A stretch of 58,265 nt of DNA from Patescibacteria group bacterium (GTDB lineage: Bacteria; Patescibacteriota; Minisyncoccia; Phycocordibacterales; UBA918): contig JBBTRC010000007.1 of the NCBI GenBank assembly GCA_038065355.1, positions 118,580 through 176,844 on the forward strand, read 5' to 3'. This document shows, in pieces, positions 1 to 58,265 of the stretch; the stretch's first letter is position 1, and every line of letters starts with the position of its first letter. Made by a program: the position numbers and the translations under genes. Under the pieces are notes generated by a model, which saw only the letters and a list, made by a program, of their open reading frames with translations, was not told the origin of the DNA and searched no databases.

Positions 1-135
1 CGGGCGGCCCGCGGGGGCTTCCATTCGGGTAAGTTCCTACGATGCAGTGCATCGCACCCACATAATAACATCTATCCCACAGCCTATCCACAGGTTTCTG
101 GATAGTTTTCCCCAGTTTTATACCCAGCACCGTTT

Positions 136-1440
136 CTAACGTACTGGTAGGTACTGCATCGGATCGATGTAGGCTTCGGTGGCGGCGACCGGAGTCGAGG
201 CTGGTCCACAGCTGGTCACGGTTTTAATTTCGTTGAATTTACGCACATTGACGCCCGCTTTGGCGTAGACCGTGAAGTGCAGATGGGGGCCGGTAGAAAA
301 GCCAGTGCTTCCAACGTACCCAACCACCTCGCCAGTGCTCACTTTCTGGCCGGGCGACACGCTAATAACGTCTTGGTGGGCGTAGAGGGTCGAGAGGCCG
401 TTGGCGTGATCAATAAGTGTCCACTTGCCCCAGGAGTAACAGCCTGGCACGAGGTCGGTGTTGCCAGTGGCGCGGACGGTGCCAGACAGAGGGGCGTAAA
501 TAGCGGTACCTCGTGGCGCGCCAAAGTCCACTCCTGGGTGATACGGACGGCCGCCGTACACGGCGGCGTTGCGGGCTGCGAACTCGGTACCGCCAAAGTA
601 TTGCGTGATGATTATGTTTTGGAGTGGCCAGCTAAAGACCGGCGTACCTTGCGGCGGAATAGTGTTGGGGTCGAGAATAAATTGTAGTTGGGATTCAAAC
701 TCGCGCAGTTCTTTGAGAATTTGCTCTCGAGCTTGTTGGCGTGTAGCCAGTAGCTGTTGGTAGCTCTTCTCTTCATTTTTTGTTACCTCGAGCAGTTCGG
801 TTCGCTCCGCTTTATTGTTTGTGAGGACAATATTTTGGTCGGTGTATTGAGTTTTTAACGAAGTCAGATCAGCGCGTTTCGCCTCGTTGGTGGTGCGATT
901 TTTTTCCAGCAACGTCTGAAACGAGCTCAATTCAGCGACTTTGGCAGACATGGTATTCCGCACGTTTTCGTGTGCTTCGAGAGTGCTCCAAAACTCAGAC
1001 AGATGGTCATGGCGAAGCAATAATTCCAAAAGTGAATCGTCGCTTGATTTATACTGCGCGCGAATAATCTCGGCGATGGCGCTTTCGGTTTTGTCTATAT
1101 CTTGTTCGGTGCGAGAAATTTCGAGGACCAGTTTATTAATTTCGAGATCGGTTGAGGCAATAAGATTTTCGGTTTTGGCGATTTCGGCCGTCACTTTCTT
1201 GCGTTCCAGCTCGAGTTGGTTGATTGCGTTCTGCAGAGTTTTTTTCTCGGCGCCGACGACCTTGAGGTCGGCTTCGTATTTTGCTATTTCGGCTTCTATC
1301 TGCGACAAGCGGCTGTTTCTATCCTGAATTTGCGTTTGGAGGCGTTCCAACTCTGTCTGTGCAAACGCGCTGGGAGCAAAAGAAAACGCCAGTATAATCA
1401 ATATACCAACTAAGAGGGCTACGAACCATCGTGTGATCAT
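136..1440 (-). CDS. M23/LytM-family metallopeptidase with N-terminal membrane anchor and long coiled coil (EnvC-like)
   Basis: 434-aa ORF. Hydrophobic N-terminus, heptad-rich middle, C-terminal motifs HPGVDFGAPRGTAIYAP and GSTGFSTGPHLHF. Confidence 0.85.
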   Translation of the reverse strand: MITRWFVALLVGILIILAFSFAPSAFAQTELERLQTQIQDRNSRLSQIEAEIAKYEADLKVVGAEKKTLQNAINQLELERKKVTAEIAKTENLIASTDLEINKLVLEISRTEQDIDKTESAIAEIIRAQYKSSDDSLLELLLRHDHLSEFWSTLEAHENVRNTMSAKVAELSSFQTLLEKNRTTNEAKRADLTSLKTQYTDQNIVLTNNKAERTELLEVTKNEEKSYQQLLATRQQAREQILKELREFESQLQFILDPNTIPPQGTPVFSWPLQNIIITQYFGGTEFAARNAAVYGGRPYHPGVDFGAPRGTAIYAPLSGTVRATGNTDLVPGCYSWGKWTLIDHANGLSTLYAHQDVISVSPGQKVSTGEVVGYVGSTGFSTGPHLHFTVYAKAGVNVRKFNEIKTVTSCGPASTPVAATEAYIDPMQYLPVR

Positions 1441-2786
1441 TATGCCGCTATTTTATCATAGGCAAATTGGAGGCGACTCTCTGTCTCTTCCTGCCCTAAA
1501 ATAAAGGCTAAAGTGAACGGGTCCGGCGACTGCTCTCGTCCTGATAAGGCAACCCGTAACGGCCACAGCACCTCCCCTTTGCCGACCTCTTCCGCGTAAG
1601 GCCAAATAGCCCCCTTTACCGCTTCAGGACTTGAGAAGTCTGCCACAGTCAGCAGTTTTTTGAGATGCAAAAGGCGCGGCGCGGCGCTGGCGACTGTTTC
1701 GTCCTTTTTCCACTTGAGCAAAGACACTTCGTAGTCGGGTACAGCAAAGGCAAAGTGGTACTCCCCCGCTTTCGCCTGCTCCTCAAATTCCTTTTTCGTG
1801 CTTATGCGTTCACGGATAGTCGGTAAAAGTTTCTCGAGACGCTCATTTGAAAATTGCGGTAGTGCAGAAAAAAACTCTTCGGCGGCGAGGTAGGCGCGTA
1901 ACTCGTCATCGGACAACTGCGCTAGGTAATGACGGTTAAACCAAGTGAATTTTTGCTTATCAAATATCGCTCCTCCCTTTTGCACCTGAGCCAGGTCAAA
2001 GCGTTCTGCCAGTTCCTCAAGGCTAAAAAATTCTTGATCCGTTCCCGGGCTCCATCCAAGCAAGGCGAGGTAGTTCACTATGGCCTCTTTCAGAAAACCT
2101 TCTTTTTGGTACTCAATCAACGCCACCGCCCCATGGCGCTTGGACATTTTTGATCGATCGGGAGCCAAAATCAATGGTAAATGTGCATAGTGCGGCCGCG
2201 TTGCACCGATTGCCTCTTGAATTAAAATTTGACGTGGTGTGTTTGAGATATGATCTTCGCCTCGAATAACATGAGTGATACCCATCTCATGATCGTCAAC
2301 GACCACTGTGAAGTGGTACAGGGCATCTTCAATGGACCGGGCGATCACAAAGTCTCCGAGTTCGGTGGTGTCAAAGGTAATTTCACCGCGAATTTCGTCG
2401 AGAAAAGTGATGGCTTTGTTTGGGTTTTTCAAGCGTATCACCTCAATCATTTCTTCCGGATTTTGCTTGCTTGGTTCCTTTGAGGCGTAGGCCGTACCGG
2501 CGGCAATGAGTTTTTCTAGGTAGGTTTTGTAGATGGCTGTGCGCTCTGACTGGCGGTAGATTGTTTCATTCTGCCAACGCAAACCAAGCCACGACAAACC
2601 GGCAATAATTTCTTCCTCATACTCTCTTTTGCTCCGTGCTTGGTCGGTATCTTCACTGCGAAAGATCATGTGCCCGCCGTGCTTTTCTGCAAATAGGTAG
2701 TTAAAAAGTGCGGTGCGAACGGTACCGATGTGCAAGCGTCCGGTGGGACTAGGTGGAATACGAGTGACGACTGGTTTATGATCCAT
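1440..2786 (-). CDS. gltX: glutamyl-tRNA synthetase
   Basis: 448-aa ORF. Class I motifs PSPTGRLHIGTVRTALFNY and KMSKRHG. Its stop overlaps the start of the downstream gene. Confidence 0.9.
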   Translation of the reverse strand: MDHKPVVTRIPPSPTGRLHIGTVRTALFNYLFAEKHGGHMIFRSEDTDQARSKREYEEEIIAGLSWLGLRWQNETIYRQSERTAIYKTYLEKLIAAGTAYASKEPSKQNPEEMIEVIRLKNPNKAITFLDEIRGEITFDTTELGDFVIARSIEDALYHFTVVVDDHEMGITHVIRGEDHISNTPRQILIQEAIGATRPHYAHLPLILAPDRSKMSKRHGAVALIEYQKEGFLKEAIVNYLALLGWSPGTDQEFFSLEELAERFDLAQVQKGGAIFDKQKFTWFNRHYLAQLSDDELRAYLAAEEFFSALPQFSNERLEKLLPTIRERISTKKEFEEQAKAGEYHFAFAVPDYEVSLLKWKKDETVASAAPRLLHLKKLLTVADFSSPEAVKGAIWPYAEEVGKGEVLWPLRVALSGREQSPDPFTLAFILGQEETESRLQFAYDKIAA

Positions 2787-3891
2787 GTGTTCGGCCGATG
2801 CTTAAAAGTAAATCTGCGATTTTTTTGGCCGCATCAGGAAAAGAGAGTGTGCGAGCGGCATTCCCCATCGCCTCAGTACGACTGCGGTCACTGATAATAG
2901 ATTGAATTTGTTCAGCCAGCAAGTGCGGGGTAAGATTGTGCTCTTCAATCACAATCGCCGCGCCACTGCGGGCGTACGAGTAGGCGTTCGTACGTTGATC
3001 GCGGCTGATGTTTTCGGGAATGGGTACTACGATGGCGGGTTTGCCGTGGTAAGCAATTTCAAAAAGAGTGGTACTGCCGGCTCTCGTCACGATAATCGCC
3101 GCCGCGTCAAGGAGGAGTGCGACAGTTTTTGCGTCCAATGAATCTCGAAGGTAGTAGTTTGCCAAAAGCGGAGAATCAGCCAACAAACTTTGTGCCGCCA
3201 ATTGAATTGCTTCGAGATGCCCATCGCCCACTTGATGGAAGATTCTATAATGAGGCAATAATTCGGAGAGTGATTGAATCAGTACGTTGTTCAGTCGCTC
3301 GGCTCCGAGCGAGCCACCGGTGATGTAAATGAGAGGTTTGTCGGCGGGGATCCCAAGCTCGGCGAGTGGGTTCTGACTCGTATTCTTTATTTCAGCGCGC
3401 AGCGGTATGCCGATGAGAGCGGTTTTCTCTTTTGGAAAGTACTTCGCCACGTCGTTGTGAGCGATGGCAATGTATTTTGCAAAAGAGGCCGCTAATTTAT
3501 TGGCGCGGCCTGGTACCGCGTCAGATTCGTGGATTACGACCGGTATCATAAGAAAGCGGGCAGCAATCAAAATCGGAATACTCGTGTAGCCACCTTTGCT
3601 AAAAATAACGTCAGGGTAGATCCAAAATAGCTTAAAAACCGCCACAAAGACACCGAAAAAATTTTTAAACACATCGATAAAATTCTGTACCGAAAAGTAG
3701 CGGCGTAATTTGCCAGCCGGACAATACACGTAGGTGATGTGGTTCGTCTGAAGGGCCTCTTTGCTGTATGGCTCCGGACCAAAATAGTACAACCGCGGCG
3801 GTTTTTGCTCTTTCGTCAGTTCTTCAGCCACCGCCATGAGCGGGTAAAAATGGCCACCGGTACCTCCCCCTACGAACCCGATTTTCATCAT
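2776..3891 (-). CDS. murG: UDP-GlcNAc:lipid I N-acetylglucosaminyltransferase MurG
   Basis: 371-aa ORF. N-terminal GGGTGGHFYP glycine loop. Sits next to ftsW and mraY. Confidence 0.9.
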   Translation of the reverse strand: MMKIGFVGGGTGGHFYPLMAVAEELTKEQKPPRLYYFGPEPYSKEALQTNHITYVYCPAGKLRRYFSVQNFIDVFKNFFGVFVAVFKLFWIYPDVIFSKGGYTSIPILIAARFLMIPVVIHESDAVPGRANKLAASFAKYIAIAHNDVAKYFPKEKTALIGIPLRAEIKNTSQNPLAELGIPADKPLIYITGGSLGAERLNNVLIQSLSELLPHYRIFHQVGDGHLEAIQLAAQSLLADSPLLANYYLRDSLDAKTVALLLDAAAIIVTRAGSTTLFEIAYHGKPAIVVPIPENISRDQRTNAYSYARSGAAIVIEEHNLTPHLLAEQIQSIISDRSRTEAMGNAARTLSFPDAAKKIADLLLSIGRTHGS

Positions 3892-3901
3892 ATGAAGTGT
3901 A

Positions 3902-5014
3902 TCATGCGCGTTTCTTCACGACGCGGTATTTTGACACGTTGAGGACGATGCCAAGCGAGGCCAGCGTCGCGAGGAGTGATGTCCCCCCATGGCTGATGAA
4001 TGGCAGAGGCAGACCGGAGAGGGGCGCCAGCCCAAGCATAGCGGCGATGTTCAGAAATGCCTGCGTGATAATGATGGTAATAAAGCCAGTCACGAGGAGT
4101 GTCCCAAACATATCACTTGTTTGGGTGGCAATTTTATACCCGCGAAGCGATAAGCTCACGAGTGCAATTATGAGAAGTGCGGTGCCAACAAATCCGAATT
4201 CTTCCGCGTACACGGCAAAGATTGAATCGCCGATTGGCTCCGGTAAGTATTCAAATTTTTGGATACTCTGCCCAAAACCGCGGCCAGTCATTCCGCCGGT
4301 GCCGATGGCGATGAGCGACTGCTGAATCTGATAGCCACTGCCGAGCGGGTCGTTGTCAGGGTGTAGAAAGGTAGTAAAACGATCCATTATGTAAGGGCGG
4401 AAAGTGGCGATGAGCGCAAGGGCAACTAGGCCGCCAAGCAGAATGAGCCCAATGTCGCGCCAGGTCGCGCCCGCCGTCAAAAACATAGCCATGCCAGCAC
4501 AGCCGATAATCAAGAAAGTATCAGTGTCCGGCTGGAGGAGTAGTACCAGTCCCGCAAGACCAATGATTGCCAAAAAAGGCAAGAGACCGTAACGCCAGGA
4601 GTTGATCTTGCTATGGACGCCCGAGAGCCAAGTGGCCAAATACACTACAAAACCAATTTTTAAAAACTCTGATGGTTGCACGGTTGTCAGGCCTAAGTCG
4701 AGCCAGCGGGTAGCGCCGCCGTGAGTCATTCCTAAACTAGGAATGAACACGGCGGCGGTCGCGGCGAGCGTCAGTATAAAAAAATAAAACGCGTACTTCC
4801 GCCAGTGCCGGTAGTGCAGATTGCTGGTCAAGAGAAGTGCCACTCCCCCGCCGACAATTCCGAAAGCAAACTGACTAAACGCAACGGAGCCAAAGCTGGC
4901 GCCATCGCGAGCGAGCAAACCAAGCGAAGCTGACGAAAAAATCAAAAAGCCGCCACCGACCAAAACGGCAATAATGGCGAGCAAAACCGTGTCAATAGAT
5001 TTTGGCTTTTGCAT
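3902..5014 (-). CDS. ftsW: SEDS-family lipid II flippase/peptidoglycan polymerase (FtsW/RodA)
   Basis: 370-aa polytopic membrane ORF with the QPSEFLKI motif, located between mraY and murG. Confidence 0.85.
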   Translation of the reverse strand: MQKPKSIDTVLLAIIAVLVGGGFLIFSSASLGLLARDGASFGSVAFSQFAFGIVGGGVALLLTSNLHYRHWRKYAFYFFILTLAATAAVFIPSLGMTHGGATRWLDLGLTTVQPSEFLKIGFVVYLATWLSGVHSKINSWRYGLLPFLAIIGLAGLVLLLQPDTDTFLIIGCAGMAMFLTAGATWRDIGLILLGGLVALALIATFRPYIMDRFTTFLHPDNDPLGSGYQIQQSLIAIGTGGMTGRGFGQSIQKFEYLPEPIGDSIFAVYAEEFGFVGTALLIIALVSLSLRGYKIATQTSDMFGTLLVTGFITIIITQAFLNIAAMLGLAPLSGLPLPFISHGGTSLLATLASLGIVLNVSKYRVVKKRA

Positions 5015-5015
5015 G

Positions 5016-6074
5016 TTAGATAACCGTGGCGAGGATTACTCCGACGGTCGCACAGATAATGCTGATGATCCAGTAGCGCATCGTCACCTTGTACGAGGGC
5101 CACCCGATCGCTTCAAAATGATGGTGGAGCGGCGCAATTCGAAAGAGCTTGCGACCGGTTATTTTGCGATATGAGATTTGCAGTACGTTCGAGAGCACCG
5201 TCACGACGAGTGGTAAGCCGACAATTGGCAACAAGAAGATTCCATTCCCTTCTCCGAGCTCATCGGTCATAAAGACAACGGTCGCGAGCGCAAGTGTGAG
5301 CGCCATGGTGCCGGTCTCGGTCATCCAGAAACGAGCTGGTGGAATGTTAAACCAAAGGAAAGCGAGGATGCCTCCGACCACCGTGGCCGAGAACGCCGCC
5401 AAATCAAATTGTGACTGAATGAGTGCAATCCCGGCGTAGGCGCTAAAGATAGCGGCAAACACACCGCCTGAAAGTCCGTCGATCCCATCGATGATGCCGC
5501 TGGCGTACACTGAGATGGTTAAAAAAATATAAAACGGAATGATGAAAATCCCGAGTTCCCAAGCGTGACCAAATGGCAAATTGACTGCGGTCACGCCGAG
5601 TTTTGTGTAGAACCACCACCCGAGTGCGCCGGAAAGCAGTGTCACAAGCAGCAGGCGCACCGATAAGCGCAGTCCTTTGCCGCCGTGCGTAATATCGTAA
5701 AAGTCGTTTAAGAAACCAATCATGGCCCCGACAAGAAGCGACACTGCCGGAATGTACGTCTGCGATCGGCTCATGAAGTCTAATTCGGCGAGGACGGTGT
5801 CGGGAAATAAAAGCGCTACAAAGTAAGTGCCAAATAGTGTCGAGAGGACGCTCACCCAAATGACAATGCCGCCCATGCGTGGTGTTTTTGTTTCATGCAC
5901 GCCCTTTAGTTCATTAAAGACTGCGGCCGCATCGCCGTTTAGGGCGATTTTTCCACCTTGCTTCTTCCATGCCTTGTGAGCATACAGGTAGTGAGTAATA
6001 ATCGGCGTAATAAAAATACCAATAGTAAAGGCACTGACGGCCGGTACCAACACGTTGATGAGGGTGGATTCCAT
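5016..6074 (-). CDS. mraY: phospho-N-acetylmuramoyl-pentapeptide transferase MraY
   Basis: 352-aa polytopic membrane ORF with motifs TPRMGG and DGIDGLSGG. Confidence 0.9.
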   Translation of the reverse strand: MESTLINVLVPAVSAFTIGIFITPIITHYLYAHKAWKKQGGKIALNGDAAAVFNELKGVHETKTPRMGGIVIWVSVLSTLFGTYFVALLFPDTVLAELDFMSRSQTYIPAVSLLVGAMIGFLNDFYDITHGGKGLRLSVRLLLVTLLSGALGWWFYTKLGVTAVNLPFGHAWELGIFIIPFYIFLTISVYASGIIDGIDGLSGGVFAAIFSAYAGIALIQSQFDLAAFSATVVGGILAFLWFNIPPARFWMTETGTMALTLALATVVFMTDELGEGNGIFLLPIVGLPLVVTVLSNVLQISYRKITGRKLFRIAPLHHHFEAIGWPSYKVTMRYWIISIICATVGVILATVI

Positions 6075-6084
6075 ACGGATGCTA

Positions 6085-7077
6085 TTACTCAGACTGCAAA
6101 CTGTCAGTTACGGCCGTTGCCAGTTTTTTGACGTCAGAAAAACGCCCGTCACGGGAGGAGCCGAGCACTGTGATGATAATTGGACGGTTGAGTCCGATGT
6201 CAAAAGCGACGGTTAAATTGCCGCCGGCCAGGTCGGTAAAACCGGTTTTGGAGGCGATCAAATTAGGTATTCCGAGCACGTCTTCGTTGGTGTTGGTGAT
6301 TGTGTGATAATCGCCGTCTACGTTGTAGACGCGAGTTTCAAGTTCGCGGGTTGATTCGAGCAGTTCGGGATAATGTGTGAGCATGTATTCAAGTAAAAAA
6401 CTCACCTCCCGGGCCGAGCCGACAGCGCCGGGCTCGCTGACAGAGATATCAAGACCGGTCGGGTTTTTAAAAGCCATGGTTTTCAGTCCCAATTCTTCAG
6501 CCCGTATGTTCATACCTGTCACAAATTGATTCTCTGGGTCGTCCTCGCCAAGGAGCGAGCCGACACTGGCGGCGAGCGCGTAGGCGGCATCATTCGATGA
6601 CGCGATAAGTGCAATTTTTTGTAATGCGTCAATACGCACGCGCTCGCCAGCCGAAAGTCCGCTGTCACCTTCTTGCAAAATGGCTGCCGGTGAAAGTGTG
6701 GTTTGCCTATCTTCCGCAACAAGTTCGTGCGCGAGCAGTGTGGTCATGAGTTTTGTAATCGAAGCGAGCGGTAGCGCGTGGTCAGCGTTTTTACTAAAAA
6801 GCACCCGCTGTTCGCTGACGTCAAACACAAAAGCAGCTTGGGCGAGGATTTCAACGTGCTCAATTTTTTGCGGCACCGACGGCGTGAAGGTGGTGTTGAC
6901 TTGCGCTGACGCCGGCGGTGCCGCCGCCAAATCCTCGCTCTCCCCTCTACTTTGCTGTTGCCACCACAATACCCCAAACAGTCCTAGAAAAATTAAACCA
7001 AGCACACCCAACTGCCAACCAATCGGTAGCTTGGTATGGGTGGTGTATGTATTGCTGGATGAAGTATCGGGGTTCAT
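6085..7077 (-). CDS. D-alanyl-D-alanine carboxypeptidase (serine peptidase S11, low-MW PBP)
   Basis: 330-aa ORF. N-terminal TM segment and the SxxK (SITK), SxN (SSN) and KTG motifs in canonical order. Confidence 0.85.
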   Translation of the reverse strand: MNPDTSSSNTYTTHTKLPIGWQLGVLGLIFLGLFGVLWWQQQSRGESEDLAAAPPASAQVNTTFTPSVPQKIEHVEILAQAAFVFDVSEQRVLFSKNADHALPLASITKLMTTLLAHELVAEDRQTTLSPAAILQEGDSGLSAGERVRIDALQKIALIASSNDAAYALAASVGSLLGEDDPENQFVTGMNIRAEELGLKTMAFKNPTGLDISVSEPGAVGSAREVSFLLEYMLTHYPELLESTRELETRVYNVDGDYHTITNTNEDVLGIPNLIASKTGFTDLAGGNLTVAFDIGLNRPIIITVLGSSRDGRFSDVKKLATAVTDSLQSE

Positions 7078-7598
7078 GGTGTTGATTCAGCTTCAAAAGA
7101 CTCGATGGCGTTCATGAATTCCGCAAAGCGCGGTAACTCATACTTTTGACTGATACCGAGATGATTCAGCAAGGGCGGGGCAATTTTGTAGTAGTGACCT
7201 CCCTTTCCCACTTCTCTCTCAACCAAGCCGCGAGTGAGCAAATTGCGCAAGATAAACGATGAATTTACACCGCGAATGCGGTCGATGTCAGCTCGCGTCA
7301 CCGGTTCCTTATACAAAATAATGGCCAATGTTTCGGCGCCGGCTTTACCGATGTCGGTGTGAAGTTCACCCTTACGAAGTGTTTCAATAAACTCCGAAAG
7401 TTCTGGAGCGGTCACGAGCTCAATGTCGTTTTCGGTTTCAATCAGTCGCACAGCGCCGCTTTGGAGTCGCCGACGAAGCGCTTCCACCGCCTCGTGAAAG
7501 TCCTCCGGCGTGACAGCAAACATTTTGATCAGGTTTAGTTTGTTCTGCGGGCTGGCCTTATAGAACAACAGACCCTCGATGAGAATATCAAGCGGCAT
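7074..7598 (-). CDS. scpB: segregation and condensation protein B
   Basis: 174-aa ORF with two winged-helix-like halves typical of ScpB (…GVNSSFILRNLLTRGLVER…). scpA lies upstream on the same strand. Confidence 0.8.
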   Translation of the reverse strand: MPLDILIEGLLFYKASPQNKLNLIKMFAVTPEDFHEAVEALRRRLQSGAVRLIETENDIELVTAPELSEFIETLRKGELHTDIGKAGAETLAIILYKEPVTRADIDRIRGVNSSFILRNLLTRGLVEREVGKGGHYYKIAPPLLNHLGISQKYELPRFAEFMNAIESFEAESTP

Positions 7599-7672
7599 AT
7601 TGACAGTCTAGCATAAAAAACCATTGTTTTCAGGGCTATTTTATGCACACTTTACAAGTACAGTAAAAAGTG

Positions 7673-7701
7673 TTGACAAATATCTTGGATTATGCTAAGA
7701 T
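7673..7701 (+). promoter_or_regulatory. sigma70-type promoter TTGACA-17-TAAGAT
   Basis: Exact -35 hexamer at 7673-7678, 17-nt spacer, TAAGAT at 7696-7701. Faces away from both flanking minus-strand genes. Confidence 0.6.
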
Positions 7702-7748
7702 GGACGAGGTTCGGTGGCATTCGGCTACCGACGTTCTTGGAGACGTCT

Positions 7749-7874
7749 ATGAAAATGTACAAACCTCCGACGGCCGCGATCAACCGCGTGTATAATCAGA
7801 GCAACGTCAGCAACGACATCATCGGCAACATCGACATCTCGACGGGCGGCGCGCCGGCTTCTGCGCAGACCTGA
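7749..7874 (+). CDS. candidate small ORF (41 aa), unknown function
   Basis: GGAG at 7739-7742, 6 nt before the ATG. Peptide is MKMYKPPTAAINRVYNQSNVSNDIIGNIDISTGGAPASAQT. Bracketed by its own promoter and terminator. No homology recognised. Confidence 0.35.
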   Translation: MKMYKPPTAAINRVYNQSNVSNDIIGNIDISTGGAPASAQT

Positions 7875-7976
7875 TCTTCGGCGCCGGCGGACTGATCATT
7901 TGATTGGCCGCGGAGCCCACAACCGATTCCCTCGGCGTTAACGAGGACACGGTACCGGCCGTTCAACCGGTATTGG

Positions 7977-8030
7977 CCTGATGGACCATTGCAAACTTCC
8001 CCCCGCAATGTCCATCAGGTCTTTTCTTTT
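7977..8030 (+). terminator. Rho-independent terminator
   Basis: Stem cctgatggaccattgc / gcaatgtccatcagg (one bulge) followed by tcttttctttt. Confidence 0.75.
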
Positions 8031-8035
8031 GGAGA

Positions 8036-8064
8036 TTGACAAAACACCCTTTACCAAGTATATT
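8036..8064 (+). promoter_or_regulatory. sigma70-type promoter TTGACA-17-TATATT
   Basis: Exact -35 at 8036-8041, 17-nt spacer, TATATT at 8059-8064, immediately after the preceding terminator. Confidence 0.65.
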
Positions 8065-8070
8065 ACCAGC

Positions 8071-8258
8071 AGTTAAGTTCAAATCGCGCTCTCTGATATG
8101 TGCACTGTCAGATTGAGTGCGTTCACCCGCGTGACGTTGCCGGGAATACTCTGGTCTCCCGACCCGCCCAGAGAGAAGCAACGTTAGCCGGAGTGGCACG
8201 CATTTGCAAGCAGAGGTATTTTAATCTACCGCTTGCAGTGTGCCACTCCGGCTTTTTT
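8071..8258 (+). ncRNA. candidate ~185-nt small RNA of unknown class
   Basis: Bounded by the 8036 promoter and a 13-bp terminator stem (gccggagtggcac 8187-8199 / gtgccactccggc 8240-8252) plus TTTTTT. Has internal helices (ctctgg/ccagag, acgttgc/gcaacgt). No SD-preceded ORF seen by eye. Confidence 0.45.
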
Positions 8259-9024
8259 AATAGTATTTTGGTGTGTGACTGCGTTCAAGTTCGATTTCTA
8301 TATCATCAAAGCGTTTGATTTGAGTGATCAAGACCGTTCCCTGTTTGAAGAGCTCAAGAATCGCCAGAAATCCGACAATCACGTTTTTTCGTCCCGGCTC
8401 TTTGGCGCGAATTTCAGAAAAACGAGTTTTAATTTGTTGCTCAATCCGACGCTGAAGTTTTTCCATCATTTCTTCAAGTGTAATGGCGGGGCGCACTTTT
8501 GCCGTTGCGAGCTTTTCGGTTCTTGGCAAGTTGATCAACACCCGCTCCATGGCGGCTAGGAGTTCACTCTCCGCACAAAACCGGTCGGGCAAAAAAATTG
8601 GATTTCGCGGCGGTACATATTCCGGCTCATACTGGAGAGAGCGGCCAAATTGTGATTTCAAATCCAGAGCTACCTCACGATACAGCTGGTACAGCTGAAG
8701 TCTCCTTTCGAGCTCATCAATGCTCGTCTCCTCTTCTTCTGAAAGGTCTAGTACCGGCAAAAGAGATTTTGATTTTATGAGAAGCAAGGTGGCGGCTAGG
8801 GTAATAAACTGAGCGGTATTGGGAAGCGACAGCTCCTGCATGAGGCTGACGGTTTTAATGTATTCATCAGTCACTGCCGCGAGCGAAATATCGTTGATGA
8901 GCAGTTTTCGTTTTTCTACGAGCTCTATCAAGAGCTCAAGCGGGCCCTCAAACTGCTCGGTTTTTATAGCAAACAACGTCGGGTCGATCGTGACCGTATT
9001 CATAGCAAAATTGTAGCATGTCAC
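8257..9024 (-). CDS. scpA: segregation and condensation protein A
   Basis: 255-aa ORF with N-terminal FEGPLELLIELVEKRKLLINDISL typical of ScpA. GTG start overlaps the upstream stop (GTGA). An ATG at 9003 is an alternative start. Confidence 0.85.
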   Translation of the reverse strand: MTCYNFAMNTVTIDPTLFAIKTEQFEGPLELLIELVEKRKLLINDISLAAVTDEYIKTVSLMQELSLPNTAQFITLAATLLLIKSKSLLPVLDLSEEEETSIDELERRLQLYQLYREVALDLKSQFGRSLQYEPEYVPPRNPIFLPDRFCAESELLAAMERVLINLPRTEKLATAKVRPAITLEEMMEKLQRRIEQQIKTRFSEIRAKEPGRKNVIVGFLAILELFKQGTVLITQIKRFDDIEIELERSHTPKYY

Positions 9025-9626
9025 TCAGCAAAATAACCTTCTTTCTGCATCATTTCGTGAAAGTAATCGTTGAATTGTTTTATGTGAGGAAAGTAGTTCA
9101 CGTAGGGAATTTTAATACGCAGGGAGTCGTCGTGCGTCAAGCCGACATTTTTTGCCCAAGCCTTCCCTTCTTCGTTGTACAAGTGGAACATCGGTTCAAT
9201 TTTATCAATTGCTTTCACAAATTTGGCCTCTTCAGTTTTTTGTTCTTCATATTCCTGGAGTAACTTCAAAATTTTATTCTTTAAAATTTCAGGCAAGTTT
9301 TGAATGACACGCTCGGCGGCGCGGGCTTCGTTGGCGCGGTCGTCGTCGGTCTTTTTCCAACCAATTATATCGCCAGTTTCGATTTCATCGACGTCATGCC
9401 AGGTAATCAGCTCGTGAATTTTTGCGTGATCCAAGTTCCCGTTTGCATCGTCGTAGCCAAGAAAAAAGTCAGCCAACACCTGCATACCGAAAACATGTTC
9501 CGCGACCGACTCAGTGAAGTCTTTCTCGTCACGGGTGAGTTCGTACCGAATTTCATACTTCAAGGCATACACGTACTGGATGCCTCTTATGCAGTCAGCT
9601 ATTTCGGTTGGAGTAAATTGTTTCAT
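9021..9626 (-). CDS. HD-domain phosphohydrolase (YfbR-like 5'-nucleotidase family)
   Basis: 201-aa ORF with an H…HD…D pattern (HVFGMQVLADFF … WHDVDEIETGDI). Confidence 0.7.
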   Translation of the reverse strand: MKQFTPTEIADCIRGIQYVYALKYEIRYELTRDEKDFTESVAEHVFGMQVLADFFLGYDDANGNLDHAKIHELITWHDVDEIETGDIIGWKKTDDDRANEARAAERVIQNLPEILKNKILKLLQEYEEQKTEEAKFVKAIDKIEPMFHLYNEEGKAWAKNVGLTHDDSLRIKIPYVNYFPHIKQFNDYFHEMMQKEGYFAE

Positions 9627-9629
9627 GCG

Positions 9630-11060
9630 TTAGTTTGTATGTGTGCGAATAAGTTCTACCAGCAGTCGCACCGGCTCCCCGGTGGCGCCTTTAGCTAGTT
9701 TATCACTTGGAATACTGTCCATTCGCGGCGCAATATCGAGATGCACCCAAGGGATTTTTTTAGAGACAAAAAATGAAAGAAACGTTCCGCCCTCAATACT
9801 GCCGCCGAAGCGGCCGGTGGGAGCGGCGACATTATTGATGTCGGCTCGCGTGCCTTTGAGGTACTGTTTGTACTCGTCCCACAGCGGCAGTGGCCAGACA
9901 AGATCGCCGGTTTTTTCACCGAGCTCAACCAAAGTCCGTTGCAATTTTTCGTTCTTGGTCATGAGTGCGCTGGCGTGCTGGCCGAGCGCGACAAGGGCGG
10001 CGCCGGTTAAGGTGGCGATATCTACAATAAGCGCTGGCTCGTACTCCTGCTGCGCGTAGGTGAGCGCATCGGCCAGCACCATCCTGCCCTCGGCATCGGT
10101 GTGTAAAATTTCCACCGTTTTACCTGAGAGCGACGTCACGATATCCCCCGCCCGCATGCTGGTCGCTGATACGGCGTTTTCCGCCGCTGGTATGAGGCCG
10201 ACGACATTTTTCTTTATTCCGAGAGCAGCGATAGCTTTGATTGTTGCGATCACTGATGCGCCACCAGACATATCCATATGCATGTCGTGCATGGCGCCTG
10301 CTGGCTTGATGTTGAGGCCGCCAGTATCGTAAGTGATTCCTTTACCAACCAATACGATAGGTTTTTCGGCTTTTTTACTCTTGCTACCCTCCCCCGCTCC
10401 CCAGTATTCAATGATGATAAAGCGGGGTTTATCATCGGCGCCCTTCCCGACCGCGTGCAGTAGGCCCATTTTCTTGGTCTTGATTTGTTTTTCATTAAAG
10501 ACAGTGATCGTTGCGCCGGTGCCTTTTAGAATACGAGCGGTCGCCGCAGCGAGTTTGCTTGGAGTCATATCATCACCCGGTGTGTTGGCAATGGTACGAG
10601 CCTCATTCGTCGCTTCGCCAATCGCGAGTCCAACATCAAACGCAACTTTTTGTGTTTTTGTTGCAACGCCACAGACCAGGATTTCTTTGAGGTGTTTCTT
10701 CGTTTTCTTAGTTTTATACTCGGTGAATTCGTACTGTGCCAACGCCAAATTTTCTGCCAACGTTTGCATAAGCCAAGCCTCGCCCATAGTTTTAATTTTG
10801 GGCGCGCGGAGGGTACCAAACGGAAGTGCTAGGTATTCCAGTCGGTGCGATTTTGCGGTTTGAACAATCGTTCGCACGAGCGTGCGAAATGAGCGAGGAG
10901 TGATGTCTTTGTACTTCCCAACCCCCATTCTATATTCCAACTGGCCATCTTTTGTCTCAACCAGTCTGTGCCAATCAGGCCTGTCTTCAGTCAGAATAAA
11001 CCGACAGTATTTTTTAGGAGTATTCTCCAACGTTTTTTGTGTAGTGCTAATTTTGGTCAT
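9630..11060 (-). CDS. pepA: leucyl aminopeptidase (M17)
   Basis: 476-aa ORF with motifs VGKGITYDTGGLNIKP and HTDAEGRMVLADAL. Confidence 0.85.
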   Translation of the reverse strand: MTKISTTQKTLENTPKKYCRFILTEDRPDWHRLVETKDGQLEYRMGVGKYKDITPRSFRTLVRTIVQTAKSHRLEYLALPFGTLRAPKIKTMGEAWLMQTLAENLALAQYEFTEYKTKKTKKHLKEILVCGVATKTQKVAFDVGLAIGEATNEARTIANTPGDDMTPSKLAAATARILKGTGATITVFNEKQIKTKKMGLLHAVGKGADDKPRFIIIEYWGAGEGSKSKKAEKPIVLVGKGITYDTGGLNIKPAGAMHDMHMDMSGGASVIATIKAIAALGIKKNVVGLIPAAENAVSATSMRAGDIVTSLSGKTVEILHTDAEGRMVLADALTYAQQEYEPALIVDIATLTGAALVALGQHASALMTKNEKLQRTLVELGEKTGDLVWPLPLWDEYKQYLKGTRADINNVAAPTGRFGGSIEGGTFLSFFVSKKIPWVHLDIAPRMDSIPSDKLAKGATGEPVRLLVELIRTHTN

Positions 11061-12450
11061 TGGTTTGCTTTTTTATAGAGAGACCAAGCTCAAGTAGTTG
11101 TTCAACAGTAAGGGGTTTGGGAGCATTCATGACAGCAGTCTGACCTTTGCGCGTCATTGGAAAGGCTTGTACTTCACGAAGTGATTCTTCACCAGTCAGG
11201 TTCATCACATTTCTCTCAACACCGAGCGCAATGCCGCCGTGAGGTGGAGTTCCAAAAGTGAAAGCTTCAAGGATATGTCCAACCTTCTCACGAGTTTCTT
11301 CCTCGGTGTTTCCCATTACTTTATATACCGCTTCAAGAATTTCTGGTTTGTGGGCGCGGATGCTTCCTCCACCTGCTTCATAGCCGTTGCATACCAGGTC
11401 GTATTGACTGGTTAAGATATTTTCAATATTTTTTCCGGCAAGCAAATCTTCAATGTGTTCTGTTTTAGGCATGGAGAAGGGGTTGTGAGTGAATGTCCAA
11501 GTTCCTTTGTCGGTTTTTTCAAAGAATGGAAAATCAACGACCCACGCATACGCCAATACTCCACTTTTCTTATCTTCATCAGTACGCATATCAAATTTGT
11601 CGGCACCGTACTTGGCCATTGATTCGGCATAAGTAACTCGCGGAAATGGTTTTTGTTTGATTGTAAATCCAAGGCTCTCAACGGTGTGCGTTATCATGTC
11701 TTCAATCATCTGTATGACGTCATCACGTTCGACGAATGACATTTCAACATCGATTTGTGTATGCTCGTAGCCGCGGTCGGCCCGTAAGTCTTCGTCTCGA
11801 ATCGCTCGGGCAATTTGTACATACCGTTCAAAACCAGCGTTCATGAGAAGTTGTTTGTACTGTTGCGGAGATTGCGGCAAGGCGTAGAATTTGCCTGGAT
11901 GATGTCGGCTCGGCACAACAAAGTCTCGAGATCCTTCTGGTGTCGATTCGGTCAGGAGCGGTGTTTCGATTTCCACAAAATCTCGTTCCATCAAAAAGTT
12001 TCTACAGCGACGTACAAATTCGCTTCGTAGACGGATGTTACGTTGCATGCGGTCGGTTCGTAGATCCAGATAACGATACTTTAGGCGAAGTTCCTCGTCC
12101 TTGTCCTTAGAGTCTTCGCTTAATGCAAATGGTGGTGTTTCGGCTTTATTCAAAATATCAATGGCAGTGATCTCGAGTTCAACGTCACCGTTCACTACAC
12201 CAGTCTTGCGCATTTTTTCGGGACGTTCGTTCACCACTCCCGTCACCGAAACCACGAATTCATTTTTTAGCGTTTTCGCAATTTCTAGCACGTCAGGTTT
12301 GCCGAAGACCACGCCTTGTACTTTTCCAGAGCGGTCTCTAAAATCAAAAAAGGCCATTTTCCCTTGGTCACGGGCGACATCAACCCAGCCAGCAATGGTG
12401 ACGGTTTGTCCAACATGATTTGATAAATCTTTAATGAGTGTTCGTTCCAT
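11047..12450 (-). CDS. aspS: aspartyl-tRNA synthetase, bacterial-type motifs but no GAD insertion domain
   Basis: Motifs FYALPQSPQQYKQLLM, QIARAIRDEDLRADR, GGGSIRAH and PPHGGIALGVER. ATG at 12450 (MERTLIKD) is preferred over the TTG at 12474. Confidence 0.85.
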   Translation of the reverse strand: MERTLIKDLSNHVGQTVTIAGWVDVARDQGKMAFFDFRDRSGKVQGVVFGKPDVLEIAKTLKNEFVVSVTGVVNERPEKMRKTGVVNGDVELEITAIDILNKAETPPFALSEDSKDKDEELRLKYRYLDLRTDRMQRNIRLRSEFVRRCRNFLMERDFVEIETPLLTESTPEGSRDFVVPSRHHPGKFYALPQSPQQYKQLLMNAGFERYVQIARAIRDEDLRADRGYEHTQIDVEMSFVERDDVIQMIEDMITHTVESLGFTIKQKPFPRVTYAESMAKYGADKFDMRTDEDKKSGVLAYAWVVDFPFFEKTDKGTWTFTHNPFSMPKTEHIEDLLAGKNIENILTSQYDLVCNGYEAGGGSIRAHKPEILEAVYKVMGNTEEETREKVGHILEAFTFGTPPHGGIALGVERNVMNLTGEESLREVQAFPMTRKGQTAVMNAPKPLTVEQLLELGLSIKKQTNDQN

Positions 12451-12470
12451 GTTTGTTTTGTGCTGTAGAA

Positions 12471-12526
12471 GCAAAAATCGCCCCTACAAACACATAGATT
12501 AACTAGTATGTTTGTAGGGGCGATTT
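12471..12526 (-). terminator. Rho-independent terminator (18-bp stem)
   Basis: aaatcgcccctacaaaca (12475-12492) pairs with tgtttgtaggggcgattt (12509-12526). On the minus strand it is followed by TTTTTGC. It ends only ~20 nt upstream of the aspS ATG. Confidence 0.75.
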
Positions 12527-12615
12527 CAATCATGTTGATTGACCGCGGTGCCACCCTACTTCGGTCCAGGATTTGTCTCCCGAGACCCTTTTAATGAATA
12601 AGTTTTGTACGTAGT

Positions 12616-12676
12616 CGTCTAGCAATTTTGGACGGGATAAAGTCCAAAATTGAGACGTAAATTCGCAATAGTCGCT
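12616..12676 (-). repeat. structured hairpin repeat, copy A
   Basis: Minus-strand RNA: AGCGACUAUUGCGAAUUUA, then CGUCU, an 11-bp stem, an 8-nt loop, a CU bulge, then AGACG. Same architecture as the copies at 20020 and 20157. Confidence 0.6.
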
Positions 12677-12735
12677 ACGCTCGTTTACTCATTCATATTT
12701 TTCGACCACGTTATATCGGACGTCTCCGGGAGATT

Positions 12736-13137
12736 CTACTCGCTTTCTAAGCTTTCCTTCCCCGCCTCAGCAGTGTCAGCTGCGTCTTTGGCAGAGTTTG
12801 ATAATACCTCGGAATTGTCTATTTGTGAACCGTTTACTTTAGAAAGATCAATTTCAATGTTAACCGCCCCCTGCGGCCACGCGAGTACGGTTACCGCATC
12901 TATATTCAAATCTGGAACTTCGGCGTGTAAGTCAGCAATAAATTGTTCATGTTCAGCTTTTCCAAGACCGATTTGATTGTTAGTTGCTGTTTCACCTAGT
13001 ATCTGGAGTCTAATTTTCTCAGAGTTTTTTTCAACGACGTTTAGGATATACCCCTTACGCTCGGCCAGCGCCTCAATATCGGTGAGGATCACATTCTCTG
13101 TCTGTTCCGGTGAAATTTCTGGATTGTACATATGCAA
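12736..13137 (-). CDS. hypothetical acidic protein (133 aa)
   Basis: Clean ORF directly downstream of trpS on the same strand. No recognised motifs. Confidence 0.55.
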   Translation of the reverse strand: MHMYNPEISPEQTENVILTDIEALAERKGYILNVVEKNSEKIRLQILGETATNNQIGLGKAEHEQFIADLHAEVPDLNIDAVTVLAWPQGAVNIEIDLSKVNGSQIDNSEVLSNSAKDAADTAEAGKESLESE

Positions 13138-13140
13138 ATG

Positions 13141-14088
13141 CTAAATGGTAATTCCAACTACGTCACGAACCTTTGCCAATGTTTTATTGGAAATCGTTTT
13201 GGCTCGTTTGACACCATCCGCCAATACCGATTTTACCTCGTCGTCGGTGATATTGGCTCGGCGCTCGCGCATGGGGGCAATAAAAGCATCCAAATCAGCT
13301 GCCAGTAGTTTCTTTAAGTCCCCGTAGCGGCCTTTGTGTTCTTCATAAATCGGATCAAGCATGTCAGTTGGTTTGAGAAGGCGGTGAATGGCATAGACGT
13401 GTTCTGGCCGTTCACCGGTTGAGTCGGTCACAATGCTCATGACCGCCTTTTCAATTTCGTCTTCAGTGCCGAACAACGGGATGGTGTTGCCGTAACTTTT
13501 GCTCATTTTTTGACCGTCGGTGCCGGGCACGACGCCCACTCCTTCCAGAATTAATGTTTCCGGTTCTTTTAAAATTTCTCCGTATGCCCGATTAAACTTC
13601 CCCACCGCTTCTCTAGTGTACTCGAGGTGCTGGCGCTGGTCTTCACCAACTGGTACCACATCCGTCTCGTAGAGTGTGATATCGGCCGCTTGCAGCATGG
13701 GATACGTAAAGAGGCCAACATTTGGTTCTAGTCCTTTCGCCACTTTGTCTTTATACGAGTGGGCCTGCATAAGGAATGGCACCGTCACCTGACAGTCGAG
13801 CACCCACGCCAGCTCCGTGTGATCTTGATTATCTGATTGCCGAAAAATGGTGGCTTTGACGGGGTCGACACCAACTGCCAAGTAGTCCTTCACCACATTA
13901 AAAATATTTTGACGGAGAACGGCCGGCTCTCGGACAGACGTGAGAGCGTGGTAGTCGGCCACCATGAGAAAGCTGTCGTACTGCTCGTAAATATCGAGAA
14001 AGGGTTTGAGTGCACCGAAGTAGTTACCGATATGGAGTGTTCCTGAGGATTGCAGACCAGTGAGGAGGCGTTTTTGGGTGTCGGACAT
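13141..14088 (-). CDS. trpS: tryptophanyl-tRNA synthetase
   Basis: 315-aa ORF with motifs GTLHIGNYFGAL (HIGH-like) and KMSKSYGN. Confidence 0.9.
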   Translation of the reverse strand: MSDTQKRLLTGLQSSGTLHIGNYFGALKPFLDIYEQYDSFLMVADYHALTSVREPAVLRQNIFNVVKDYLAVGVDPVKATIFRQSDNQDHTELAWVLDCQVTVPFLMQAHSYKDKVAKGLEPNVGLFTYPMLQAADITLYETDVVPVGEDQRQHLEYTREAVGKFNRAYGEILKEPETLILEGVGVVPGTDGQKMSKSYGNTIPLFGTEDEIEKAVMSIVTDSTGERPEHVYAIHRLLKPTDMLDPIYEEHKGRYGDLKKLLAADLDAFIAPMRERRANITDDEVKSVLADGVKRAKTISNKTLAKVRDVVGITI

Positions 14089-14124
14089 GTGTCTATACTA
14101 CCAAAAAACGCCTTCACCCACCAA

Positions 14125-15780
14125 TTACAACGCCAGTGGCATGACCAACGTGAAGGTGGAACCCTTGCCTTCCCCTTCAGAGGTTACCGTGATGTCGCCG
14201 CCCATAGCTTCTGCCATTTTTTGTGCGACATAAAGACCAAGGCCGGTGCCAGAGACGTTTACGCTGTTCGCATTATGGGCGCGCTCAAATTTATGGAAGA
14301 GCTTGGCGGCAGATTCTTTACTTAAGCCAATACCAGTATCGGTAATTTCAACAAATATGCGTTTCTTAGCCGCATCGTCTCGCACCAGTACCTTGATCGA
14401 TCCTTGCTGTGTATATTTCAGCGAGTTGTTAATGAGGTTGTGTACGATTTGGGTGGTTTTGCCAATGTCAGCATGGACGACGCCGCGGCTCTGGATCGAA
14501 CTACGGAAAAGTAAGACGAGTCCCTTCTTCATGGCTTCAGACCGCACGTCGTCACAGATATGGTCAACTTCATCGCGTAGGTTGAAGTCAGACAGCACAT
14601 ACTTCATATTGCCCGACTCGATGCGCGATACGTTCAGATAGTCTTCCACTGAGAGCGCCATGAGCTTCGCTGAGTCTTCAATCCGCACGGCCGCGTCCTC
14701 GGCTTTTTTTGGTAACTTGCCAAAGCTTCCCTCCGCCAACATCGAGGCGTAACCGCGAATTGAGGTGAGCGGGCTGCGCAACTGATGCGACGCAATCGAA
14801 ACAAATTCCGATTTCAATTTATCCAGTTCCTTCAACCGCTCGTTTGCAGAGGCTAACTTCTCAGCGAGCTCCTCGATTTCTTTTCGTTGTTTATTTTCTC
14901 GACTCGCGCTTCGCCAAAGCAAAACACCAAAAGAAAGCGTAATAAATGATCCTACTCCAGAAACAATATATTGAGTAACTGTGTCAGCCAAAAAGATGTC
15001 CATGATGCCAACAATAACGAACAGTGAAAATAGCAATTGAACAGAAGTGAGGCTGCTTGCTTTTGTTTGGAACATTTGCTGCTCAGTTACAGCAAACGTG
15101 AGAATAAACATAAACACCGGCAATGCGAAAAGTGAGTATAAATTGATTTCGTACACGTCGGTTATAGTTGCTATATACTCTGAACCACCAAAAAGACCCA
15201 TAAATAGTACCGCAGCTGAAGTCAGCAACATTACGTGATTTCTCACTTTTTTTTCAGACCACTTTCGTATCGTCTGCAGTACTCCAATGAAGGTGATAAA
15301 GGCCACTACTCCTGTTTCTAGATACACTTTGTACAGAGAAAGTGAGTCATTTTCATACATCTCGCAATTTGGTTGGTCAAATTCATTTACTGCCAAGCCA
15401 CTAATTGTAAGGAGTAGTGGATAAACTGCGGCAGTAATCAGAACGACAGTAAGCCATCGCGGTGTTCGCGAGGGCTTGAAAAAATCAATATATAGGAAGT
15501 ATAAAAGTGCTAAAAAGAACAGTGTGTTTATGTAGTCAAGCGAGGACCAGATGCCAGCCACCGTGTAGTAGTTATTTGTATTCCAGATGATTACGTCCCC
15601 TATCATCCACAATGCAAATAGCCAGGTAAAAAAGAGGAAAATAACAGCCTTTTTCTTTGATGCCGCATATCTAACTGCAAACCAACCCAACACAATGCTC
15701 GCAAACGCTGGCACCAAGTGTGCGTACAGCGAGAGTTGCCGTAGTTCACTTGTTGTTTCAAAACAAGTATTTAAATCCAT
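14125..15780 (-). CDS. sensor histidine kinase with polytopic N-terminal membrane domain
   Basis: 551-aa ORF with ~7-8 predicted TM helices, then a coiled coil, the H-box SHQLRSPLTSIRGY and ATPase boxes DTGIGL and GTGLGLYVAQ. No response regulator in the window. Confidence 0.85.
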   Translation of the reverse strand: MDLNTCFETTSELRQLSLYAHLVPAFASIVLGWFAVRYAASKKKAVIFLFFTWLFALWMIGDVIIWNTNNYYTVAGIWSSLDYINTLFFLALLYFLYIDFFKPSRTPRWLTVVLITAAVYPLLLTISGLAVNEFDQPNCEMYENDSLSLYKVYLETGVVAFITFIGVLQTIRKWSEKKVRNHVMLLTSAAVLFMGLFGGSEYIATITDVYEINLYSLFALPVFMFILTFAVTEQQMFQTKASSLTSVQLLFSLFVIVGIMDIFLADTVTQYIVSGVGSFITLSFGVLLWRSASRENKQRKEIEELAEKLASANERLKELDKLKSEFVSIASHQLRSPLTSIRGYASMLAEGSFGKLPKKAEDAAVRIEDSAKLMALSVEDYLNVSRIESGNMKYVLSDFNLRDEVDHICDDVRSEAMKKGLVLLFRSSIQSRGVVHADIGKTTQIVHNLINNSLKYTQQGSIKVLVRDDAAKKRIFVEITDTGIGLSKESAAKLFHKFERAHNANSVNVSGTGLGLYVAQKMAEAMGGDITVTSEGEGKGSTFTLVMPLAL

Positions 15781-15788
15781 ATACTTTC

Positions 15789-16592
15789 TTAACTATACCC
15801 TCTCTTTGTAAGCAGTGCATCTACGTCAGTTGGATAACAGTCCCAATACACTCTATACTCTTCAGTTTTGTCCATAATTCGCACAACGAGCGGATCGAGG
15901 CCGTATTTTTTGCGCACGTTTTTAAAAGCAGGATAAGCTACTTTCGCGGAAAAACCCTCCTCTGCTGGAGAAGTAATAAAGGATTCACAGAGAATCGCGT
16001 CTCTCACAAACAAGGACATCAATGCCTCATAATAGTCGGCCGCGCTTCCGTTGTAGACCTTAAACCACGAAGACAAATCAACGGTACATTTGCTTATACT
16101 GATTTGAAAATATTTCTCAAACAGTTTATGGTGCAGCTCCATTAGTTTTTCTCCCCGAAGTGTGCGTACGTCCTTGAGGAGGTGGCCATTGTAGGCATTG
16201 AAGTCGACAACAGTTCGATACTCAAACACATCAACACCCGTTGCGGAGGTAAATTTAAAAATAGGCAATTTTCCAAGACCTCTCTTAAACGGGTTTCCAG
16301 CTCCCACAAATTTATCGTCATAGTACTCAAAGATTAATGGCTTCAACTCTAATTCTTTGGCTATTTTTATAAACTGTTCAGTTTCAGTAACCGGTGATGC
16401 GATTTGTCGAAATAGCACCAGGTGAGGTTCCTTAAGAACGACTTTAAGCTTGGGAACCAAAAAAAGTTCCTCACGCAATTGCTGTGTCAGTGCTACGTTT
16501 TCGCGGCGTTTAAATAATTCGGTGCGAGCCCGCTCAAGATCAGAGTAAAACACATCAAAACGACTGTCATACGAAAAATGAGATTTGTTCAT
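15789..16592 (-). CDS. hypothetical cytoplasmic protein (267 aa)
   Basis: Clean ORF 8 nt upstream of the kinase start. No recognised motifs. Confidence 0.55.
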   Translation of the reverse strand: MNKSHFSYDSRFDVFYSDLERARTELFKRRENVALTQQLREELFLVPKLKVVLKEPHLVLFRQIASPVTETEQFIKIAKELELKPLIFEYYDDKFVGAGNPFKRGLGKLPIFKFTSATGVDVFEYRTVVDFNAYNGHLLKDVRTLRGEKLMELHHKLFEKYFQISISKCTVDLSSWFKVYNGSAADYYEALMSLFVRDAILCESFITSPAEEGFSAKVAYPAFKNVRKKYGLDPLVVRIMDKTEEYRVYWDCYPTDVDALLTKRGYS

Positions 16593-16594
16593 GG

Positions 16595-16933
16595 CTATTC
16601 ACTACAGGTAACGTCGTCACTTGGTTCACAAAAAATTTCGGTGCACAGACTTGCAGTTTGTTCAAACCGACAAATACTCGCACAACTGTTGTCGGTGCAC
16701 GAGTCAAAATTTGAGGCGCTAATTTCGTACACTGTAAACACCTCAAGGCCATTTGGTGGACAGTAGTCCTCGCAACTGCGCGTGTAGCAAATTTGCTCTT
16801 CAGGGTCACATGCTGCTTCAACCAAGAAAGTGTAGTCCTTAAAAAGCAAGTACTTAGTAAAAGCGGTGAGAGCCACAAAAAAAAGTGATCCGATTACCAA
16901 GATAGCAAGAACGGTGTCTCGGTTAAATCTCAT
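16595..16933 (-). CDS. small membrane-anchored cysteine-rich acidic protein (112 aa)
   Basis: N-terminal TM helix followed by a ~75-aa acidic region with about 11 Cys. Tightly packed with neighbouring genes. Confidence 0.5.
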   Translation of the reverse strand: MRFNRDTVLAILVIGSLFFVALTAFTKYLLFKDYTFLVEAACDPEEQICYTRSCEDYCPPNGLEVFTVYEISASNFDSCTDNSCASICRFEQTASLCTEIFCEPSDDVTCSE

Positions 16934-16965
16934 GGCACACTAATTGTAACATGCGGCTCGAGTAA

Positions 16966-17883
16966 TCAGGGCTTTATTCCCACAAACAGCATCGCACTGC
17001 CTATAATTACTATAAAAATACCAATAATTTTTTGTAATAAAATCCTTTTAGACATGTCCTCCTCAATGCGGATGATGGTAAAATTGGAAATAACGAATGT
17101 AATAATCAAGATAAAAATTGGCTGGTAGGCTTCGGTTGATTGTATTAAGGCAATCGGAGCAAATAAAATGGCATATGCAAATATTGTGTCTCCGATGACA
17201 GTGAGAGATTCATTAATGGCGTTGAAGCTTAAAATTTTTACACTACTTGTCTTGAGAAATTGGTTGAATATGTGTCGCGCGGAGGTATGTGTCAAATAAA
17301 TTATCACACCCGTAATTACCATACCAACTGCTCGCCATATCAGCGACGACCAAAATTCCTCCTCTATCGCTACTGACTTGAACAGTGTGTGTAGTAAGCC
17401 CATTACAACAGACGCGCTAAGGGCAGTGACGAGGACGGGTACATGAAGCGATTTTTGTTTAAAGTTAATGGTTAAAACTAGTGCCCCAGCCAAAATTGTT
17501 AAACCAGCAATAATCTGATAGTTAGTCAAAGTCTCATTCAGAATGATTGAGGCAAAAATGAAACCAAACACCGGTGCCAGCATGAGAAGTGCCATTACGA
17601 TTGATGTGTCCGCGTAACTTAGCGCCTTGAGATATTGTGTGAGCCAGATAACCATTAAAACTCCGGACAGAATGAGGATCAGTATTTCTGTGAGGGGTAA
17701 CCAAATGGTCGGAGCAAAATACAACCCAAACGGAACGAGCACGAGCGGAAAAAAACAAGACAAAATTACAATTCCCCCCACGTTACCATTAGGCGCGTAT
17801 TTAGTTACCAAGTATTTATCGACGATGTTGGTGAGTGACCAAATGAAGGCTGCGGCGATACCAAGTAGAAAACCAATAGACAT
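16966..17883 (-). CDS. EamA/DMT-superfamily transporter
   Basis: 305-aa ORF with ~10 TM helices in two similar halves, typical of EamA. Confidence 0.75.
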   Translation of the reverse strand: MSIGFLLGIAAAFIWSLTNIVDKYLVTKYAPNGNVGGIVILSCFFPLVLVPFGLYFAPTIWLPLTEILILILSGVLMVIWLTQYLKALSYADTSIVMALLMLAPVFGFIFASIILNETLTNYQIIAGLTILAGALVLTINFKQKSLHVPVLVTALSASVVMGLLHTLFKSVAIEEEFWSSLIWRAVGMVITGVIIYLTHTSARHIFNQFLKTSSVKILSFNAINESLTVIGDTIFAYAILFAPIALIQSTEAYQPIFILIITFVISNFTIIRIEEDMSKRILLQKIIGIFIVIIGSAMLFVGIKP

Positions 17884-17941
17884 GAGAAAAGTTGTAAATA
17901 CCTTACCACGGTACCACGAATATTCGCTACTCTTACACTAG

Positions 17942-18328
17942 CTACTCACTCGGAAAGCGGAGGCCGCGGTCAACCACCTGCACATCATAGTCGGTGGTAC
18001 CAAAGGCTTCGGCGAGAAGTTTGGTGAATTTTTCGGTATCAAGATCGTTTTGACAGGTGTATATGTCTGCGGATACAAAACCTTTCTTGGGAAAGGTGTG
18101 GTAGCTAATATGGCTTTCAGCAATCATCACAAAGCCGCTGATGCCGCCTGGATCTTTGTGATTTTGTGGCCCAACTTCAACGACGACGGGTTCGCAAATA
18201 GTGTGCATGACCATTTTCTCAGGAATCTCCGAAAGGAGTTTAGTAAGGTGCGCCCGGTCGCTAAGTAAGGTTTCACTAGCGTTGTAGCCATCAAACATGA
18301 GGTGAACGCCAAATTTTTCGGTTTTCAT
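17942..18328 (-). CDS. speD: S-adenosylmethionine decarboxylase proenzyme (small, class 1b type)
   Basis: Self-processing motif AESHISYHTFP and a length of ~128 aa from MKTEKFGVHLMFDGY. The longer ORF start at 18391 would overlap the upstream gene. Confidence 0.7.
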   Translation of the reverse strand: MKTEKFGVHLMFDGYNASETLLSDRAHLTKLLSEIPEKMVMHTICEPVVVEVGPQNHKDPGGISGFVMIAESHISYHTFPKKGFVSADIYTCQNDLDTEKFTKLLAEAFGTTDYDVQVVDRGLRFPSE

Positions 18329-18351
18329 TGCCAGTATTATACGGTCTTTTT

Positions 18352-18855
18352 TTAAAAAACAAATAATATGGCCAAAGGGAGCAAAAGCCACCAGAAGAAG
18401 GATTGCTCGGGTGCGAAGAGCGATTGGATAGGGGTGCCTGGGGTAAGGAATTCCGTCACTGGAAGCACATGGAAGCTAAAGATCATGACGAGCACTGTTG
18501 CGGCTCCGGCTAAGAGGAATTTTTTGCCTAAGGTCTCGATTTTTTTCTCTCGGAATTCGTCTGGCATGATGCGGAAAGAGAGCCAGGTGGTAATAAGTGT
18601 GAACAGGCCAAAAAGTGCCAGTTTGGCCGCCGCGACTGATTCACCACTGTTGAGGTGTCCCAAAAGTTGCTCATAGTACGGAAATTCGAGCGAAATGAGG
18701 AGCGCCAAATAGAGCCCAATGATAAGGTTGATGATTGCCTGCCGTCCCATAAACACCGCAATTGTAAACATGATGCCAAACACAACGAGCAGGTAGGCAA
18801 TCTCAGACAAAAAGCCCAAAATGATGGCGGTATCCATTCTGTAAGTATAAAACAC
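18352..18855 (-). CDS. hypothetical integral membrane protein (167 aa)
   Basis: Four to five hydrophobic helices. No recognised motifs. Confidence 0.55.
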   Translation of the reverse strand: MFYTYRMDTAIILGFLSEIAYLLVVFGIMFTIAVFMGRQAIINLIIGLYLALLISLEFPYYEQLLGHLNSGESVAAAKLALFGLFTLITTWLSFRIMPDEFREKKIETLGKKFLLAGAATVLVMIFSFHVLPVTEFLTPGTPIQSLFAPEQSFFWWLLLPLAILFVF

Positions 18856-18891
18856 TCGCGAGCGTTAAAGTGTGTTTAAGCACAGGAAAGT

Positions 18892-18917
18892 TAGCGCACC
18901 CATAAATGGGTGCGCTA
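18892..18917 (-). terminator. hairpin downstream of dnaJ (probable terminator)
   Basis: Perfect 11-bp stem tagcgcaccca / tgggtgcgcta with a 4-nt loop, 15 nt after the dnaJ stop. The T-run is stronger on the plus side than on the minus side. Confidence 0.5.
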
Positions 18918-18931
18918 GCGATATTTTTTGT

Positions 18932-19993
18932 CTAAATCCCCTCTTTGCGCAGCTCCTCGACGAGTTGCTCGGCCTTCTTTGAAAGCTTTTTCGGAGTTTC
19001 GATGGAAATTTTCACCATGAAGTCACCGCGGCCGCGTTCGCTCGGCACGCCCTTTTCTTTGATCCGAATAAGTTCCCCGTGTGCGATACCGGCTGGGATT
19101 TTGATTTCGACGATGCCGTCAAGTGTCTCTATTTTATATGTATTGCCTAGGAGTGCGTCGGTAAGTTTGATTGGAAGGGTGGAAGAAAGTGTAGTGCCTT
19201 CTCGTCGAATTGTCTTGTGTGGTTCGACATGTACTTTGATGTAGAGGTCACCGGGTTGGCCGTGTGGCATTGCTTCGCCGCGACCGGTCAAACGGATGAC
19301 CTCCCCGCTTTGTATGCCGGCCGGTACCTTAATGGTAATTTCTTCCTGTGTCTTGGTCACGCCAACACCGGCACAGTAAGAGCATTTTTCCTTGGGAACT
19401 TTTCCAATGCCATGACAGACACTACACTCGCGTACCGTCGTAAAACTACCCATAATGCTCTGTCTTGTTTCTCGTACTTTGCCGTTACCGCCACAGGTCG
19501 TGCAGTTTGTCATTTCAGTACCGGCCTTGGCCCCTGTGCCGCTACAGTGCACGCAGGTGTTGTTTTTAGTAATGAGGACTTTGCGCGTGACGCCAAAAAT
19601 AGATTCCTTGAAGTTGAGATTGATATCAATTGAAACATCTCGTCCACGCTGGACACGAGTACCGGTGCCAAAGCCAAAGTTTTCGAAAATGTCATTGAGG
19701 TCAAACTCAAAACCTTGCGCACCAAAACCGCCGGTCTGTTGGAAGTCCTGCCAGTTAAAATTGCCGCCTGGGCCGCCGGCACCGCTGAATGCATGGCCGT
19801 AGGCGTCATATTCGGCTTTTCTTTTGTCGTCGCCCAAGACCGCGTACGCCTCAGTTACTTCTTTGTATCTTTCTTCGTCGCCAGTCTTTTTGTCGGGGTG
19901 ATATTTTGCCGCGAGTTTCCTAAAGGCTTTTTTGACCTCTTCTTTAGTGGCGCCGCGTTGAAGACCCAATATTTGATAGTAATCTTTATTCAT
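18932..19993 (-). CDS. dnaJ: chaperone DnaJ
   Basis: J domain (DYYQILGL … YHPDK), G-rich linker and four CxxCxGxG zinc-finger repeats. Confidence 0.92.
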
Positions 19994-20019
19994 AGTGGTA
20001 TCTTAACGGCGTCCAGGAA

Positions 20020-20078
20020 TTTGCGCTAGGAAAGGCGCAAATTCGGACGTAAATTCACAATAATCGCTCCCGCTCATT
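20020..20078 (-). repeat. structured hairpin repeat, copy B
   Basis: Minus-strand RNA: AGCGAUUAUUGUGAAUUUA, then CGUCC, the 10-bp stem GAAUUUGCGC/GCGCAAAUUC, a CU bulge, then GGACG. Confidence 0.6.
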
Positions 20079-20156
20079 TGTTCACTTAAGTCCTTGTTCA
20101 TAATATATTCTGCATTGCCAATCATACACAATGCTGGTGGTCTCGCAACCTTTGAT

Positions 20157-20217
20157 CGTCCAGCGATTCTGGGCGTGATAAAGCCCAAAACCGGGACGTA
20201 AATTCACAATAATCGCT
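20157..20217 (-). repeat. structured hairpin repeat, copy C
   Basis: Same architecture. The 11-bp stem CGGUUUUGGGC/GCCCAGAAUCG has two G-U wobbles that pair only on the minus-strand transcript. Confidence 0.6.
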
Positions 20218-20273
20218 TCGCTCTTTCGTTCATTTGATAATTGCATAAAGACAGTGGCGGCGCAACAAATGAA

Positions 20274-20334
20274 GGTGTTGGGGCGATGGGTGCGCTGCCC
20301 CAACACCGCCCTTCACAAACAGCGCACCCATCGC
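20274..20334 (-). other. interleaved perfect stems just downstream of the dnaK stop (alternative hairpins or pseudoknot)
   Basis: The 10-bp pair ggtgttgggg/ccccaacacc and the 15-bp pair gcgatgggtgcgctg/cagcgcacccatcgc are interdigitated. Confidence 0.5.
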
Positions 20335-20347
20335 GCGTCCCTACACA

Positions 20348-22216
20348 CTACGCGTCGTGCACTTTTGGTTCGCCCTCTGATTTGTCGTTTTGTGTACCGG
20401 GCTCTCCTTCGGCCGCCGCTTTCTGCATGATTTCTCCGATCTTTTGCAGTTCGGTTGAAAGCGCATGCGTGGCGCTTTCGATTGCGCTTTTCTCATCTTT
20501 GTCTTTAGCTTCTTTCAGCTCTTTAATTTTTGTCTCGATTCCTGATTTGGTATCGGCCGGAATATCCTTCTCGTGGTCTTTTAAGGACTTTTCAGCTGTG
20601 TAGATCATTTGCTCAGCCACGTTACGTGTATCAATCAGCTCCTTCTTTTTTGTATCTTCTGACGCGTGCTCCTCGGCGTCTTTCTTCATGCGTTCAATGT
20701 CTGCGTCTGAAAGACCGGAGTTCGCTTCAATGCGAATTGATTGTTCTTTGCCAGTGGTTTTATCTTTCGCGGTGACGTTGAGTACGCCGTTGCTGTCAAC
20801 GTCGAATGTGACCTCGATTTGCGGTACACCACGCGGTGCTGGCGGAATACCACCAAGCACAAAGCGCCCGAGTGACTTATTATCATTTGCCATTGGCCTC
20901 TCACCTTGCACAATATGGATTTCAGTTGATGTCTGATTGTCGGCAGCAGTCGAAAACACCTGCTGTTTCCTGGTAGGAATATGTGTATTTTTTTCAATCA
21001 ATTTTGTGTTCACGCTACCCATGGTTTCGATACCAAGTGAAAGCGGAATCACATCAACGAGGGTAATATCTTGTACGTCACCTTGGAAAATACCGGCTTG
21101 AATCGCCGCGCCGAGCGCTACCACTTCGTCCGGGTTGATGGTTCGGTTTGGCTCTTTGCCAAACAGCGACTTTACCGCGTTTTGAATAGCGGGCATGCGG
21201 GTCTGTCCACCGACCAGAATGATTTCGTCAATTTCTTCTTTTTTAAGGCCGGACGCTTCGAGTGCGCGCTTGGTAATTTCGATTGATTTATCGACAAATT
21301 CGTGGGCGATTTCTTCCAGCTTGGCGCGTGTAAGTTTGACATCCATGTGGAGCGGACCGTCCGCCCCTTGAGAAATAAATGGGATGTTGATGTCAGTTTC
21401 GTTGGTGGAAGAAAGTTCGTGTTTGGCTTTTTCAGCCGCTTCATCGAGACGCTGTAGCGCCAACTTATCTTTGGAAAGATCGACACCATTATTCTTTTTG
21501 AATGCCTCAATCAAGAAGCGTACGATGCCCTGGTCGATATCGCGGCCGCCCATGTGCGCGTCACCATCGGTCGATTGCACCTCTACTACGTCATCACCGA
21601 CTTCAAGTACTGTGACGTCAAAGGTGCCACCGCCGAAGTCGTAGACGATAATCTTTTCGTCTTTTTTCTTGTTAAAACCGTACGCCAGCGCCGCCGCGGT
21701 CGGTTCATTAATGATTCGTCTTACTTCAAGGCCGGCGATTTTACCAGCGTCTTGGGTGGCTTTGCGCTGGGAGTCGTTGAAATAGGCCGGCACCGTGATG
21801 ACCGCCTCGGTGATTTTTTCGCCCAATTTTGCTTCAGCGTCAGTTTTGAGCTTTGTCAGGATCATGGCCGACACTTCCTCCGGCCGGTATTCTTTGCCGT
21901 CCATAAGAACGACTGCGCCGCCATCACTTCCCTTTTTCACCTCATACGGCACGATGGCTTTGTCTTTCTGCACAGCCTCTTCTTCGTAGGTATGGCCCAT
22001 GAAACGCTTGATTCCGTAGATGGTGTTGGTCGGGTTTGTGACCGCTTGGCGTTTGGCTATTTGGCCCACGAGCCGCTCTTTTGTTTTTGAAATCGCTACT
22101 ATCGATGGAGTCGTTCGGTTTCCTTCGGAGTTTTCAATGATTCTCGGTTCACCAGCTTCGATGATTGCCACTGCTGAATTAGTAGTACCAAGATCTATAC
22201 CCAATATCTTACTCAT
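20348..22216 (-). CDS. dnaK: chaperone DnaK (Hsp70)
   Basis: 622-aa ORF with motifs GIDLGTTNS and [11 protein letters not shown]. Full-length Hsp70 architecture. Confidence 0.95.
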
Positions 22217-22239
22217 ATAATTCCAAAATTTATTAAATT

Positions 22240-22839
22240 CTATTTCGCCAACTCACCGATTGTTACGCGAGCCGGCCTAATTACTTCCACCCGGTCTCCG
22301 ACTGCTATCTCGTAGCCTTGTTGGACGACTTTAGTGACCGTGTGATCGAGAGCCTTATCCGTGACTGCTTCGGTGCCAATCGCTTCGTGTCGGTAGGGGT
22401 CAAAAGGCTCGTGGAGCGGATGTATGATCTTTACACCGTACGAACCCAGCAGCTGTTTCAGTTGGTTGTGTATCCCCTCAATGCCGGCGCGCCATGCCTT
22501 GTCGGCCCTTTCCCACGCCTCCTCGTCACGCATTGCCATCTCAAAACTGTCACACAAGGGCAAAAGTTCTTCAATGTGCTGTTTTCTGTGGCGAATCTTG
22601 TCGAGTGAACGTTCTTCGTCAAGTCGTTTACGAGCGTTCAAAAAGTCAGCTTTTGCGCGTTGTAAGTCGTCTTGGAGTGTGCGCTTCTCAGCCTCGGTTT
22701 CGGTCAGTTTGTGTCGCAGGGTTTTAATTTTGTCTGCTTCGCGCGCTTCTTCGTCAATTATTTCAAGGTCGTCGTCTCTGACATCGTTGGTGATTTCTTC
22801 CTTCCCCATGTTTTCATCTTCATGTGTGTGATTCACCAT
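22240..22839 (-). CDS. grpE: nucleotide exchange factor GrpE
   Basis: 199-aa ORF with an acidic N-terminus, a coiled coil and a GrpE C-terminal beta domain (…[18 protein letters not shown]). Lies upstream of dnaK. Confidence 0.88.
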
Positions 22840-22848
22840 ACGGGCAGC

Positions 22849-22877
22849 ATTATAAATCTAAAAAACCTGTGTGTCAA
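22849..22877 (-). promoter_or_regulatory. consensus sigma70 promoter TTGACA-17-TATAAT for grpE-dnaK-dnaJ
   Basis: On the minus strand the sequence reads TTGACA cacaggttttttagatt TATAAT. The -10 box ends 9 nt before the grpE ATG at 22839. Confidence 0.7.
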
Positions 22878-22900
22878 AGCACGCACATAAAATATTCTAT

Positions 22901-22989
22901 CCCTCATCACATATTTTGAGCGGCCGCGGGAATACAGTGCCTGTAATGGTGACCGAGCATCGAAGCGTGTGAAAATATGTGATAGAGGG
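22901..22989. repeat. long inverted repeat (17/18-nt arms, 54-nt spacer)
   Basis: ccctcatcacatatttt (22901-22917) pairs with aaaatatgtgatagaggg (22972-22989) with one bulged base. Lies directly upstream of the grpE -35 box. Confidence 0.6.
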
Positions 22990-23377
22990 ATACGCCAACA
23001 CATGAATGATTGACATAGGTTTATTTTTGATTTGTAGGAAATTTTTTGTCGAGAAAAACTTTAATTACAAGCACTTTGCCAGACTTTAATTTTTGTGTTG
23101 TGACTACTTTTTCACTTGCACGATTGCTATACTGTTTTTACCGCTTCAGCAATGAGGTGGGATGTCGCCGGGAAACTATCGCAAGATACAACCCGACACA
23201 GCTTGAACCACGAGAGTGATACATTGCAAAATATATCACTCTTAGTCCAAGGAGAATGATGGGGCTTGTGGCAAAAACAAAGAAGCTCTCGATGCTTCTA
23301 ATCCCGGAGGTGAGTTCCTAAGATTCGTCTTAAAGCTCAAACAGGACTAATTGTATAATTGGTTTCACCCATCATCT

Positions 23378-23403
23378 AAAAAACCGCCCACGGGCGGTTT
23401 TTT
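23378..23403. terminator. bidirectional Rho-independent terminator (ends the rplM-rpsI transcript)
   Basis: aaaaaa-ccgccc-ac-gggcgg-tttttt, located 24 nt after the rpsI stop. Confidence 0.8.
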
Positions 23404-23426
23404 AGTGTTTGAGACAAAGGTTTTCT

Positions 23427-23837
23427 TTATCGCTTTGACCAGGCTGGTCGCTTGCGAGCTTTTTTGAGGCCAAATTTCTTTCGTTCAACCGCGCGCGAGT
23501 CTCGCTTGAGGAAACCTGCGCTCTTAAGTGCGCCGCGACGAGAAGCTTTCTCTTGCACGAGTGCCCGAGCAATGCCAAGTCGGATGGCTTCTGCTTGAGC
23601 TGAAATTCCACCACCGAGTACATGGGCAGTAATATAGTAATGCTCTATGCCAGCATCTTTAGTCTCAAGAACAGACTGAAGATTTTTTTGGTGAGAGGCG
23701 TGTTTAAAGTAGTCAGACAGAGATTTTTCGTTTACTACAATCTCCGTGGCTGAAGCAGGCGTAAGACGCACGCGCGCGGTCGCAGATTTGCGTCGACCAA
23801 TCCCTTCTACGTAGGTTGATTTTTTTGCTGCAGACAT
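23427..23837 (-). CDS. rpsI: 30S ribosomal protein S9
   Basis: 136-aa ORF with the basic C-terminus …KKARKRPAWSKR, downstream of rplM. Confidence 0.92.
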   Translation of the reverse strand: MSAAKKSTYVEGIGRRKSATARVRLTPASATEIVVNEKSLSDYFKHASHQKNLQSVLETKDAGIEHYYITAHVLGGGISAQAEAIRLGIARALVQEKASRRGALKSAGFLKRDSRAVERKKFGLKKARKRPAWSKR

Positions 23838-23841
23838 ACGG

Positions 23842-24198
23842 TTATTCGGAAATTATAAGTTGTTTCAAAAGTTGCTTTTTGTGTTTGTTGGTTGGAAGCA
23901 TACCACCGATAGTACGGCGCAGTACTTCCGCGTACCCCTGGCGTTTGGCAAGATGGATCAATGTTTCAAGTCTGCGGCCACCTGGGTAGCCGGAATAGGT
24001 TTGGAACACGGACGCTTCTTTCTTCTCAGAAATATCGAGTTGGCTGGCGTTTTTAATTTCAACGCTCATGTCAGACTTAATATGCTTTGAAAAAGTTGGT
24101 TCAGTTTTTCCAAGCAACACAGAAGCCGCTTCCGTTGCTACCTTGCCGAGACGTTTCCCGGCCGCGTCTATAGTGTAAATGTTAGTTTCAGTGGCCAT
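23842..24198 (-). CDS. rplM: 50S ribosomal protein L13 (short form, 118 aa)
   Basis: Recognisable L13 core (IDAAGKRLGKVAT… YSGYPGG…) and the canonical rplM-rpsI pairing. Confidence 0.85.
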   Translation of the reverse strand: MATETNIYTIDAAGKRLGKVATEAASVLLGKTEPTFSKHIKSDMSVEIKNASQLDISEKKEASVFQTYSGYPGGRRLETLIHLAKRQGYAEVLRRTIGGMLPTNKHKKQLLKQLIISE

Positions 24199-24203
24199 AA
24201 TCG

Positions 24204-24560
24204 TTATTCAACAAATGAAATGATCGCTTCCTCGCGGCCCGGTGAGGTATGACCGAGCTTTACAATGCGCGTATAGCCTCCCTTGCGATCCTTAAAGCGC
24301 GGAGCGATTTCGGAAAATAGTTTGGCTACGGAAGCGGTCTGTGTCACACCGAGTCGAGAAGCCACGGCGCGGCGCGCCTGTATGTCACCTTTTTTTGCAA
24401 AGGTAACCAGACGTTCAACTCGTGGTTGTAGTTCTTTGGCTTTGGCCAAAGTGGTTTTGATTTGTCCGTCGCGAATAAGAGACACAGCCAAACCGCGGAT
24501 CAAAGCAGTGCGTTGATCGCGTGAGCGGCTTAATGTTCGGTTTTTGTTTGCGTGTCTCAT
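24204..24560 (-). CDS. rplQ: 50S ribosomal protein L17
   Basis: MRHANKNRTLSRSRDQRTALIRGL… is a typical L17 N-terminus. Follows rpoA. Confidence 0.92.
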   Translation of the reverse strand: MRHANKNRTLSRSRDQRTALIRGLAVSLIRDGQIKTTLAKAKELQPRVERLVTFAKKGDIQARRAVASRLGVTQTASVAKLFSEIAPRFKDRKGGYTRIVKLGHTSPGREEAIISFVE

Positions 24561-24566
24561 GTTGTG

Positions 24567-25529
24567 TTACTCAGCGAGGCTTAACCCAAATTTTTTGAGC
24601 AGCTCCTCAACTTCCTCGAGCCCTTTCGGGCCAATGCCATCGAGCGCAAGAATATCATCTTTTTTCTTTCGCACAAGGCCGCCGACCGTCCGGATGCTGG
24701 CGTCTTCGAGCGCTTGTAGAGTCCGACTGGTGAGATCAAGGGTCTCAATTCGCGTTTTTAAAACTTCCTGATCAGGAGCATCTTTTTTTGTTTCTTCAGA
24801 CGGAGCGGCTTTTGGAGCCGTTGCTTCGGATATTTGCTCTTGGAAACCTATAACTGCTTTGAGCTGGTGGATCATAATCTCAATAGATTTCTCAAGTGCT
24901 TGACGAGCAGTGTAAGTGCCGTCTGTTTCGATAATCACACGCAAGCGGTTGTAGTCGGTGCGATCTCCGACGCGCATGTTTTCTACCTCGTAGTTGGCAC
25001 GGCGGATTGGCGTGAAGACCGCGTCCATCGCGATAGTGCCGATTTCAACTTTGTCTTTTTGATGTACTTCGCGCGGGACGTACCCTAATCCCTTCTCAAC
25101 CTTCATCTCGATATCAAGTTTGGTTGATTTGCTGGTAATTTCTGCGATGTGTTCATCGGTGCTCAAAATTTCAATCTGGGTAGGAGCGGTGATGTCGCCG
25201 GCAGTGACAGTACCAATACCGTTTGCCTTGAGTGTCATTGTGACTGGTTCGTCGCCATGGAGCGCCAAGCGAATTCGGCGCAAGTTGAGCAGAATGGTGA
25301 TCACGTCTTCTTTGACACCGTCAATAACAGAAAATTCGTGTTCAATACCGTTGATTTTTACTTGCGTGATAGCAGCTCCAGGCAGTGAAGACAGGATAAT
25401 GCGACGAAGAGAGTTACCGAGCGTGTGACCGTACCCAGGGTAAAGGCCGTCAATTTCGAAAATTCCATGGTTGTCTTCTTCTTTTACAACCCGTGGCTTT
25501 GAAGGTAGTGTGACATTTGTTTCCAACAT
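24567..25529 (-). CDS. rpoA: DNA-directed RNA polymerase subunit alpha
   Basis: 320-aa ORF with GHTLGNSLRRILLSS, plus a C-terminal HhH domain (LDLTSRTLQALEDASIRTVGGL). Confidence 0.93.
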   Translation of the reverse strand: MLETNVTLPSKPRVVKEEDNHGIFEIDGLYPGYGHTLGNSLRRIILSSLPGAAITQVKINGIEHEFSVIDGVKEDVITILLNLRRIRLALHGDEPVTMTLKANGIGTVTAGDITAPTQIEILSTDEHIAEITSKSTKLDIEMKVEKGLGYVPREVHQKDKVEIGTIAMDAVFTPIRRANYEVENMRVGDRTDYNRLRVIIETDGTYTARQALEKSIEIMIHQLKAVIGFQEQISEATAPKAAPSEETKKDAPDQEVLKTRIETLDLTSRTLQALEDASIRTVGGLVRKKKDDILALDGIGPKGLEEVEELLKKFGLSLAE

Positions 25530-25570
25530 AATTACGTTTGAAATTACTTTTTACTAAATCCTTCTCTCTA

Positions 25571-26182
25571 CTATCGACTGTAGAACTCCATTACCTGTTC
25601 AGGGTCAAACAGCGTTTCGGCGGGATTATACACAGGAGTTGCTTTGACGGTGCCTTCCATTTTCTTCGCATCAAAGGTAAGCCAGGCGGGCACGGCGGTT
25701 GGCTCGTGCTTCTCGGCAAGGTTGACGAACAGTCCACTTTGGCGGCTGCCCTCGCGGACAGAAATAACGTCACCGACTTCGACTTTGTGTGATGGGATAG
25801 TGTAGCGTGTGCCGTTTACACAAATGTGGCCGTGAGAAACTATTTGGCGAGCGAGGCGTCGTGTTTTTGCCAGGCCAAGCTTGTAGACCACATTATCGAG
25901 ACGGGAATCAAGTCGTTCCATCAAACTGATGACTGGCTTACTACCGACTTTTTCGATCGCTTCATCTACGTAACGGCGCAGTTGCTTTTCGGTGATGCCG
26001 TAGGTAAAGCGCATCTTCTGTTTTTCAATCAACTGCCGTTTGAAGTCGCTCATCTGTCCGGGACGTCGCGTAGTTTTTCTACCGCCGCGAGCCAGCGAAA
26101 GTTCAAATTTTTGAGATTGTGTTTTCTCAAAAATCGGAGCTCCGAGGCGTTTTGCAATTTTAAATTTAGGACCAATTTTCAT
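25571..26182 (-). CDS. rpsD: 30S ribosomal protein S4
   Basis: 203-aa ORF with an S4 RNA-binding domain (RLDNVVYKLGLAKTRRLARQIVSHGHICVNG). Confidence 0.92.
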   Translation of the reverse strand: MKIGPKFKIAKRLGAPIFEKTQSQKFELSLARGGRKTTRRPGQMSDFKRQLIEKQKMRFTYGITEKQLRRYVDEAIEKVGSKPVISLMERLDSRLDNVVYKLGLAKTRRLARQIVSHGHICVNGTRYTIPSHKVEVGDVISVREGSRQSGLFVNLAEKHEPTAVPAWLTFDAKKMEGTVKATPVYNPAETLFDPEQVMEFYSR

Positions 26183-26194
26183 ATACAGACAAAA

Positions 26195-26626
26195 TTAGAC
26201 ACGGCGTGGCTTGGGTGCACGAGGCCCGTTAAACGCCACCGGTGTCATATCGGTAATCTTGCTGATGCCGATACCCTTACCAGAAAAACCACGGAGAGCC
26301 GACTCGCGCCCAGCACCAACACCTCTCACGATCACTTCAGCCTCTTTCATTCCCATTTGCTGGGCTTTTTCGCCGATAACTTCGCCTACTTTGGCGGCCG
26401 CGAAAGGAGTGCTTTTACGAGAACCCTTAAAGCCGAGCGCTCCACTTGAAGCGGCCATGACAGTGTTCCCTTTGCTGTCGCACAGCGTTAAAATCGTGTT
26501 GTTAAAGGTAGCCATTATATTGAGCTTGCCAGTCACCATTTTCTTTTTTGGAATACGGTTGAGCGCACGAGAAGTTCCGGCTACGTCAGAACCTCCGCTC
26601 TTCTTCATAATTCGTTTCTTACCCAT
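26195..26626 (-). CDS. rpsK: 30S ribosomal protein S11
   Basis: 143-aa ORF with GFKGSRKSTPFAA and cluster context. Confidence 0.92.
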   Translation of the reverse strand: MGKKRIMKKSGGSDVAGTSRALNRIPKKKMVTGKLNIMATFNNTILTLCDSKGNTVMAASSGALGFKGSRKSTPFAAAKVGEVIGEKAQQMGMKEAEVIVRGVGAGRESALRGFSGKGIGISKITDMTPVAFNGPRAPKPRRV

Positions 26627-26654
26627 ATGTCGATTGGATTATGAACTAATAAAA

Positions 26655-27032
26655 CTACGTCTTTTCGAGCTTACGGCGACCACTGCCCATCGTCTTCTTC
26701 ACACCTTTAAGAGTGCGGGCGTTGGTTTTGGTGCGTTGCCCTCGCGCTGGCAAGCGTTTGGCGTGTCGGCTACCCCGATAGGAACCGATATCTTTGAGGC
26801 GCTTGATATTACCGGCTACTTCTCGCTTCAGTTCTCCCTCAATGCGGAAGCTTTCAATCTTCTCACGAATAGCGTTTTCTTGGTCAGTGGTAAGGTCAGG
26901 AACTTTCATTGATGGCAATATGTCAAGCTCTGATAAAATGCTGTTTGCACGTGACACACCAACGCCATGCACTGCGGTCAGTGCGTAAGCGAGTTGTTTG
27001 TTATCTGAAATTGTAACACCAGAAATTCTCAT
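26655..27032 (-). CDS. rpsM: 30S ribosomal protein S13
   Basis: 125-aa ORF with MRISGVTI… and RGQRTKTNARTLKG. Confidence 0.92.
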   Translation of the reverse strand: MRISGVTISDNKQLAYALTAVHGVGVSRANSILSELDILPSMKVPDLTTDQENAIREKIESFRIEGELKREVAGNIKRLKDIGSYRGSRHAKRLPARGQRTKTNARTLKGVKKTMGSGRRKLEKT

Positions 27033-27048
27033 AGAAATTTATTTACTA

Positions 27049-27165
27049 CTACCCTTGACGTTGCTTGTGCCGCGGCTTACGTTTGTTTATCACATAGACC
27101 ACTCCACGACGCTTGACGATTTTGTCGTCAGGACTCATTTTTTTAACTGAAGATCGTACTTTCAT
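27049..27165 (-). CDS. rpmJ: 50S ribosomal protein L36
   Basis: Translated by hand because it is below the ORF-track cutoff: [38 protein letters not shown]. Lies between infA and rpsM as expected. Confidence 0.88.
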
Positions 27166-27173
27166 ACTATTAT

Positions 27174-27401
27174 TTACAAACGTTTCATTATTCTGGCTTT
27201 ACCGCCGTATGGGTCAGTGACCATGCCAACCTTATCGCCCACCAAGACTCGAATGCGGAACTTTCGCATTTTACCCGAGAGGTACGCTAGAATGAGCTGA
27301 TCACTACCGTCCACCTTCACGCGAAAGAGCGCATTGGGTAACGCTTCTTCCACCACTCCGTAGACGAGCTCGTCTTTTACCGTTGTTGACTCCTGATCCA
27401 T
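27174..27401 (-). CDS. infA: translation initiation factor IF-1
   Basis: 75-aa S1-like OB fold (…[13 protein letters not shown]…[22 protein letters not shown]…). Confidence 0.92.
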
Positions 27402-27469
27402 TAAACGAGGGTGAGTCTAACAAAAATATGGATAACCGTCAACACCTTCAAAAATGCCATCTGTTGATA

Positions 27470-28801
27470 TTATTCAGTTGTCTCTTTTAGTTCCTCTACT
27501 ACAATAATGTCGTCTTCGTTTTTAGGGAACTTTTGTTGCCAGAATGGTGTAATGCGGACGAGCGCGCCTTCAATCCCGGGATACGCGGTTATAGCGTTAT
27601 TTAGAGCCTTTTTTGGTAAACCGGCGAGGTCTGATTTAAGTGTATTGGCATCATATTCCCAAATAAGAAGTGGTTTGCCGGTAAGTGAGAATGTGAGCGA
27701 TGGCTCGTTTGCGATCACCGATGCGCTTGAGGTTGGCGAAGTGTATGAAAAGCTCAAAGCGGTGGGGTCATCGATGCGAATCGGCCCTCCTTCATACGTG
27801 GCAATTGTCTCTTTGGCAATAAACGCTGCGAATTCCGAAGCCCTAAACAGCGGAATTTGTAACACTGCTTGCTCTCGTATGGTTACCAAATCGTTTCCGT
27901 ATGGAACAGCCGGAAGCTGACTGTAAGTGATGGCAATAGCGCCAGGGAACGCAATGAAGTCAGCCGGTTGTTCGCCATCGACTCGTGAAAGCAGGTGGTC
28001 GCGCAGTTTAATTTGTAATGCTTGTCTGGCAGTTGCCAGCTCGTCGTCGTCAATTTGAAACTGTGGGCCATTGAACCCTCCGGTAAATGCCGCCTTATTG
28101 GTCGCGTAAATGGCTTTGTAAAGTTCATCGAAACCATTTTCTTCGAACCCCGGTATGTCAAAGCGGGTGTTGCTGGCGAGATTGTAGTTTTCGCCGACGT
28201 CGTCAGCAAACACGTCGGCGGTGATGGTGCCTGGCACACTCGCCCCACTCTCATTTTTGATGGCGCCTGGTACAACAACTGATTCTTGAATACGGAAAAT
28301 AAGGCCATCGGGTGATCGAAAGCGAGTATTTTTAATGAGACGTTCGGCACCGAGTGTGGTCTTAACGATTTCAATCTTCCCCGTCGCCTGCTTTTTGACT
28401 TCAACTTGTCCGGTTGCCTTCACTTGACTCTCATCGGTGGCCTCAATGGTCATGATTTCGTAGCTCAAGGAATTTTCACGTTTGTCCGGATAGGCGGTGA
28501 ATTCGGCGCTTACGTTAGGCTCGCGAAATTCGGGGTAGATGGTCAGTTCCGTTTTGCCGAGAAGCGCGCTCAGCAGAACCGCCCCGCCAACTACCACCAC
28601 GAATATAACCACCGCGAGAATAATATGCGACCGCTTTTTCTTGTTCCCGTTCTCGATTACCACGTTTGGAATGTCCTCTCTTGCTTCACGCACGCCTCCC
28701 TCCGAAGCGTTTTGGTCAGGTAATTCGACATCACGAAGCGGCACCCGACGCTTGCGTGGTTCGGCTGGCCTGATATCTTGGAGATTCCATTTTTGTGTCA
28801 T
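27470..28801 (-). CDS. hypothetical single-pass membrane protein with large extracytoplasmic domain (443 aa)
   Basis: Charged ~65-aa N-terminus, one TM helix (ILAVVIFVVVVGGAVLLSALL), then ~360 aa with no recognised motifs. 17 nt downstream of the FtsA-like gene. Confidence 0.6.
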   Translation of the reverse strand: MTQKWNLQDIRPAEPRKRRVPLRDVELPDQNASEGGVREAREDIPNVVIENGNKKKRSHIILAVVIFVVVVGGAVLLSALLGKTELTIYPEFREPNVSAEFTAYPDKRENSLSYEIMTIEATDESQVKATGQVEVKKQATGKIEIVKTTLGAERLIKNTRFRSPDGLIFRIQESVVVPGAIKNESGASVPGTITADVFADDVGENYNLASNTRFDIPGFEENGFDELYKAIYATNKAAFTGGFNGPQFQIDDDELATARQALQIKLRDHLLSRVDGEQPADFIAFPGAIAITYSQLPAVPYGNDLVTIREQAVLQIPLFRASEFAAFIAKETIATYEGGPIRIDDPTALSFSYTSPTSSASVIANEPSLTFSLTGKPLLIWEYDANTLKSDLAGLPKKALNNAITAYPGIEGALVRITPFWQQKFPKNEDDIIVVEELKETTE

Positions 28802-28818
28802 AGTTTCTACAGTATAGC

Positions 28819-30048
28819 TTATAAGTACTCAAATATTAAACAATGTGTTTGTTTATGGAAAAACTGAGCGGCCAAAAAAAGGGCAGAGTCGGCTTGGAGT
28901 GTGTCTGTGTTGAAATTAGGGTCTCTTTTATAATTTTGCTTGTAAATTTCATCTGTGATATTTGCGAGCGAATGGTCTAGCTTGGTCGCTCGTTTAGCTG
29001 CCTGCGCAATCAAGTCGGCAAACAGAGTCTCTGTCTTTCCGGGCACGTGCAGAGATATTTTTTTGGGAATTGAAAGCGCATCTCCCGTTTCGTGAAAAAG
29101 CTCGCTGACCCGTTCGATGTAAGCGCCAAAAATTGCTTCAATATCGACGCGCTTCGCATCGTTAAGTGACTCCATGAACAAGCGTGGTCGGTCAGAGTGC
29201 AAATAACCAAAAGCTTCGTGCAGGGGCACATTGGTCACGGCGGCAATTTCGCGTGCTAAAGAAAAAGCACCAAACGCAGTGTGCGTGCAGTAGCGAAGTG
29301 ATCCGTCACGGACGACTCCGATTTCGGTTGCTTCGTACGTAATGTCGACCAGACACACGTCATTTACATGGGAGAGCACATCTCTGGTAATACAGTACAA
29401 CATGAGAATGAATGATAATTTTCGGCTTTTGGCAGTGGGAAATAGCTTTTCACGCATATCTTCAATCACATTGATCAAATATTTTTGAGCGACCACCGTC
29501 GCCTGTGTGAGCGCCATCTCTGAAGCTTTTTCTCCTTCAGGTTCCATCACTCGGTAGCCGTTTGCGAACACATCCATAGTCGTGCGCGTTATAATCTGTA
29601 GGCCAAGGTCAGACACTGATTCATTTTCTCGCAATTCTTCCTCAATCTTCTGTTGAGTGGTAAAAACAAATTCTTCGATCAGTTCGTTCGTAATGACAAA
29701 CGGTTCATCCTGGACGTAGTTTATCGTTTTGGTGACAGTGTACGACCACGGTGCGGAAATGCCGCATTGTAAGTCCGATAGTTTGGCGCCAGGGGCATAC
29801 AGAGCGAGTGCCTTACGACCTTCGCTATCGAGACGCAGTGACACATTGACGAGCGCTGTCATGACGGCTTTGGCGGTTTGATTCATCGAATCAACTGATC
29901 GTAGTGGCACGTGCTCGCGGAACGACCAGACAATAGTCGGATGTGATTGTGTGGCGTTGGAGTGCACAATAGCGGCCAACACGCTTCCTGAACCAATATC
30001 AAAAATCACTCCGTAGCGGTCTCTACTGTGACCAGAAAAAAGCCCCAT
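28819..30048 (-). CDS. divergent actin-fold ATPase (FtsA/PilM-like)
   Basis: Phosphate-1-like YGVIFDIGSGSVLAAIV. The phosphate-2 region VCLVDITYEATEIGVVRDG aligns to FtsA LVDIGGGTTDIAV but has lost the glycines. Confidence 0.55.
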   Translation of the reverse strand: MGLFSGHSRDRYGVIFDIGSGSVLAAIVHSNATQSHPTIVWSFREHVPLRSVDSMNQTAKAVMTALVNVSLRLDSEGRKALALYAPGAKLSDLQCGISAPWSYTVTKTINYVQDEPFVITNELIEEFVFTTQQKIEEELRENESVSDLGLQIITRTTMDVFANGYRVMEPEGEKASEMALTQATVVAQKYLINVIEDMREKLFPTAKSRKLSFILMLYCITRDVLSHVNDVCLVDITYEATEIGVVRDGSLRYCTHTAFGAFSLAREIAAVTNVPLHEAFGYLHSDRPRLFMESLNDAKRVDIEAIFGAYIERVSELFHETGDALSIPKKISLHVPGKTETLFADLIAQAAKRATKLDHSLANITDEIYKQNYKRDPNFNTDTLQADSALFLAAQFFHKQTHCLIFEYL

Positions 30049-30111
30049 ATTTACCTATTATACAAGGTAAAAGGTTCATAAGAGCATGGCCTAGAGCCGT
30101 GCGGTGGATAG

Positions 30112-32010
30112 CTATTCGAGGACGGCCTTGATGCGTCGAACGCCGGCCGATGAAGATTCCTCTTTGGTGATTTTGAATACACCCTTGATATCTGACAACC
30201 TTTGTACGTGAGGCCCGCCGCAAAGCTCACGAGAAAAAATCGTTCCGTCGTTGCCTCGCACGGTGTACACTTTGACCTCGTCCGGGTATCGATCCCAAAA
30301 ACTACCTTCGACAGATGGGTCGGCTTCAGCTTGACTCTTCGGCATTGTGTCTATTGTGACTTCCCCGCCAACTTTGATAGCGTTATTTACCCACTCCACA
30401 AGTTTGTCTAGCGTGGCTCGTTCGATTTTTTCGCCGTGAGTAAAGTCAAAGCGCAGGCGTTCGCCAGTGATGTTTGAGCCAGCTTGGTGGACATGTTCGC
30501 CAACAATGTTTCGCAATGCGGCCAAGAGTAAATGAGTCGTGGTGTGATATTGCACGACTTTCTCTGAATGGTCCGCTAACCCTCCTTTGAATTTTTGTTC
30601 GGCACCGGCTCGCGACAGTGCTTGGTGCGTTTGCATTTTCGTCGCGTGTGCCGCCTCATCTACTTTTAATCCACGTTCCTCGGCTAGTTCCTTTACGAGC
30701 TCAAGCGGAAATCCGTGTGTTGTCACTAAGTCAAACACCGCGTCCGGTCGCAAACTTTCTTCTTTGTATTCACTGATTGTTAAAGCTGCGATTTTTTCAA
30801 ATTCTTTGAGCCCCCGTGACAGAGTTTTTCTAAATTGTTCTTCTTCGACGGCAATTGCTTTTGTAATAGTGTTTTTCTTTTCAGTTAAGCTGGTGTAGTG
30901 GCGTGCGTAGGTGGCGATGACGCTTTCTGATAGATTTGCTAATTCCCCGGCGGGAATGCCGAGCATGTCGGCGTAGCGCACTGCCCGGCGCAGTAGGCGT
31001 CGAACGAAGTAACCTTGCTCACTATTTGAAGGCAATACCCCATCTCCGATCATGAAAGCGGCCCCGCGAATGTGATCAGTGATAACGCGAAAAGCCTCAA
31101 GGTGCTCGGAGTATTTTTTGTTGGAAAGAGTTTCAATTTGGGTCACGATATTTGAGAGTAGATCGATTTTGAACACGTCACTGTCGCCGTTTTTAGCGGC
31201 CGCAATGCGCTCAAGTCCGCCGCCAAAATCGACATTTTGCTTGGGTAGTTTCTCAAAACCCCGGTCGGTTTTCAGATACTCCATGAACACAGAGTTGCCA
31301 ATTTCCAGAAAGCGGCCGCAATCGCAATTGGGGTGACAATGTGCGCCAAATTTCTCGTTATGGGGCGTGTTGAAGTCGTAAAAAACTTCGCTGTCCGGGC
31401 CGCCAATTTCACCGACTGGCATCTTTTCAGGGCGGCCGGCGCGACTCCACCAATTTTTGCTCGCATCGTAATAAAAAATCCGCTCTCCCGGTTGCATACC
31501 GCGCCGGCCGCCCGCCTCTTCACTTCCCATCTCTCCTATTCCGTTACTGACGCCGCGCTCCGAAAAGAGTCGCTGCCAAATTTCTGCTGCTTCGGTGTCG
31601 CGCGGTACCTGGGCAGATTCGTCACCTTGAAATACCGTCACGTAGATACGCTCAGGATCAAGTCCAATTTCATCCACCAAAAAAGAATAAAACCACGGCA
31701 GCTGTTCTTGTTTGAAATAATCACCAAGCGACCAATTACCAAGCATTTCAAAAAAGGTCGTGTGGCGGTTGTCACCCACTTCGCTAATGTCTTCGGCACG
31801 GAAACATTTTTGTGAATTTGCTAGCCGCACTCCCTTGGGGTGTGTTTCACCCATGAGGTAAGGCACCAGAGGCTGCATGCCGCTTCCGGTAAACAGCGTG
31901 GTCGGGTCATTTTCTGGCACGAGCGCGGCCGACGGGATGATTGCGTGCCCTTGCTTAGCCATGAACTCCAGATATTTCCTGCGTATGTCGTTGCCGCCCA
32001 TAAGTTTCAT
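30112..32010 (-). CDS. alaS: alanyl-tRNA synthetase lacking the C-Ala domain (632 aa)
   Basis: Motifs FTGSGMQ and RHTTFFEMLGNWSLGDYFK. Editing-domain motifs HTTTHLL and CGGPHV lie near the C-terminus. Confidence 0.88.
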   Translation of the reverse strand: MKLMGGNDIRRKYLEFMAKQGHAIIPSAALVPENDPTTLFTGSGMQPLVPYLMGETHPKGVRLANSQKCFRAEDISEVGDNRHTTFFEMLGNWSLGDYFKQEQLPWFYSFLVDEIGLDPERIYVTVFQGDESAQVPRDTEAAEIWQRLFSERGVSNGIGEMGSEEAGGRRGMQPGERIFYYDASKNWWSRAGRPEKMPVGEIGGPDSEVFYDFNTPHNEKFGAHCHPNCDCGRFLEIGNSVFMEYLKTDRGFEKLPKQNVDFGGGLERIAAAKNGDSDVFKIDLLSNIVTQIETLSNKKYSEHLEAFRVITDHIRGAAFMIGDGVLPSNSEQGYFVRRLLRRAVRYADMLGIPAGELANLSESVIATYARHYTSLTEKKNTITKAIAVEEEQFRKTLSRGLKEFEKIAALTISEYKEESLRPDAVFDLVTTHGFPLELVKELAEERGLKVDEAAHATKMQTHQALSRAGAEQKFKGGLADHSEKVVQYHTTTHLLLAALRNIVGEHVHQAGSNITGERLRFDFTHGEKIERATLDKLVEWVNNAIKVGGEVTIDTMPKSQAEADPSVEGSFWDRYPDEVKVYTVRGNDGTIFSRELCGGPHVQRLSDIKGVFKITKEESSSAGVRRIKAVLE

Positions 32011-32082
32011 TATCAGTGAATAAGCACTATAAACAAATTAAGTAGAGACGTCTACTTCTTTAAAATAACTACAGAAATTTTG

Positions 32083-32364
32083 CTATTTAGGGAACAACGC
32101 ACTGGCCGCACTGGCCGCACATTCTTCTCCAGAGCACGTCAGGAGGGTGGTGTCGAAACCGTAGAAGAGCATTTCTAAGATATAGCCTGTGACAATAAAC
32201 AGCAAACCAGCAAAAGTGAGCCAACGCTCTATTCGGAAACTTCTCAGTACTTCGTTATCGACTTTTTTTTCGTGAGCCAACTCATCGTGCGCTATGAGCA
32301 CTCCAGACACCAAAAAGACCTTCCCTATAAGACCAATCGTCAATCCCCAAAAAAGTTCATTCAT
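32083..32364 (-). CDS. small hypothetical membrane protein (93 aa)
   Basis: Three hydrophobic helices. No recognised motifs. Confidence 0.45.
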   Translation of the reverse strand: MNELFWGLTIGLIGKVFLVSGVLIAHDELAHEKKVDNEVLRSFRIERWLTFAGLLFIVTGYILEMLFYGFDTTLLTCSGEECAASAASALFPK

Positions 32365-32403
32365 GTGCGCATAATTATGTCACAGTTTGGTCATTCTGTG
32401 GGA

Positions 32404-34227
32404 TTAGCGTGTGAGTTTCTCAAGGAGTGCGATTTCCTTAGCCTGCGTCGCGAGACTGTCGGTGAAAGTGGCAATATTGGTCGCGTCAATGTCAGCCAGT
32501 TTGAAGATGTTCTCCACGGTGTCTTTGCCGCCGGCCGTTAAGAAAGCGTCAATTTTCTCCACGTACGACGGATCTTTTTTGTAGCGTTGTACCATCAAAT
32601 TACTCATCAAGTAGCCGTAGGCGTAACTGTAGACATAAAACCCATAGCGAATGTGGCTCCAATGCACGTAAGAGTAGCCGTCGTCTTCTGTCACTTCAAC
32701 GGCGTTCCCCAGATACGTCTTTAAGTGTTTCTGCATGAGTTTCGCGAGTTCTTCCTTGGTGGCCATGCCTTCGCGGCGTATGTGTGTGTGCATTTCCAGT
32801 TCAAAGTTGAAACAGGCGATTTGTCGCTGTACGGTTGCTATATTGCGCAATATTTTGTCGTGTAAAAATATAATTTTTTCTCGATCAGAGAGTTGCTCCA
32901 GGATGGACTCCAATGCCAATTGTTCGAACAACGTGCTGGCTGTTTCTGCCGTCACAATAGAAAAATCCTCATACAGCGCTGGTTGCACTTTGCTTCTTTC
33001 CGCATGAACGGCGTGCCCCATTTCGTGCGCCAGCGTCTCAAGTGATTTGTAGTTGTTTAAGTGATTTAGCATCACAAAGGTGGGTAAGCCGATGGTCGCC
33101 GACATGAAGGCGCCTCCCCGCTTACCGGCTTTGGGGTATACATCAATCTGCCCGTGTCCTAGCATGCGATCAAAAATAGCACCGTACTCTGGCTTGATGC
33201 GATAAAATGTGTCACGACAGATGGTGACCGCGGTCTCTAAGTCCGGTTCGGATAACTTGCCAAGCGAGTCATACTTCTGCACATAGGGAATACTTTTTTG
33301 TCCGTGCAGTCGAGCCTTTATTTGATAGAATTTTTTGCTGAGCGCGAAGCCTTTTGTACTGATAGCCTGAACCAACGCCTCGACGGATTTCTCGTTGTTT
33401 TCGTAAGCGAGCACAGTGCCTGAATAGGGTTTTTTGAAACCTCGCAGTTCGTCGCTGACTTTTTCGTGAGACACAATGGCGGTCAGTTCGTGCTCGGCGA
33501 ACTCGCTGATATCTTTCATTTCAGCCATAATAAGTTTCCAGAGCTCACGCTTACCAGCTTTGTTTTGTAGATCAATCCGTTCCAGAGCTTCTGGTATCGC
33601 TAGGCGTTCGCCCTTAAAGGTAATGCTTCGGTTGCTGACGACTTTGTCTACCGCATCAGACCACATGGCGCTCGAGGTTTTGGCACGTAGTTGCAAAATT
33701 CTCTCCTCCGGCTCAGTAAGGTGATGCCTTGCCGCTAGGAATTCGGTGTACAAAAAATAGCGATACTTCTGAAGGAGCGGATCGTTCAAGTAAAGCTTTT
33801 GTTGTACTTTAGGGATTTTTCCAATGGACAAACCAAAGAACAACATGTCATTGGACAGCTTTCGAAACCGTTCCCCGTACTGGCTCAATTTTTTGTTGGC
33901 TGCGGTATCATTGACGTTTAGCGTGGTACGAAAAGAAAAGTAGCGCATAACCCGTGACCCCTCCGGCATTTCCGTAAGTACCTCGTACGCGAGAAGCGCC
34001 CGCAGTAAAGACTCTGCGTCCTTAGTAAACTGTGAACGTTTAAATTTCTTGCAGAAAGCTGCAATACTTCCCTCATAAATTTTGGCGTCGATCTCGATTT
34101 GCGGATCGGTGTCGTTGGTGTAGTAGTGCTGTTTTAAGTCCCAGGCCGTTTTAATTTTTGCCAGTTTTGGTAATGTTGCGCGGGGAACGTACTGAGCACT
34201 ACTGCTTCTCGAGGCTTTTTTGGACAT
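32404..34227 (-). CDS. pepF: oligoendopeptidase F (M3B)
   Basis: ~607-aa ORF with the zinc motif HEMGHAVH. The start is ambiguous (ATG at 34254 or 34227), and both overlap the upstream gene. Confidence 0.82.
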   Translation of the reverse strand: MSKKASRSSSAQYVPRATLPKLAKIKTAWDLKQHYYTNDTDPQIEIDAKIYEGSIAAFCKKFKRSQFTKDAESLLRALLAYEVLTEMPEGSRVMRYFSFRTTLNVNDTAANKKLSQYGERFRKLSNDMLFFGLSIGKIPKVQQKLYLNDPLLQKYRYFLYTEFLAARHHLTEPEERILQLRAKTSSAMWSDAVDKVVSNRSITFKGERLAIPEALERIDLQNKAGKRELWKLIMAEMKDISEFAEHELTAIVSHEKVSDELRGFKKPYSGTVLAYENNEKSVEALVQAISTKGFALSKKFYQIKARLHGQKSIPYVQKYDSLGKLSEPDLETAVTICRDTFYRIKPEYGAIFDRMLGHGQIDVYPKAGKRGGAFMSATIGLPTFVMLNHLNNYKSLETLAHEMGHAVHAERSKVQPALYEDFSIVTAETASTLFEQLALESILEQLSDREKIIFLHDKILRNIATVQRQIACFNFELEMHTHIRREGMATKEELAKLMQKHLKTYLGNAVEVTEDDGYSYVHWSHIRYGFYVYSYAYGYLMSNLMVQRYKKDPSYVEKIDAFLTAGGKDTVENIFKLADIDATNIATFTDSLATQAKEIALLEKLTR

Positions 34228-34792
34228 GGGCAAGAAATTTCTTATACTCTTCAAAGGTGTGATTAAACTCGTGTACTATATCACTCTTTAGCCGACTATT
34301 GATCACATTGGCGACGTTTTGGTACGCTTCGATTCGCAAATCAAGGTGAGAGCCAAAATCTTGAATATAGCGATCTGGCGCTTCGTAGTATTCCTCAACG
34401 GTTGTTCTAAAATTGTGCGACTTGTCAGCGGCGGCGATGATGAGCGCCGCTTCGGGTGCGTGCTTGAGTTGTTTCGTGTAAAGTCGCTTGCGGTCTATCC
34501 AGGCCAGCTTTTCGCCACCGCTAGTCTTTGGTTCGGTCAGCGCTTGCACAATATCGGCGACATTTCCGCCAAAATCCTCCTTCAGTTCGTCGTACGTGTA
34601 GTTTGTATCCTCGAGCGTGTCATGTAGAAAGGCGGCGGTCAGAGTGTCTTCGTCGGTCGTGTAGTCACGGATGATAAGCGCCACGGCCATGAGATGAGAA
34701 ATGTACGGTATCGGCAAGGAGCCTTGGCGAAGCTGGTCTTCGTGGAGGATGGCCGCCGCGCGGATAGCTTGCTCAATCTTGTACGTGTACAC
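34199..34792 (-). CDS. HD-domain (p)ppGpp-hydrolase-like protein (SpoT/Mesh1-type, stand-alone)
   Basis: 197-aa ORF with motifs ISHLMAVALI and AAFLHDTLEDT, typical of the RelA/SpoT hydrolase domain. Confidence 0.7.
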   Translation of the reverse strand: MYTYKIEQAIRAAAILHEDQLRQGSLPIPYISHLMAVALIIRDYTTDEDTLTAAFLHDTLEDTNYTYDELKEDFGGNVADIVQALTEPKTSGGEKLAWIDRKRLYTKQLKHAPEAALIIAAADKSHNFRTTVEEYYEAPDRYIQDFGSHLDLRIEAYQNVANVINSRLKSDIVHEFNHTFEEYKKFLAHVQKSLEKQ

Positions 34793-34811
34793 AAAGAATC
34801 CTTATTAGCCG

Positions 34812-35081
34812 TTAATGCTGTACCCTTTTTGCCTCTTCAGCCTGTTTATCTCGTTGCCTGTCAAGCTCAGTTTCCTGTTGGTTGATCTCTCTTTGAGTTC
34901 GCTCTAGTTCTCTATTAGTGTCTTCAATATCGCGTTCATATTTTTGTTGCAGTTTCTGAATTTCGTTGCGCTCTTCACGTTGCATGTCCATAATTTTCGC
35001 GTTGAGTTCATTCTGCTTTTCACGCAACGTGCGAAGCTGGGCTTCAAGTCTGGATATATCAAAGTTGGTCATATGAGTCAA
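34812..35081 (-). CDS. hypothetical coiled-coil protein (89 aa)
   Basis: Highly charged, heptad-like sequence (…QREERNEIQKLQQKYERDIEDTNRELERTQREINQQETELDRQRDKQ…). Confidence 0.45.
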   Translation of the reverse strand: MTHMTNFDISRLEAQLRTLREKQNELNAKIMDMQREERNEIQKLQQKYERDIEDTNRELERTQREINQQETELDRQRDKQAEEAKRVQH

Positions 35082-35335
35082 ATTATAACACCTTCGTCCA
35101 TAAGGAGCCGTCGCTTCACAGATTCGCCGCCGCGGTTATAACCGCCTGCTCTGCCGTCATTACGAATGACGCGATGGCACGGTACGGTTGGATCAAAGTT
35201 GTTGGCCATAATGTTGGCAACCGCTCGGGCAGCGGCCGGCTTGCCGGCCGCTGCCGCGACTTCTTTGTACGACAGCGTTTTTCCCTTTGGAATATTTCGT
35301 ACCACCGCTTTGACTTTGTCGCTGAAAGTTGTCAT
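35078..35335 (-). CDS. ogt: methylated-DNA-protein-cysteine methyltransferase, C-terminal catalytic domain only (85 aa)
   Basis: Active-site motif PCHRVI is present. The usual N-terminal domain is absent. Confidence 0.8.
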   Translation of the reverse strand: MTTFSDKVKAVVRNIPKGKTLSYKEVAAAAGKPAAARAVANIMANNFDPTVPCHRVIRNDGRAGGYNRGGESVKRRLLMDEGVII

Positions 35336-36117
35336 TTTTTTGTAGCTAAGTGAATCGCTTGTAATTTTTTTCCGGCGGCTTCGCGGTACGGACAGTACTC
35401 GCAGAGCGGTCCTGTCTTCGGCAATACCGCTGACTCAAGTGTGCGTTTAATATCGCTCAAGGTTTTGTCTATCCAGGCAATGTCAGTTTCAACCGATACC
35501 AAAGTAGTTTCAAACACAAGTTTGTCGTCAAATGCGTCAAGGTTTTTGTCGGCGTTTGCGTAAACCAAATACCCGGTCGGACTCACAGAGAAACCATTTT
35601 GCTCCAACAGCCAACGGTAGACGCCGAGTTGGCGGGTATACTGGAGTTCCCACGGACTGTCGCCAAGCGCTTCAATTTTGCCATTTTTTGAGGTGGATTT
35701 ATAGTCGACAACAATCAATGTACCGTCTTGTTTCACCCATATATCATCGATAGCGCCGCTCACCAAGAGACCAGTTGGTTTGTCTCTGTGGGTAATACCG
35801 GAAAAATTGTCTCGCCATTCATTTAATTTTTTATGCGCAAATGGTACGGCGTCGATTTTGTACTTTTTCATGAGCGTGTGGGGCGTGCCCGCCTCTCGGT
35901 GAACATCAAATTCCTTTTTAAAAAGTTCGTCAACGGCCAAGTTGAGATTGAAAGATGGAAAACCTGGTCGTTTTGTACCCAGTTTATTGTCGAGGTAGAA
36001 ACACCGCGGACATTCAACAAAGAAATCAATTTTTGAGCGTGAAAGCCGCCACTTACTGCCGCCGTAGTTCCAGTCTGCTCCGCGATCAGGATTGTATTTC
36101 TTGATAAATTCCGCCAT
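35332..36117 (-). CDS. PD-(D/E)XK nuclease with Cas4/AddB-like cysteine cluster
   Basis: Start at MAEFIKK. Has CPRC near the N-terminus and CEYCPY near the C-terminus. Core is GAIDDIW…VVDYKST (D…D/ExK). Confidence 0.65.
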   Translation of the reverse strand: MAEFIKKYNPDRGADWNYGGSKWRLSRSKIDFFVECPRCFYLDNKLGTKRPGFPSFNLNLAVDELFKKEFDVHREAGTPHTLMKKYKIDAVPFAHKKLNEWRDNFSGITHRDKPTGLLVSGAIDDIWVKQDGTLIVVDYKSTSKNGKIEALGDSPWELQYTRQLGVYRWLLEQNGFSVSPTGYLVYANADKNLDAFDDKLVFETTLVSVETDIAWIDKTLSDIKRTLESAVLPKTGPLCEYCPYREAAGKKLQAIHLATKK

Positions 36118-36186
36118 GCAAACAGTATAGCACCGCCTTTTAGGATACAGAAAACGCACCGTGAGGTGCGCTTCTTAACTCTTGCT

Positions 36187-36465
36187 CTACCGATAAAGAA
36201 AGTACAGAAAGATAGTCAGGAGAGACAAAAGCATCGAAATGGCTAGTGAGCACATCGGTGCCCAACTTTTTTTGATGTAGAACTCAATAGCAAAACAACC
36301 CTGTATGAACGCAAACATCACAAACATGATAACCGAAATACCGGCTGTTTCATGTGTTTGAATGATTTTGAGTGGTTGCGGAACAAGAGCGGCGACGTTC
36401 GCAAAACTCATTGCAAACATCACTGCATTCCAGTGAAACTTTTTGACGAACTGTTCACGGGTCAC
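36187..36465 (-). CDS. SemiSWEET / PQ-loop family small transporter (92 aa)
   Basis: Three TM helices and the PQ motif VPQPLKIIQTHETAGIS. GTG start 5 nt after GGAGG. Confidence 0.65.
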   Translation of the reverse strand: MTREQFVKKFHWNAVMFAMSFANVAALVPQPLKIIQTHETAGISVIMFVMFAFIQGCFAIEFYIKKSWAPMCSLAISMLLSLLTIFLYFLYR

Positions 36466-36522
36466 TCTAACCTCCCTAGATTTCTAACTCTAGGATAACA
36501 TACAAGTTGCGTTAAGTCAAAC

Positions 36523-36547
36523 AAAAAGCCCGCAAACGCGGGCTTTT
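36523..36547. terminator. bidirectional Rho-independent terminator
   Basis: aaaaa-gcccgc-aaac-gcgggc-tttt, just downstream of the 36567 gene. Confidence 0.8.
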
Positions 36548-36566
36548 GAAACGTCACCACCTTTCT

Positions 36567-37118
36567 TTATTGGGCGGTAAAGGTTGAGTAGATAGTATCG
36601 ATTTGAACGTCACCAGAAAGGCTAAAATCAAAATCACCGTCTTCGGTAAAGATGACGACCGCGTAGCGGTTACCAGGAATAGTCGCGCGTTGCAAAACGA
36701 TCTCGTCTGGAACAAGACCCTGTGACTCGCTAAAGCGAACTACGCCAAGGATATAGCCAAGTTGATCATTGTTGAATTCACGTACACCAATCCAACCCTC
36801 GCCAACTGGGTATTCTGCGCTATCGAGGGCCACCGATACGCCGGCTGGTTGGTTGTTCACCCGAATATCGCCTTCTCCTACCTCAAGCGTTGGGAGAGGG
36901 ACAGCACCAACGACAGTCGCGCTATTTTCATCGGCGCTCTCTGTATCGCTGTCGTCACTCGCTTCGTCGTTCACTTCTGATTGTTCATCATCGCTGATCT
37001 TCTTTGGTGCGTCCGCTGATCCGTCGGAAAATGCCCACACCAACAGGCCACCAATAAGGAGTCCAACTACAAAAGCGACAATCGTCTTTTGGTTGTCTTG
37101 TTTTGTTTCTTCTGCCAT
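36567..37118 (-). CDS. hypothetical membrane-anchored protein with acidic linker (183 aa)
   Basis: N-terminal TM helix, a D/E/S-rich stretch, then a ~100-aa beta-rich C-terminal domain. No recognised motifs. Confidence 0.55.
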   Translation of the reverse strand: MAEETKQDNQKTIVAFVVGLLIGGLLVWAFSDGSADAPKKISDDEQSEVNDEASDDSDTESADENSATVVGAVPLPTLEVGEGDIRVNNQPAGVSVALDSAEYPVGEGWIGVREFNNDQLGYILGVVRFSESQGLVPDEIVLQRATIPGNRYAVVIFTEDGDFDFSLSGDVQIDTIYSTFTAQ

Positions 37119-37201
37119 ACGAAAATAATGATTTGCTGAAATTTAAGTAATACTTGAGTATAGCACAAGCAAAAACGGCCTAAATATTGACAAAAGCGCG
37201 T

Positions 37202-38047
37202 TTAACGTACGATATTTCCTGTGTGGCAAACCGCTCGTACCTCCCCGAGCAAGCTCTCTTGTTTTTTGGCCGAAAGATGCAAATGTCTTAAAATGTGTTG
37301 ATTTTGGAGGATATCCTGACAAAGAATGACACCTCTCGCGATCAAGGTCTCGATCTGGGCGGTGCTGATAGATTGCAAGACTGTGACCGGGTAAATACCG
37401 GCGCGTTGGATCCGGTCGTGTAGGTTGTTATTGCGAGGATAATCCCAGCTTAAAAGATTTACCCCCACGCAGGCGGCGTACTTTTCCGCGGTAGTGGTGA
37501 ATTTGGTGTTGGTTACCAGCCAAAATTCTTTGATGCCGCAAATATCTTCTTGGCAAATTTTTGCCTCGCGCAAATCCAGCAATCGCGCATAAGAGTACAT
37601 GGCAACTTGCAAATCCGATTTGATGCCCGGACGTGCATGAAATTTTGCTTCACCGACAAAACTATGGTCACTTTTATAAGCGGCTAAGTCAATTTCATGA
37701 GGCGCACACTTTCCTTCTATGATGATTCCGGTCTTCGTTGTGTATCCGTCGGTTTGAAATAGCCGCGCCAAAAAAATCTCAAAAGGAAAACCAGTCGGCC
37801 CAAGCCCAAACAACGCCCGCCTGAGTGAATAGCGTGCCGCCACGGCTGTTTCACTCTTACGCAGAAGCGCAAAGGCGTGTCGATAAATTTCTTGTGTTTC
37901 CATTCCGTCATAGAGTGTGGTTTCCACTTGCGCTACGATTTCATTGACCTCGGCTGGGTTCGCGCCAGCGCGACGTAGTGAACGACGTAGTTTTTCAACT
38001 TTAAAATACTCAGCGGAGCCGTCCGCTTTCGTAATGGTGGTCGCCAT
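37202..38047 (-). CDS. ATP-cone domain fused to a restriction-endonuclease-like domain
   Basis: The N-terminal ~90 aa match the ATP-cone pattern (ITKADGSAEYFKVEKLRRSLRRAG…EIYRHAFALL). The C-terminal part has a PD-(D/E)XK-like IDLAAY…VGEAKF. Confidence 0.6.
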   Translation of the reverse strand: MATTITKADGSAEYFKVEKLRRSLRRAGANPAEVNEIVAQVETTLYDGMETQEIYRHAFALLRKSETAVAARYSLRRALFGLGPTGFPFEIFLARLFQTDGYTTKTGIIIEGKCAPHEIDLAAYKSDHSFVGEAKFHARPGIKSDLQVAMYSYARLLDLREAKICQEDICGIKEFWLVTNTKFTTTAEKYAACVGVNLLSWDYPRNNNLHDRIQRAGIYPVTVLQSISTAQIETLIARGVILCQDILQNQHILRHLHLSAKKQESLLGEVRAVCHTGNIVR

Positions 38048-39108
38048 TACGAAATGATACCACCACCAAGGCAGAGAGAACCGCGATACAATACACAGGA
38101 TTGGCCGACAGCCGGAGTCTCGACTGAGTCAATCGGTTCGATCACCAGGCTGTCAGTTTTTATTTCCAAAACCTTTACGCGAAAGGGAGACTGTCGGTAG
38201 CGGAATTGTGCATCAATCTCTTCGCTGACTTGTACTTTTTCTCGCACTACAGATTGCGACAAGACGACGTGCGTGTGAGATTTTAAATGAGGCCGAGTCG
38301 GCGCGACAGTGATGGTATTGCGCTCGATATCCTTTGTCACCACATACTGACTGCTGCGTGCGGTGTCGCTCGTGTGGAGAGTAAAACCATGTCGTTGTCC
38401 CACAGTGTAGACCAACGCGCCGACGTGCGTCCCTATCACTTGCCCGTCGCTATTCAGCACATCGCCCGGCGTAAGGTCGACGTAGTGTGAAAGAAACTCC
38501 GGAATATCAACATGTCCTAAGAAGCAAATACCCTGACTGTCCTTTTTGGCCGCTGTCGTGATGCCCGTCCTCCTCGCTTCTTTTCTAATATTTCCCTTTG
38601 TAGTGTCACCGATTGGAAAAAGCGTTTTGTTAAGTTGTTCACCCGTGAGTGTCCAAAGAAAGTAAGACTGATCTTTACTTTCATCGACGCCTCGATGCAA
38701 CGTTGCTTGCTCGTCTACATCTATCCGCCGCGCGTAATGTCCGGTGGCCACGAAATCAGCACCGTGAGTTTTTGCAAAGTCAAGGAAAGCACCAAATTTT
38801 ATCTCCCGATTGCACAAAATGTCAGGGTTGGGAGTGCGACCAGCTTTGTACTCGCTCACAAAGTAGTCGGCGACGCCATTTTTATACGCAGCCTCCGCGT
38901 CACAAGTTAAAAATGGTATCCCGAGATGAGCTGCGACACGCATCGCATCGAGTCGCTCTTGCTCCCAGTTGCACACCATAAAGTCTGGATGCCAGACTTT
39001 AATAAACACACCGACGACACGGTACCCTTGCTGTATGAGGCGTAGGGCCGCGACTGAAGAGTCCACACCGCCGGATAGCCCCACAAACACTGTTTTTGTG
39101 TGTGTCAT
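38047..39108 (-). CDS. mnmA: tRNA-specific 2-thiouridylase MnmA
   Basis: 353-aa ORF with the PP-loop VGLSGGVDSSVAA and catalytic Cys regions. Confidence 0.9.
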   Translation of the reverse strand: MTHTKTVFVGLSGGVDSSVAALRLIQQGYRVVGVFIKVWHPDFMVCNWEQERLDAMRVAAHLGIPFLTCDAEAAYKNGVADYFVSEYKAGRTPNPDILCNREIKFGAFLDFAKTHGADFVATGHYARRIDVDEQATLHRGVDESKDQSYFLWTLTGEQLNKTLFPIGDTTKGNIRKEARRTGITTAAKKDSQGICFLGHVDIPEFLSHYVDLTPGDVLNSDGQVIGTHVGALVYTVGQRHGFTLHTSDTARSSQYVVTKDIERNTITVAPTRPHLKSHTHVVLSQSVVREKVQVSEEIDAQFRYRQSPFRVKVLEIKTDSLVIEPIDSVETPAVGQSCVLYRGSLCLGGGIIS

Positions 39109-39134
39109 GGCAGTACGCTAACAACGAAGTGTAG

Positions 39135-40145
39135 CTAGCGCAAGTGTCGTTCAATATTTATCAAATGTTCGTTGTAAGTTTTGGCGTAATAAAATTGGCC
39201 GCGCTCATCAGAAATGTAGTAGAAGTAATCCGTTTCCTCAGGCAGAAGTACCGCCTCAATCGCTTCTAGCCCTGGATTGCCAATTGGAGTTGGCGGCAAA
39301 CCAGTGTGGAGATAGGTGTTGTAAGGGCTTTCAATTTTTAAGTCGTCAGCTGTGAGTTCCGAAAGCGGTTTGTCCAACACATACTCAATTGACGCATCCG
39401 CCTGAAGCGGCATACCAATCGCCAGTCGATTTTGCAATACGCTGGACACCGCACGCTTTGACTCAAGCGTGTTCGCCTCTCGTTCGATAATGGAGGCGAG
39501 GATAAGAATTTCGTCGAGTGAAAGAGTACTGCTGGCGATTTTTGCTTGCAAAGGTTCCATTTTTTTTGCAAAAGTATCTGTAAGCAGTGCAAGCAATTCC
39601 TTTTCGGTGTAAGTGGAGGGAATGAAGTAAGTGTCGGGAAAAAGCCTACCCTCAAACAAAACAGCCTGGGACAAAAAATCGACAGTATCAAAGCCAACCA
39701 GTATCTCCGAAGCAGATTCAGCCAAGTCTGTGGCGCGCTCACCTTCGATGTGAGTGAGACGGACGAGATCGGTGTCAAAGTCCCCCTGCACCAGGCGCTC
39801 CGCCACTCTCCGCGTGGTTAGCGGCTTTTCAAATACGTAGTTACTCGCTTTGATTGTAGTCTCGTCATAGAGTAGCACGATGCTGATGTACAAAAGCAGT
39901 TTTGAACGTACCACTTTTTGCTCAGCCATAGAGGTGGCAATCTCACTCACGTTCATACCTTTTTCTATCGAAATAATTGAGCGGGTTGGGAAGTCATGCG
40001 GCGGTTGATTAAGTACGTGAAAAAGCAAAAAACCGCTCGCCAACAAAATAGCGAAACACAGTATAAAAAACGGTAATAACCGGCGGCGGAAGCGGCGCTC
40101 GTGGTGTGGCAGAGGCTGATGTGGCGATTCTGTTCCTAACGTCAT
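39135..40145 (-). CDS. mltG: endolytic murein transglycosylase MltG (YceG family)
   Basis: 336-aa ORF with an N-terminal TM helix and YceG motifs ASIIEREA and LPPTPIGNPG. Confidence 0.85.
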   Translation of the reverse strand: MTLGTESPHQPLPHHERRFRRRLLPFFILCFAILLASGFLLFHVLNQPPHDFPTRSIISIEKGMNVSEIATSMAEQKVVRSKLLLYISIVLLYDETTIKASNYVFEKPLTTRRVAERLVQGDFDTDLVRLTHIEGERATDLAESASEILVGFDTVDFLSQAVLFEGRLFPDTYFIPSTYTEKELLALLTDTFAKKMEPLQAKIASSTLSLDEILILASIIEREANTLESKRAVSSVLQNRLAIGMPLQADASIEYVLDKPLSELTADDLKIESPYNTYLHTGLPPTPIGNPGLEAIEAVLLPEETDYFYYISDERGQFYYAKTYNEHLINIERHLR

Positions 40146-41506
40146 ACGGGCAAATGGGTGGGAGTACCAACAGGAAGATTGGCTGGCGCTTCTTTGCGCA
40201 CGGAACCTATACGGCTGACTGACGGTGTAAGAATCACCTTTCCGGGCAAGTGGTACATAGTAGCAATTTCCTCCACCGACATAACTTTTGGTTTATCGAC
40301 AAATTTTATAACGTCGGCTGGGTAGTAGTAGCGTTTTTTATATGCGTCGAGCTCACTTTTTTTCATTTTGTTTCGTAGCGCTCCGCCTGGATCCTGAAAC
40401 ATCGGATAATCGACATCAGTGCGCCAACGCACACCGAGGGCATTTTGCCCTACCACATCAAATTGAGAGAAAGCCCGAAGCAAGGGCGTGATCATTTCCG
40501 CATCAAACTTGCCCTGCTTGGTGATGTATATGGCACGAATGGCAGTTTCGTAGGCGTACTTTGTGGCGTTGCGTTCCATGGAGTCGATAGTGTTCTTTTC
40601 GTTGGCGGTCAGCCGCGGAGCAATTTCAAAGCCGCCGTCTTCGCCCACTTCGCGTTTCTTATCCCGCCCCATAATTTCTGATACTTTGGTCGCAACTGCT
40701 TTTTCCCAGGTCGGTTTTTCTTTAAGGTCGCCCGTGTCGAGAGATTTTTTTACGTGCGGGCGAATGAGGAACTGTACCCACATCCGCTCGTGTGGTTTTA
40801 CCTTTCCCAAGTGCTCTAGGAGTGGCGCCATCGGATCGAGTTTTTCTTCCTCCTTGGGCAGTTTATCAAGGCCAAAATCTATGTAGGTTTTAATTGGAAA
40901 AATCTCATCTTCTTTTTTGGCAATATGAAACGAAATCATCGCCCACTCCTCGGGATCCCACTTCACTTCGGCGGTGTAGTCAATCGGCTCTTCGGTAACT
41001 TCGACGCCCGGATACTGTGCGTACAGTTGCGCTTCAAAAGAATTTTTTACTTTTTTGGTTGGCACGTTGACATAGAAACGCACTTCTCCGCCAATTGAAA
41101 CCACTTCAAGACTGTTCATGAGCGGGTGTCTTCCTTCGAGGTAGGGGTGCATCAGGTTGTCGAGGGAGTTGGGCAGAAACGTTTGGTTGAGCACGTTTTC
41201 CATCGCTTCTGGAGATTTGAAAACTTCTTGCGGCAACTTGATACGCAAGGTGGTGCGACCAGAGTTGACTATAAATTTTAAGCGCACGTAGTACTGCCAT
41301 CGTTCAAAGGTAAGAAAAAACAGACCAATTGGCAGCCACAGGGGAGACAGCGCTATTAGAATTGTGAGCATCCCTTCTACGTTGATGTTGAGTACACGAA
41401 AGGTGGTGTACATCATGGCGAGGCCAATAAATAGAAAAAGAGGCCCAGAAAAAGTGCCGAATAGCAACTTAAAAAACTTATCCATGCGTTTATTATTGTA
41501 CACCAT
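40142..41506 (-). CDS. hypothetical membrane protein of a CPR-typical family (454 aa)
   Basis: Two N-terminal TM helices, then …LRIKLPQEVFKSPEAMENVLNQTF… and a C-terminal …EEIATMYHLPG…APANLP. I recall this pattern from Parcubacteria proteins usually adjacent to HerA/VirB4-like ATPases. Confidence 0.6.
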   Translation of the reverse strand: MVYNNKRMDKFFKLLFGTFSGPLFLFIGLAMMYTTFRVLNINVEGMLTILIALSPLWLPIGLFFLTFERWQYYVRLKFIVNSGRTTLRIKLPQEVFKSPEAMENVLNQTFLPNSLDNLMHPYLEGRHPLMNSLEVVSIGGEVRFYVNVPTKKVKNSFEAQLYAQYPGVEVTEEPIDYTAEVKWDPEEWAMISFHIAKKEDEIFPIKTYIDFGLDKLPKEEEKLDPMAPLLEHLGKVKPHERMWVQFLIRPHVKKSLDTGDLKEKPTWEKAVATKVSEIMGRDKKREVGEDGGFEIAPRLTANEKNTIDSMERNATKYAYETAIRAIYITKQGKFDAEMITPLLRAFSQFDVVGQNALGVRWRTDVDYPMFQDPGGALRNKMKKSELDAYKKRYYYPADVIKFVDKPKVMSVEEIATMYHLPGKVILTPSVSRIGSVRKEAPANLPVGTPTHLPV

Positions 41507-41507
41507 G

Positions 41508-41537
41508 AAAAACTCCCGGGCAGTCCCGGGAGTTTTT
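41508..41537. terminator. bidirectional Rho-independent terminator
   Basis: aaaaa-ctcccggg-cagt-cccgggag-ttttt, between the 41553 gene stop and the 41506 start. Confidence 0.8.
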
Positions 41538-41552
41538 CAAACGTTGATTTCA

Positions 41553-42656
41553 CTATGCCGCGAGCGTGTAGGTACCGTTGGCGAGCTTTTTAAAGAAGTT
41601 TGGGTCTTGGAGATTGACCAAAATTGTATTGTCTTTCACGTAGCGTTCCTTGCGAACCTTGTCGATAATTTCTTCTCGTGAAAGCGGTCCTTCGTTGGTA
41701 AGAATTTGTCGAAGCACTTCTTTGACTACACCGGCGGTGTAGCCCCATTCGGTGAGCGCATACAGACCGCGGCCAACGAGCACAAATCGAGGATCCTTGA
41801 TGAGTTCGTTGTGAGTGGTGGCGACATGTGCTTCGTGTCCAAACAATTCGTTGATCGCCTGCGCAACTTCGCGGAAGTGCATCGGCGAGCCGTGGCGCTT
41901 CACTGCTAGGTAGGCATAGTCGCGAATACCCTTGATGCGGATATTAGGGCTTTCAGCGGGACCCCAATCACCGAGAGGGTTTTTGCCGATTTGCTTTGAG
42001 ATCATGAGCCAGCGCTTCAACACTTCCTCATCGTGTCGGTCGGCAATGTCCATGAGTTCAGCACGGAAGCGATTGAGAATTTCGCCTTCGCTCACGAGGT
42101 CATCGGCGTTCAAACTCTTGTAGACGTTTTTGAGCGCCTTCTCGACTGTCTCGGCCATTTTACGTTCGGTGTACCAGCGATGGGCGTATTCAGGATTTTC
42201 CTTGCTTTTGTAGAACGGATCGCCAACTACGAGTAAAAAGTAAATGTGGTTGCGGATGATCGGATCATCGCTTAGCTCATCCAAAAGGACGTGCTCCGCG
42301 ATAATGCCTCCACCGAGTTGGTCGATGAGTTTTTGCATCTCAATAAAAAGATCGTAGTGCTTTTTATACACGTCAGATTTTTGAATCGACTGGATGCCGT
42401 AGTTTTCAATCTGGCGGACTCGCTCACGGGTAATACCGTAAGACTGGCCGATTGACTCGAGCGTGTACGATTCGCCATCCTTTCCCAAGCCGTAACGTTT
42501 TTCGAGTACGTCACGAGCACGTTCGGGTAGAACGTCGAGTAGCGTTTTAGTAATTTGTTTTGGTTTAAATGAAATCATAATACGTTTAGAAGTTGCTTCA
42601 TTGATCAATCTCCAATGCGTGGCCAAATTTATAACATGCCGTGTTAAATTGGTCAA
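41553..42656 (-). CDS. sigma-70 region-4-like HTH fused to a C-terminal HARE-HTH domain
   Basis: ARDVLEKRYGLG…YTLESIGQSYGITRERVRQIE matches sigma region 4. The C-terminal MHFREVAQAINELF…DPRFVLVGRGLYALTEWGY resembles the RpoE-delta HARE-HTH. Confidence 0.55.
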   Translation of the reverse strand: MTNLTRHVINLATHWRLINEATSKRIMISFKPKQITKTLLDVLPERARDVLEKRYGLGKDGESYTLESIGQSYGITRERVRQIENYGIQSIQKSDVYKKHYDLFIEMQKLIDQLGGGIIAEHVLLDELSDDPIIRNHIYFLLVVGDPFYKSKENPEYAHRWYTERKMAETVEKALKNVYKSLNADDLVSEGEILNRFRAELMDIADRHDEEVLKRWLMISKQIGKNPLGDWGPAESPNIRIKGIRDYAYLAVKRHGSPMHFREVAQAINELFGHEAHVATTHNELIKDPRFVLVGRGLYALTEWGYTAGVVKEVLRQILTNEGPLSREEIIDKVRKERYVKDNTILVNLQDPNFFKKLANGTYTLAA

Positions 42657-42668
42657 CCATCCCCTTCC

Positions 42669-45548
42669 CTAGGTTTCGTCGAGGATAATATTCAAAATGC
42701 GACCGGGAACGTACACAACTTTTTTAATAATTTTGCTCGATAACTTTTCCGCCAATTGAGGGTTGTTTTTAGCCATATTTACCGCATCTTCTTCTGCCGC
42801 GTCTGGCGCGATGGTAATGTCACCTCGAAGTTTGCCGTTGATTTGGACACCGATGGTCACCGTTCTGCCTATGGTCAGTACCGCATCAAAAGTAGGAAAC
42901 TCCTGCAAATGAATACTGTTTTTTTCGCCAGCGGTTTTCCACAATTCTTCTGTTATATGTGGTGCAAATGGAGCGAGCATACACAAAAATACCCGGTAGC
43001 TTTCTTTTGTCAGACCGACTTTTTCAATCAAATTTATGTATATCATCATAGCGCTGATGGCGGTATTGAATTTAAATTCAATAATGTCCTCAGAAACTTT
43101 TTTAATAGTTTTGTGAAGCGCTACGGTCGTTTCCTTTGCTTCCGTGTCGGTGATGTGTTCATGGAGACCATTCACTCGTTCCAAAAATCGACGAATACCG
43201 GCAATGCCGCCCATGTCCCAGGGGTAGTTGTTGACTTCAGCGTATGGGCCCATAAATGCCAAATACATTTTGACCGTGTCAGCGCCAACATTTGTTACCT
43301 GTTCGTCAGGGTCGATTACGTTGCCTTTGCTTTTGCTCATTTTATTGCCATCTGGACCAAGAATGAGACCACGGTTGATGCGACGAGCGTACGGCTCCGC
43401 GTGCTCCGCCAGGCCGAGCCGATGAAGCGCCTTCTGCCAAAAGCGTGAGTACAGCAAGTGCATGGTGGTGTGCTCAGCGCCACCAAAATATAAGTCAACC
43501 GGTAGCCAGGTTTTTTGCGCTTCGACACCAGAAAATGACTCTGAGTTTTTGTTATCGATGTAGCGCAGAAAGTACCAGGAAGAGTCGACGAAAGTATCCA
43601 TCGTCTCCACTTCAGGTCTCCAACCCTGACCAAAAATTTTCTCAGTTCGTTCTTTGAGTTCCTGTGATTTCGCAAGCGGCGGCACCCCGGTCGGCTTGAA
43701 GTCCACGTCTTCAGGAAGTGTCCACGGTAAATGCTCTTCGGGAATAGCGTGTGCCTTTCCTTCCGGATCGTACACAATCGGAATTGGTACTCCCCAGTAG
43801 CGCTGTCGTCCAATCGACCAATCACGGAGTCGATAGGTATTGGTCATCCACCCACCCACTTTCTCAGTGATGGCAATTTTCGCTTCTTCGGAGTCCATGC
43901 CGTCAAATTCTTTAGAATTTATCAGAGAGCCGCTCCCGCTGAATACACTGCCCAGGAAGGTGTTCCATGCAATGCGGTGGTGCTCCCACGCAATCTTGCT
44001 ATTTACCTCTTCCATTGTGACCCATTCAACAGTATGTTTACCTTCGTCAATTTCAGAGGCAACCTGGGTTAAGTCTTTTAATTTAACGTGATAAAAGGAA
44101 TTGTTTGTAATCTGATTTTTATCTTTTGGAACTCGAAAACCAATGCTTTTTGCACTCTCTAAAACACAAGAAACTATTTCAAAGTTAGTGAATCCAGTTT
44201 CCTCAACTATTTCTCGCCTAATCGCTTTTTCTGCCGGTTCTCCATCAGTTCCTCCACCTACAAAATGTGTCACCGTGTCAGTTTGCAACAAAAACGTGTC
44301 GTCCGTTGGGTGTTCGATGATCATATCGACACAGTCACGGTGCAGAGTTTCTTTGCCCTCTTGGTATTTCTCAATTCCTTTTTGCTCAGTTCGTGGTACT
44401 ACAACCTGGCGGATTTTTAAATCAAACTTCTTTGCAAACGCAAAGTCGCGCTCGTCATGCGCGGGTACAGCCATGATAGCGCCAGTACCGTAGCCACTAA
44501 GCACGTAATCAGCCACAAAAATAGGAATCCGTTCGTTGTTGGCGGGGTTGATAGCGACTACTCCTTTAAGTTCGATACCAGTCTTTTCTTTCGTATTGTC
44601 GCCGCGTTCAATATCACCTTTCTGCTTCGCTATTCGCGCGTAGGCCAATACCTCTTCCTTGTTCTCAAGGACATGATGATTGTTGTCAGTCGCCAATGTA
44701 ATCCATGGATGTTCAGGAGCAAGGACGAGATAGGTGGCACCAAAAAGAGTGTCTGGTCGCGTGGTGAAGACTTTAAGTGCGGCTTTTTCGCCGTGAGGGC
44801 CACGATTGGCGTTGGCTTCTGGCTGATAAGTAAAGAAAAGTTCAAAATCAATTTCTGCTCCTTCCGAGCGACCAATCCACTGTCGCTGTGCTTCTTTAAT
44901 GTGTTCTGGCCAGTCGAGGGCGTCGAGGTCGTCGATGAGCGCGTCGGCAAAGTCAGTGATACGGAGCATCCACTGCGGCATTAAACGTTTTTCAATCTGA
45001 TTACCGCAACGATCACAGCTACCATCAGCGTGCACTTGCTCATTGGCAATCACGGTGTTGTCATGCGGACACCAGTTCACCATGCCTTCGCCGCGATAGG
45101 CTAGGCCATTTTCAAAAAACTTGGTGAACATCCACTGCGTCCACTTATAATATTCGGGGTCGGTGGAAGAAGTGGTCTTGTCCCAAGAGAAAGCGTTGCC
45201 CATACTGGCGAGCTGGTTTCTCATGTATTCAATGTTGCTTTCCGTCCAGTCTTTTGGATTAATGCCGCGTTTAATGGCGGCGTTTTCAGCTGGCAAGCCG
45301 AAGGCATCAAAGCCCATCGGAAACAGCACCTGCTTTCCCTTCATGCGCAAAAAACGCACGTAAATGTCGGGTACCGCAAAGGCGTACCAGTGACCAATGT
45401 GAAGGTTGCCGGACGGATACGGCCATTCCACCAGCACATACTCTTTTTCTTTTTCTTGATCACGAGAGCCGACGTCGTAGAGACCATCAGTCGCCCATTT
45501 GGTTTGCCACTTTTTTTCTATCTCTTGGTGATCAAAACGTTTATGCAT
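42669..45548 (-). CDS. leuS: leucyl-tRNA synthetase with an inserted Nudix hydrolase domain (959 aa)
   Basis: Motifs NLHIGHWY, TTRPDT and AHDERD (CP1 editing), RLRDWSIGRQRYWG and KMSKSKGN. An extra ~125-150 aa at residues ~386-535 contains GGGTDGEPAEKAIRREIVEETGF. Confidence 0.92.
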   Translation of the reverse strand: MHKRFDHQEIEKKWQTKWATDGLYDVGSRDQEKEKEYVLVEWPYPSGNLHIGHWYAFAVPDIYVRFLRMKGKQVLFPMGFDAFGLPAENAAIKRGINPKDWTESNIEYMRNQLASMGNAFSWDKTTSSTDPEYYKWTQWMFTKFFENGLAYRGEGMVNWCPHDNTVIANEQVHADGSCDRCGNQIEKRLMPQWMLRITDFADALIDDLDALDWPEHIKEAQRQWIGRSEGAEIDFELFFTYQPEANANRGPHGEKAALKVFTTRPDTLFGATYLVLAPEHPWITLATDNNHHVLENKEEVLAYARIAKQKGDIERGDNTKEKTGIELKGVVAINPANNERIPIFVADYVLSGYGTGAIMAVPAHDERDFAFAKKFDLKIRQVVVPRTEQKGIEKYQEGKETLHRDCVDMIIEHPTDDTFLLQTDTVTHFVGGGTDGEPAEKAIRREIVEETGFTNFEIVSCVLESAKSIGFRVPKDKNQITNNSFYHVKLKDLTQVASEIDEGKHTVEWVTMEEVNSKIAWEHHRIAWNTFLGSVFSGSGSLINSKEFDGMDSEEAKIAITEKVGGWMTNTYRLRDWSIGRQRYWGVPIPIVYDPEGKAHAIPEEHLPWTLPEDVDFKPTGVPPLAKSQELKERTEKIFGQGWRPEVETMDTFVDSSWYFLRYIDNKNSESFSGVEAQKTWLPVDLYFGGAEHTTMHLLYSRFWQKALHRLGLAEHAEPYARRINRGLILGPDGNKMSKSKGNVIDPDEQVTNVGADTVKMYLAFMGPYAEVNNYPWDMGGIAGIRRFLERVNGLHEHITDTEAKETTVALHKTIKKVSEDIIEFKFNTAISAMMIYINLIEKVGLTKESYRVFLCMLAPFAPHITEELWKTAGEKNSIHLQEFPTFDAVLTIGRTVTIGVQINGKLRGDITIAPDAAEEDAVNMAKNNPQLAEKLSSKIIKKVVYVPGRILNIILDET

Positions 45549-45642
45549 GTACTCTGTGTGTGTAGTAACGAACTAACATTATGCATTGATATTTTATTTA
45601 CGCAAGGATACAGTCGGCACATTGCTTGCTCGTATGCGTAAG

Positions 45643-45672
45643 AAAACCGCGCATTTTATTGTGCGCGGTTTT
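45643..45672 (-). terminator. Rho-independent terminator
   Basis: aaaaccgcgca-ttttattg-tgcgcggtttt, 11 nt after the stop of the 45683 gene. Confidence 0.75.
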
Positions 45673-45682
45673 CTTTGGTCTT

Positions 45683-46591
45683 CTATTCAGCGAGAGTTAC
45701 AATCCGTTCGAAACAATAGCTTCCGCTCGGATGCTGCCAGCTGTCGGGATTTAAAATCACCCCCTTCTCTTCAACTGGCCGCGCGTAGCTTCCGTAATAC
45801 TCTTCGCTTGGGGTGGCAGTGGCAAAAGTCGCACAGAGCGCAAAGCCTCTTTCGGTCAAACGGTACTCGTACGCCGGTCGATCTTCCGGTGCTTGTGGAA
45901 GTGGAATTGCTGTAGGCAACGCCTCAAGTGTCGCAGGAAGTGCGTTATTCACAAACACATACTCCTGTAGGAGAGATTGGATCTGTTGGAGATCTTGCAC
46001 TTGTGCGTCGTCGAGTCTGCGTTCTCTGACTTCAACTGGCGATTTAATGTTCATAAAGCCGTAGGCCAGAGCGACCAGTGTCACCACGATAGTGCCGATG
46101 GCAAACAGAATGGATTTTTGCTCATGCTTGAGCCAGTAGCCGCGCGCATCAAGTAGGTAGTAGTGGAAGGCCGCTCCGATCACGACCAAGACCGCGACTG
46201 CCTTAAGAATGAAGCGTTGTGTGATCTCGCCCTCCAGGAAGGTCATGATGACCACTACCAGGTCAACGAGAAGCGCACCACCGCCAACAAGAAGCGAGAG
46301 ATAAATGAGCCAGCGTGTCAGTCCAAGGTAGGAGCCGGAATCGGCTGCTCGGCGGTTTTTGTTTACTGCTCGCGTCACAAGCAGGTACGTCGGGAAGAAC
46401 ACAATCGCCATTGCGATACCGATGCGAATAGCGCTACTTGCACTCTCGATTGCCCAACTGCCCTCTGCGGCGTCGGGAAACTTGATGTTCACCAGACCGA
46501 ACAGCAGAACTAGTAGAAATGATAACGACAGGTACAGACTTATCAACGATCCGAGTTGCAGCACAAAGTGCTTAGCCGCGTTTTTTTCCAT
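45683..46591 (-). CDS. hypothetical membrane protein (DUF5671-like N-terminus, ~100-aa C-terminal soluble domain)
   Basis: 302-aa ORF with ~5-6 TM helices. The N-terminal pattern AKHFVLQLGSLISLYLSL…NIKFPD is recalled from CPR DUF5671 proteins. Confidence 0.55.
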   Translation of the reverse strand: MEKNAAKHFVLQLGSLISLYLSLSFLLVLLFGLVNIKFPDAAEGSWAIESASSAIRIGIAMAIVFFPTYLLVTRAVNKNRRAADSGSYLGLTRWLIYLSLLVGGGALLVDLVVVIMTFLEGEITQRFILKAVAVLVVIGAAFHYYLLDARGYWLKHEQKSILFAIGTIVVTLVALAYGFMNIKSPVEVRERRLDDAQVQDLQQIQSLLQEYVFVNNALPATLEALPTAIPLPQAPEDRPAYEYRLTERGFALCATFATATPSEEYYGSYARPVEEKGVILNPDSWQHPSGSYCFERIVTLAE

Positions 46592-46634
46592 ATAAGCTTA
46601 ATTATACGCGGCAGGAACTACAATACTAGTGGTG

Positions 46635-47594
46635 CTAATTGCTATCGGTTTCAAACGATTCAGTGTCTCCACAGACGATCATTTCTTCGTTATCTTCATC
46701 TTCAAACTCTACGCACATGCGGAAGTGGAAGTCGGTGTCGTTGTCTAGGTTTAGGATGTCAGAGGTAAATGACTCGCTACCGTCAACGTCGGCATCGATT
46801 AGGATTTTGTGAAGGTTGTCACCGTCTTCGTCGACATCATTGTAGGTGTCGAAGTCGTTTTCGACGTCACCAATCATATTCTCGTCCTCGCCGTACACAA
46901 AGAACGCACGACCGTTGTCGAAGTCGTTCATGTCGATTGAACCATGGAGTTCTGCGCTATCGTCCGTTACGTCTTTTGCATCATTGGTGTCAGCTGTTGG
47001 GATGTCGTTTTCTTGCTCATCGGCATCAGTGCGGAAACGTAGAATCGAACCAAAATTTCGGTCCCCTTCCTCGTCCTCTGCCACGGCGCGGAAGTAGTAA
47101 ACAGTGTCATCGGCAAGATCTTCAAGTTGGGCGCTGAAGTCCACTAACTCATTACTGTCGTCGTCAACATCTTCATGAGCGGTTTGTAAGTTTAGGTTGC
47201 TCATTGTTTTTCCGTACTGGAAAAACACTTCAGCTTGATCTTCGGTATTTAGGTCAACCCGACCGCGAAGTGTGGCTTCGTCAGTATCCACATCTGTCGC
47301 ACTGCGGGTCGTTACCTCCACGTCACTATCGACGTTTACGTTGCCGAGACGCGCTTCTAGTAAGCGAATGAGTTCTCGTAGTCTCTCGATATAGGTCTCG
47401 AGGAGTCTGCTTCGTACGTCATCGGAGCTGAAAATTTGAAAGCGCACTCCCTCTTGCTTAAATGAGTTAGCACATTTTCCATTTGAGTTGACGTAACCAG
47501 AGTAACTGCAAGCCGCATTCGTAACCGGTGTAGCAAACGTAAAGAGACCGAAGATAAGGGCAAAAATGATTATAGGAATTGTTAAGTTTTTCAT
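46635..47594 (-). CDS. secreted, extremely acidic protein with two tandem ~100-aa beta-domain repeats
   Basis: Signal peptide MKNLTIPIIIFALIFGLFTFATPVTNA. Repeats at aa 93-189 and 199-316 share the pattern T..A.DV.D..A.L.G.(V/I)D.N…(V/F)F(F/V).YG…FR. Confidence 0.65.
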   Translation of the reverse strand: MKNLTIPIIIFALIFGLFTFATPVTNAACSYSGYVNSNGKCANSFKQEGVRFQIFSSDDVRSRLLETYIERLRELIRLLEARLGNVNVDSDVEVTTRSATDVDTDEATLRGRVDLNTEDQAEVFFQYGKTMSNLNLQTAHEDVDDDSNELVDFSAQLEDLADDTVYYFRAVAEDEEGDRNFGSILRFRTDADEQENDIPTADTNDAKDVTDDSAELHGSIDMNDFDNGRAFFVYGEDENMIGDVENDFDTYNDVDEDGDNLHKILIDADVDGSESFTSDILNLDNDTDFHFRMCVEFEDEDNEEMIVCGDTESFETDSN

Positions 47595-47693
47595 AATAAC
47601 AAGTGTTACGTTGATAAAATTCCACTGTCGCCGTAAAACACAGAAAGGAGTCAGCTGTCGCGCCTGCGATGCCGCTCCTGTATACTGGGACGT

Positions 47694-47963
47694 ATGAAAT
47701 CAGAAGATCTTAAAAAGGCTCCAAAATTATTCTGTGAGAGCGTAAATATCGCTTTTACACCGGAATATTTCGTCATTGGTTTGACCTCCGGTCAACAGGC
47801 TTCCATTTATTCCCTCACTCCTCAGCACGCAAAACGTCTACAACAGTATCTGGCGTATCAACTCGGAGAGTATGAAGGTAAGCACGGAGCCATCAAGGCT
47901 GACTGGTCGCCAAACATAGTGAGCCCCATGCAGCCAAAGAAAAACCCGCCGCCTACCAGTTGA
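47694..47963 (+). CDS. DUF3467-like small protein (89 aa)
   Basis: The core …FTPEYFVIGL…LTPQHAKRLQQYLAYQLGEYE resembles DUF3467 as I recall it. TATACT lies 7 nt upstream of the ATG. Confidence 0.55.
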   Translation: MKSEDLKKAPKLFCESVNIAFTPEYFVIGLTSGQQASIYSLTPQHAKRLQQYLAYQLGEYEGKHGAIKADWSPNIVSPMQPKKNPPPTS

Positions 47964-47971
47964 TAAGTTAA

Positions 47972-47999
47972 TTGACATCTCGTCCCTTACTCCTATGAT
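47972..47999 (+). promoter_or_regulatory. sigma70-type promoter TTGACA-16-TATGAT
   Basis: Exact -35 at 47972-47977, 16-nt spacer, TATGAT at 47994-47999. Followed by GGAGG and an ATG at 48022. Confidence 0.55.
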
Positions 48000-48021
48000 G
48001 GTCACGGAAAGGAGGAGTTTT

Positions 48022-48432
48022 ATGCAAGACTCCATTGGTCTTTGGCCGGTTATAAACACGGTCAGCGTTATCGTACTAGTTGCGATTATTTTTGCCAAAT
48101 TTCATTCGCGTACGATCGTGAATGAGTGCACTCGACTCATTACGCAAAAGTTTGGCAGACGCGGCGACCGCGTACAAGCCGAGGAGATTTTTAACTCACT
48201 CGGTGAGAAGCTTTCAATCAGGGGCGAGACGCTGACACTAAGAAAGGACATGGTCGGTGTAACCCTACTCGACATGCTGAAGCGCGGACAAGTCGCTTTG
48301 CACTATCCGGGTTTCACCGCAGTACCGATAGAGAACCTCAAAGATTTGGGTGACAGAGAGATTGCCCACAAACTTGAGACTAACCTTCGAAATGGCGAGC
48401 TTAACTCTTGCTGTATTCATTTCAGCACGTAG
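48022..48432 (+). CDS. hypothetical membrane-anchored protein (136 aa)
   Basis: GGAGG sits 6 nt upstream of the ATG at 48022 (MQDSIGLWPV…). One N-terminal TM helix. No recognised motifs. Confidence 0.55.
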   Translation: MQDSIGLWPVINTVSVIVLVAIIFAKFHSRTIVNECTRLITQKFGRRGDRVQAEEIFNSLGEKLSIRGETLTLRKDMVGVTLLDMLKRGQVALHYPGFTAVPIENLKDLGDREIAHKLETNLRNGELNSCCIHFST

Positions 48433-48442
48433 CCCCGCTACG

Positions 48443-48475
48443 AAACCGCCGCGCACCAAAGGTGCGCGGTTTTTT
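48443..48475. terminator. bidirectional terminator between convergent genes
   Basis: ccgcgcacc-aaa-ggtgcgcgg-tttttt. The T-run overlaps the ychF stop codon. Confidence 0.8.
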
Positions 48476-49571
48476 AAACCATGAATTCAATCACATCGCC
48501 ATCCTGCACGATGTACTCCTTCCCTTCAGTGCGAAGCTTTCCCTGCTCGCGAGCGGCGGCTTTAGAACCAGCCATGGCCAAATCTTCAAAGGTGACTACC
48601 TGGGCTCGAATGTATTTATCGTGAAAGTCAGTATGAATGGCCGCTCCCGCTTCGGGTCCCGTGCTTCCTATCGGCACCGTCCAGGCGCGAGTTTCCTTTT
48701 CGCCAGTCGTGAAGTAGCTCATGAGACCGAGGCGGTGGTAGCACGCTCGTATGAGCGACTCCACGCCGCTGTCCTGCGCCCCGTATTCGCGGCGAAATTC
48801 GTTTTTCTCATCATTCGAAAGGTCCTTGAGCTCGAGTTCCATGCCCGCGTCGACTACTACGTATTCGGAATTCGTTGACTCAAAAAAATGCAAAAGCTCC
48901 TGCCAACGGGGGTCGCTTTGTTCGTCAAAATTGTACACGCCTTGTTTTTTGTTGCATACGTACAAAAAGGGTTTCATGGTCAGCAGATGCAAGTTGGCAA
49001 GTACGTTTTGCTCCTCTTTTGTTGCAGTCAGCGCATGTGCCAATTTTCCACTTTCCAAATGCGGTAAAAGACGCTCTAAGACGGCTTTTTCAACGAGGGC
49101 GGTTTTATCTCCTCGCTTCACGTCACGCTCCACATTTCCCAGCCGTTTGCTCACCGTTTCCACGTCAGCCAAGATAAGCTCAAGATTAATTGTTTCGATG
49201 TCTTCAAGCGGGTTGATGTCGCCGGTCACATGGTGAATGGCGTCATCTTCAAAAATACGCACCACCTCGGCAATCATGTGCGTCTCGCGGATGTTTGAAA
49301 GAAATTTATTACCGAGCCCTTCGCCAGTTGAAGCGCCCTTTACCAATCCGGCAATGTCGACAAATTCCACTATCGCGGGAATGATCTTGCTCGAACCGGA
49401 AATTTTAGAAAGTGTTTCCAAACGTGCATCAGGCACCGCCACCACGCCGACCGAGGGATCAATAGTGGCGAAGGGGTAATTTGCAATGAGGACTTCGTTT
49501 TTGGTGAGAGCAGTAAAAAGCGTCGATTTACCGACGTTTGGAAGTCCAACGATACCGACTGATAGTGACAT
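48474..49571 (-). CDS. ychF: ribosome-binding ATPase YchF
   Basis: 365-aa ORF with the P-loop GIVGLPNVGKSTLF and a C-terminal TGS-like domain. Confidence 0.92.
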   Translation of the reverse strand: MSLSVGIVGLPNVGKSTLFTALTKNEVLIANYPFATIDPSVGVVAVPDARLETLSKISGSSKIIPAIVEFVDIAGLVKGASTGEGLGNKFLSNIRETHMIAEVVRIFEDDAIHHVTGDINPLEDIETINLELILADVETVSKRLGNVERDVKRGDKTALVEKAVLERLLPHLESGKLAHALTATKEEQNVLANLHLLTMKPFLYVCNKKQGVYNFDEQSDPRWQELLHFFESTNSEYVVVDAGMELELKDLSNDEKNEFRREYGAQDSGVESLIRACYHRLGLMSYFTTGEKETRAWTVPIGSTGPEAGAAIHTDFHDKYIRAQVVTFEDLAMAGSKAAAREQGKLRTEGKEYIVQDGDVIEFMV

Positions 49572-49652
49572 GGTGGGAAACGCGTGAGTAAGTAAGGAAA
49601 ATACGCGAACGTAAGCTTAACAAAAGTAAATAAAGATACAAGTTTCCTTACC

Positions 49653-50495
49653 TTAGTAAAATGGCAGAGGCTGATTTGAATATTCGCAGTACTTGATTTG
49701 ATCTGGAGTAAGTCCGGTAAGCGATGCGAGGGCGCCAGTTGCTTCTGCTCGGCCGCCGAGCGTGTCGATAAGATTTACTTCAAGTGCGTTTTTGCCAATC
49801 CGCGTAGAGCCGTCAGCGAGTGGTCGTACGGCTTCGATGTCAATTCCTCTGTATTTTGCTATGAGACGCATAAATTCTTCATGTACATCATCGAGGTCTT
49901 TCTGGAATTTGGCACGTTCTTCCTCGGTAAGTGGTCGATTGGGTGAACCAGCGTCTTTGAATGCTCCAGCCGTTAGCTGTACGTATGTAAGCCCTTCTTC
50001 TTCATTCTTTTTTGATTCTTCCAGATATGACATATCCACTCCGATACTGCCCACATCGGACATCGTCGAAGCAATGAGATGGTCGGTGGCGGCCGCGACC
50101 ATGTATCCACCGGAGGCCGCCACGTCGCCAATGAGTCCGACTGTCGGGAGCGAGCTATTGTAAATGCGGTCAGCGATGCGTTCGGCGGCGACTGGCGTTC
50201 CGCCGGGAGAGTTGATCTCAATCAACACCGCCACAATATCATTTTCTTTCTCTGCGGCGGTCAGGTACTCTTCGACAGAGCGAGGGGTGATTGCTAACGG
50301 CACTTCGAGCAGTCCGTTAAAAGGTAGGATAGTTCCCTCAAGCGGCAATACGGCTACGTTGCACTGCCCGTCGCTAATCTGCGCCTTAGTTTCGATCAGC
50401 CAAGAAATAACTACAATCAGCACGACAACCGTAACAACCACTGTCGCCGCCTTTAAACAGAGGCGTATAAGCTCTCTTCCGATACTGGTAGTCAT
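49653..50495 (-). CDS. sppA: signal peptide peptidase SppA (36K type)
   Basis: 280-aa ORF with an N-terminal TM helix and motifs AASGGYM and GSIGV. Confidence 0.82.
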   Translation of the reverse strand: MTTSIGRELIRLCLKAATVVVTVVVLIVVISWLIETKAQISDGQCNVAVLPLEGTILPFNGLLEVPLAITPRSVEEYLTAAEKENDIVAVLIEINSPGGTPVAAERIADRIYNSSLPTVGLIGDVAASGGYMVAAATDHLIASTMSDVGSIGVDMSYLEESKKNEEEGLTYVQLTAGAFKDAGSPNRPLTEEERAKFQKDLDDVHEEFMRLIAKYRGIDIEAVRPLADGSTRIGKNALEVNLIDTLGGRAEATGALASLTGLTPDQIKYCEYSNQPLPFY

Positions 50496-50533
50496 TTAGG
50501 GATGATAACACACGCTAACGCGACCGCCCTACA

Positions 50534-51115
50534 TCACTTGGCCGTCTTACCAAGCGTTTCAACTTCCTTAATCCAGCCGCTCCGGCAGGTGTCGTTTACT
50601 TTTTCACAGGGGCCGTAGGTTGTCACATCGGCTTTAATGCCAGCAAAGTCGAGAATGCCATACTGAATTTCATTGGTAAAATCACCAAACTTCCACCAGG
50701 TTTGGAATGGACTGTGAGTTCCAGAGAGCACAAACACGCGCCCGGTTTTGCCTTTAAGGTGTTGTTCAACTTTTTTTGTTTGCTTATTAAAATTAAAAGC
50801 AAAGCCTGGTAACCAGAACCGATCGAACAAACCTTTCAACAGTGCTGGCATGGTGCACCACCAATTTGGGTAACCGACTACCAGATGATTGCACTCACGA
50901 ATAGCGTTTTGTAGATTTACCAAGTCTGGTTCAAGCGGCTGAATTTCTTTGTACCCCTTGTGGAGTATCGGATCAAAGTGCAGTTCCCCTAAGTTGAATC
51001 GTTTCACTTCATGACCAGCGCCTGTCGCGGCACTTTGGTAGCGGTCTAAAATTGTGCCAGTGAACGAATTGACATCAGGATGACCGCAGATGACGACGAT
51101 CTTTTTGGGTTGCAT
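50534..51115 (-). CDS. flavodoxin-like-fold NAD(P)H:quinone oxidoreductase family protein
   Basis: 193-aa ORF. KIVVICGHP…S and …LVVGYPNWWCTMPALLKGLFDR match the Flavodoxin_2/NQO1-like pattern. Confidence 0.72.
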   Translation of the reverse strand: MQPKKIVVICGHPDVNSFTGTILDRYQSAATGAGHEVKRFNLGELHFDPILHKGYKEIQPLEPDLVNLQNAIRECNHLVVGYPNWWCTMPALLKGLFDRFWLPGFAFNFNKQTKKVEQHLKGKTGRVFVLSGTHSPFQTWWKFGDFTNEIQYGILDFAGIKADVTTYGPCEKVNDTCRSGWIKEVETLGKTAK

Positions 51116-51168
51116 ATGTAGCTATTCTAGCGACAAAGCAGGCGCTCGTCTTTGCCACCTGTTGATTG

Positions 51169-51495
51169 CTAACGACGGAGTGAGCCGTCAGGGTTGAAGT
51201 GTCCAGCCACACCCATCTGCATTTGCATTAGTTTTTGTTTCATTTCCGGACTCATGGCGGTCATGATTTCAGCTTGATACTTAGGGAGCACTTTGGAGGC
51301 GGCGGCCATTTGGTTGTTACCGTTTGTTTTTAATTCAGCTTGCATTTCCTTAGCGATTTTTTCAAACAAAGTTGGATTTTTTTCCAATAATTCCAAAATC
51401 ATCCGCTTTTGGTCGGCGGGGGCATCTTTCATTTGTGATTCGAGTAATTTTTTCAGTGCGAATCCTTTTAGTTTTCCAAACATAGTGTCAAGCAT
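51169..51495 (-). CDS. hypothetical helical, Met/Lys-rich protein (108 aa)
   Basis: Clean ORF, divergent from the efflux operon. No recognised motifs. Confidence 0.45.
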   Translation of the reverse strand: MLDTMFGKLKGFALKKLLESQMKDAPADQKRMILELLEKNPTLFEKIAKEMQAELKTNGNNQMAAASKVLPKYQAEIMTAMSPEMKQKLMQMQMGVAGHFNPDGSLRR

Positions 51496-51576
51496 TGTAA
51501 CACATCAGGTTTTCATAGAACAAAGGCGAAAATAGACAAAAGTGTTATTTTATGTTACGCTCCGCGGACTAATATT

Positions 51577-53136
51577 ATGTTGCTACGTATGAATTTTATT
51601 GAAAGATTAAAACCTTGGTGGGGTCGCAAATCGATCCGCGGCGCGCTGATCATATTATTATTGCTCGGTATTGCCGCCACACTGTTTTATATAAAAACTT
51701 CCACGCCGCCAGCCGAACCGACCGCGCACTCACTACCGATAGTGGAAGTCTCTACAGCGGCCGAACTTTCAAATCAACAGGCCATCTCTCTCATTGGAAC
51801 CGTACGCGCTTTTACTGAAGTGGCGGTGACATCGGAGCGTGCCGGCCGGTTGGTCGCGGTCAACGCAACACTTGGTCAGAGTATTCCTGCTGGATTCGTT
51901 ATTGCGACACTAGAGAATGCTTCGGAACGGGCGTCGGTATTGCAGGCAGAGGGTGTTTACGAGGCGGCGGTGGCCGCCTCTGCGCAAAGCACCATCGGCG
52001 TCAGCGAAGCAGAGACCACGCTGCAGAACGCCGAAAACAATGCGCTCACCACCCTCCATAGCACTCTTAACACCGTAAACGGTGCCGTCGTGAACTATAT
52101 TGATAGTTTCTTCTCGGCTCCCAACACTCCCATCCCGGGTTTAAAAATATCTGGCCGAGGAAATACTGAATTCCTAAACAATGAACGAGTGGAGTATCAG
52201 TCGCTTCTTAGCGTATGGCAATCCCACTTAGATACACTCACCATTGAAAATGATCTGACAACTGAACTTCATTACGCCGGCGAGGTGGTTGACCGTACAA
52301 TAAAAATTGTAGACACCTTCATAACAGTGTTCAACACCCAGGAAAACAGCGACCGCACTTACACCGATGCAGAATTGCAAACCTTCAGCACTAATTTCAC
52401 TACCCTACGCAGCTCGCTTTTGACAACACAAAATGAAATCGACACGAGTATTACTGAGCTTCAAAGCGCGGCCGACGCGGTGCGTCGCGCCGAAGTAGCG
52501 GCGAGCGGTGGCAATACTTCAGCCGCGGATGCCCAGGTGAAGCAAGCGCTCGGTTCTCTACGGGCGGCTGAGGCCAACTTGGCAGAAACTATTTTCCGCT
52601 CGCCTATCGCCGGTACGGTAAACGAGCTTCATGTACGAGCCGGTGACTTCATCAATTCCTTCACGCAAGTGGCAAAAGTCGCAAACAACAACGCACTTGA
52701 GATTGTCACCTACGTGGGCGAGCAAGAACGAGCTCTCTTAGACATCGGCGATACCGTTATAGTGAACGATGGGGTGGAAGGAAAAATCACACAGATAGCA
52801 CCAGCAGTTGACGCGGCTACTGGGAAAGTTGAAGTTCGCATCGCTATGGAAACGACCGTTATTAAAAACGGGGACACTGTCACTATTACCAAGGCCATCG
52901 ACGCTGAAGAAGAAGAGGTGCAGATTGTGCTTGTTCCTCTATCGGCAGTTAAATTTGAAGCTGAAAACGGATTTATCTTTGTGGTTGAAAACAGCAAACT
53001 AAAAGCAAAGGCAGTTACACTTGGACCAATCCGTGGCGGCTCAATTGAAATTGAGAACGGCCTTGGCGTTGCCGAACCATTTGTAGTTGACGCGCGCGGA
53101 CTCTTGGACGGCACAGAGGTGGAAGTAGCCTCATAA
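51577..53136 (+). CDS. efflux transporter periplasmic adaptor (HlyD/MFP family)
   Basis: 519-aa ORF with an N-terminal TM helix, a long alpha-helical hairpin and the lipoyl/beta-barrel motif RSPIAGTVNELHVRAGDFI. Immediately upstream of the RND pump. Confidence 0.75.
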   Translation: MLLRMNFIERLKPWWGRKSIRGALIILLLLGIAATLFYIKTSTPPAEPTAHSLPIVEVSTAAELSNQQAISLIGTVRAFTEVAVTSERAGRLVAVNATLGQSIPAGFVIATLENASERASVLQAEGVYEAAVAASAQSTIGVSEAETTLQNAENNALTTLHSTLNTVNGAVVNYIDSFFSAPNTPIPGLKISGRGNTEFLNNERVEYQSLLSVWQSHLDTLTIENDLTTELHYAGEVVDRTIKIVDTFITVFNTQENSDRTYTDAELQTFSTNFTTLRSSLLTTQNEIDTSITELQSAADAVRRAEVAASGGNTSAADAQVKQALGSLRAAEANLAETIFRSPIAGTVNELHVRAGDFINSFTQVAKVANNNALEIVTYVGEQERALLDIGDTVIVNDGVEGKITQIAPAVDAATGKVEVRIAMETTVIKNGDTVTITKAIDAEEEEVQIVLVPLSAVKFEAENGFIFVVENSKLKAKAVTLGPIRGGSIEIENGLGVAEPFVVDARGLLDGTEVEVAS

Positions 53137-53140
53137 GTGT

Positions 53141-56100
53141 ATGTGGGAATTTTTTATCAAAAACAACCGGTTCGCATACCTGTTTTTAATTGCACTGACT
53201 GGTTTTGGACTCTATAGCTTGGTGGCCATTCCTAAAGAATCTGCGCCAGAGGTAGTCATTCCCGTCGGCGTCGTGACCACCGTCTTTCCTGGCGCACCGG
53301 CGGCAGACGTTGAAGCGCTGGTCACCAACGAAATTGAGCGAGATTTATCAAGTCTGGAGAATGTCAAAAAAATTACCTCAACCTCACGCGAAGGCGTCTC
53401 TTCAGTGGTCGTAGAGTTTGAGGCGGATGCCGATCTTGATGCTTCAATTCAAGATTTGAAAGACGAAGTTGATAAAATTGTCTCCGAGCTACCCGAAGAC
53501 GCTGAAGACCCTTTTGTGTCTGAGGTGAATTTTGTCGACCAACCCATTCTCACCATCGCTGTCTCGGCCGACCTCACAGATTTTGAATTCACCGCTTTGG
53601 CAGACAAAGTTGAGCGCGAAATTGAGTCAATCACCGGAATTTCTCGCGTTGAGACACAGGGAGTTCGCAATCGCGAAGTTACCATCATTGTCGACCAAGA
53701 AGCGCTGCAACGATTCGACATTTCACTCTCCGACATTACAATGGCACTGCGGAATGCTAACCTCACTTTTCCGATCGGACAAATTGTGAATGATGGCATT
53801 GCCTATAACGTGGCTTTCGAAGGCGATATCGACGATAGCACGGAGATTCCTTATATCGGTATTGCGAGTCGAAACGGACAGCCGGTTTTTGTGAAAGACG
53901 TTGCCACTGTTGAAGATGGTTTGGCGCCGGCCACCTCGCTGTCTCGTTTGAGTATTGATGGTCAGCCGTCGCAAAACTCAATTTCTCTCAATGTCTATAA
54001 GCAGTCGGGTGGCGACATTACCGAAATCGCGAGAAATGTGAATGCGCGTCTCGAGGAACTCAAAAGGCCGAATGAGCTTTTGGACGGAATACAGACCGTC
54101 ACCATTCTTGACGCCGGAAAAGACATTGAAAAAGATTTGATAAATCTTTCGACGTCTGGACTGCAAACGATTGTATTGGTGGTCGGTCTTCTCATCGTCG
54201 CCATCGGCTGGCGTGAAGGCTTGCTCGCAGGACTGGCGATTCCGCTCACCTTTTTATTTGGTTTTATTGGCTTGTACCTTTCCGGCAATACAATCAATTT
54301 CTTGAGTTTGTTTGCACTCATACTTGGCATCGGTATTTTGGTCGACTCGGCGATTGTGATGATCGAGGGTATCAACCGAAGAATGAAAGACGATCCCACT
54401 ATTGATAAAAATGAAGCGGCTGTAAAAGCCATTCGGGAATTTGCGGCGCCGCTTATCTCAGGCACCTTGACCACCGTCGCTATGTTTGTCGGACTTTTTA
54501 TTGTGTCGGGAGTGATTGGGCAATTCATTTCTAGTATTCCGTTTACGCTGATATTTATCCTTCTCGCCTCGATGGTAATTGCGCTTGCCATCGTCCCACT
54601 GCTCGCCTCAAAATTTTTGCATCGTCGCAGTGCAACTACCTTTGAACAAAAGCAAGTTGAATATGCGCATCGCCTAGAAAGCTGGTATCAGCGCCATTTA
54701 ACTGCCCTTTTAGACAGTAAACGTCTCCAACAACAATTTCTTTCGCTTCTCTTTTCAGCCCTGGTGTTTGCGTTGTCTTTACCAGTAAATGTGATTGGCG
54801 GAGCTATCGCGGGTGTACTGGTGTACGCACTTTCTCTAAAATTATATGAACTCCAGGAAAAGAGTCATTGGCGGAGCTGGCGAAGAAAACTGACGTGGGT
54901 TTCTTCGCAAGCGGTTGTTATCGGCTTGTCCTTCTTCATTACTGGCCTGATACTGCCAAGTGTAAGCTTGGTAAAAGTTACTTTCTTTGAACAGAGCGAT
55001 GTTGATTTTCTTATCCTAGAAGTTGAAAATCCCGAGGGCACCGTTAAAGAAGTTACCGATGTAGACGTCAGACGGGTTGAGGAGCTTCTCTACGACGAAC
55101 CAGAAATTGAATCTTTTGCGGTGACAGTCGGCAGTGGTAGCCAGTTTGGATCGGGTGGAAGTGGGGAAAAATTTGCCAATATTTTTATTTCTCTTCGTGA
55201 AGATCGTTCACGCACGAGTTCAGAAATTGTTGAAGATTACCGAGCACAGATGACAGCGCTTAGAGATTTAAAAATCTCTGTTACACAACCAAGCGACGGG
55301 CCTCCGACCGGCGCCGCCATCATTGTAAAATTCCTTGGCGACGACCTCAACGCGCTGACAACGCTCGCTAATAGTGCGGCGGTAATCTTTCGCTCACTAC
55401 CCGATACGGTCAACGTAGAAACAAGCACCAACAATAACAACACCGAATTCGTATTGGAGCTTGACCGAGCTCGCACCGCCGCGCTTGGTTTAAATCCGTT
55501 TGTGGTGTCTCAAATCGCTCGCACTGCCGTTTTTGGTACCGACGCCACTTCCCTCACCACCCTCACCGAAGACATTGACGTAGTGGTTAAATTGAATATC
55601 GAAAATCAAACCGACGTGACCAATGAAACCGCCAACATCACAACCGTAAGCGCCCTTGAGCGGATTGTGATTCCCACCGAAAGCGGATCAATTCCACTAT
55701 CAGAGCTGGTAAAGGTTTCACTCCGTGAGTCAAGCACGGTGATTGATCATGAAGACAACGAGCGAGTCGTCACTGTGACTGCTGATATTTCTGCTACTGG
55801 GAATGCTCGTGAAATTCAAGCGACCGCTCTAGAGCGTATCAATGCCGAATTGGATGTTCCAGAAAACATCACTATCAGCACAGGTGGAGGCGAAACCGAC
55901 GAATCCAACAAGGCCTTTATTGAAATGTTTTTGGCGTTGGTAGTAGGCATTGTCTTGATGATTGCGGTGTTGACGCTTCAATTTAATTCGTACCTGCACA
56001 CTCAATATGTGCTCTCGATTCTTCCCTACTCACTCATCGGTGTGATGGCAGGCCTGGCCATCACGCAAAATCCACTCTCGTTTCCTTCCATGATGGGCTT

Positions 56101-56407
56101 TATAGCGCTCGCTGGAATTGTGGTGAACAACTCTATCTTGCTTATTGACATGATGAACCAGTTGCGAAAACAAAATCCAAATCGCCCAGTCCGCGATATC
56201 ATCATCGAAACAGCCGGCAGTCGTCTACGACCCATTTTACTCACTTCGCTCACCACCGTTATTGGTATGGTACCGCTCACGTACGCTGGCGACCTGTGGG
56301 CGCCGCTTGCCTACGCGGTCATGTTTGGTTTGGTGTTTTCCGTCATGATTACACTGGTTTTGATTCCTATTGTTTACCAAAAAAATCCAGGAGTAGTCGA
56401 ACGCTAG
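53141..56407 (+). CDS. RND-superfamily efflux permease (AcrB/AcrD/AcrF family)
   Basis: 1088-aa ORF with a duplicated 6-TM plus large-loop architecture and a typical N-terminus (FFIKNNRFAYLFLIALTGFGLYSL…PKESAPEV). Confidence 0.9.
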   Translation: MWEFFIKNNRFAYLFLIALTGFGLYSLVAIPKESAPEVVIPVGVVTTVFPGAPAADVEALVTNEIERDLSSLENVKKITSTSREGVSSVVVEFEADADLDASIQDLKDEVDKIVSELPEDAEDPFVSEVNFVDQPILTIAVSADLTDFEFTALADKVEREIESITGISRVETQGVRNREVTIIVDQEALQRFDISLSDITMALRNANLTFPIGQIVNDGIAYNVAFEGDIDDSTEIPYIGIASRNGQPVFVKDVATVEDGLAPATSLSRLSIDGQPSQNSISLNVYKQSGGDITEIARNVNARLEELKRPNELLDGIQTVTILDAGKDIEKDLINLSTSGLQTIVLVVGLLIVAIGWREGLLAGLAIPLTFLFGFIGLYLSGNTINFLSLFALILGIGILVDSAIVMIEGINRRMKDDPTIDKNEAAVKAIREFAAPLISGTLTTVAMFVGLFIVSGVIGQFISSIPFTLIFILLASMVIALAIVPLLASKFLHRRSATTFEQKQVEYAHRLESWYQRHLTALLDSKRLQQQFLSLLFSALVFALSLPVNVIGGAIAGVLVYALSLKLYELQEKSHWRSWRRKLTWVSSQAVVIGLSFFITGLILPSVSLVKVTFFEQSDVDFLILEVENPEGTVKEVTDVDVRRVEELLYDEPEIESFAVTVGSGSQFGSGGSGEKFANIFISLREDRSRTSSEIVEDYRAQMTALRDLKISVTQPSDGPPTGAAIIVKFLGDDLNALTTLANSAAVIFRSLPDTVNVETSTNNNNTEFVLELDRARTAALGLNPFVVSQIARTAVFGTDATSLTTLTEDIDVVVKLNIENQTDVTNETANITTVSALERIVIPTESGSIPLSELVKVSLRESSTVIDHEDNERVVTVTADISATGNAREIQATALERINAELDVPENITISTGGGETDESNKAFIEMFLALVVGIVLMIAVLTLQFNSYLHTQYVLSILPYSLIGVMAGLAITQNPLSFPSMMGFIALAGIVVNNSILLIDMMNQLRKQNPNRPVRDIIIETAGSRLRPILLTSLTTVIGMVPLTYAGDLWAPLAYAVMFGLVFSVMITLVLIPIVYQKNPGVVER

Positions 56408-56433
56408 AAAAAACCCGCCAACTGGCGGGTTTT
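56408..56433. terminator. bidirectional Rho-independent terminator
   Basis: aaaaaa-cccgcc-aact-ggcggg-tttt, between convergent genes. Confidence 0.8.
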
Positions 56434-56435
56434 CC

Positions 56436-56960
56436 TTAGGCGGTAGTAGATTTTGTTTTCCTTGCCTTCAAAACTGCCATCAAGCCATTCACAATGGCCA
56501 CAGCCAACACCAGCCAAGCAATATAACCGAGCAAAAATTGCATTAAAGTGAAGCCTGTCATGTCGAGTATGGCGAGCGCCGACAAGGTGCCGAGGGTGTA
56601 CCAACTTCCCGCTTGGAGCGCCGGACCAAAAGTGCTCGGCATGAGGTGCGCGGTCATCAAGACCGCATTCACATACAATACAACGAGTGGAATAATTTGC
56701 CCCCAGGTAAAGGCAGAGAGTCCAGAAATTCCAACAGTAGCCCACGTATTGCCGACCAGCAGCACTGTAGTTCCTAGAATAAGCACCATGGCGACTCGCA
56801 ACACCACATACACTACCCCCATCATTTTTCGTTCTGTTTCGTCGATCTTTCCGTCGGCGATCGCCACAAAAAAGTTTGTGATGGCAAGCGTCGAAGACCC
56901 TACCCCAAGCGAAATTGCAAACGACTGAATAATCGCGACCAGCGTTAAAAACATTGTCAT
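56436..56960 (-). CDS. hypothetical integral membrane protein
   Basis: ~5 TM helices. Start placed at MTMFLTLVAI… to avoid overlapping the upstream gene; the ORF extends to 57074. Confidence 0.5.
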   Translation of the reverse strand: MTMFLTLVAIIQSFAISLGVGSSTLAITNFFVAIADGKIDETERKMMGVVYVVLRVAMVLILGTTVLLVGNTWATVGISGLSAFTWGQIIPLVVLYVNAVLMTAHLMPSTFGPALQAGSWYTLGTLSALAILDMTGFTLMQFLLGYIAWLVLAVAIVNGLMAVLKARKTKSTTA

Positions 56961-57064
56961 ACAAGCATAGTCTATCAGAGATTTTTGACCGAAAGATGCA
57001 GTGTTGTGCACTACGTTACTTTGCGTAGATAAAAAAACTGCCTCGGTGTGAGCCGAGGCAGGTC

Positions 57065-57676
57065 TTAAATCCATTTGTTTTGCCGGTACTTTAGCCTATG
57101 CCACACCATCGGTGTAGTAATAGCTAACGCGCCGACAAACATGTAGACCGGAAGCGCGTAGTTTGCGAAGGTGTGCTCGGTAATAGCAAAAATGGATAAA
57201 CCATATGCCACTCCAAACATTGCCCACGCAAAGGGCCGTTCGTTCATTGGCTCTCGCACCATACCCATGAAAATGGGAATAGACGCGCAGGCGTCCGCAC
57301 CGATTGATAAGTAGAGTGCGTACTGCGCCAACGACTGATCTCGCCGCACGAAAACCCACATTGCAAAGGATACCATTCCAACCGCCAGACACACTCGCTC
57401 AAGTTGATTGAGGCGTTGCCAGCCGGTGCTTCTAAGAGCAGTGAGGAGAAGAACGACAGTTGGGTTAATGGCTCCCAACACTGCTGGCCAGACGTTCGCC
57501 TTTGCACCGGAGCTATCGTACGTGAGAAGTAACGTCCATCCGATGAGAGTCCACAAAAACCAACTGGTGGGGTTCGTTTGGATTTTACGTTGCCAAATAC
57601 GGTAGACATATGGAATGACGCTCACCAACACCAAACCGGCGGAAAGCAAGCCGATAGTTTGAGGATTGAGAGGCAA
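57065..57676 (-). CDS. hypothetical integral membrane protein (203 aa)
   Basis: ~6 TM helices. TTG start 5 nt after GGAGG. Confidence 0.6.
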   Translation of the reverse strand: MPLNPQTIGLLSAGLVLVSVIPYVYRIWQRKIQTNPTSWFLWTLIGWTLLLTYDSSGAKANVWPAVLGAINPTVVLLLTALRSTGWQRLNQLERVCLAVGMVSFAMWVFVRRDQSLAQYALYLSIGADACASIPIFMGMVREPMNERPFAWAMFGVAYGLSIFAITEHTFANYALPVYMFVGALAITTPMVWHRLKYRQNKWI

Positions 57677-57840
57677 AGTAACCTCCTTTCAAAGAGCTAG
57701 TTAAGGACAATTTCAGCAAATATAGTAACACATCTTAAACAAAAAATCAAATTTTGTCTGTGCAAAAGAAAAACGGAGCCGAGTATTCGGTTCCGCCCTT
57801 ACTTCTTCCTATTCAAAGTAAAGGAAAGAGCGTCCGCAGG

Positions 57841-57957
57841 TTATACCTTTGGACGCCCATTTTTATCATTGTCTTGCAGCATTTTGCCGGAGAGGAACTC
57901 CTGGTAGTTTACTGAGTCACCAGTAGGTCCGACCCCTGTTGCAATGCCGCGAGTCAT
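57841..57957 (-). CDS. candidate small ORF (38 aa) translationally coupled to the upstream partial gene
   Basis: Translated by hand: MTRGIATGVGPTGDSVNYQEFLSGKMLQDNDKNGRPKV. Its ATG overlaps the upstream TAA as TAATG. Confidence 0.3.
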   Translation of the reverse strand: MTRGIATGVGPTGDSVNYQEFLSGKMLQDNDKNGRPKV

Positions 57958-58265
57958 TAGAACTCGATGCGACTACCGTCGGAACGGAAAAATTCTTCGG
58001 TAGCTTGGACGTGATTCCGAAGATACCCCAGAAAGCTTGCGAGGTCTTCCGCGCCTTCTCCGCAAAGCCCTTTCAGGCTTTGCCCGTCCCATTCAGGAAG
58101 GCTCACGAGGACGCTTGTTGAGATCGTGGAATCTGAGTCGTTGTCGATGATCGTGGCGCGATCATCAGAGACAAAGATGGATCCTTTCGCAAAACAAGGA
58201 GCGATGGCATCACGAACTGCTTTCGCAAAGGAGCCTCGTTTGTCCTCTTCGCGTTCCGGACGCAG
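57957..58265 (-). CDS. 3' part of an ORF running off the window edge (102 codons visible), unknown function
   Basis: Open minus-strand frame from 58265 to the TAA at 57957-57959 (…SLPEWDGQSLKGLCGEGAEDLASFLGYLRNHVQATEEFFRSDGSRIEF). Absent from the ORF track because no start codon is in the window. Confidence 0.45.
   Translation of the reverse strand: MRPEREEDKRGSFAKAVRDAIAPCFAKGSIFVSDDRATIIDNDSDSTISTSVLVSLPEWDGQSLKGLCGEGAEDLASFLGYLRNHVQATEEFFRSDGSRIEF

Follow-up and report, generated by a model that had tools for sequence, protein, structure and literature searches.

An apparently undescribed two-hairpin intergenic repeat found mainly in one Kaiserbacteria-like lineage of CPR bacteria

CGTC-tagged REPs carry an unpaired terminal CGTC tag on a stem of 8-9 bp with a loop of 4-5 nt, and have a short CCA-like tail (Di Nocera et al. 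2013, PMC3733652). Here we describe an intergenic element of 78-80 nt, built of two hairpins lying side by side (P1 and P2), in which P2 likewise begins with CGTC, but in which CGUCY is paired with RGACG, the stem runs to 15-16 bp with a CU bulge against 8-9 bp in those repeats, the loop has 7-10 nt against 4-5, and no CCA tail is present. Correia/NEMIS, RUP, BOX, ERIC and MITE-like sequences offer a second point of reference. As in these families, the element is a dispersed non-coding sequence in the ~80-150-nt range, present or absent between related strains and predicted to be co-transcribed with neighbouring genes, and its hairpins, like theirs, are predicted to be possible ribonuclease targets; unlike them, it shows no terminal inverted repeats, target-site duplication or parent insertion sequence and consists of two adjacent hairpins in place of a single long foldback. 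The element is a real structured repeat, apparently undescribed, since its stems keep pairing through compensating mutations, it occupies different sites in related genomes, and it falls in no catalogued RNA family.

We analysed a window of 58,265 nt from a Patescibacteria group bacterium (assembly GCA_038065355.1, contig JBBTRC010000007.1, positions 118,580-176,844), an uncultured organism from Hainich groundwater in which housekeeping genes flank the element copies. The string AGCGAYTATTGYGAATTTACGTC occurs three times on the minus strand of the window, at 12654-12676, 20046-20068 and 20195-20217, with an expectation of 0 in 100 shuffles. Two covariance models run with filters off returned exactly three copies, all on the minus strand and scoring 82-93 bits, with the next-best match in the window at 14 bits or less and no further copies in the 10 kb on either side, that is, three in ~78 kb. 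Copies C and B stand in the gene order grpE-dnaK-C-B-dnaJ within a dnaK-dnaJ spacer of 354 nt, the length given in the first-pass annotation of this DNA; the start-to-start distance between them is 149 nt and not the 137 nt reported there, and 16 nt separate the 3′ end of copy B from the dnaJ start codon. Copy A lies within the aspS T-box leader, in the order trpS, a 133-aa ORF, copy A and a class II tRNA synthetase that is a bacterial-type AspRS (NCBIfam). All three copies carry the features first described for them: a CGUCY/RGACG outer stem, a CU bulge, a 10-11-bp inner stem and an 8-nt loop. The features of the window are as follows.

20348..22216, minus strand: dnaK (622 aa), upstream of copies C and B; Pfam HSP70, 816.8 bits
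20157..20236, minus strand: copy C, full element, 80 nt; cmsearch 84.2 and 82.6 bits; folds
20200-20235, 20199 and 20157-20198, minus strand: P1, linker A and P2 of copy C; P2 has 5 bp, the CU bulge and 11 bp, with loop UUUAUCAC and two G·U pairs
20121..20148, minus strand: sigma-70-like promoter match TTGCGA-16-TATGAT between C and B; consensus scan, 9/12
20089..20101, minus strand: ATGAACAAGGACT, a degenerate duplicate of the dnaJ start ATGAATAAAGATT, directly upstream of copy B
20010..20088, minus strand: copy B, full element, 79 nt; cmsearch 93.2 and 92.5 bits
20051-20087, 20050 and 20010-20049, minus strand: P1 (GGGA cap), linker A and P2 of copy B; P2 has 5 + 10 bp and loop CUUUCCUA
18932..19993, minus strand: dnaJ (353 aa), downstream of copy B; Pfam DnaJ, DnaJ_C, DnaJ_CXXCXGXG
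12616..12695, minus strand: copy A, full element, 80 nt; cmsearch 88.1 and 87.4 bits
12659-12694, 12658 and 12616-12657, minus strand: P1, linker A and P2 of copy A; P1 has a GUA cap, and pair 9-31 is U·G instead of C-G
12474..12560, minus strand: 3′ half of the aspS T-box leader, downstream of copy A (context)
12543-12560, minus strand: aspS T-box motif AGUAGGGUGGCACCGCGG; Rfam T-box 29.6 bits, below gathering score
12474-12527, minus strand: aspS T-box terminator hairpin, read from sequence

The promoter candidate at 20121..20148 is context, outside the element proper. It is the sole promoter-like site found, no promoter consensus falls within the element copies, and copy B would lie in the dnaJ 5′ UTR if this putative promoter is used; the canonical consensus used by the organism, TTGACA-17-TATAAT, stands before grpE. 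At the related locus L006 the two copies of the dnaJ-start duplicate are identical across 13 nt.

Alignment of the loci defines an element larger than the one first outlined. Conservation reaches ~20 nt upstream of a conserved 19-nt block, as U(A/G)AAUGARCAAAYGAGCG-N1-3-AGCGAY, so that the P2 hairpin stands as first drawn but the element starts 19-20 nt further upstream than that block. The sequence of the block also holds, but its reading as a single-stranded box does not: it is the 3′ strand of P1, and its partner is the upstream AAAUGARCAAA strand. P1 is a near-invariant hairpin of ~37 nt, 5′-AAAU·GA·RCAA·A·Y·GA·GC-[GNRA or GNA]-GC·GA·Y·UA·UUGY·GA·AUUU-3′, which from its base comprises AAAU/AUUU, a symmetric tandem G·A, RCAA/UUGY, the invariant pair A12-U27 and Y13 opposite Y26, with A28 as a single-nucleotide bulge, and which ends at its apex in a second tandem G·A followed by a GC/GC stem and a cap. 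The caps are GAA, GUA, GUAA, GCAA, GGGA and similar; those of 4 nt are GNRA in 4/6 cases (GUAA twice, GCAA and GGGA), the remainder being GCCA and GGUA. A kink-turn, which places tandem G·A pairs beside a 3-nt bulge, was rejected for P1 on the grounds that both G·A motifs are symmetric, in-helix and without a bulge. A single A links P1 to P2, which has a conserved 5-bp base (CGUCY/RGACG), the CU bulge on its 3′ side, a 10-11-bp stem that stays paired although its upper half is free to vary, and a pyrimidine-rich loop of 7-10 nt across copies (8 nt in those of the window), mostly CUUUCCUA or UUUAUCNC. The P2 hairpins of the window copies fold at -24.1, -21.6 and -20.6 kcal/mol (minimum free energy; z-scores between -4.5 and -5.2), and single-sequence folds of many copies agree with the two-hairpin structure.

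The compensatory substitutions first reported from the three window copies hold on two larger alignments. We aligned 16 copies with MAFFT independently of the fold, and RNAalifold returned both P1 and P2 from this unfitted alignment, in which 91.1% of cells pair compared to 80.0±1.0 in column shuffles and the covariation score is 0.318 compared to 0.127, a value matched by 0/500 shuffles; slid-partner controls on the same alignment reached at most 0.102. An alignment of 19 distinct copies fitted by the covariance model has 95.1% of cells paired, both sides changed in 19/27 pairs and double changes in 79 cells, values again matched by 0/500 shuffles, but it is structure-biased by construction, and the independent support is therefore that of the unfitted alignment and RNAalifold. 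Within the 19 copies, the P1 pair R8-Y32 is G-C in 11 and A-U in 8 with zero exceptions. Y13/Y26 is C·C in 9 copies and U·U in 5, and is swapped for G-C, A-U or U-A in three (L004, window copy C and L025:898-972), an exchange for Watson-Crick pairs that indicates direct non-canonical contact between the two positions. Divergent copies extend the pattern: the upper P1 G·A motif is replaced by Watson-Crick pairs in L025:898-972 and L017:636-710, and L006:3854-3970 has compensated P1 pairs AAGU/ACUU and GUAA/UUAC together with a 40-nt stem inserted in the cap. Across copies there are 20 G·U against 6 A·C when the gene-sense strand is read, which together with the GNRA-type caps points to the gene-sense strand as the one that folds, in agreement with the first interpretation. 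The two minus-strand G·U pairs claimed for copy C are likewise present; on the plus strand they become mismatches and the fold weakens to -17.2 kcal/mol (z = -2.2). These data show a two-hairpin fold under selection on the gene-sense strand.

Searches for a named identity returned none, as the first-pass annotation had supposed. Rfam 15 gave zero matches in the window at gathering score, only chance microRNA and small-RNA matches of 33 bits or less for copies B/C and A at E up to 10, nothing overlapping the element copies at six other loci, and no match to the element from its ribozyme and group II intron domain models. The CIRCE/HrcA operator, whose consensus we take to be TTAGCACTC-N9-GAGTGCTAA, has 0 matches in the window with up to 3 mismatches allowed. 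T-box leader identity was rejected on the grounds that the T-box motif and specifier lie outside copy A (the aspS specifier hairpin, GCAG-CUGACA-CUGC, is at 12770-12783) and that copies B and C have neither; P1 was rejected as a T-box Stem I in view of an Rfam alignment that adds approximately nothing to the score and of the real specifier hairpin upstream. We also looked for the hallmarks of a mobile element that had been named as a possible refutation. Terminal inverted repeats are absent, the 5′ end U(A/G)AAUGA being not complementary to the 3′ end CUGGACG, and no target-site duplication is common to the flanks of 20 copies, the sole candidate being a 13-nt repeat around the element plus 15 nt at the dnaJ site (L006 and window copy B). 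No transposase, integrase or reverse transcriptase is evidently associated with the element.

Exact-pattern scans of species-representative genomes and metagenome contigs yielded 26 loci. The 21-mer scan placed the element in five CPR metagenome-assembled genomes and ten metagenome contigs, and the exact 21-mer sits within a full element in only 5 of ~185,000 representative genomes. We built a covariance model (R1) from the alignment and ran it over the collected DNA, a check suggested at the outset. In total we found 21 copies beyond the three of the window, all in uncultured CPR genomes or metagenome contigs; family members score 45-101 bits and are cleanly set apart from background. Other long contigs carry ~1 exact match per 50-100 kb. 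The labels of the carrier genomes vary (Saccharibacteria, Elulimicrobium, Paceibacterota), and the wide spread over CPR phyla that these would imply was rejected: placeable carriers are relatives of the window organism. The DnaJ of the window has 73-84% identity to numerous proteins with Kaiserbacteria, Parcubacteria or Paceibacterota labels. L002 (DZBU01), L006, L015, L016 and L038 have gene order and 50-89% protein identity in common with the window or its relatives, and L007 (CAZFSB01, labelled Saccharibacteria) has gene order in common with L008 (DZBU01). Given this common gene order and protein identity of the placeable carriers, the family appears confined mainly to one Kaiserbacteria-like lineage (Paceibacteria, CPR). 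A Methanomicrobiales match (L001/L022) and those at L009, L012, L014, L020, L021, L023 and L026 lack the P1 5′ strand, score 15 bits or less and were set aside as chance or partial. Phage origin was rejected after blastn against 50,697 phage records gave no match, and three viral-contig pattern matches are not family members.

Comparison of five orthologous sites shows an element that turns over through gain, loss, tandem duplication and decay. The dnaK-dnaJ site holds two copies in the window, one in L006 and none in L036, L038, L040 and L041, four relatives with the common grpE-dnaK-dnaJ … trpS-aspS order whose dnaK-dnaJ spacers measure only 60-96 nt. The first-pass annotation had implied a dnaK-dnaJ feature, and this part of it fails: the element behaves as a dispersed one that is gained and lost, since it is absent from these spacers and present before other genes elsewhere. 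The L006 copy is orthologous to copy B, with an identical P2 stem; the window and L006 agree at ~93% over copy B and its flanks, their DnaJ proteins being 76% identical. Between grpE and dnaK only L006 has the element, as an older, divergent copy, and the window spacer there is 23 nt. At aspS the window has its copy within the T-box leader, L015 and L038 have theirs beyond the T-box terminator, 41 and 18 nt ahead of the start codon, and L036 and L040 have none; L016 has it at the alaS site and L002 at the site between mnmA and an nrdR-like (ATP-cone) gene, both empty in the window. Copies C and B of the window and those of L025 form tandem or chimeric arrays, all in direct orientation; L013, L017 and L025 have an additional hairpin module between P1 and P2, and decay is seen in L008, which has lost 7 nt and whose P2 is broken. 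Empty-site alignments do not define insertion boundaries, the intergenic DNA being too diverged. Overall, the earlier interpretation is partly supported and needs revision on the anatomy of the element and on its implied link to dnaK and dnaJ.

We tentatively favor, at a little short of an even chance, a new family of intergenic elements that are small, non-autonomous, duplicating and strand-specific and take up their fold as RNA in the untranslated regions of mRNAs. We infer the mechanism of such an element as follows: it would live as RNA, more probably than as folded ssDNA, inside the untranslated regions of host mRNAs; it would be a non-autonomous duplicating unit rather than a dedicated dnaK/dnaJ regulator; and most plausibly a protein or ribonuclease would recognise it as a stable module. 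As REP- and Correia-type repeats do in other bacteria, it may set adjacent cistrons apart in stability or expression, serving as a putative barrier or processing point; a role for P2, a 15-16-bp bulge-interrupted stem, as an RNase III or other processing site is speculation. Mobilisation hallmarks were not found, copy number is low, unlike classic REP and MITE families, orientation relative to neighbouring genes is a tendency only, and P1 is near-invariant between genomes whose intergenic DNA has ceased to align, all of which count against this preferred reading. A factor-bound functional site fits the conservation of P1 and of copy B at least as well as a selfish repeat does. Two alternatives, a regulatory leader and an autonomous RNA, stay in play because P1 hardly varies and copy B is conserved together with its flanks.

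A dedicated cis-regulatory leader RNA (a protein operator or riboswitch-like), serving a small regulon of translation and protein-folding genes with P1 as a conserved binding pocket and P2 as an accessory or expression-platform helix, is in our judgement rather unlikely. The element is found before aspS, alaS, rnpA, yqeY, dnaK, a HAD hydrolase gene, rplC and secD in various genomes, and many copies end 15-46 nt ahead of a co-oriented start codon (dnaJ twice, dnaK, aspS three times, alaS, yqeY, rnpA and HAD hydrolase), as a leader would; the near-invariant nucleotides of the P1 internal loops, the conserved stretch of copy B plus flanks in the window and L006, and tandem copies as seen in some riboswitches fit this reading as well. 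Co-orientation with neighbouring genes is nevertheless a tendency only: 10 copies are co-oriented with both neighbours, but 4 copies at 3 loci (L025 and L019 among them) are antisense to both and 2 copies (L007, L008) lie at 3′ ends between convergent genes. At various loci the element also follows genes for a tyrosine recombinase, a methyltransferase, folD and dnaB. A leader is further disfavored by presence and absence among close relatives at all orthologous sites examined and by a varying relation to the aspS T-box, inside it in the window and after its terminator in L015 and L038. P2 was not seen to sequester a ribosome-binding site and forms no terminator (no terminator call on any copy, and mixed sequence after P2 with no U tract); pairing of the P2 loop to the 3′ flank, as a pseudoknot or anti-SD contact, is no better than in shuffles (-2.8 against -2.6 kcal/mol).

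We consider it unlikely that the element acts at the DNA level, as a ssDNA hairpin with flank for a recombinase or HUH/Y1 transposase, analogous to REP-RAYT pairs, IS200/IS605 ends or integron attC sites, with its RNA-like features incidental. GNA triloops and tandem G·A pairs are stable in DNA as well, and this reading keeps weight for that reason. Gain and loss, tandem arrays and insertion beside terminators and stop codons also speak for it: 5 copies directly abut the T-run of an intrinsic terminator, starting after it, and 4 overlap the stop codon of the upstream gene through the UGA or UAA of UAAAUGA. The copy at L004 begins 4 nt past a tyrosine-recombinase gene, and a bulged stem with a variable apex recalls attC architecture. 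On the other side, copy number is low, gene tables covering ~100 kb of the 358-kb source contig around the window copies contain no transposase domains, such as that of the RAYT (Y1 transposase) gene that accompanies REP/REPIN, the 4-nt caps are mostly GNRA (4/6), an RNA signature, and head-to-head dimers, an attC R-box (GTTRRRY) and a cassette or integrase context are lacking. The CGTC at the start of P2 matches that of CGTC-tagged REPs, but it is paired here, the sizes misfit the CGTC families and there is no CCA tail (PMC3733652).

Two further proposals give the RNA itself a more specific function. The first, which we hold to be doubtful, is a new CPR-specific functional RNA module, either a small self-cleaving ribozyme or a high-affinity dock for an RNA-binding protein or ribonuclease, that rewires how the transcripts of essential genes are processed or how stable they are; such a module would move from genome to genome and lodge in mRNA leaders, including that of a T-box riboswitch. 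The second, an autonomous functional RNA of a new class in the form of a small self-cleaving ribozyme or a free small RNA, is in our view very unlikely. Hammerhead, twister and pistol ribozymes occur scattered in genomes, and the sporadic multi-copy distribution of the element, sometimes tandem and with no gene association, would suit such a class, as would its conserved nucleotides (both tandem G·A motifs, A12, the Y·Y opposition, U27-A28, the linker A, the CU bulge and the loop) and the P1 apex (Y-GA-stem-GA-Y), which we take to resemble hammerhead stem II with its flanking G·A pairs. The hammerhead core (CUGA, A14) is absent, however, the Rfam ribozyme models do not match, no promoter and terminator delimit a free small RNA, and tertiary pairing was not detected computationally.

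A small peptide, whether antisense RKFAIVA(S/T)LVCSF or a sense mini-ORF of 3-5 codons (MNK/MSKRA), and with it a small-protein gene or type I toxin, is effectively refuted and scarcely credible, because P1 cap indels of 1, 2, 7 and ~40 nt shift the frame between copies, and, although both Y positions in the 19-nt block make conservative or synonymous changes in some frames and several antisense copies have a TTG or ATG start in P2 after the purine-rich loop, 6/16 copies scored, and copy C when read by hand, have no antisense start, the sense mini-ORF varies from 3 to 36 codons and its AUG is base-paired within P1.

CPR bacteria (Patescibacteria) represent a large part of bacterial diversity, and their non-coding RNA and repeat content is almost unknown; the organisms concerned here have very few known regulatory RNAs. 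The element offers a testable handle on post-transcriptional biology in CPR bacteria or on a new mode of small-element propagation, and its copies provide a ready seed alignment for an Rfam-type family. It would represent a new RNA class if it is catalytic or recruits a specific protein, and a modest addition to the catalogue of bacterial repeats if it is merely selfish.

Comparison with known systems finds partial likenesses. We take integron attC sites to be defined by R″/R′ boxes of consensus RYYYAAC…GTTRRRY in a cassette or integrase context; the element, unlike these, has CGUCY/RGACG at its stem base, no GTTRRRY, and housekeeping genes as neighbours. The P1 apex, Y-GA-[GC-GNRA-GC]-GA-Y, resembles hammerhead domain 2, but CUGA, A14 and a three-way junction are missing and Rfam gives no match. 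T-box leaders (RF00230) are linked to the element by position, an aspS T-box leader enclosing copy A and immediately preceding the copies of L015 and L038, and by resemblance, in that the P1 G·A motif and GAY triplet recall the base and specifier of Stem I and the native T-box linker of L038 has AAAUGAGUAAAC, identical to the P1 5′ strand of copy A. Unlike a T-box, the element has no T-box sequence or antiterminator and most copies are far from tRNA synthetase genes; the Rfam T-box score arises from the flanking 3′ half and not from the element. Rickettsia palindromic elements are longer, are inserted in frame in coding sequences and show no similarity in sequence or structure, but they too are structured repeats in the reduced genomes of host-dependent bacteria and are tolerated beside or inside functional sequence, as the element is in a T-box leader and over stop codons. 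Measured against REP and BIME sequences, the element is low-copy, has direct-oriented clusters without head-to-head dimers, and includes a second hairpin, the G·A-rich and highly conserved P1, that has no REP counterpart. What it shares with them is the form of short palindromic intergenic repeats that lie mostly downstream of or between co-directional genes, keep their variable stems paired and plausibly act as RNA hairpins.

The aspS gene of the window is preceded by a T-box leader that harbors copy A of the two-hairpin element, with counterparts in a complete Kaiserbacteria genome, CP060229, whose aspS site lacks the element (L036), and in two loci from other genomes or metagenome contigs where the element follows the T-box terminator (L038 and L015). 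The leader scores 29.6 bits against the Rfam T-box model, far under the gathering threshold of 93, and Stem I appears to be ultrashort with the Asp specifier GAC within a hairpin loop.

12474-12783, minus strand: aspS T-box leader (counterparts L036:18200-18425, L038:17960-18120 and L015:1-128)
12770-12783, minus strand: specifier hairpin GCAG-CUGACA-CUGC
12543-12560, minus strand: T-box motif, in which UGGC fits the G73 discriminator
12474-12527, minus strand: strong terminator

The native linker of this T-box carries UUAAAUGAGUAAAC in L038 (17995-18010) and UUUAAUGAUUAAAC in L036 (18255-18270), sequences near-identical to the 5′ strand of hairpin P1 in copy A (GAAUGAGUAAAC). This near-identity hints either that copy A entered the aspS leader by recombination at linker microhomology or that the family and the leader share a historical kinship.

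We compared the aspS coding regions downstream of these leaders.

Window 11047-12450, minus strand: aspS
L015:250-1602: aspS
L038:18218-19558: aspS

The AspRS of the window is a bacterial-type enzyme (NF001750, 585 bits), that of L015 an archaeal-type non-discriminating one (NF003483, 471 bits). Their N-terminal ~100 residues, forming the anticodon-binding OB fold, are much more alike than the remainder, which is so much less similar that full-length identity is only 38%. Similarity of the OB fold despite the difference in enzyme type suggests domain-level recombination that included the shared T-box leader.

In the dnaK-dnaJ spacer, the dnaJ start region is duplicated directly upstream of copy B (20089-20101 versus 19981-19993, minus strand), as it is at ~1850-1862 versus ~1731-1743 (minus strand) in L006, a relative with a single element copy orthologous to copy B. 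L006 has ATGAACAAAGATT unchanged over 13 nt on either side of the element plus 15 nt, and the window duplicate has diverged at would-be synonymous positions of MNKD. Possible readings of the duplicate are a target duplication, the relic of a start codon and a small ORF upstream of dnaJ. The P1 5′ strand (AAAUGAACAAA) is itself likewise similar to the duplicated sequence.

Two inverted repeats interleave immediately 3′ of the dnaK stop codon (20282-20335, minus strand): GCGATGGGTGCGCTG…CAGCGCACCCATCGC surrounds GGTGTTGGGG and the partner of the latter, CCCCAACACC, comes after the outer repeat. The resulting hairpins, mutually exclusive or pseudoknotted, may limit how much dnaK read-through reaches dnaJ. 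Judging from two promoter matches, this CPR organism evidently uses canonical hexamers.

20121-20148, minus strand: sigma-70-like TTGCGA-16-TATGAT, between copies C and B
~22850-22880, minus strand: perfect TTGACA-17-TATAAT, upstream of grpE

The non-coding rpsI-grpE spacer (22840-23430, minus strand) is, at ~590 nt, unusually long for so compact a genome, opens with an intrinsic terminator (AAAAAACCGCCCGTGGGCGGTTTTTT) and matches no Rfam family. Upstream of alaS, ~2.5 units of a short tandem repeat, GTGCGGCCA, occupy ~32060-32090 (minus strand).

In some family members elsewhere, P1 is separated from the 5′ strand of P2 by an inserted hairpin module, conserved and optional (UGCURGAAAAUA…UAUAUUUUCUGUAYRCAGAGC), which creates a three-helix variant.

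L013:4478-4526: optional hairpin module
L017:~2330-2375, minus strand: optional hairpin module
L025:1085-1135: optional hairpin module

At L025, one element seems nested in, or recombined within, another.

Upstream of aspS in the window, a 133-aa ORF without a family match (12736-13137) overlaps the leader start. The place of this small ORF and copy A is occupied in the trpS-aspS interval of CP060229 by a 335-aa HTH_38-domain protein (L036:17088-18095). The trpS-aspS intergenic region seems to be insertion-prone, and HTH_38 domains are typical of IS30-type transposases.
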